Shown here: piece after piece, positions 1 to 64,000 of the stretch
Layout of the letters: the number at the start of each line of letters is the position of its first letter
Numbering within the stretch: the first letter of the stretch is position 1
From: Malacoraja senta
Taxonomy: Eukaryota
DNA length: 64,000 bases
NCBI GenBank assembly: GCA_038087875.1
Contig: CM075995.1
Location: forward strand, 11,162,001-11,226,000
Direction: 5' to 3'
The notes under the pieces: generated by a model
Databases searched by the model: none
The model's input: the letters and a program-made list of their open reading frames with translations, nothing else
What the model was told of the DNA's origin: nothing
Position numbers and translations under genes: made by a program

Positions 1-236
1 GTCACGTTCAGACACATCCCAGACCCTGGCACCAGGGAGGCAAACTACCATCCGGGTCTCCTGACTGCGTCCACAGAATCGCCTATCTGACCCCCTAACT
101 ATACAGTCCCCTATTACTATTGCCCTCCTCTTCTCTTCCCTACCCTTCTGAGCAACAGGGCCGGTCTCTGTGCCGAAGGTCCCAGGTAGGCTGTCCACCC
201 CAACCGTACTCAAACAGGAGTACTTTATTTCCAAGG
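1..236 (-). mobile_element. CR1 LINE ORF1 (esterase) fragment
   Basis: Closely similar to 22186-22440 of the full-length CR1. Confidence 0.85.
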
Positions 237-436
237 NNNNNNNNNNNNNNNNNNNNNNNNNNNNNNNNNNNNNNNNNNNNNNNNNNNNNNNNNNNNNNNN
301 NNNNNNNNNNNNNNNNNNNNNNNNNNNNNNNNNNNNNNNNNNNNNNNNNNNNNNNNNNNNNNNNNNNNNNNNNNNNNNNNNNNNNNNNNNNNNNNNNNNN
401 NNNNNNNNNNNNNNNNNNNNNNNNNNNNNNNNNNNN
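237..436. other. Assembly gap (200 N)
   Basis: Run of N. Confidence 1.
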
Positions 437-1672
437 TTGATAGAATTTAATACTGAAATGTGTGAGGTGTTGCATTTTGTGATGTCTAACAAAGGCAGGA
501 CCTACACAGTGAATGGTTGGCCTCTGGGTAATGTTATAGAGCAGAGGGATCTAGGAGTACAGGTGCATGATTCCTTGAAGGTCGAGTTGCAGGTAGATAA
601 GGTGGTCAAAAAGGCTTTTGGCACTTTGGCCTTCATCAGACAGAATATTGAGTATAGAAGTTGAGAGGTCATGTTGCAGTTGTGTAAGACATCGGTGAGA
701 CCGCATTTAGAATATTGTGTTCAGTTCTGGGCACCATGATATTGTCAAGCTTGAAAGGGTTCAGAAAAGAATTACGAGGATGTTGCCAGGACCAGAGGGT
801 ATGAGCTATCGGGACAGCTTGAGTAGGCTGGATCTTTTTCCCATGAAGTGCAGGAGGATGAGGGGAGATCTTATAGAGGATTTCAAAATCATGGGATGAA
901 TAGATTGGGTCGATGCACAGAGAAGGTGAATCGAGGACCAGATGACATAGGTTCAAGGTGAAGGGGAAAAGATTTAATAGTCATCCGAGGGGTAACTTTT
1001 TCAACCAAAGGGTGATGGGTATAAGGAACAAGCTGTCAGAGGAGGTAGTTGAGGCAGGGACTATCCCATTGTTAAAGAAACAGTTAGACAGGAACATGAT
1101 TGATCCTTGGGATGGCGAGACTGTCATATGAGGAAAGATTGAAAGGACTAGGATTGCATTCACTGGAGTTTAGAAGGATGAGGGGGCATCTTATAAAAAC
1201 ATATAAAGTTATAAAAGGACTGGACAAGCTAGATGCAGGAAATATGTTCCTAATGTTGGGTGAGTCCAGAACCAGGGACCACAGTCTTAGAATAAAGGGG
1301 AGGTCATTTAAGACTGAGGTGAGAAAGTTGTGAATTTGTGGAATTCCCTGCCACAGAGGCCAGTGGAGGCCAAATCACTGGATGGATTTAAGAGAGAGTT
1401 AGATAGAGCTCTAGGGGCTAGAGGAATCAAGGGATATGGGGAGAAGGCAGGCACGGGTTATTGATTGGGGACGATCAGCCATGATCACAATGAATGGCAG
1501 TGCTGTCTCGAAGGGCTGAATGGCCTCCTCCTGCACCGATTTTCTATGTTTCTATGGATAGGACAGGTTTGGAGGGATATGGACCAGGCAAGTGGGACTA
1601 GTGCAGCTGGGACATATTGGCTGGTGTGGGCGAGTTGGGCCGAAGGGCCTGTTTCCACACTGTATCACTCTG
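437..1672 (+). mobile_element. Mosaic of CR1 LINE 3' fragments
   Basis: RT C-terminal motifs (EQRDLGV, LERVQKRITRMLPG, RGHLIKTYK) and CR1 3' tails. Confidence 0.85.
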
Positions 1673-1720
1673 TACCACAATTGCACGCGTTACTCCAAAG
1701 TTTCATACAGTTGCAACATG

Positions 1721-4700
1721 ATAGACAATAGACAATAGGTGCAGGAGTAGGCCATTCGGCCCTTCGAGACAGCACCACTATTCAATGTGATCATGGCTGA
1801 TCATCCCCAATCAGTACCCCGTTCCTGCCTTCTCCCCATATCCCCTGACTCCGCTATCTTTAAGAGCCCTATCTAGCTCTCTCTTGAAAGCATCCAGAGA
1901 ACCTGCCTCCATCGCCCTCTGAGGCAGAGAATTCATCGTCTCCGTTCTAAATGGCTTACTCCTTATTCTTAAACTGTGGCCCCTGGTTCTGGACTCCACC
2001 AACATCGGGAACATGTTTCCTGCCTCTAGCGTGTCCAAACCCTTAACAATCTTATATGTTTCAATGAGATATCCTCTCATCCTTCTAAACTCCAGAGTGT
2101 ACAAGCCCAGCTGCTCCATTCTCTCAGCATATGACAGTCCCGCCATCCCGGGAATTATCCTTGTAAACCTATGCTGCACTCCCTCAATAGCAAGAATGTC
2201 CTTCCTCAAATTAGGGGACCAAAACTGCACACAATATTCCAGGTGTGGTCTAGGGCTCTGTACAACTGCAGAAGGACCTCTTTGCTCCTATAATTTGATT
2301 CCTCTTGTTATAAAGGCCAACAGGTCATTCGCTTTCTTCACTGCCTGCTGTACCTGCATGCTTACTTTCATAGACTGATGTACAAGGACCTCCAGATCCC
2401 GTTGTACTTCCCCTTTTCCCAACTTGACGCTATTTAGATAGTAATCTGCCTTCCTGTTTTTGCTACCAAAGTGGATAACCTCACATTTTCCTCATTAAAC
2501 TTCCTGACAGCGCCATCCAGCTAACGGGGCGGCATTTACTCCGAGCGGACAGGACAATTGACTCCGGTAAGACCAGAGGTGGAGGTCTGTGCATTTATGT
2601 AAACAAAGCATGGTGCACGGACACCACCATCATCGAGAGTCACTGCTCAGCTAACCTAGAGTTCCTCTTGGTTAGATGCAGACCGTTCTATCTGCCCAGA
2701 GAGTTTACCTCCACTGTTGTGACTGCAGCCTATATTCCTCCTGATGCTAATGCCAAGCTTGCAATGAAAGATCTGCATTCTGCCATTAGCAAACAACAGA
2801 CTCACAACCCCGAGGCAGCCTTCATTGTTGCGGGTGACTTCAATCACTCCAACCTGAAGACTGTACTCCCCAAATTCCACCAACATGTCTCCTTCGCCAC
2901 TAGAGAAGGCAAGACACTGGACAAAGTCTACACCAACATGGCTGAAGCTTACAAAGCCGTCCCCCTCCCCCACCTTGGACAGTCTGATCACCTCTCACTG
3001 TTCCTGCTCCCAAAGTACTCCCCACTCATCAGACGGGTTAAACCCACTGTGAGGACAGTTAAAGTCTGGTCAGAGGATGCGGACTCCACACTTCAGCAGT
3101 GTTTTGGAAACACTGACTGGAAGGCGTTTGCAGCCCAGGCCACCCTTGACTCCCACACGGACATTGACTCCTATACATCATCTGTTCTGGACTTTATAAA
3201 CTCCACCATCAACAGCGTCACCTCCCTCAAACAGGTGACCATATTCCCGAATCAGAAGCCATGGATGAACAGCGAGGTCAGGCTACTGCTGAAAGCACGG
3301 GACACCGCTTTCAGGTCAGGCGATGCCCGAGCCTATAGTTCATCCAGGGCTAACCTGAAGAAGGGCATAAAGAAGGCCAAGCACTGCCATAAACTCAGGA
3401 TTGAGGAGCACTTCAACAACAACTCCGACCCCCGACGCATGTGGCAAGGCATCCAGGCCATCACGGACTTTAGACCCACCAACACCACCCCCACATCCAG
3501 TAACGCCTCCTTCCTTGAGGAGCTCAACCACTTCTATGGCCGTTTCGATAGGGACAATCGGCAGTTGGCCATCAAGGCGGTGCTCCCTGCCGATCACCAG
3601 CCCCTCTCACTCACCCCCTTCGACGTGTACGTGGCACTGAGTAGGACTAATGCACGTAAGGCTGCTGGCCCCGACGGCATCCCCGGGCGCGTCCTCAGGG
3701 CCTGTGCTGCGCAGCTGACAGACGTCTGGACTGACATCTTCAACCTGTCACTTGCCCAAGCAGTTGTGCCCACGTGCCTTAAATCCACCTCCATCGTGCC
3801 GGTGCCAAAACACTCCACTGCGGCAAGCCTCAACGACTTCCGCCCAGTTGCACTTACTCCCATCATCGCCAAGTGCTTCGAGAGGCTGGTCCTGGCACAC
3901 CTCAAAGGCTGCCTACCCCCCACGTTGGATCCCTATCAGTTTGCCTACCGCAAGAACAGGAGTACGGAGGATGCCATCTCAACGGCACTTCACTCCGCCC
4001 TCTCCCACCTCGACAACAGAGACACTTACGTAAGAATGCTGTTCATCGATTACAGCTCAGCATTCAACACCATCATACCCTCTAAACTGATCACCAAACT
4101 CGGTGACCTGGGCATCGACCCCTCCCTCTGCAACTGGATACTGGACTTTCTAACCAACAGACCCCAGTCTGTTAGGTTAGACAAGCACACCTCTTCAACC
4201 CTCACCCTGAACACCGGCGTTCCACAGGGCTGTGTGCTGAGCCCCCTCCTCTACTCCCTCTTCACCTACGACTGCACACCTGTACATGGTACTAACACCA
4301 TCATCAAGTATGCAGATGATACAACGGTGATTGGCCTCATCAGCAACAACGATGAGTCGGCCTATAGGGAGGAGGTCCAGCTCCTAGCAGCATGGTGCGC
4401 TGACAACAACCTGGCCCTTAACTCCAAGAAGACCAAGGAGCTCATTGTAGACTTCAGGAAGTCTAGGGGCGGCATGCACACCCCCATCCACATTAACGGG
4501 AGGGAGGTGGAACGTGTTTCCAGCTTCAGGTTCCTGGGGGTCAACATCTCCGATGACCTCTCTTGGACCAACAATACCTCAACTCTGGTCAAGAAGGCTC
4601 ACCAGCGTCTCTTCTTCCTGAGGAGACTAAAGAAGGTCCATCTGTCTCCTCGGATTCTGGTGAACTTCTACCATCGAGAGCATCCTTACCAACTGCATCA

Positions 4701-6348
4701 CAGTATGGTATGGCAACTGCTCTGTCTCCGACCGGAAAGCACTGCAGAGGGTGGTGAAAATTGCCCAACGCATCACCGGTTCCTCACTCCCCACCATTGA
4801 GTCTGTCCAAAGCAAGCGTTGTCTGCGAAGGGCGCTCAGCATCGCCAAGGACTGCTCTCACCCCAACCACAGACTGTTTACCCTCCTACCATCCGGGAGG
4901 CGCTACAGGTCTCTCCGTTGCCGGACCAGCAGGTCCAGGAACAGCTTCTTCCCTGCGGCGGTTACACTACTCAACACTGTACCTCGGTGACTGCCAATCA
5001 CACCCCCCCCCCCCCGGACACTCCTCCCACCAGGATTTATTAGATTACATTTATTTATTTACTGCTCATATTTATGTCGCTCTTCTAGGGAGATGCTAAC
5101 TGCATTTCGTTGTCTCTGTACTGTACACTGCACAATGACAATAAAGTTGAATCTGAATCTGAATCTGAATCTGAATCTGCCATGCATCTGCCCACTCCCC
5201 CAACCTGTCCAAGTCACCCTGCATTCTCATAGCATCCTCCTCACAGTTCACACTGCCACCCAGATTTGTATCATCTGCAAATTTGCTAATGTTACGTTGA
5301 ATCCCTTCATCCAAATCATTGATGTATATTGTAAATTGCTGCGGTCCCAGCACCGAGCCTTGCGGTACCCCACTAGTCACTACCTGCCATTCTGAAAGGG
5401 ACCCGTTAATCCTTACTCTTTGTTTCCTGTCTGCCAACCACTTCTCTATCCTTGTCAGCACTCTACCCCGAATACCATGTGACCTAATTTTGCCCATTAA
5501 TCTCCTATGCGGGACCTTATCAAATGCTTTCTGAAAGTCCAGGTACACTACATCCACTGGCTCTCCCTTGTCCATTTTCATAGTTACATCTTCAAAAATT
5601 TCCAGAAGATTAGTCAAGCATGATTTCCCCTTCGTAAATCCATGCTGACGCAGACCGATCCTGTTACTGCTATCCAAATGTTCGGCTATCTCATCTTTTA
5701 TAATTGACTCCAGCATCTTCCCCACCACCGATGTCAGGCTAACTGGTCTATAATTCCCTGTTTTCTCTCCCGCCTTCTTAAAAGGTGGCATAACATTAGC
5801 TACCCTCCAATCCACAGGAACTGATCCTGAGTCTATAGAACATTGGAAAATTATCACCAATGCATCCACGATTTCCAGAGCTACTTCCTTAAGTACCCTG
5901 GGATGCAGACCGTCAGGTCCTGGGGATTTATCAGCCTTCAGTCCCATCAGTCTATCCAACACCATTTCCTGCCTAATGTGGATTTCCTTCAGTTCCTCCG
6001 TCACCCCAGATCCTCTGTACACTGCTATATCAGGAAGATTGTTTGTGTCCTCCCTAGTGAAGACAGATCCAAAGTACCTGTTCAACTCATCTGCCATTTC
6101 CTTGTTCCTATAATACATTCACCTTTTTTGGTCTTCAAGGGTCCAACTTTGGTCTTAACTAATTTTTTCCTCATCACATACCTAAAGAAGCTTTTACTAT
6201 CCTGCTTTATATTCTTGGCTAGCTTACCTTCGTACCTCATCTTTTCTTCCCATATTGTCTTTTCGGTTATCTTCTGTTGTTCTTTAAACATTATCCAATC
6301 CTCCTGCTTCCCGCTCATCTTTGCTACGTTGTACTTCGCTTTGATTTC
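1721..6348 (-). mobile_element. CR1 LINE, 5'-truncated, split by the Rex1-like insertion (1721..2502 and about 5175..6348)
   Basis: ORFs 5096..6118 ([38 protein letters not shown]) and 1811..2230; the two parts rejoin as ...aaacttc|atctgccatg... Confidence 0.9.
2503..5178 (+). mobile_element. Rex1/Babar-like non-LTR retrotransposon (APE C-terminal part + RT), 5'-truncated, frameshift near 4670
   Basis: ORF 2668..4800 with [32 protein letters not shown]-terminus continues in ORF 4751..4990; AATAAA then (TGAATC)n tail at about 5148-5178. Confidence 0.88.
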
Positions 6349-6950
6349 TTGACTCTTACTCAATGCTGTGGAGGAAGGAACTGAAGATGCTGGTTTAAAC
6401 CGTAGATAGACACAAAAAGCTGGAGTAACTCTTCAGAAGGGTCTCGAACCGAAAGATCACCAGTTCCTTCTCTACAGAGATGCTGCTTGTCCCGCGGAGT
6501 TACTCCAGCTTTTTGTGTCCATCTTACTCAATGCTTGTAAGTTTGAAAGAGGGTGTGGGTGAGTTGAGAGTGGAGTGTGTGCAGATAGTCAGCATGTGTT
6601 CAGGTAGTGCAGGGCTTCCTGCCCTGCCCCTCCCCATGGCTCCACATCCCCTGGCTGGCCTCCAGCTTGTAACAGTATCTCCCCCACACCTTAGTCAGTG
6701 GGAGAACAGTTGGCCCGCTGTGCTGAGATTCTCCAGCGCACATTGCTGCGGTGCCGTGGCTGGCAGCCAAGCACAGCGTGAGGCCAGGAGTCCTGGCAAC
6801 GTCCCCTGTTCCCAGCCAGCTGCCACAGTGGACACACTCCCAGGGTCAAAAAGAGAAGCTCCCTCTACATCCCATCCCCATCACACACTCTTGGGGTCAG
6901 ACACAGAGTGGCGCCCCCTCTACACGCCCCCCTCCCCCCCATCACACACT

Positions 6951-7190
6951 GGCCTACGTCCGTGCCCGCGTGTCCCTGGAGAGGGAACACGCTGTGTCCA
7001 CGGGGACTTTGGAGGCCTTTAGTGAGCGCTGCTCCCCGCGGGAGGTCGAGTGTATTGTTGTTAAAGTTGTCGGTATATTAATCTGATGACTGTTTGTTTG
7101 TAAACTGTCAACATAGGCAGCCTTTGATCGTGTTAATACTCTATGTTTATTTTTGATTGATGAATAAAAGTATTTGTATATTAAAAAAAA
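6951..7190 (+). mobile_element. Tx1-like LINE 3' end with poly(A)
   Basis: AYVRARVSLEREHAVSTGTLEAF..ILI* then AATAAA and A8; similar to 61729..62000; family assigned from motif recall. Confidence 0.6.
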
Positions 7191-8364
7191 GGGGTCAGAC
7201 ACAGGTTAGTGCTCCCTCCGCCTGGTGTCTGCGACGTGGCTGCTGCTACTTTACAACATGTGGCCAACATCTGTACTTGCACTCGGTGAGTGAGGGAATA
7301 CTTGGCACTGGTGCTTGTGTTCCAGATGCCTATGGAGTTGGCAACGGTTGAGGTACATGGCAGGGGGGGGTCCCCCTCTGCTGTGCCTGTAACTGTGTGT
7401 GTCCCCCCCCCCCCCCCCCCAGACTATCTGAGCTGCTGCAGGGTCTGTTGTCTGACTGCTGTTAGCGTTGCAATGCCTGAAACATACAGTCGGACGCTAG
7501 TCTGCTGAGGGAGGTGGGGGAACATCGTCCCGCCCCGAATCATCGCACTGGCTACGGGAAAGAGGCCCTTGGCCTCTGTTCTACCGTGACAGGGGGATGA
7601 AGCTCCACCATTACCCCCCTCCCCACCCGTCAGTTCCACTCTGCTACCGTTCAGCTCCTCACCCTCCCCCCCACCCTCAACTCCCCCTCCCCTCCGCTCC
7701 CCTTCATCCCCCCTCCCCTCCCCACCACTCAGATCCCTTCCCCTCAGTTCCCCACCGCCCCCCACCCTTCCCATCTGCCCCCGTCACCTCTGCTCTCTCC
7801 CAACCCTCACCTCCCCTCCCCTCCGCTCCCACCCCTACCCTCTGCTCTCCATCCTCCCCCACCCTTCCAGTCCACTCCTCACCCAACCCCTCCGTTCCAC
7901 TCCCCATCCCTCAACTTCCCTCAGCAGTCCACCAGTCCCCTCCACCTCCCACCCCGCTCCCCACCTTCTCCTCCTCCTCTCCCTTATCACCACCAGTGCC
8001 TCTCGTGTCACCGCTGCCTCTTGCAAGGTCACCTCGGCCTTGCTGATAATGGAGCAGCCTCTGTGAGCAGGGAACTGGTTTCACCTTAAGTCAATTTCAG
8101 TCGAGTCCAGACTAGTCAGGTTAATCTACAGCAGCGCGGCGAGGTGTAGCTGCACGCAAACACTGCTTGCACAGACAACACACAGAGACAGAAACTCTAC
8201 ACTCCACAAGCCAGTAAAAAGAAAAACATTTGACAAAAGAACAAGATGTCAGTGTGAGGCACAAAACCACAAAGAAGGCCATGGCAGGGTCGGAGGTATC
8301 TGTCCAGCTCCGTTACCCAGCTGGGATTAGTGTAGTGCAGAACATAAAGGGCTGGAGTAACACA

Positions 8365-8492
8365 GGGCAGCACGGTGGTGCAGCAGCTAGAACTGCTGCC
8401 TCATGGCTCCAGGGACCTGGGTTTGAACAAGACGAGTGCTGTCTGCTTGCAAATTGCATGTTCTCCCTGTGACGGCATGGGATTTCTCCGGG
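8365..8492 (+). mobile_element. tRNA-derived SINE 5' part (V-SINE/HE1-like)
   Basis: A/B-box-like head GGTGGTGCAGC...GGGTTTGAAC, then TTGCATGTTCTCCCTGTGAC; related copies on - at 34400-34625 and 35700-35995. Confidence 0.6.
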
Positions 8493-8646
8493 AGATGAGA
8501 GGAGGGGCTGGGGGATGGGGATGGGAGACGAGGGGGAGGGGGTGTCGGGGATGGGTGAGGGTGGGGGTGGGGGTGTCGGGGATGGGAGACGAGGGGGGTG
8601 GAGTGTATGCTAAGGAGCTCCTGTCTCTCTCCCCAACCCACGGCAG

Positions 8647-37039
<28,393 letters not shown>

Positions 37040-37406
37040 TTCCTCACTCAGGACAAGCCCAGAGAGCTGGCACCAGCAACATCTGGTGTCAATGGGCATC
37101 AGGGCTGGTAATCGTTATCGATGTCCCCAGTAGACAACTGGGTCGGATGGCTTTATCTTTATTTTGGCGGGGGGGGGGGGGGAGGGGAGGAGGGTGCATT
37201 CAAGATTAATGGAGACAGTGAGAGTCTGTGCAATTTCAAAGCTGTATCAGTGCAATAGCAGGGGTCAGAGGCTATGTCTCTCTGCCCTCTGACCCATGTC
37301 ACCTCGTGCGGCACCCGAGTCCTGGCAGAGGTTTTGCACCCACTTCGCCAACCCTACCCCCCCCCCCCCCCCCCGCCTGACCTGAATCTGCCACCGTGGT
37401 GCTGCT

Positions 37407-37412
37407 AATAAA
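37407..37412 (+). terminator. Probable GPT polyadenylation signal
   Basis: First AATAAA seen after the stop, about 370 nt downstream, followed by GT-containing sequence and then repeats. Confidence 0.55.
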
Positions 37413-38115
37413 TGAACGGATGTTAAGAGATTACGTGTCAGTGGAAGTATGTTTGATAAAACGCGAAGAGGGACAATAGAGCAAAGCAGAACAGCACAGG
37501 AACTGGCCTTTCGGCCCACAATGTCCTTGCCGGACGTGATGCAATGTTTAAACAATCTCCTCTGCCTGAATGTGATCCTTCCATTGCCTGCATATCCATG
37601 AACATATCTGAAAGTCTCTGAAATCCCACTATCATATCTTCCTCCACTGCCACCCTTGACAGCATATTTTAGAATCCCACCGATGTGTTTTAATTAAAAA
37701 ACCTCACCTTGAAGCTATACCCTCCAGTCTTTGACATTTCCTCCCTGGGGAAAAGGTTCTGGCTTGAAGGCTCTCTGGTCAAGTTTGCAGCTGATACGAA
37801 GATAAGTGGAGGGCCAGGCAGTGCAGAAAAAGCACAAGGACTTGGACATGTTGGCAGAGAGGGTTCAGAGATGGAATACAATGTAGCAAAGTGGAGAGTC
37901 ATGCATTTTGGTAATAGGAATAAAGGTTCAGACTATTTTCTAAATAGAGAGACTTCAGAGGTACAAAGGGTCCTGCACCAGCATGTGCACCAACCAGATT
38001 TAGGGCCTAAAACTGTTCACTATACTTCAAATGCAGTCTGACCAGTGCCTTATAAAGCCTCAGCATTACATCCCCGTTTTTGTATTCTAGTGCTCTCGAA
38101 ATAAACACCAGCATC

Positions 38116-38201
38116 GTGTTTGCCTTCCTTACTACTGATTTGACTTGAAAATTACCTTTTTGTAATTTTCAAGTCAAATCAGTAGCAAGGAAGGCAAACA
38201 C
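38116..38201. repeat. Near-perfect inverted repeat (40-bp arms, 6-nt loop)
   Basis: 38116-38155 against 38162-38201, one mismatch. Confidence 0.95.
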
Positions 38202-38796
38202 TTTTTTCACATAATGTGGTGGATGTATGGAACAAGCTGCCAGAGGTAGTTGAGGCAGGGACTATCCCAACATTTAAGAAGCAGTTAGACAGGTACATGG
38301 ATAGGAAAAGTTTGCAGGGATATGGACCAAATGCTGGCAGATGGGACTAATGTAGCTGGGACATGTTTGCAGAAGGGCCTGTTCCCAAACTGTATCACTC
38401 CAATGATTGAATGGAGTAGACATGATGGGCCGAATAGCCTAATTCTGCTCCAGACTTATAAACATGAAATTCAAGCAACCATTCCTCAGCCCACCTGCCC
38501 AACCAATCAAAATACTGCTGCAATTTCTGGCAACCGAGGAGGTGGTTGATTGACTGATGGGTAGAAATAGTGAGAAATGCTGGAGTTGAGGAGACCAAAT
38601 GGTGTCAGATGAGTGAAATGTAAAGCCAGAGGGAGGTACATGGGAGGAAGCAGATGGGGGAGAGGGTAAAACAGAAATGTGTTACTCCGAGATGGGAAAT
38701 TAGAGATGAGTGCAGGGACAGAGACAGAAGCAGGCTGACCGAGTAGCTGGAAGAAAGATGCGCACTGCAGTTGGGGGGGGGGGGAGAAGAGAGGGG

Positions 38797-39323
38797 AATA
38801 GAAACATAGAAAACAGGTGCAGGAGTAGGCCATTCGGCCCTTCGAGCCTGCACCGCCATTCAATATGATCATGGCTGATCATCCAACTCAGTATCCCATA
38901 CCTGCCTTCTCTCCATACCCCCTGATCCCCTTAGCCACAAGGGCCACAACTCCCTCTTAAGTATAGCCAATGAACTGGCCTCAACTACCCTCTGTGGCAG
39001 AGAGTTCCAGAGATTCACCACTCTCTGTGTGAAAAAGTTTTTCCTCATCTCGGTCTTAAAGGATTTCCCCCTTATCCTTAAGCTGTGACCCCTAGTCCTG
39101 GACTTCCCCAACATCGGGAACAATCTTCCTGCATCTAGCCTGTCCAACCCCATAAGAATGTTGTACGTTTCTATAAGATCCCCTCTCAATCTCCTAAATT
39201 CTAGCGAGTATAAGCCAAGTCTGTCCAGTCTTTCTTCATATGAAAGTCCTGACATCCCAGGAATTAGTCTGGTGAACCTTCTCTGCACTCCCTCTATGGC
39301 TATAATGTCCTTCCTCAGATTGG
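38797..39323 (-). mobile_element. CR1 3' fragment
   Basis: ORF 38869..39384; tail (TTCTATGT)n. Confidence 0.85.
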
Positions 39324-40261
39324 GAGTGGATTCTTTTAAATTGGAGAATTCTGTGCCCATACTGTTTGGTTGTAAGCCGCTCAAGCAAATTATGAGCCCA
39401 AGCAGGATATGAGATGCTGTTCCTCCAGTTTGTATGTGGCTTCACTCCAGCAACCTGTGGCATGTCCAAGCTGTTTTCTTTGCCGTGAACCACCCGTGTC
39501 CGAGATGGGTCCCAATCTCGTGCAGCCGGTCGCTTCGGGACAAGGGAAGCAAATTCCGGATCACATTCTGGGAACCACGGCTGGAACATCTGCTTTAGGT
39601 TAGCCGGGTTCCAGCCTCCTACATTACCACTGCACTAGAATCTGGAGCCAACCTGCTGCAGGAAGCCGTGGGAGGGAGCGATTCATCCCTCGAGCTCAGT
39701 GTCGCAGCTCCAACCCCACGCACAGCCTCCCGTCCGTTAGGTCGTGGGCGGAGAGCAGCAGAATCTCTCCCACACCGAGGAACAACTCAAGGCAGGCTAC
39801 TGAAGACCAACACCCACTTGCCCAGCTGCTTCCAGGGTATTCAGCATCCAACAACAGCTCGCATTACAGCATTGTTACAACGCTGGGCAGGCACTTGGGA
39901 GAGTAAATTGGAAGTTGTTGTTCGGCAAGTCCACATCTGACATGTGGGACTTATTTAAAGGCCAGCTGATCAGAGTTCAGGACCGTCATGTTCCAGTAAG
40001 GAGGAGGGACAAGGACGGCAAGGTAAGGGAACTTTAGATAGACAGTAAGAACAAGGCAGCCTCTGTAAGGGTCAAAGGTGAAATCCAAGCCCTTGAGGAA
40101 TAAGTGAGTTTAGTATCTCGATTAACGCAATGAATCGTGGGATTTGTCAAAGGTCATTCGAGATTTTTAAAAAGCGCGGTATAAACTGAGTACATTTTCG
40201 GTCTGAGTTTTCAGCTTCTTTGAATCTTATATTCGTTATGGCTGACCCAAATTACGACAAT

Positions 40262-41428
40262 ATGACTCTGGATGGTTTTCTGCAATGGAAAAAGACGGGA
40301 TGAAAAGACAAACTCGCTGTTCTTGCTTATGCTGCATCGTACATGAAGAAGCATGTTGGCCTTCATAACAAGAGGAGTTGAGTATAGGAGCAAAGAGGTC
40401 CTTCTACAGTTGCACAGAGCCCTAGTGAGACCACGCCTGGACTATTGTGTGCAGTTTTGGTCCCCTAATTTGAGGAAGGACATTCTTGCTATTGAGGGAG
40501 TGCAGCGTACGTTTAATTCCCGGGATGGCGGGACTGTTATATGCTGAGAGAAAGGAGCGGCTGGCCTTGTATACTCTGGAATTTAGGATGAAAGGGAATC
40601 TTATTGAAACATATAAGATTATTAAGGGTTTGGACACACTAGAGACAGGAAACATGTTCCCGATGTTGGGGGAATCCAGAACCAGGAGCCACAGTTTAAG
40701 AATAAGGGGTAAGCCATTTAGAACGGAGATAAGGAAACACTTGTTCATACAGAGTTGTGAGTCTGTGGAATTCTCTGCCTCGGGTTCTGTGGATACTTTC
40801 AAGAGGGAGCTAGATAGGGCTCTTAAAGATAGTGGAGTCAGGGAATATGGAGAGAAGGCAAGAACGGGGTACTGATTGGGGATGATCAGCGGTGCTGGCT
40901 CGAAGGACCAAATGGCCTACTCCTGCACCTATGGTGCTACCAACTGCCGGTGAAGAAAAACGTTGTCACCTTGATTAATACAAGGGACTCTTGAAATGTG
41001 GGGAGAAAATTCTTCCCGATCCCAAGAGCGAACTGAAGGATGAGTGGCCTGCAGAATCGAAAGGACTAAACTGCGGGCCTCCTACATCTATCGTCGAGCT
41101 GTCCATATATCTGGCCAGTTATGATGAGGCTAACCAGCCAGCTACTTTACTGAAGTCTCACCTGCTTAGCGACTACCAAGAAGGCAAGGCCTATAGTTAT
41201 TTTGATGCAAGACTGTTGAAAGAAATCTTCTTTCATCCCATATCTGATGATTCGGCAATGTGTTTATTGAAAGCAGACTGTACACCTTCTGAAAGAGTAC
41301 GGCAAACCCCCACATGTCATGTGTGTGCATCGAGAAGTCATCTGGGATCTACATTTTACTTACACATGTACATGCAGAACTCAATCAGAAGTCAACAAAC
41401 GTGCATGCAGCCCGTGGCCGTGGACTAG
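40262..41428 (+). pseudogene. Degraded transposon accessory ORF resembling the N-terminus of SWIM/YqaJ-type proteins; interrupted by CR1 at 40349..40935
   Basis: MTLDGFLQWK..LAVLAYAASYMK / LPTAGEE..ILPDP..LLSDYQEGKAYSYF..EIFFHPISDDSAMCLLKADCTPSERV; family assigned from motif recall only. Confidence 0.55.
40349..40935 (+). mobile_element. CR1 3' fragment
   Basis: ORFs 40353..40547 and 40486..40875. Confidence 0.85.
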
Positions 41429-41470
41429 TAAGAGGTGAAAACCCCACAAATACTTTCCATATTATCTATT

Positions 41471-41674
41471 TGTAGATGAGATATGCATGTGCCTTTAACA
41501 TAGTGACCTCATACCTACTAACCACTCCCCATATCACAAGTATATCTACAACCTCCCCACCCACAGATCGCTCTCTAGTTCCTGTGACAGACCACGTACA
41601 GCTAGTGCAATGTGTAATGCTCCAGTATGAATAAAGATAGTAAAGTAACGATGCCTCGTTATACGTTCTTTACA
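41471..41674 (+). repeat. 5' LTR
   Basis: TGTAGATG...TTTACA; contains AATAAA; 203/204 identical to the 3' LTR. Confidence 0.97.
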
Positions 41675-41689
41675 TGGTGTCAAATAACT
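41675..41689 (+). promoter_or_regulatory. Primer binding site (TGGTGTCA..., tRNA-Leu-like)
   Basis: TGG immediately after the LTR; tRNA identity from recall. Confidence 0.7.
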
Positions 41690-41770
41690 TACCTTGCGCC
41701 TCCTGTTTATCGGTTTATCATTTAATTTTGTCCCAGTTTTTTGTTTCCCCCGCCCTCCTATTTCTTTGTC

Positions 41771-42839
41771 ATGGCCTCTTCTGCCCGTAAGCCCGATGTG
41801 CTCGTTTTCGATTTAGACATCGCCCTTCGATGGGACGTATTCAAACGTGACTTTGAACACTATTTCACGATCGCTCATCCTGCCGCCACCGCCGATCTCA
41901 AAGCCTCTCTGCTTCTCAACTTGGCTGGTCCCGAGGCCCTGACTCGCTCTGACTTCTGCGTCTACGCTGATGGCGAATCAGCTCGGGACCCGGTATGTCT
42001 GTTGGCTAAGTTTGACGCTATTTGTGACATTCCGACAAATTGCATCTTAGAACGTTTTAAACTGTTCGCGCGGCATCAGCTCCCTGGGGAATCTGCTGAG
42101 AACTATGTCATTGCGCTGCGGCACCTCGGCAGGCGCTGCCGCCTCCACGCGTGGAACCCTGATGAGATTCTCAGGGACCTTCTGGTTTACGGTCTCCGTG
42201 ATGAGAAGCTCAGGGCCGAACTTCTGCGCAAGCCGGATCTGACTTTAACCGATGCTATGCACGCTACTCGCTTAGCTGAAGCTGTTTCCTCGGCGGCGTC
42301 GCCGGCTGAACAGGCGATCAACTTTGCCAGCACTCCCAGTCATCTCATAAACACACCCCAGTCGCGATCCCCGGGGTCGCTCGCTGCTCGAGGGGGACGC
42401 GCCCCGGTGTTCGGTGCTGCTACAGGGGGAGGTACCCGGCAAAGGTGCCCTAATTGCAACTTCACGACTCATCAATTCAATGTGTGCCCTGCCTTGGGGA
42501 AAACGTGTAATGTCTGCAAAAAATTGAACCATTTTGCTGCGGCTTGTCGTTCCCGTGGGAAGCCTGTCGCTGCTCGAAGGGGAAATTTAAACAACCTTCT
42601 ACAAGCTGACAGTGCGCTCAGCTCCCAGTGCTATTTCGATGAACAGTCTGTTTCTGCATCTGACTCCTCTCAGGGGGAGACCAACTTGTTTACCGTGTTG
42701 GACGCACCTGCTATGATAACGGACCCTTCTGTGCTAGTCACTGTGAACAACTCAACCTTCACTGCTAAGATCGACACGGGGGCTGTGGCCAACGTAATGT
42801 CAACATCTCTTTTCAACCAGATAAGAACTAATGAGCAGA
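41771..42839 (+). CDS. Gypsy gag + protease N-terminal part (cut by L1)
   Basis: MASSARKP...; two Cys/His knuckles CPNCNFTTHQFNVC and CNVCKKLNHFAAAC; protease KIDTGA. Confidence 0.9.
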
Positions 42840-42989
42840 GGACTTCCGGTAGCGTCATGGAACATTGAGGACGCTGCAGTGAGCTTCACTCCCGTAAAAA
42901 TTATCAAAAAGCCGTTTTAAAGTTTAAAATAACTCAACGGAGCTGCTTGGTTTGCATAACGAAAACATCATTAGATAACGGACTTTTAA

Positions 42990-44015
42990 ATGAGCAAGAG
43001 GACTTGTTCACGCGCACCAAAAAAAACTACTATAAGCCTCCAGCTGAAAAGTGTGTTGGATACTCTGCAAACAACTGAAGAAGGTTCTGAGGAGGAGCCC
43101 GATAGCCAAGGAGTTGTGTTGGAAATGGCTACAAAAGGAGGAAAGAAAGAGATGGAGGTAAAGGAAATGTTTGTAGAAATTACTACTACAATTAAGAGTA
43201 TGGAGAATAATATGGAAATATTTTCTCATAAAATTGATGGTGCCTGTGATGAGTTAAAGGAGCTGAAGAAGCAACATAATGAGTTTGATAAAAAACTTAA
43301 CTCAGAAATTGTTAGAGTCGAAAAGGATTATAATAAGAAGCTTTCTGGGGTAAATGCTAAGATGGACAACATTGACGAGAGAATGGAAGAGATGGAAAGT
43401 GATATGAAAGAGATGATCACGGAAATAAACAGTCTGAAAAGATCAAATAAAGATGAAGCAGAAAAGCTGGCAAGAATGACTGACAAATGTTTGGACTTGG
43501 AAGCGAGATCAAGGAGGCAGAATTTGAGAATTGTTGGAGTAAGAGAAGGACGAGAAGAACATGTATCTCAAACACGTACTTTCGTTACTGAATTACTCAA
43601 AGAGGTTCTTAAACTGCCGGGAGAACTAAGAATAGATACTGTTCAACGAGTTGGACGTGTCTCAAGAGGCATAAATGCTGCTCCAAGACAGATAATTGTG
43701 AAATTTCTTGATATCTCTTCAGTGGAAACTATACTGAAGAAGATTGTTCACGGTGAAAATTTGATATATCGTGGGGAAAAGATCCGATTTTTCCGTGATT
43801 ATCCTCCAGAGATTGTCCAGAGAATGAACCTGTTTACACCGACAAGAAACATATTGAGGGGTATTTCTAAAGTCAGATATGGTATTGTTTTTCCTGCAAA
43901 AATGAAAATTACATATAAGGAAATTGAGCGCTCATTTACGGACCCAGAAAAAGCATTTAAATATGCAGAAGATATCATGAAGAAAGCATCCAAAACTTCA
44001 GAGGAAGACGACTAA
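42990..44015 (+). CDS. L1 ORF1p (coiled coil + RRM/CTD)
   Basis: 341 aa; DLEARSRRQNLRIVGVREG, PRQIIVKF, FFRDYPPEIVQR, YGIVFPAKMKI. Confidence 0.92.
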   Translation: MSKRTCSRAPKKTTISLQLKSVLDTLQTTEEGSEEEPDSQGVVLEMATKGGKKEMEVKEMFVEITTTIKSMENNMEIFSHKIDGACDELKELKKQHNEFDKKLNSEIVRVEKDYNKKLSGVNAKMDNIDERMEEMESDMKEMITEINSLKRSNKDEAEKLARMTDKCLDLEARSRRQNLRIVGVREGREEHVSQTRTFVTELLKEVLKLPGELRIDTVQRVGRVSRGINAAPRQIIVKFLDISSVETILKKIVHGENLIYRGEKIRFFRDYPPEIVQRMNLFTPTRNILRGISKVRYGIVFPAKMKITYKEIERSFTDPEKAFKYAEDIMKKASKTSEEDD

Positions 44016-44990
44016 AGGAATGAACATGGAACTTTTTAATTTCTAAGATGGAGCTGGAACCGGCGGATTTCTCAGACAGTTACTGAGCTTATCTGTCTGG
44101 AATGTATTGGACAATATTGTTTAACCTTGAATGAAAAGCTCTTGTACAAAGAACGAGATAACCTGAGTATTTAACTATTATATGCTAATTACAATTAACT
44201 AACTAACTTTAACAAAACTAATGTGAGTGTGTGTAGTAAATATGTATATTCATGAATAAACCATTGCTTATAAATTGTAATTAACCAAAATGTCTATAAC
44301 ATTACTAACATTTTCTCTCTTTTTTTTTTGAGTGGGAACGCAACATAAACTTGGAAAAAAGCCAGGAATGAGGTTAACCCCTCGATACCTGCTTGTAGGG
44401 TAGCTGGCTAGATAAATTGGTACAGTACAAATACTTATAGAAATTAGAATAGGTTGTGGTTTATATTTGGATTTGGGGTTTAATTACATTAATGTTTTCT
44501 TTTTTTTTTTTTTACTCTTTAATATTTTATTTTTGCATATTTTTGTTATTATTATTATTATTATTACTAATTTTTTATTTTTTATTTTATTAAATTAATT
44601 TTTTGGGGGGCATTTTACTAACGCTAGTTTGATAAAGTTATACAAGAATAAACGAGACGGTTTGTAGGTTTTTTTTTTAAATTATTTTTTACGAGGTGTT
44701 AATAAGGGATTGGGGCTCACTGTAAAATAACATCAATGGAAGTCGATAATTCTTTCGCCACCTTAGGTGGCTACTTGTTTTTAAGGTACCTGCTTTTAGA
44801 TACCTTAATTTCACTTTTTTTTTAAAATCACTTAATTAATTGTAAATCACAACTTTTCTTGCTTTATCTAAGGCACTTTTGGAGATGGAGATGTAATGTA
44901 AACTTTAAAATTTGGAATGACCACCCAACGTCCAGAACACGGAGGTATTTGTTTGCACCATATGTTTCAAGAACATCACTTTGATATACA

Positions 44991-47900
44991 ATGCAGGACG
45001 ATAGGCAAATAAAGAATGGAGGAATCACATTCTGTAGTTGGAATATAAGGGGTGCCAATGAACCAATAAAGAGGGGTAAAATTTTTGCTCATCTAAAATC
45101 TTTGAAAAGCGACATAATCTACTTGCAAGAAACTCACATGAAACAGGAAACACAAATGAGATTAAAGGCGAAGTGGATAGGCCAAACATATTATTCGTCA
45201 TTTACTTCTAAATCTAGAGGTACGGCTATTCTTATTCGAAAAGGTATACCGTTCAAATTAAAGAATACTATATCAGATAAAGAGGGAAGGTATATTATAG
45301 TTTCGGGAGAAATTTATGCTACCCCAATAACTATGGTAAATATTTACGCTCCGAATTTTGATAACCCTCAATTTTTTGAGAAAATTATAGATATAATACA
45401 GGAGTTTAATTATCAAAATGTCATAATAGGAGGGGATTTTAATTGTGTTTTAGATCCTTACTTAGACAAATCAGCAAAACAAAGAAGGAGTAATACAAAA
45501 TCTAAGACTAGTGAATTTCTAAATACATATATAAAAAATACTAACATAACAGATGTATGGAGATCTGCTAACCCAGCAGGAAGGGAATACTCGTTTTACT
45601 CTTCGGTACATAAAACATACTCAAGAATTGATTATTTTTTAGTGGATAGGAAATTAATGCCATATATAATTAACCCAACTTACCATATTAGTAGTATTTC
45701 TGATCACTCTCCATTGACTTTTTTAGTAAAATTTGAAGGAATGCCGGGAATTTTTTTTTTTTTGAGGTTTAACACATATATATTAAATGACCTACAGGGT
45801 TATCAATATTTGAAACAACAAATGATATCATTTTTTGAGATAAATGATACACCAGGTACCTCACCTTCTTTAATATGGGAAACTTTTAAAGCATTTATTA
45901 GAGGAATTATAATTTCATATGAAATTTTTCAAAATAAGAAGAATAAAACTGAACAGATGCTGTTAGAACAAGAAATAAGACAGTTAGAGTTAGATAATGC
46001 TAAAGATCCCACTATAGATAAACATAATAAGATAATACTACTGAAATTTAAACTTAACCGAATTCTCTCGGCAAGAGTAATAAGATTATTCCAAATTACA
46101 AAACAGGAACATTTTGAGTTTGGTGACAAACCACATAAGCTGTTGGCGCGTCAATTGAAAAAACAGGAAAAGGAAAATACTATAAATAAAATTAAATCTG
46201 AGAATGGTGAATTACTAACACTACCTAAAGATATCAATAAAAGATTTGTTCAATTTTATCAGAATTTATACACATCAAAAACCAAAACAGAAGATAATAA
46301 AATTACAAATTTTTTAGATAAATGTAATCTACCAAAACTTGACCTTTTGGAACAAGAAGAACTAGGAGCGCAAATTACAATCGAAGAAATAGGTGAAACA
46401 ATAAAATTGCTGAAAAATGGTAAGACACCGGGACCAGATGGTTTTAGTAATGAATTTTATAAAAAGTTTCATGAGATAACGACCCCCTATCTATTTAATT
46501 TATATACTCACGTTTTTAAAGAAAATAAATTACCTGAAACATTAGCAGAATCAACTATTACGCTTATTCCAAAGAAAGATAAAGATCTAGAGGAACCGGG
46601 TTCATATAGAGCTATATCACTTCTAAATACCGACCAGAAAATTCTAGCAAAGACCTTAGCTAGAAGACTAAGCAAATATATTAGTAAATTGATAAACCCT
46701 GATCAAACGGGGTTTATACCCAAAAGATATTCATTTAATAATTTGAGACGCCTGTTTAATATAATGTACTCACATAAAAAGGAAGAAAAAGACTTAGCAA
46801 TTATTTCTTTGGACGCAGAGAAAGCATTTGATCAGGTAGAAGGGCAGTATTTATACATAGTATTACAAAAATTTAATATGGGAGAGAATTTTATTGCATG
46901 GGTGAAATTATTATATGATAAACCGATGGCAAGAATATTAACTAACAGCATGTTATCTCAAAAATTTCAATTATCAAGGGGTAATAGGCAGGGATGTGCT
47001 TTATCACCCCTGCTATTTGCCCTTATGATAGAACCTCTGGCTGAAAGTATAAGAAGCCATCCGAATATTCAGGGTTATAATACTAGGGACTCAAATAATA
47101 AAATTTCATTGTATGCAGACGATATTTTGTTATATATAACAAATTCACAAACGAGTATACCAAATTTATTAAATTTAATAGAGGAATTTGGGTCCTTTTC
47201 AGGATATAGAATAAATTGGAACAAAAGTGAAATTATGACGTTAAAACCTCAAGAATCCACACACTTATTGAAATTCCCCTTTAAAATAGCAACAGAAAAA
47301 TTCAAATATCTGGGTATACAGATTACTAGAAAACATAAAGCTTTATTCAACGCTAATTTTATACCCTTAATAAATAAACTTAATATAATGATAAAATTTT
47401 GGAAAACACTCCCTTTATCATTAATAGGCAGAATAAATGCTATTAAAATGAGCTTCTTACCACAGTTATTATACTTATTTCAATCTATACCAGTATATGT
47501 ACCAAAATATTTCTTCTCTAAACTGAATGCTAATATTACTAATTTTGTTTGGGATTACAAATCACATAGAATTAAAAAAGAACACTTATGTAAACCAAAA
47601 GATGTCGGGGGACTTTCACTCCCTAATTTTTTGTATTACTATTGGGCAATACATATTAAGAATATAATTTACTGGTTGGATAGTTCAACTCAACAGACAG
47701 AATGGATAAAAATGGAGAAAGAGGATTGTTATCCTTGTAATATAGGAACAATCCTCTTCTCCCCGAAAAAAATGAACAATACAATATATAAGAAAAACCC
47801 AATTATACAAGATACAATAAGAATATGGAAACAAATAAAACTATCCTTAAAATTAAGAAACCTATCATTGTTAACACCGATAGCGAATAATCCTTTATTT

Positions 47901-48800
47901 AAACCATCTATGATGGATAAAATATATAATCAATGGGAAAGTTTAGGAATTAAAAGGATCGGGGATATGTATGAAATGGGAGATTTATTATCATTTCAAC
48001 AATTACAATTAAAATTTAAACTGAAAAATACTCATTATTTTAAATATTTTCAGATTTGTAATTTTTTGAAGACATACATACAGGGATATCAAAAAATAAC
48101 TCCTGATTTACTAGAGGAAGTAATGAATATAAAAGCTGATACACAAAAATTAATAGCATATTTATATAATAGTATCTTAAATATAGATTTACCTGTGACC
48201 GAGGTAATTAGAGAAGAGTGGGAACGGGAATTATTGATAAAAATTACGAAGGCTACATGGGAAAAGTATTTGACATACATTCACAAGTGTTCGATTAACG
48301 CAAGACATAATCTAATCCAATTTAAAATTTTACATAGATTATATTACTCAAAAACAAGATTAAATAAATTTTATCCAAATATATCGCCCATTTGCGATAA
48401 ATGTTTAATCCAAGAAGCAACTATAACACACTCTTTTGTTTCTTGTATAAAACTTCATGGATTTTGGAGTGATATTTTCGAAATATTTACAAAATTATTT
48501 AAGACAAAAATGGAACCCAATAATGAATTGATTATATTTGGGGTAATGGAAGACGGGAACAAATTGAGCTCATCTCAAAAGTCAATTTTTAATTATGGTT
48601 TAATAATAGCAAAAAAATTAATATTGAAATTTTGGAAAAATACACCAATACCAACGCTCAAAATGTGGATTGCAAGTATGTTGGATACCGCACATCTTGA
48701 GGAAATGCGATTCCTCCTAATAGATAAATTTGACCAATTCATAACGAGTTGGTCTCCATTTGTCGTCTTTTTGGAAACGTATGGTGCAAAACAGGTGTAA
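44991..48800 (+). CDS. L1 ORF2p (APE endonuclease, RT, CCHC)
   Basis: Uninterrupted 1269 aa; SWNIRG, LQETH, GGDFN, SDHSP, RQGCALSP, LYADD, CDKC..HSFVSC. Confidence 0.96.
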   Translation: MQDDRQIKNGGITFCSWNIRGANEPIKRGKIFAHLKSLKSDIIYLQETHMKQETQMRLKAKWIGQTYYSSFTSKSRGTAILIRKGIPFKLKNTISDKEGRYIIVSGEIYATPITMVNIYAPNFDNPQFFEKIIDIIQEFNYQNVIIGGDFNCVLDPYLDKSAKQRRSNTKSKTSEFLNTYIKNTNITDVWRSANPAGREYSFYSSVHKTYSRIDYFLVDRKLMPYIINPTYHISSISDHSPLTFLVKFEGMPGIFFFLRFNTYILNDLQGYQYLKQQMISFFEINDTPGTSPSLIWETFKAFIRGIIISYEIFQNKKNKTEQMLLEQEIRQLELDNAKDPTIDKHNKIILLKFKLNRILSARVIRLFQITKQEHFEFGDKPHKLLARQLKKQEKENTINKIKSENGELLTLPKDINKRFVQFYQNLYTSKTKTEDNKITNFLDKCNLPKLDLLEQEELGAQITIEEIGETIKLLKNGKTPGPDGFSNEFYKKFHEITTPYLFNLYTHVFKENKLPETLAESTITLIPKKDKDLEEPGSYRAISLLNTDQKILAKTLARRLSKYISKLINPDQTGFIPKRYSFNNLRRLFNIMYSHKKEEKDLAIISLDAEKAFDQVEGQYLYIVLQKFNMGENFIAWVKLLYDKPMARILTNSMLSQKFQLSRGNRQGCALSPLLFALMIEPLAESIRSHPNIQGYNTRDSNNKISLYADDILLYITNSQTSIPNLLNLIEEFGSFSGYRINWNKSEIMTLKPQESTHLLKFPFKIATEKFKYLGIQITRKHKALFNANFIPLINKLNIMIKFWKTLPLSLIGRINAIKMSFLPQLLYLFQSIPVYVPKYFFSKLNANITNFVWDYKSHRIKKEHLCKPKDVGGLSLPNFLYYYWAIHIKNIIYWLDSSTQQTEWIKMEKEDCYPCNIGTILFSPKKMNNTIYKKNPIIQDTIRIWKQIKLSLKLRNLSLLTPIANNPLFKPSMMDKIYNQWESLGIKRIGDMYEMGDLLSFQQLQLKFKLKNTHYFKYFQICNFLKTYIQGYQKITPDLLEEVMNIKADTQKLIAYLYNSILNIDLPVTEVIREEWERELLIKITKATWEKYLTYIHKCSINARHNLIQFKILHRLYYSKTRLNKFYPNISPICDKCLIQEATITHSFVSCIKLHGFWSDIFEIFTKLFKTKMEPNNELIIFGVMEDGNKLSSSQKSIFNYGLIIAKKLILKFWKNTPIPTLKMWIASMLDTAHLEEMRFLLIDKFDQFITSWSPFVVFLETYGAKQV

Positions 48801-49099
48801 AAGCTAATCCGTGACTGCGGATGGTCAAGATTATAAATGATCTCCTTCTATTTTCTTTTCTTCTTTTCTTTTCATTTATTCTCTTTCTTCTATTTTCTAT
48901 GTCTCAACTTTCTTATTTCATTCTTTATTTTTCTTTTTCACACACTATATATCTCACATTTTTCTATTTTTCATTATCTAACTTTTTTCTTTTTCTTCTT
49001 TATTTCAAAAAATTTAAAAAATAAGAAGCTGTACATAAAAGGTATTATGAAAATATGATTGTATACAATTGTACTTACTTCTAATAAACTAAAAGCAGA

Positions 49100-52000
49100 T
49101 ATTTTCCCAGAGCTCAACCTTGCATGCCTACGGTGGGGAGATTCTTACTCCTGTGGGCAAGGCCACGCTACGCTGTAAGATACTAGAGACCTCTCGGCCC
49201 CTCACCTTCTATCTCCTCAATCAAAAATGCATTCCCCTGCTGGGGATCCAGGCATGCCAGGAAATGGGACTGGTGTACTTCCACCGTGACATCCACCAGG
49301 TGCAGACTCTTATGGACCCGCTGGCCGATTATCCCGACCGCTTTGATGATAAGCTAGGCAAACTACCCTGCAGCTACAAGATTGTAGTGGACCGTAAGAT
49401 CGTTCCTGTGGTCCATGCTCCTCACCGTGTCTCCTTCGCCATGAGGGACAGAGTGGAGGCGACCCTACACAGTATGGTACAAATGGGCATCCTAAAGGCG
49501 GTCGTCGAGCCCACCAGCTGGGTCTCTTCCATGGTTGTTGCTGCTAAAAAGGACATGAGCGAGATACGCATCTGCATCAACCCCAAAGACCTCAACCTGG
49601 CCATTAGACGCCCTCACTACCCTATGAGAACGGTGGAAGAAGTCGCTGCACAGGTTGGTCCAGCAACGTTTTTTTCTGTCCTCGATGCCAAAAGCTCCTT
49701 CTGGCAGATACCACTGGACGAGCGGTCGTCCATTTTGACAACTTTCGCCACCCCCTACGGAAGGTTTCGGTTCCTCCGAATGCCATTCGGGATCAACTCT
49801 GCCAGCGAGGTATTTCAGCGGACAATGGAGCAGTTGTTTTTAGGTCTACCATGCGCCATAATTGTTGACGACATCCTCGTTTACGGTGAGGACGTTGCCG
49901 AACACGATGTCAACCTCCGCCAGGTCCTGGACCGGGCCCGGCAAATCAACTTGAAACTGAACCCCAAGAAGTGCCGATTCCGCGTCCCGGAGGTCACCTA
50001 TGTTGGACATGTATTCACCGCTGAGGGGTTAAAGCCAGACCCGCAGAAAACGGCTGCCATTTCAGGGATGCCCCCTCCCACCAATGTGGCAGGCCTGCAA
50101 CGCTTCCTAGGCTTGGTAAACTACCTGGGGAAGTTCATCCCCGACCTCAGCGAGCTCAGCGCTCCCCTGAGGGATCTGATCAAAAAGGACACGTCCTGGC
50201 TTTGGTTACCCAACCATCAGAAGGCATTCGACATTCTTAAGTCTAAGCTGATCAGCACCCCCACGCTCAAGTTCTTTGACCTGCAGCGTCCCATTGTCCT
50301 CACCTGCGACGCCTCTCAGTTCGGACTCGGTGCCGCCTGTCTCCAGGTCCATGACGGCCTGCAGCTGCCTGTCTCCTTCGCGTCCCGCACCATGACCGCC
50401 ACCGAACAGCACTACGCGCAGATCGAGAAGGAGCTACTGGCCGTGGTGTTTGCCTGCTCCAAATTCCGGGACTACATCGTGGGCAACACTTTCACCGTTG
50501 AAACTGACCATCAGCCACTTGTCACCATCCTCAACAAGTCGATCCATGTGGCCTCATCACGCCTGCAGCGCATGATGCTGCAGCTCCAGCGCTTCACGTT
50601 CACGGTGGTTTATCGTAAGGGCAAGGACATGTTCGTGGCCGACACGTTGTCTCGCGCCCCGCTGACGTCCACCGCTCGCCACCAATATGAAATGTCTGAG
50701 CTATTGGTGCTACGATTGAACATCGTCCCCTCACAGCAGATGAAGTCCCTGGTTGAACACACTACCAATGACCCTGCCCTGCAACAGCTGTCTGCCGTCA
50801 TCCGGCAGGGCTGGCCTGACCGTCGTTCGGCACTGCCGGCTGGTGCCGTGCCCTACTTCCTGGTCCGTGACGAGCTCGTACTGCACGACGGCGTGGTGGT
50901 GAAGGGTCACAAGGTGGTCGTGCCCGCGGCGCTGCACGACCACTATTTTCAAGTCGCTCACCGCGGTCATCCTGGGGCCGAAGCCACCGTGTCTCTCGCC
51001 AGGAGCCAGTTCTATTGGCCGGATATGGCCAAATACATCCGGGAGAGGGTCTCCTCGTGTTCCACCTGCAACAGCCTCGCCCCCCACCAGCAGCGCCAGC
51101 CGCTTCTACAGCAGCCCGCGCCCGAACTGCCCTGGATGGCGCTTGCCGCTGACATTTTCGAGTGGCGGGGCAAACATTTCCTGGTTCTCGTTGACTCCTA
51201 CTCCAGCTGGTTTGTGGTCGACCGGCTGCATTCCATAACCTCTTCGGCCGTCATCGATAGGTTGTACCCTCATTTTGGCACTTTTGGCCCCCCGGCAAGT
51301 CTGCAGTCGGACAATGGCAGCCAGTTCACGAGCTCCGAGTTTAAAGCGTTCGCTTCCAGATGGAACTTCCGCCATTTCACCAGCAGCCCGGAGTACCCGC
51401 AAAGCAACGGTTTGGCTGAGCGCGCAGTCCGCAGCGCGAAGCACCTGTTGGAACAGTGTGGTGGCATTAACTCCGACTTCCATCTGGCCCTCCTCAACCT
51501 TCGGAACATTTCCCGCGACTATGTCATGGGTTCACCTGCTCAGCGGCTCATGTCTCGCGCTACCAGACTCCCGCTCCCTGTGGCCCAGCGCTCCCTCATA
51601 CCCTCCATCCTCCCACCTGCGGCGGTTCAGAAACGCATTGCCTTCAGGCACGACGTCCAAAAGCGTTCCCATGACAGGTCCTGCCACCCGCTGCCGCGCC
51701 TCTTCCCCGGTCAAGTTGTCCGTATGCAGACCGCTCCCGGTCACTCCAAGCTCGCTACCGTCGTCGGCTCTGCGGGGTCGCCCAGGTCCTATCTCGTCGA
51801 CCACGCTGGAGCCATTTACCGACGGTCCCGCCAGCACCTTCGGCTCGTCAACGAGCCGCGTCCTCCTGCCGCGGATCCCTTTGCTCCCCCACTGCCTGTT
51901 TCGCGTCAGGGCGTTGCTCTGCCCGTCCTTCCTGACATGCAACGTTCTGCTCCTCCTCAGCCCCTTCCGTTCCACCCGCTCCGACTAGTCCTCGCTCGCC

Positions 52001-52218
52001 TGCCCGCGCTCTTCCCGGTCCTGATCTCGCATCCCCTCCGGGTTCGGTGCCGCGGTCTCCTCCGTCTCCTCCCGTTTCCCCCTTTCAGGTTCGTCTGTCC
52101 CCGCCGGTGCCTCTTCCTCCTGCAGGAAGGGTGGATGGCGAGACGCGAACCCGGGCGGGACGTCTTGTCAAACCGCCTGACCGCTATGGCGATTTTGTTT
52201 AACTATCCTAGCGCATGA
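49100..52218 (+). CDS. Gypsy pol (protease C-terminal part, RT, RNase H, integrase)
   Basis: VLDAKSSFWQI, RMPFGI, IIVDDILV, CDASQFGLGA, ETDHQPL, HHCC, SDNGSQF, SNGLAERAV. Confidence 0.95.
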
Positions 52219-52260
52219 GCCGTGGTCGCCATGTCACCATTGTATTTGCCTGTCGTTTCG

Positions 52261-52271
52261 AAGAGGAAAGA
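52261..52271 (+). promoter_or_regulatory. Polypurine tract
   Basis: AAGAGGAAAGA directly before the 3' LTR. Confidence 0.85.
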
Positions 52272-52475
52272 TGTAGATGAGATATGCATGTGCCTTTAAC
52301 ATAGTGACCTCATACCTACTAACCACTCCCCATATCACAAGTATATCTACAACCTCCCCACCCACAGATCGCTCTCTAGTTCTTGTGACAGACCACGTAC
52401 AGCTAGTGCAATGTGTAATGCTCCAGTATGAATAAAGATAGTAAAGTAACGATGCCTCGTTATACGTTCTTTACA
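52272..52475 (+). repeat. 3' LTR
   Basis: Copy of 41471..41674 with one C/T difference. Confidence 0.97.
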
Positions 52476-53045
52476 CTATTGATAATTTTAGAAATCATAC
52501 ATTTCATTTCATTCTCCCACCCACCCCCCACCAAAACAAAAACAATAAAAAATGGTTGTCCAGGGACCGTTGCAGGAGGAGGAGCAGCGTCCGGGTGGTG
52601 AGTAGATAAACGGCGCGGGGTTTTACTTTCCAGACGCCCAGGGACCGTTGCAGGAGGAGGAGCAGCGTCCGGGTGGTGAGTAGATAAACGGCGCGGGGCT
52701 TTGCTTTCCAGACGCCCAGGGACCGTTGCAGGAGGAGGAGCAGCGTCCGGGTGGGGAGTAGTTAAACAGCGCGGGGCTTTGCTTTCCAGACGCCCAGGGA
52801 CCGTTGCAGGAGGAGGAGCAGCGTCCGGGTGAGGAGTAGTTAAACAGCGCGGGGCTTTGCTTTCCAGACGCCCAGGGACCGTTGCAGGAGGAGGAGCCAA
52901 AACTGCAACGTTCCATTCAAGTTTCCTATAAGTGAGGAAGCCGCTGATTGGTGGAAGAGGACAAAGAGAAAGCAGCTGATTGGGAGTCGGATCCCTGCTG
53001 ATTTCCTCCACCAGTTTTGTATTCTATCCAGGGTAAGGGGGGAGT

Positions 53046-53981
53046 ATGAGGGCCAGGGCAGTTTACTGTTCTGGATGTCAGATGTGGGAGGTCATGGAGT
53101 CTGATACCCCTCCAGACGTTCACATCTGTGTCAGGTGCGTAGAGATGGGGTTCCTAAGGGACCGTGTTAGGAACCTGGAGCAGCAGCTCGATGACCTCTG
53201 TCTGATCAGGGAGAGTGAGGAGGTCATAGAAAAGAGTTATAGGGAGGTGGCCACTCCAAGACCACGGGAGGCAGACAAGTGGGTCACGGTTAGGAAGGGC
53301 AAGGGGCAGAGGCAGGGACTAGTGAATAACCCGGTGGCTGTACACCTTGAAAATAAGTACTCCTGTTTGAGTACTGTTGAGGGGTACAGCCTTCCTGCGG
53401 GTAGCAACAGCGGCCGGGCCTCCGGCACAGAGACCAGCCCTATTGCTCAGAAGGGTAGGGAAAAGAAGAGGAGGGCAATAGTAATAGGGGACTCTATGGT
53501 TAGGGGGTCGGATAGGCGATTCTGTGGACGCAGTCAGGAGACCCGGATGGTAGTTTGCCTCCCTGGTGCCAGGGTCAGGGATGTGTCTGAACGCGTCCAA
53601 GATATCCTGAAATCGGAGGGAGAGGAGCCTGAGGTTGTGGTACATATAGGTACCAATGACATAGGTAGAAAAAGAGAAGAGGTCTTGAAAGGAGAATTTA
53701 GGGAGTTGGGAGGAGAGTTAAGGAGAAGGACTACAAAGGTAACAATCTCAGGATTACTACCTGTGCCACGCGACGGTGAGAGTAGGAATGGAGTGAGGTG
53801 GAGGATAAATGCGTGGCTGAGGAACTGGTGCAGCGGGCAGGGATTCAAATTTCTGGATCATTGGGACCTCTATTAGGGAAGGTGTGACCTGTACAGAAAG
53901 GACGGGTTGCACTTGAACCCGAGGGGGACCAATATCCTGGCAGGGAGATTTGCAAAGGCTACTGGGGAGACTTTAAACTAG
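53046..53981 (+). pseudogene. CR1 ORF1 (esterase), premature TAG at 53874-53876
   Basis: Aligns to ORF 21801..22811; the Trp codon is replaced by a stop; the natural end is ETLN* at 53981. Confidence 0.9.
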
Positions 53982-53986
53982 AGCGG

Positions 53987-56969
53987 TTGGGGGGAGGGAC
54001 TCAAATAGAGAAAGCTAGTGGAAAATGTGGGAGGCAGGAGGCAGAGAAGGGAAGCACTCGGATCCAAAATGTAGGGGAGAAAGCAGAAAAAGATAATAAA
54101 CAGAGAATAAGTGGTGGTGGGTTTCTTAAATGTGTATATTTTAATGCTAGGAGCATTGTAAGAAAGGTGGATGAGCTTAGAGCCTGGATTGACACCTGGA
54201 AGTATGATGTTGTGGCGATCAGTGAAACATGGTTGCAGGAGGGCTGTGATTGGCAAATAAATATTCCTGGATTTCGTTGCTTCAGGGGTGATAGAATTGG
54301 AGGGGCAAGAGGTGGGGGTGTTGCATTGCTTGTCAGGGAAGATATTACAGCAGTGCTTTGGCAGGATAGATTAGAGGGCTCGTCTAGGGAGGCTATTTGG
54401 GTGGAACTGAGAAATGGGAAAGGTGTAGCAACACTTATAGGGCTGTATTATAGACCGCCAAATGGGGAGCGAGAATTGGAAGAGCAAATATGTAAGGAGA
54501 TTGCAGATATTAGTAGTAAGCACAAGGTAGTGATTGTGGGAGATTTCAATTTTCCACACATAGACAGGGAAACACATTCTGTAAAAGGGCTGGATGGTTT
54601 GGAGTTTGTAAAATGTGTGCAAGATAGTTTTTTGCAGCAATACATAGAGGTACCTACTAGAGAAGGGGCAGTGCTGGACCTCCTGTTAGGAAATGAGACA
54701 GGGCAGGTGGCGGAGGTATGCGTTGGGGAGCACTTCGGGTCCAGTGATCACAATACCATTAGTTTCAATATAATTATGGAGAGGGTCAGAACTGGACCTA
54801 GGGTTGAGATTTTTGTTTGGAGAAAGGCTAACTTTGAGGAGATGCGAAAGGATTTAAAAGGAGTGAATTGGGATATGTTGTTTTATGGGAAGGATGTAGA
54901 AGAAAAATGGACGACATTTAAAGGTGAAATTTTAAGAGTACAGAATCTTTATGTCCCTGTTCGGTTGAAAGGAAATAGTAAAAAATGGAAAGAGCCATGG
55001 TTTTCAAGGGAAATTGGACACTTGGTTCGGAAAAAGAGAGAGATCTACAATAATTATAGGCAGCATGGAGTAAATGAGGTGCTTGAGGAGTATAAAGAAT
55101 GTAAAAAGAATATTAAGAAAGAAATTAGAAAAGCTAAAAGAAGATATGAGGTTGCTTTGCCAAGTAAGGTGAAAGTAAATCCAAAGGGTTTCTACAGCTA
55201 TATTAATAGCAAAAGGATAACAAGGAATAAAATTGGTCCATTAGAGAGTCAGAGTGGACAGCTATCTGCAGAGCCAAAAGAGATGGGGGAGATATTGAAC
55301 AATTTCTTTTCTTCGGTATTCACGAAGGAGAAGGATATGGAATTATGTGAGGTAAGGGAAACAAGCAGAGTAGCAATGGAAACTGTGAGATTCAAAGAAG
55401 AGGAGCTGCGGACACTTTTGAAAAATATGAAAACGGATAAGTCTCCAGGTCCTGACAGGATATTCCCTAGGACATTGAGCGAAGTTAGTGTAGAAATAGC
55501 AGGGGCTATGACAGAAATATTTCAAATGTCATTAGAAACGGGAATAGTGCCGGAGGATTGGCGTACTGCGCATGTTGTTCCATTGTTTAAAAATGGTTCG
55601 AAGAGTAAACCTAGCAATTATAGACCTGTTAGTTTGACGTCAGTGGTGGGCAAATTAATGGAAAGGATACTTAAAGATAATATATATAAGCATCTGGATA
55701 AGCAGGGTCTGATTAGGAACAGTCAACATGGATTTGTGCCTGGAAGGTCATGCTTGACTAATCTTCTTGAATTTTTCGAAGAGGTTACTAGGGAAATTGA
55801 TGAGGGTAAAGCAGTGGATGTTGTCTATATGGACTTCAGTAAGGCCTTTGACAAGGTTCCTCATGGAAGGTTGGTTAAGATTCAACTGTTGGGTATTAAT
55901 GGTGGAGTAGCAAGATGGATTCAACAGTGGCTGAATGGGAGATGCCAGAGAGTAATGGTGGATGGCTGTTTGTCAGGTTGGAGGCCGGTGACTAGTGGGG
56001 TGCCTCAGGGGTCTGTGTTGGGTCCACTGTTGTTTGTCATGTACATCAATGATCTGGATGATGGTGTGGAAAATTGGATTAGTAAGTATGCAGATGATAC
56101 TAAGATAGGTGGTGTTGTGGATAATGAAGTAGATTTTCAAAGTCTACAGAGAGATTTAGGCCATTTGGAAGAGTGGGCTGAAAGATGGCAGATGGAGTTT
56201 AATGCTGACAAATGTGAGGTGCTACATCTCGGCAGGACAAATCAAAATAGGACGTACACGGTAAATGGTAGCGAATTGAGGAATGCAGTTGAACAGAGGG
56301 ATCTAGGAATAACTGTGCATAGTTCCCTGAAGGTGGAATCTCATGTAGATAGGGTGGTAAAGAAAGCTTTTGGTGTGCTGGCCTTTATAAATCAGAGCAT
56401 TGAATATAGAAGTTGGGATGTAATGTTTAAATTGTACAAGGCATTGGTGAGGCCAATTCTGGAGTATGGACTACAATTTTGGTCGCCTAATTATTGGAAG
56501 GATGTCAACAAAATAGAGAGTACAGAGGAGATTTACTAGAATGTTGCCTGGGTTTCAGCAACTAAGTTACAGAGAAAGGTTGAACAAGTTAGGTCTTTAT
56601 TCTTTGGAGCGCAGGTTAAGAGGGGACTTGATAGAGGTCTTTAAAATTATGAGCGGGTTAGACAGAGTGGACGTGGATAAGCTTTTCCCATTGAGAGTAG
56701 GGAAGATTCAAACAAGGGGACATGACTTGAGAATTAAGGGACAGAAATTTAGGGGGAACATTAGGGGGAACTTCTTTACTCAGAGAGTGGTAGCTGTGTG
56801 GAATGAGCTTCCAGTGGAAGTGGTGGAGGCAGGTTCGATGTTATCCTTTAAAAATAGATTGGATGGGTATATGGATGGGAAAGGAATGGAGGGTTATGGT
56901 CTGAGTGCAGGTAGATGGGACTGGGGGAAGTATTTATTTTTAATTAAAAAAAAAAAAAAAAACATTTAA
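53987..56969 (+). pseudogene. CR1 ORF2 (APE+RT), frameshift near 56520
   Basis: The 850-aa and 142-aa ORFs are collinear with the minus-strand copy. Confidence 0.92.
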
Positions 56970-58200
56970 TGTTCGGCACGGACTTGAAGGGCCGAGATGG
57001 CCTGTTTCCGTGCTGTTATGGTTATATATGGTTATATGGTTATTCATCGTCACTATCTCGCTCACTCACCGAAGCAAAAAGCAATACAAGCACCAAAATC
57101 ATCGTCGTTTTGTACAAATGAACCATAAATACACCTAGTAATAGTTTTGAAAGCAGTATTTTCTTACCTTGAAGAAGCAAAACTGGAAAATACGTATGAA
57201 ACGGAGGTCCGTAGACACACAGTAGCTCAGCTGCCGAGACTATTTATCCCGAATTACCCATGACCTGGGCATGCGCAATTGTAATACCGAACTCACTTAT
57301 AGGAAGGGAGCAGGAAATAATTCAAACGGTATGAGAAGGCCAATGAAATGTAAGATGTGAGTTGGATTAAAGAAAATCCCAAGGCTTTTGTACATAAATT
57401 AAAAATGAACTCTCTACTAAAGGATACAAAATGCTGGAGTCAGAGTGGACAGATCAGGCGGAGTCATTAATAGACAATAGGTGCAGGAGTAGGCCATTCG
57501 ACCCTTCGAGCCAGCACCGCCATTGAATGTGATCATGGCTGATCATCCCCAATCAGTACCCCGTTCCTGCCTTCTCCCCATATCCCCTGACTCCACTATT
57601 TTTAAGAGCCCTATCTAGCTCTCTCTTGAAAGCATCCAGAGAACCAGATTAGTGACATTTTGGGTCGGGACCCTTTGAAGGATGCTGACCCAAAACGTCA
57701 CCACCTATCCACGTTCTCCAGAAATGCTGCCTGTCCATTGTGTAAACCAATGTCTGCACTTCCTTGCTCACTGCAGCTTTATTGTCCTGGTATATGCAAC
57801 AATTTTGAGGTAGTCTCCCTTCTTTTAGAATTTGGAGTATCTTGCCTGTGTGTGTTTAGTGTGTCTGAGTGCTGTGATCTTGCTGCAAGCTTGTCATTGC
57901 ACCTCACTGTACTGTGCACGTGACAATAAACGCCACTTAACCAAGTAGGTGCAATGGTGCGAACCTCCAGACAACACATGCAGCTGGTGACTTCAAGACT
58001 TTATTTAGAAAACACTGTACATATAAAATGCTGTCCCATGAATGTCTGGGAGTTGTATCTAGATTTTGAACAAGTAACAGATTATTCATAGGCTGCGCCA
58101 AGTCTTCCCCGCCTGCGAGGGGTGGTGCTGAAGCCTAGCCAGTGTAAAGCAAGATCCCGTTGTAAGCGAGGGCTGCTTTGGTGTTGACGGTATAGCTGAT

Positions 58201-60320
58201 GTCATAGAGGGATAATGTGGAAACAGGCCCTTCGGCCCAACTCGCCCACACCGGCCAACAATGTCCCAGCTACACTAGTCCTACTTGCCTGTGCTTGGTC
58301 CATATCCCTCCAAACCTACCCATGTACCTGTCTGTTTCTTAAACGATGGGATAGTCCCAGCCTCAACTACCTCCTCTGGCAGCTTGTTCCATACACCCAC
58401 CACCCTTTGTGTGAAAACGTTACCCCTCGAATTCCTATTAAATCTTTTCCACTTCACCTTGAACCTATGTCCTATGGTCCTCGATTCCCCGACTCTGGGC
58501 CAAAGACTGTGCATCGACCCGATCTATTCCTCTCATGATTTTGTATACTTCTTTAAGATTGCTCCTCATCCTCCTGCGCTCCATGGAATAGAGACCCAGC
58601 CTACTGCAATCTGAGAGGGAGAAGGTAAGATCGGAAGTGTCAGTATTCCAGTTGAACAAAGGGGACTATGGAGGCACGAGGGAGCAGCTGGCCAAAGTTG
58701 ACTGGAAAGGGACCATAGCAGAGATGACAATGGAACAACAATGGCAGGTATTTCTGGGACTAATACAGGACCATTACATTCCATAGAGGAAGAAAGATTC
58801 TAAGGGGAGTAAGAGGCGACAAGGGAAGTCAAGGACAGTATAAAAATAAAAGAGAAGAAGTATAACATAGCAAAGATGAGAGGGAAGCCAGAGGATTAGG
58901 TTACTTTTAAAGAAGAACAGAAGGTAGCTAAAAAGGCCATAGGGGGATAAAAGATGAAGTACGAAGGTAAGCTAGCCAAGAATATAAAGGAGGATGGTAA
59001 AAGGTTTTTTAGGTATGTGAAGATGAAAATAATTGATAAGACAAATATGGGTCCCTTGAAGGCAGAAACAGATGAAATTATTATGGGGAACAAGGAAATG
59101 GCAGACCAGTTGAACAGGTACTTTGGTTCTGTCTTCACTAAGGAAGACACAAATAATCTCCCAGATGTACTGGGGAACAGAGGACCTAGGGTGATGGAGG
59201 AACTGAAGGTCATTCACATTAGTCAGGAAAAGGTGTTGGGTGGACTGATGGGACTGGAACTGATAAATCCACAGGGCCTGATGGTCTGCATCCCAGGGTA
59301 CTCAAGGAGGTGGCTCTACAAATTGTGGATGCATTGGTGATAATTTTCCAATGTTCTGTAGATTCTGGATTAGATCCTGTGGATTGGAGGGTAGCTAATG
59401 TTATCCCATTACTCAAGAAAGGAGGGAGAGAGACCAGTTAGCCAGACATGGGTGGTGGGGAAGATGCTTGAGTCGATGACCAAAGATGTCATAGCGGCAC
59501 ATTTGGATAACAGTAACAGGATCGGTCCAAGTCAGCATGGATTTACGAAGGGGAAATCATGCTTGACAAATCTTCTGGAATTTTTTGAAGGTGTAACAAG
59601 TAAAATGGACAAGGGAGAGCCAGTGGATGTAGTGTACGTGGACTTTCAGAAAGCCTTTGATAAAGTCCCACACTGATTAGTGGGCAAAATTAGAGCACAA
59701 GGTATTGGGGTAGGGTATTGACAAGGATAGAAAATTGGTTGGCAGACAGGATACAAAGAGTAGGGATTAACGGGTCCCTTTTCAAAATGGTAGACAGTGA
59801 CCAGTGGGGTGCAGCAAGGCTCGGTGCTGGGACCGCAGCTATTTACAATATACATTAATGATTTAGATGAAGGGATTCAAAGTAACATTAGCAAATTTGC
59901 AGATGACACAAAGCTGGGTGGAAGTGTGCACTGTGAAGAGGATGCTGTGAGGATGCAGGGTGATTTGGACAGGTTGGGTGAGTGGGCAGATGCATAGCAG
60001 ATGCAGTATAATGTGGATAAATGTGAGGTTATCCACTTTGGTGGCAAGAATGGGAAGGCAGATTATCTGAATGGTGTCAGATTAGGAAAAGGGGAAGTAC
60101 AACGAGACATGGATATCCTTGTACATCACATCAGTCACTGAAAGTAAGCATGCAGGTACAACAGGCAGTGAAGAAAGCTAATGGCCTTCAAAACAAAAGT
60201 AGTTGAGTATAGAAGCAAAGAGGTCCTTCTGCAGTTGTACAGGGCCCTGGTGAGACCACACTGGAGTATTGTGTGCACTTTTAGTCTCCTAATTTGAGGA
60301 AGGATATTCTTGCTATTGAG
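58201..60320. mobile_element. CR1 fragments (- about 58201-58605; + about 58610-60320, degraded)
   Basis: RT motifs in ORFs 58281..58514, 58954..59340, 59398..59676 and 59797..59997. Confidence 0.85.
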
Positions 60321-61728
60321 TTTTCTTACTTTTTGTTTGACTCCTCCCATTTCCTATTCTTACTTTTCGTTTGACTGCTCCCATTTCCTCCAAATACAAG
60401 GCGTAGCCATGGGCACGCGTACGGGCCCCAGCTATGCCTGCCTTTTTGTAGGGTACGTAGAACAATCCTTGTTCGAGACGTACCGTGGCCTTTTTGTAGG
60501 GTACGTAGAACAATCCTTGTTCGAGACGTACCGTGGCCCTATCCCCGACCTCTACCTCCGCTACATCGACGATTGCATTGGTGCTACCTCCTGCACCCAC
60601 ACACAACTCACTGACTTCATCAACTTCACCAATAACTTCCATCCGGCACTCAAATACACCTGGACCATTTCTGACACTTCCCTACCATTTCTTGACCTCA
60701 CTATCTCCATCGCAGGTGATAGAATTCTGACTGACATTCACTATAAACCACTGACTCCCATGGCTATCTGGACTACACTTCTTCCCACCCTGCTTCCTGT
60801 AAGGACTCCATCCTCTACTCCCAATTCCTCCGTCTACGCCGCATCTGCTCCCAGGATGAGGTGTTCCACACCAGGGCATCGGAAATGTCCTCATTCTTCA
60901 GGGAACATGGGTTCCCCTCCCCTACTGTAGATGAGGCTCTCTCAAGGGTCTCTTCCATACCCTGCAACACTACTCCCACTCCCCATCCCCCCAGAATCCC
61001 CCTAGTCCTCACCTTCCAGCACACTAGCCGTCACATACAACAAATAGTCCTCCTTCCTTTTTCGCCATCTCCAACGTGACCCCACCACTCGCCACATCTT
61101 CCCATCTCCCCCCCGTCTGCTTTCCGCAAAGTCCGTTCCCTCCGTAACTCCCTGGTCAATTCTTCCCTTCCCACCCACACCACCCCCTCCCCGGGCACTT
61201 TCCCTTGCAACCGCAGGAGATGCTACATTTGTCGCTTTACCTCCCCCCTCGACTCCATTCAAGGACCCAAGCAGTCGTTCCAGGTGCGACAGAGGTTCAG
61301 CTGCACCTCCTCCAACCTCATCTATTGCATCCCTGCTCTAGATGTCAGCTGATCTACATCGGTGAGACCAAGCGTGGGCTTGGCGATCGTTTCGCCGAAC
61401 ACCTCCGCTCGGTCCGCAATAACCAACCTGACCTCCCCGTGGCTCAGCACTTCAACTCCCCCTCCCATTCCGAATCCGACCTTTCTGTCCTGGGCCTCCT
61501 CCATGGCCAGAGTGAGCACCACCGGAAATTGGAGGAGCAGCACCTCATATTCCGCTTGGGCAGTTTACACCCCAGCGGCTTCAACATTGACTTCTCCAAT
61601 TTCCGGTAGCCCTCGCTGTCTCCTCCCCTTCTCAGCTCTCCCTCAGCCCTCTGGCTCCTCCTCTTCCTTTATTCTTCCCGCACCCCCCCCCCACCCTACA
61701 TCAGTCTGAAGAAGGGTTTCGGCCCGAA
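60321..61728 (+). mobile_element. Penelope-like element (RT C-terminal half + GIY-YIG), frameshifted
   Basis: QIQGVAMGT, YLRYIDD, LPFLDL, CSRCQLIYIGETKRGLGDRFAEH; tail ends in a hammerhead-like motif. Confidence 0.9.
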
Positions 61729-62000
61729 GAGAGCTCTGCCCGAGCCGGCTGCCTGCCCCTTTTCCAGGGTCATGTCCGTGCCCGGGTGGTTTTGGAAAGG
61801 GCTTAGGCGCTGTCCACGGGCTCCATGGGGGATTTCCGGGACTGTTGGGCACTGTGTGGGGTGGAGGGTATCCTCAATAAGGATGGGGAAATAGTTATAT
61901 CATATTTAAGAATATTTGTTTATATGGTATTATGGTGGTGGGTTTGTGTGTATTTTTTCTAGTTAGTTTAAATTATTTTTTGGTAAAAAATCAAAAAAAA
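61729..62000 (+). mobile_element. Tx1-like LINE 3' end with A tail
   Basis: GCLPLFQGHVRARVVLERA*ALSTG..., similar to 6951..7190. Confidence 0.6.
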
Positions 62001-64000
62001 GTGCAGCACTCCCTTCCACAGTGCAGTGTTCCCTCTGTAGCACTCCTCCCATAGAGCTGGAACATACCCTTTGACCCAACTTGTCCATGCTGACCAAGAT
62101 GCCCCATCTAAGCTACCACCTATTTGCCCACGTTCCATATCCCTCTCAAAATTGTATTAGTTTTTACCTCCTCTGGCAGTTCGTTCCATATACCCACCAC
62201 CCTGTGTGAAAAAGTTGCCCCTCAGTTTCCTATGAAATCTTTCCCCTCTCACCTTAAAACTAGGCTGTCTAAGTTCATAAGTCTAGTTCCTGATTTCCCC
62301 AACCCTGGGTGACTGCAGTCCTTTACCCAATCTACTCCCTTCATGATTTTATACACTTCTGTAAGATCACCTCTCGTCCTCATGATCAGAGGAGTGAAGT
62401 CCCAGCCTGCCTAACTTCTCCCTATAACAGGCTCTCGAGTCCTGGCAACATCATTGTCAATCTTTTTTGTACTCTTTCTAGCTTAATGATGTCATTCCTA
62501 TAGCAGGATGACCAAAACTGAACATAGTAATCCAAGTGCAGCAAGTGCAACATCTTGTGATGGAGGCAGAGATCCTCTCAGCATTGCGGAATTGAGGTGA
62601 ACACTCTGGTCGAGGCAGGGGAAGGGAACAGACCAAGTACTGGTCAGTGGGATTAGAGTGGATGGTCAGCAGACACAATAGTGGGCCGAAGGTCCTGCTT
62701 CTGTGCTGTTCTGATCTTTGACCACTCCCCTCTCCATGAGCCCATCCCATTCACAGGACAGTTCCATAACCATGGGACAGACAGACAGACAGACTCCAAC
62801 CCCACCCAGTGACCTGTGCGGCTGACAGAGAGAAGGCTGTGTGTCTCTCCACCCTGCTTCATACCTCCATCCATCCCTGACCAAATATTTTCCCTGGAGC
62901 GTCGGAGGCTGAGGGAATAGGAGTTTATAAAGTTATGAGAAGCGTGGATAGGGTAGACAGACAAAACTTATGATGGAAATGTCAAAGACTAAAAGGCATA
63001 GCTTTAAGGTGTGACAGGGGGAAGGGGGGGAAGCTAAAAGAGACTTGTGGACCAAATTGTTTTTTATTTACTCAGAGGATGGTGGGTGCCTGGTGGTGGT
63101 GGTGGAGATAGATACGATAGCGGTGTTTAAGAGGCTTTATGCATTCATCCTATCTATTTTGCTTATAATGTTATACTCCTCCAAAATCAGTGGACAGAGA
63201 GGCTTTAAGATAGACACATGGATATGCAGGGAATGGAGGAATATGGGTCACGTGCAGGCAGAGGAGATTAATTTAACTTAATGCAATTTAAGATGATGCA
63301 TGGCACAGGCATCATGACCTGAGGGCCTATTCCTGGCTGTGCTGTATTATTCCTACATTTTACTTGTGTAGGAAGGAACACCAATGATAGACACAAAATG
63401 CTGTCGTAACTCGGCGGGACAGGCAGCATCTTTGGAGAGAAGGGATGGCTGGTGTTTCAGGTCAAGACCCTTCCTCAGACTGAGCGTCAGGGGAGATGGA
63501 AACTGCAGGTATGGATCGGTAGAAAGAGTGTAGAGCAGGAGGAATCACAGAGGGGGAGCAGCAAGAGAGGGTGTAACAGAACTCTCGTCAGAGAGGAGGA
63601 GAACCTCTTCAAAGTAGGCATACCTAAAGAGCATTTTGTAGTGCACCAGATGAAATGTATAGGAAGGAACCGCAGATGTTGGTTTACACCAAAGATGGTC
63701 ACGAAATGCTGGAGTAACTCAGCAGGACAAGGCAGCATCTCTGGAGAGAAGGAACGGATGGTGTTTCAGGTCAAGTCCCTTCCTCAGACTCAGGGAAACT
63801 GGAGATATGAATGGGTACAAAGGGCACAGAGCTTTCCTCCGGCAGCCCACCACCCTCTGCGTGAAAAAGTTGCCCCTCAGCTTCCTATTAAATCTTCCCC
63901 CTCTCACCCTAAAACTAGGCCATCTAAGTTCATAAATTCAGGCCCAGTTCCTGATTCCCTGGGTAAAAGATGCATTTACTCTCCGTACGACCCTCGTAAC

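Follow-up and report, generated by a model that had tools for sequence, protein, structure and literature searches.

A candidate programmed −1 ribosomal frameshift between ORF1 and ORF2 of esterase-type CR1 LINEs

The CR1 element and its two reading frames

The window analysed here is a stretch of 64,000 nucleotides of Malacoraja senta contig CM075995.1, and the element under study lies on its forward strand. A tandem array of a 78-nt unit in 4.3 copies (52560..52897) lies in the CR1 5′ UTR and is followed by ORF1 (53046..53981). ORF1 encodes a Cys-rich N-terminus and an SGNH/GDSL esterase domain (PF13472, E 9.6e-10), ends in Thr-Leu-Asn-stop, and amounts to 311 amino acids in intact copies, as judged from tblastn and the translation of an intact sister copy. 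The ORF2 body (54128..56539) encodes an APE endonuclease and a reverse transcriptase (PF03372, E 9.6e-16; PF00078, E 2e-33; PF14529 also matched). Its C-terminal part (56517..56969) is out of frame in this copy, and the 3′ UTR (56970..57043) terminates in short GGTTATAT-type repeats at about 57015-57043. The 3′ end of CR1 elements consists of short tandem repeats, not poly(A). The window family is multicopy and dispersed, with 40 copies at 96-100% (40 scored of 738 candidates). The SGNH ORF1, the APE and reverse transcriptase ORF2, the short-repeat 3′ end, and the dispersed multicopy occurrence are the features of an esterase-type CR1 element. On its domains, ORF1 matches, and like junctions in CR1-labelled elements, we classify it as an esterase-type CR1 LINE. 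Canonical vertebrate CR1 LINEs, as described in PMC13343379 and PMC3905857, are alike in having an esterase ORF1 and an APE-RT ORF2.

ORF1 ends with the heptamer T_TTA_AAC (53972..53978) in the ORF1 phase, a predicted −1 shift site (U_UUA_AAC in RNA), directly adjoined by the TAG stop codon (53979..53981). The ORF2 frame, open from 53888 to 56539, is −1 relative to ORF1. From the heptamer, the −1 frame runs uninterrupted through a linker (53978..54142) into the endonuclease motif at 54143; in the window family, 164 nt separate the ORF1 stop from the endonuclease Asn. No ATG is in frame within 53888-54400, where the in-frame near-cognate codons are TTG at 53987, 54233, and 54326, and GTG at 54167, 54212, and 54353. 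A G-rich tract begins 6 nt past the heptamer, and its conserved core is a run of five G's at +11 to +15 (53989..53993). The heptamer and its phase, the −1 position of ORF2, the missing ATG, and the G-rich tract had all been claimed in a preliminary description of this DNA, and were confirmed on the sequence.

The window copy itself is dead. A premature TAG (53874..53876) interrupts ORF1 35 codons upstream of its normal stop, and ORF2 breaks frame near 56517-56539; both defects were missed in the preliminary description. The position of the premature TAG is occupied by the Trp codon TGG in 27 of 30 fetched family copies and by the TAG in 3 of 30. Ribosomes on the window copy would therefore not get to the junction in the ORF1 frame, and, since the copy is broken, what is said below about frameshifting concerns the family. 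A second family copy, on the reverse strand of the window, has the identical heptamer (21804..21810), an ORF1 85% identical to the first, and the same 164-nt −1 linker. Its equivalent of 56517-56969 reads through, as judged by eye.

Conservation of the heptamer, the frame, and the G-run

In the M. senta genome, 125 copies belonging to five families were compared, and 116 have the heptamer where ORF1 ends. Anchored by position, it was found in 29/30 copies of family A, 29/29 of B, 25/30 of C, 20/21 of D, and 13/15 of E. Ten representatives with ORF1 identities of 22-74% showed no variation in the heptamer, all 10 reading NNT TTA AAC; the residue at the −3 codon varies (Thr, Ser, Gly, Asp, His, Cys, or Ala), and its third base is always T. 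In the same alignment, none of 7 other invariant residues kept one codon and none of 25 variable columns kept one third base. Between groups, Leu codons matched in 62 of 253 pairs, and Asn codons in 30 of 55. TTA makes up 11% of Leu codons in the representative ORF1s. Given the codon usage of ORF1, the heptamer's three synonymous positions would all come out as they do with a probability of about 0.008-0.026 in each family. These figures cannot simply be multiplied, since the representatives are related; despite this low chance, 12 of 12 representatives carry the heptamer. Synonymous changes that would break it were looked for at the family level and none was found, all 10 representatives being intact. 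The heptamer is preserved beyond the amino-acid requirement. The stop codon after it varies, being TAG in the window copy, TAA in families B, C, and E, and TGA in one published consensus. An old copy, which was excluded from the family counts, has kept the heptamer and lost the stop and the phase.

Metagenome host loci were also inspected. Of 42 loci fetched, 10 reached the junction, 3 stopped short, 23 had no match to the ORF1 C-terminus, and 6 were distant esterases. The heptamer was present in all 10 that reached the junction, in 2 of them after a copy-specific frame break, and no endonuclease match was found in the 13 metagenome loci checked. The viral contigs scanned contained no relatives. 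A scan of prokaryote genomes gave two loci, neither usable.

The linkers measured 98, 110, 152, 164, 194, 197, or 329 nt, and the endonuclease was always in the −1 frame. Between the heptamer and the endonuclease, the −1 frame of the 10 representatives, of which those of families C and D were chosen as open copies, contained no stops, and the other two frames contained 42 and 36. Among scored copies, the −1 phase was found in 13 of 24 in family C, to include which the endonuclease search pattern was loosened, and in 8 of 18 in family D. Altered relative frames were looked for; −1 was the modal phase in all five families and was seen in all six outside loci that reached the endonuclease. In 6 of the 10 representatives, the −1 frame was closed 6-15 nt upstream of the heptamer, which leaves almost no other place for the frame change.

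The five-G core at +11 to +15 was present in 11 of 11 representatives and in 113 of 133 copies, and is not absolute, with 8 of 15 copies in family E. Changes in G-run length were frequent among genomic copies. No stem-loop or pseudoknot was found 5-9 nt downstream of the heptamer in 12 representatives, where folding z-scores ranged from −0.81 to +0.85 with a program that does not model pseudoknots, and no stable first stem was common to the representatives. RNA structure was rejected as the stimulator, as no fold was conserved in these 12. A long-range C-rich partner for the G-run was likewise rejected, none occurring at a shared position within the flanks examined, and a G-quadruplex fold was predicted in only 5 of 12 representatives. 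Less securely, the G-run is a candidate unstructured frameshift stimulator.

C-terminal ends of distant ORF1 proteins

Among ORF1 homologs with a DGxH motif, 75 of 87 end in Leu-Asn (LN), the search profile itself having included the LN end; the LN-ending homologs include named shark, ray, coelacanth, frog, turtle, lizard, and snake entries. The closest named proteins are little skate ORF1s (81-85% identity). A terminal tripeptide compatible with X_XXY_YYZ was found in 53 of 88 representatives at 50% identity, against a background of 3.8%, and was incompatible in 35 of the 88 distant representatives. LN was preceded by a residue whose codons are all NNY in 24 cases and all NNR in 2; for GN, the corresponding numbers were 0 and 16. 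This is what T_TTA_AAC and G_GGA_AAC would require. Distant ORF1 ends in GN or KN would fit other slippery words (G_GGA_AAC, A_AAA_AAC). This reading is drawn from protein sequences that are related to each other, so that the Fisher p of 9e-10 overstates the GN/KN pattern. A weak search for natural single-ORF fusions at the family level found none, and gave only 2 single mis-joined gene models.

Frameshifting and alternative explanations

A fixed heptamer followed by an ORF2 set one letter back suggests that the reverse transcriptase is likely made by a ribosome slip, with the two proteins fused. We consider it probable, on comparative evidence, that the CR1 ORF1/ORF2 junction is a programmed −1 frameshift giving an ORF1-endonuclease-reverse transcriptase fusion, and the interpretation offered in the preliminary description is supported to that extent. 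Most ribosomes would terminate at the stop that follows the heptamer, giving the free 311-aa ORF1 protein. A minority would shift −1 on U_UUA_AAC, skip the ORF1 stop, and yield a fusion protein of about 1,300 residues, with the outcome of a low ORF2:ORF1 ratio like that of retroviral gag-pol. A slippery site on its own usually shifts poorly. Less securely, a pause might come from the unpaired G-run 10 nt downstream, and not from a pseudoknot; the G-run would act through a protein bound to it or by touching the ribosome where the mRNA enters, and the adjoining ORF1 stop would perhaps assist. According to PMC5009743, U_UUA_AAC, G_GGA_AAC, and A_AAA_AAC belong to the heptamers most prone to shifting, and linear stimulators located 11-15 nt downstream work together with trans factors. 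Frameshifting is also favoured by a fused copy from a distant family (P0169), in which F-K-L is followed by K-G-G at the spacing that a shift would predict.

The coronavirus IBV U_UUA_AAC site and retroviral gag-pol, as presented in PMC5009743, are alike to the CR1 junction in heptamer, phase, and the order of a structural ORF followed by a −1 polymerase ORF. Unlike them, the CR1 junction belongs to a non-LTR retrotransposon, has no 3′ stem-loop or pseudoknot at 5-9 nt, and has an immediate zero-frame stop. In PRRSV frameshifting, a linear CCCANCUCC motif is bound by nsp1-beta and a poly(C)-binding protein (PMC5009743). The PRRSV and CR1 motifs are both unstructured and of low complexity, and each keeps a constant spacing of about 10-11 nt to the shift site, whereas that of CR1 is G-rich and its trans factor only hypothetical. 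Among non-LTR elements, a review describes −1 frameshifting as necessary for ORF2 of Dictyostelium TRE5-A and TRE3-A (PMC5911963), which are different elements in a different host kingdom. A like junction is visible in published CR1 consensuses (PMC13343379, supplementary table 2). The word frameshift is absent from the main texts of PMC13343379 and PMC3905857, which do not describe the junction signal. Our literature search found no report of frameshifting for CR1; the chicken and turtle CR1 papers of the 1990s, which could mention it, lie outside that search.

The way in which LINEs translate the second of the two genes on their RNA has long been an open question, to which reviews give reinitiation as the default answer and working model (PMC2881922, PMC10275272, PMC3708506). 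In the style of SART1 or human L1, ribosomes would restart near the ORF1 stop at an AUG or near-cognate codon and translate ORF2 as a protein of its own. In that case, the heptamer and G-run would serve as a signal for termination or tethering, or frameshifting and reinitiation would run in parallel. The UAAUG coupling of SART1 and the unconventional ORF2 initiation of L1, as they are described, share with frameshifting the dependence of ORF2 on ORF1 translation. Reinitiation needs no pseudoknot, and predicts the open −1 linker equally well, which counts against frameshifting. So does family E, where 14 of 15 copies have the SART1 coupling signal UAAUG, its AUG being in frame with ORF2, as this signal likewise gives the −1 phase. 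UAAUG was also found in 3 of 18 junction-like published consensuses examined, with catshark and dogfish consensuses among the carriers. Of 7 outside representatives, 3 have an AUG 2 nt past the stop, and 4 have an AUG, GUG, or UUG in frame no more than 11 nt from the heptamer, as do families A and D. The earlier claim that ORF2 is AUG-less thus held for the window family, whose linker has no in-frame AUG, as is also the case in L091, but not as a general rule, given the AUG of family E and the in-frame AUGs at varying positions in several others. In favour of frameshifting, no start codon is conserved. However, unlike SART1, most CR1 families have no AUG at the stop, the overlapping UAAUG being absent from the window family, B, C, and D, and all have the slippery heptamer. 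No in-frame AUG, GUG, or UUG lies within 11 nt of it in families B and C or in L091, L098, and L099. Reinitiation also leaves unexplained why the invariant bases make up exactly an X_XXY_YYZ word in the phase needed for slipping, why the heptamer persists in family E alongside its AUG, and why switches among LN, GN, and KN in distant proteins go together with corresponding changes in the class of the preceding residue. In one distant group (11 sequences), the KN motif stands up to about 12 residues ahead of the stop, which is not expected of a termination signal. We regard reinitiation as unlikely.

TTTAAAC and the G-run could instead be a DNA or transcript signal, such as a TATA-like internal promoter, a splice acceptor at the TAG, or a protein-binding site, that gives a separate ORF2 mRNA. 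TTTAAA is TATA-like, G-runs are bound by several factors, and the fixed spacing between heptamer and G-run fits a bipartite site. This is nevertheless very improbable: such a signal need not stay codon-phased while the ORF1 tail varies from 22 to 39 residues, a separate mRNA of the window family would have no AUG ahead of the endonuclease, and the TAA stop of three of the five families removes the AG of an acceptor. Splicing at the junction was rejected; no joint was found within 140 nt of it in 4 runs of contigs, a weak search, and the two joints listed, from contigs only, lie at 53593-53826 and 54362-54645. No RNA record of the element came up, which has no bearing on its expression. A requirement of the esterase fold for the terminal Leu-Asn, with codon bias and common ancestry accounting for the rest, would agree with the relatedness of the families and the purine-rich sense strands of CR1. 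This explanation is largely refuted, and we give it hardly any credence, as the low share of TTA and the codon changes at every other invariant residue speak against codon bias, the T ahead of TTA belongs to a variable residue, and the esterase ORF1s P0112 and P0117 lack the LN end. Polymerase slippage, by inserting a base in the T or A run, would fuse the ORFs of some transcripts with the same phase and product, and the frequent length changes of the G-run could be taken in its favour. But the T and A runs are only three bases long, the G-run sits past the stop and cannot fuse the ORFs, and there was no indel at 53972-53978 among the rows listed from 4 runs, which makes slippage extremely doubtful.

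If the junction does work by frameshifting, one of the major LINE lineages of vertebrates expresses its enzyme in the manner of gag-pol, the CR1 ORF2 protein bears an N-terminal esterase, and standard CR1 ORF2 annotations begin at the wrong place. The junction would offer a short, exact, testable cassette with a candidate unstructured frameshift stimulator. A wider proposal, which we advance tentatively, is that all esterase-ORF1 CR1 LINEs, from sharks to amniotes and in distant hosts, might fuse the reverse transcriptase to ORF1 by −1 frameshifting, their lineages having swapped among U_UUA_AAC, G_GGA_AAC, and A_AAA_AAC. In the vertebrate branch, the stimulator would be a structure-free G-run at constant spacing, recognised by a protein or by the ribosome itself, and of a kind for which no natural site has been described.

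The CR1 copy in the window

A near-full-length CR1 LINE was located at ~52560-57043 (+), with a 5′ tandem array of a 78-nt unit, an ORF1 that starts at ATG 53046 (+) and encodes an SGNH esterase, and an ORF2 in which domain search revealed an APE endonuclease and a reverse transcriptase. The closest named relatives of its ORF1 are little skate proteins (81-85% identity). The preliminary description had placed a slippery heptamer in the ORF1 phase at the stop, followed by an AUG-less ORF2 in the −1 frame. For this copy it was correct on all three points: TTTAAAC occupies 53972-53978 (+) with TAG directly after it, ORF2 lies in the −1 frame, and no in-frame ATG occurs as far as 54400. It had overlooked that the copy is dead, with a TAG in ORF1 at 53874 (TGG in 27/30 fetched copies of its family, A) and a frame shift in the DNA of ORF2 near 56520. 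Claims on conservation and mechanism therefore concern the CR1 family. A second near-full-length family A copy at ~18760-23020 (−), whose 5′ UTR repeat differs from that of the first, adjoins a fragment of another CR1 family. A Gypsy-type pol frame of 1041 open codons (RT, RNase H, integrase) lies at 49093-52218 (+), just upstream of the first copy.

Conservation of the heptamer and the −1 phase

We collected 125 loci of five families (A-E) from the skate genome, best matches only, using one DNA search with a junction-spanning query and four protein searches whose queries ended before the last residues. The heptamer was present at the protein-anchored ORF1 end in 29/30 copies of family A, 29/29 of B, 25/30 of C (28/30 if an offset within 6 nt is allowed), 20/21 of D, and 13/15 of E. 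The endonuclease was in −1 phase in 26/28, 23/27, 13/24, 8/18, and 11/15 scored copies, respectively, and in 24/26, 22/23, 10/13, 7/8, and 11/11 of those in phase the −1 frame ran open from the heptamer onward. Out-of-phase copies were mostly 1-2 nt off the modal linker (ORF1 stop to endonuclease), often within the G-run, a difference that decay of the copies would explain; this run, a hot spot for mutation or assembly errors, is able to mask the phase. Conservation across CR1 families, a check named in the preliminary description, thus found the heptamer kept in A-E and the −1 phase modal.

Stop-to-endonuclease distances of 98, 110, 152, 164, 194, 197, and 329 nt all preserve the −1 phase. 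Over the linkers of 10 representative copies, two of them chosen as open and three sharing sequence, the −1 frame held no stops, versus 42 and 36 in the other two frames. It was closed 6-15 nt upstream of the heptamer in 6 of the 10, leaving the heptamer region as the place where any frame change would have to occur. The linkers of family A and locus L091 contain no in-frame AUG, and there the notion of an AUG-less ORF2 holds; elsewhere it fails, with scattered in-frame AUGs and, in family E, UAAUG.

All 10 representatives (ORF1 identity 22-74%) end NNT TTA AAC, with a varying residue at −3. Within that alignment, which has 50 ungapped columns, a single codon was kept at 0/7 other invariant residues, and the third base in 0/25 variable columns. 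TTA makes up only 11% of Leu codons in the CR1 ORF1s compared. Of 87 ORF1 homologs that carry the DGxH motif, 75 have LN as their last two residues; the residue before LN lacks any NNT codon in 2/78, versus 36/78 at each of the next two positions. Because the esterase ORF1s P0112 and P0117 end otherwise, the esterase fold does not need LN. Plain protein constraint fits the heptamer poorly, and these comparisons argue clearly for conservation beyond it, the other point that the preliminary description had proposed to check.

The junction beyond the skate genome

A metagenome scan returned 42 loci, with TTTAAAC in 10/10 that reach the junction, in two cases following a frame break peculiar to the copy; most of these are presumably bird-like. 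In supplementary table 2 of PMC13343379, covered in part and by motif so that counts have no denominator, motif plus stop occurred 23 times within the first 400 letters per entry. Of 21 occurrences inspected, 18 resemble ORF1/ORF2 junctions, judged by eye, including alligator, crocodile, bowfin, bullfrog, chimaera, stingray, coelacanth, bearded dragon (stop TGA), sawfish, catshark, dogfish, and halosaur; five G's stand exactly at +11 to +15 in 6/18. A CR1-type ORF1 (P0027, 57% identical) in a record labelled Pseudomonas aeruginosa is probably host contamination.

Among 88 distant ORF1 representatives (50% identity, normal tail), the terminal tripeptide fits X_XXY_YYZ in 53, against a background of 3.8%, and does not fit in 35. 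Tail length ranges from 22 to 39 residues, and the tails nonetheless end LN, GN or KN. The residue before LN is NNY-only in 24 and NNR-only in 2, matching T_TTA_AAC; that before GN is NNY-only in 0 and NNR-only in 16, matching G_GGA_AAC, in a protein-only comparison of related sequences with the LN end included in the search profile. Such ends on tails of variable length, together with the matching residue classes, favour a slippery site over any fixed DNA word. P0169, a fused copy of a distant family, reads F-K-L, then K-G-G, into the endonuclease. In esterase ORF1s P0098, P0107, P0123-P0148, and P0187-P0311, GN ends occur in 19 distinct tails and KN in 3; 11 carry xKN up to ~12 residues before the stop, and others have GF/FF/FL-rich tails, a pattern that would fit an exchange of slippery heptamers.

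Probable frameshifting, the reinitiation rival and the G-run

The junction observation is thus confirmed, and comparative evidence supports its reading as a −1 frameshift that yields an esterase-APE-RT fusion. We consider it probable that the CR1 fusion is made by a programmed slip at the heptamer: most ribosomes would terminate ORF1 at its stop codon, and a minority would slip −1 and yield an ORF1-APE-RT protein of ~1,300 residues. The main rival, termination and reinitiation at the ORF1 stop, seems rather unlikely. UAAUG, given in PMC3708506 as the coupling signal of the LINE SART1, follows the heptamer in 14/15 family E copies (L155-L169) and would likewise put ORF2 in −1 phase, and an AUG or near-cognate codon lies near the stop in several other families or loci. 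However, families B and C and three outside loci have no start-like codon there, and family E retains the heptamer despite UAAUG. The slippery site and a SART1-like stop-start thus coexist in family E, and frameshifting and reinitiation may operate side by side in CR1. A promoter or splice signal at the junction and polymerase slippage at the heptamer both fit poorly.

We found no paper on CR1 frameshifting in the literature open to search, from which most subscription papers, the first accounts of CR1 among them, were absent. The word "frameshift" has zero matches in the main texts of PMC13343379, PMC3905857, PMC4120745, PMC3708506, and PMC2881922, and whole-word CR1 none in the covered part of PMC5009743. 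PMC11835228, in the portion seen, names frameshifting for retroviruses only. According to a figure legend in PMC5911963, a −1 frameshift is required by the Dictyostelium non-LTR elements TRE5-A and TRE3-A, as proposed here for CR1; among such elements the idea therefore has a precedent.

No stable fold followed the heptamer in 12 representatives (z −0.81 to +0.85), a G-quadruplex was predicted in 5 of the 12, and no C-rich partner for the G-run recurred at a shared position. Five G's stood at +11 to +15 in 11/11 representatives and 113/133 copies, and the run takes in the third base of a codon whose residue varies. Passages of PMC5009743 describe linear stimulators 11-15 nt downstream that work with trans factors (e.g. 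PRRSV CCCANCUCC) and no known natural G-quadruplex stimulator; the CR1 G-run may be a linear stimulator of PRRSV type. After the stop the run often varies in length (copies L019, L031, L039, L061, L078, L080, and L083).

Family D (L135-L154, L047) is apparently chimeric, with A's junction recombined onto E's ORF2. The stretch from its ORF1 end through the junction to nt 150 of the linker would derive from A (88-98% identical per 50 nt), and the remaining linker and endonuclease from E (49% to A). In its modal form the linker measures 329 nt, preserves the −1 phase, and does not have the UAAUG of family E; the copies are decayed, as reflected in the 8/18 in phase. A sub-lineage of family E has four G's, not five, at the fixed position.
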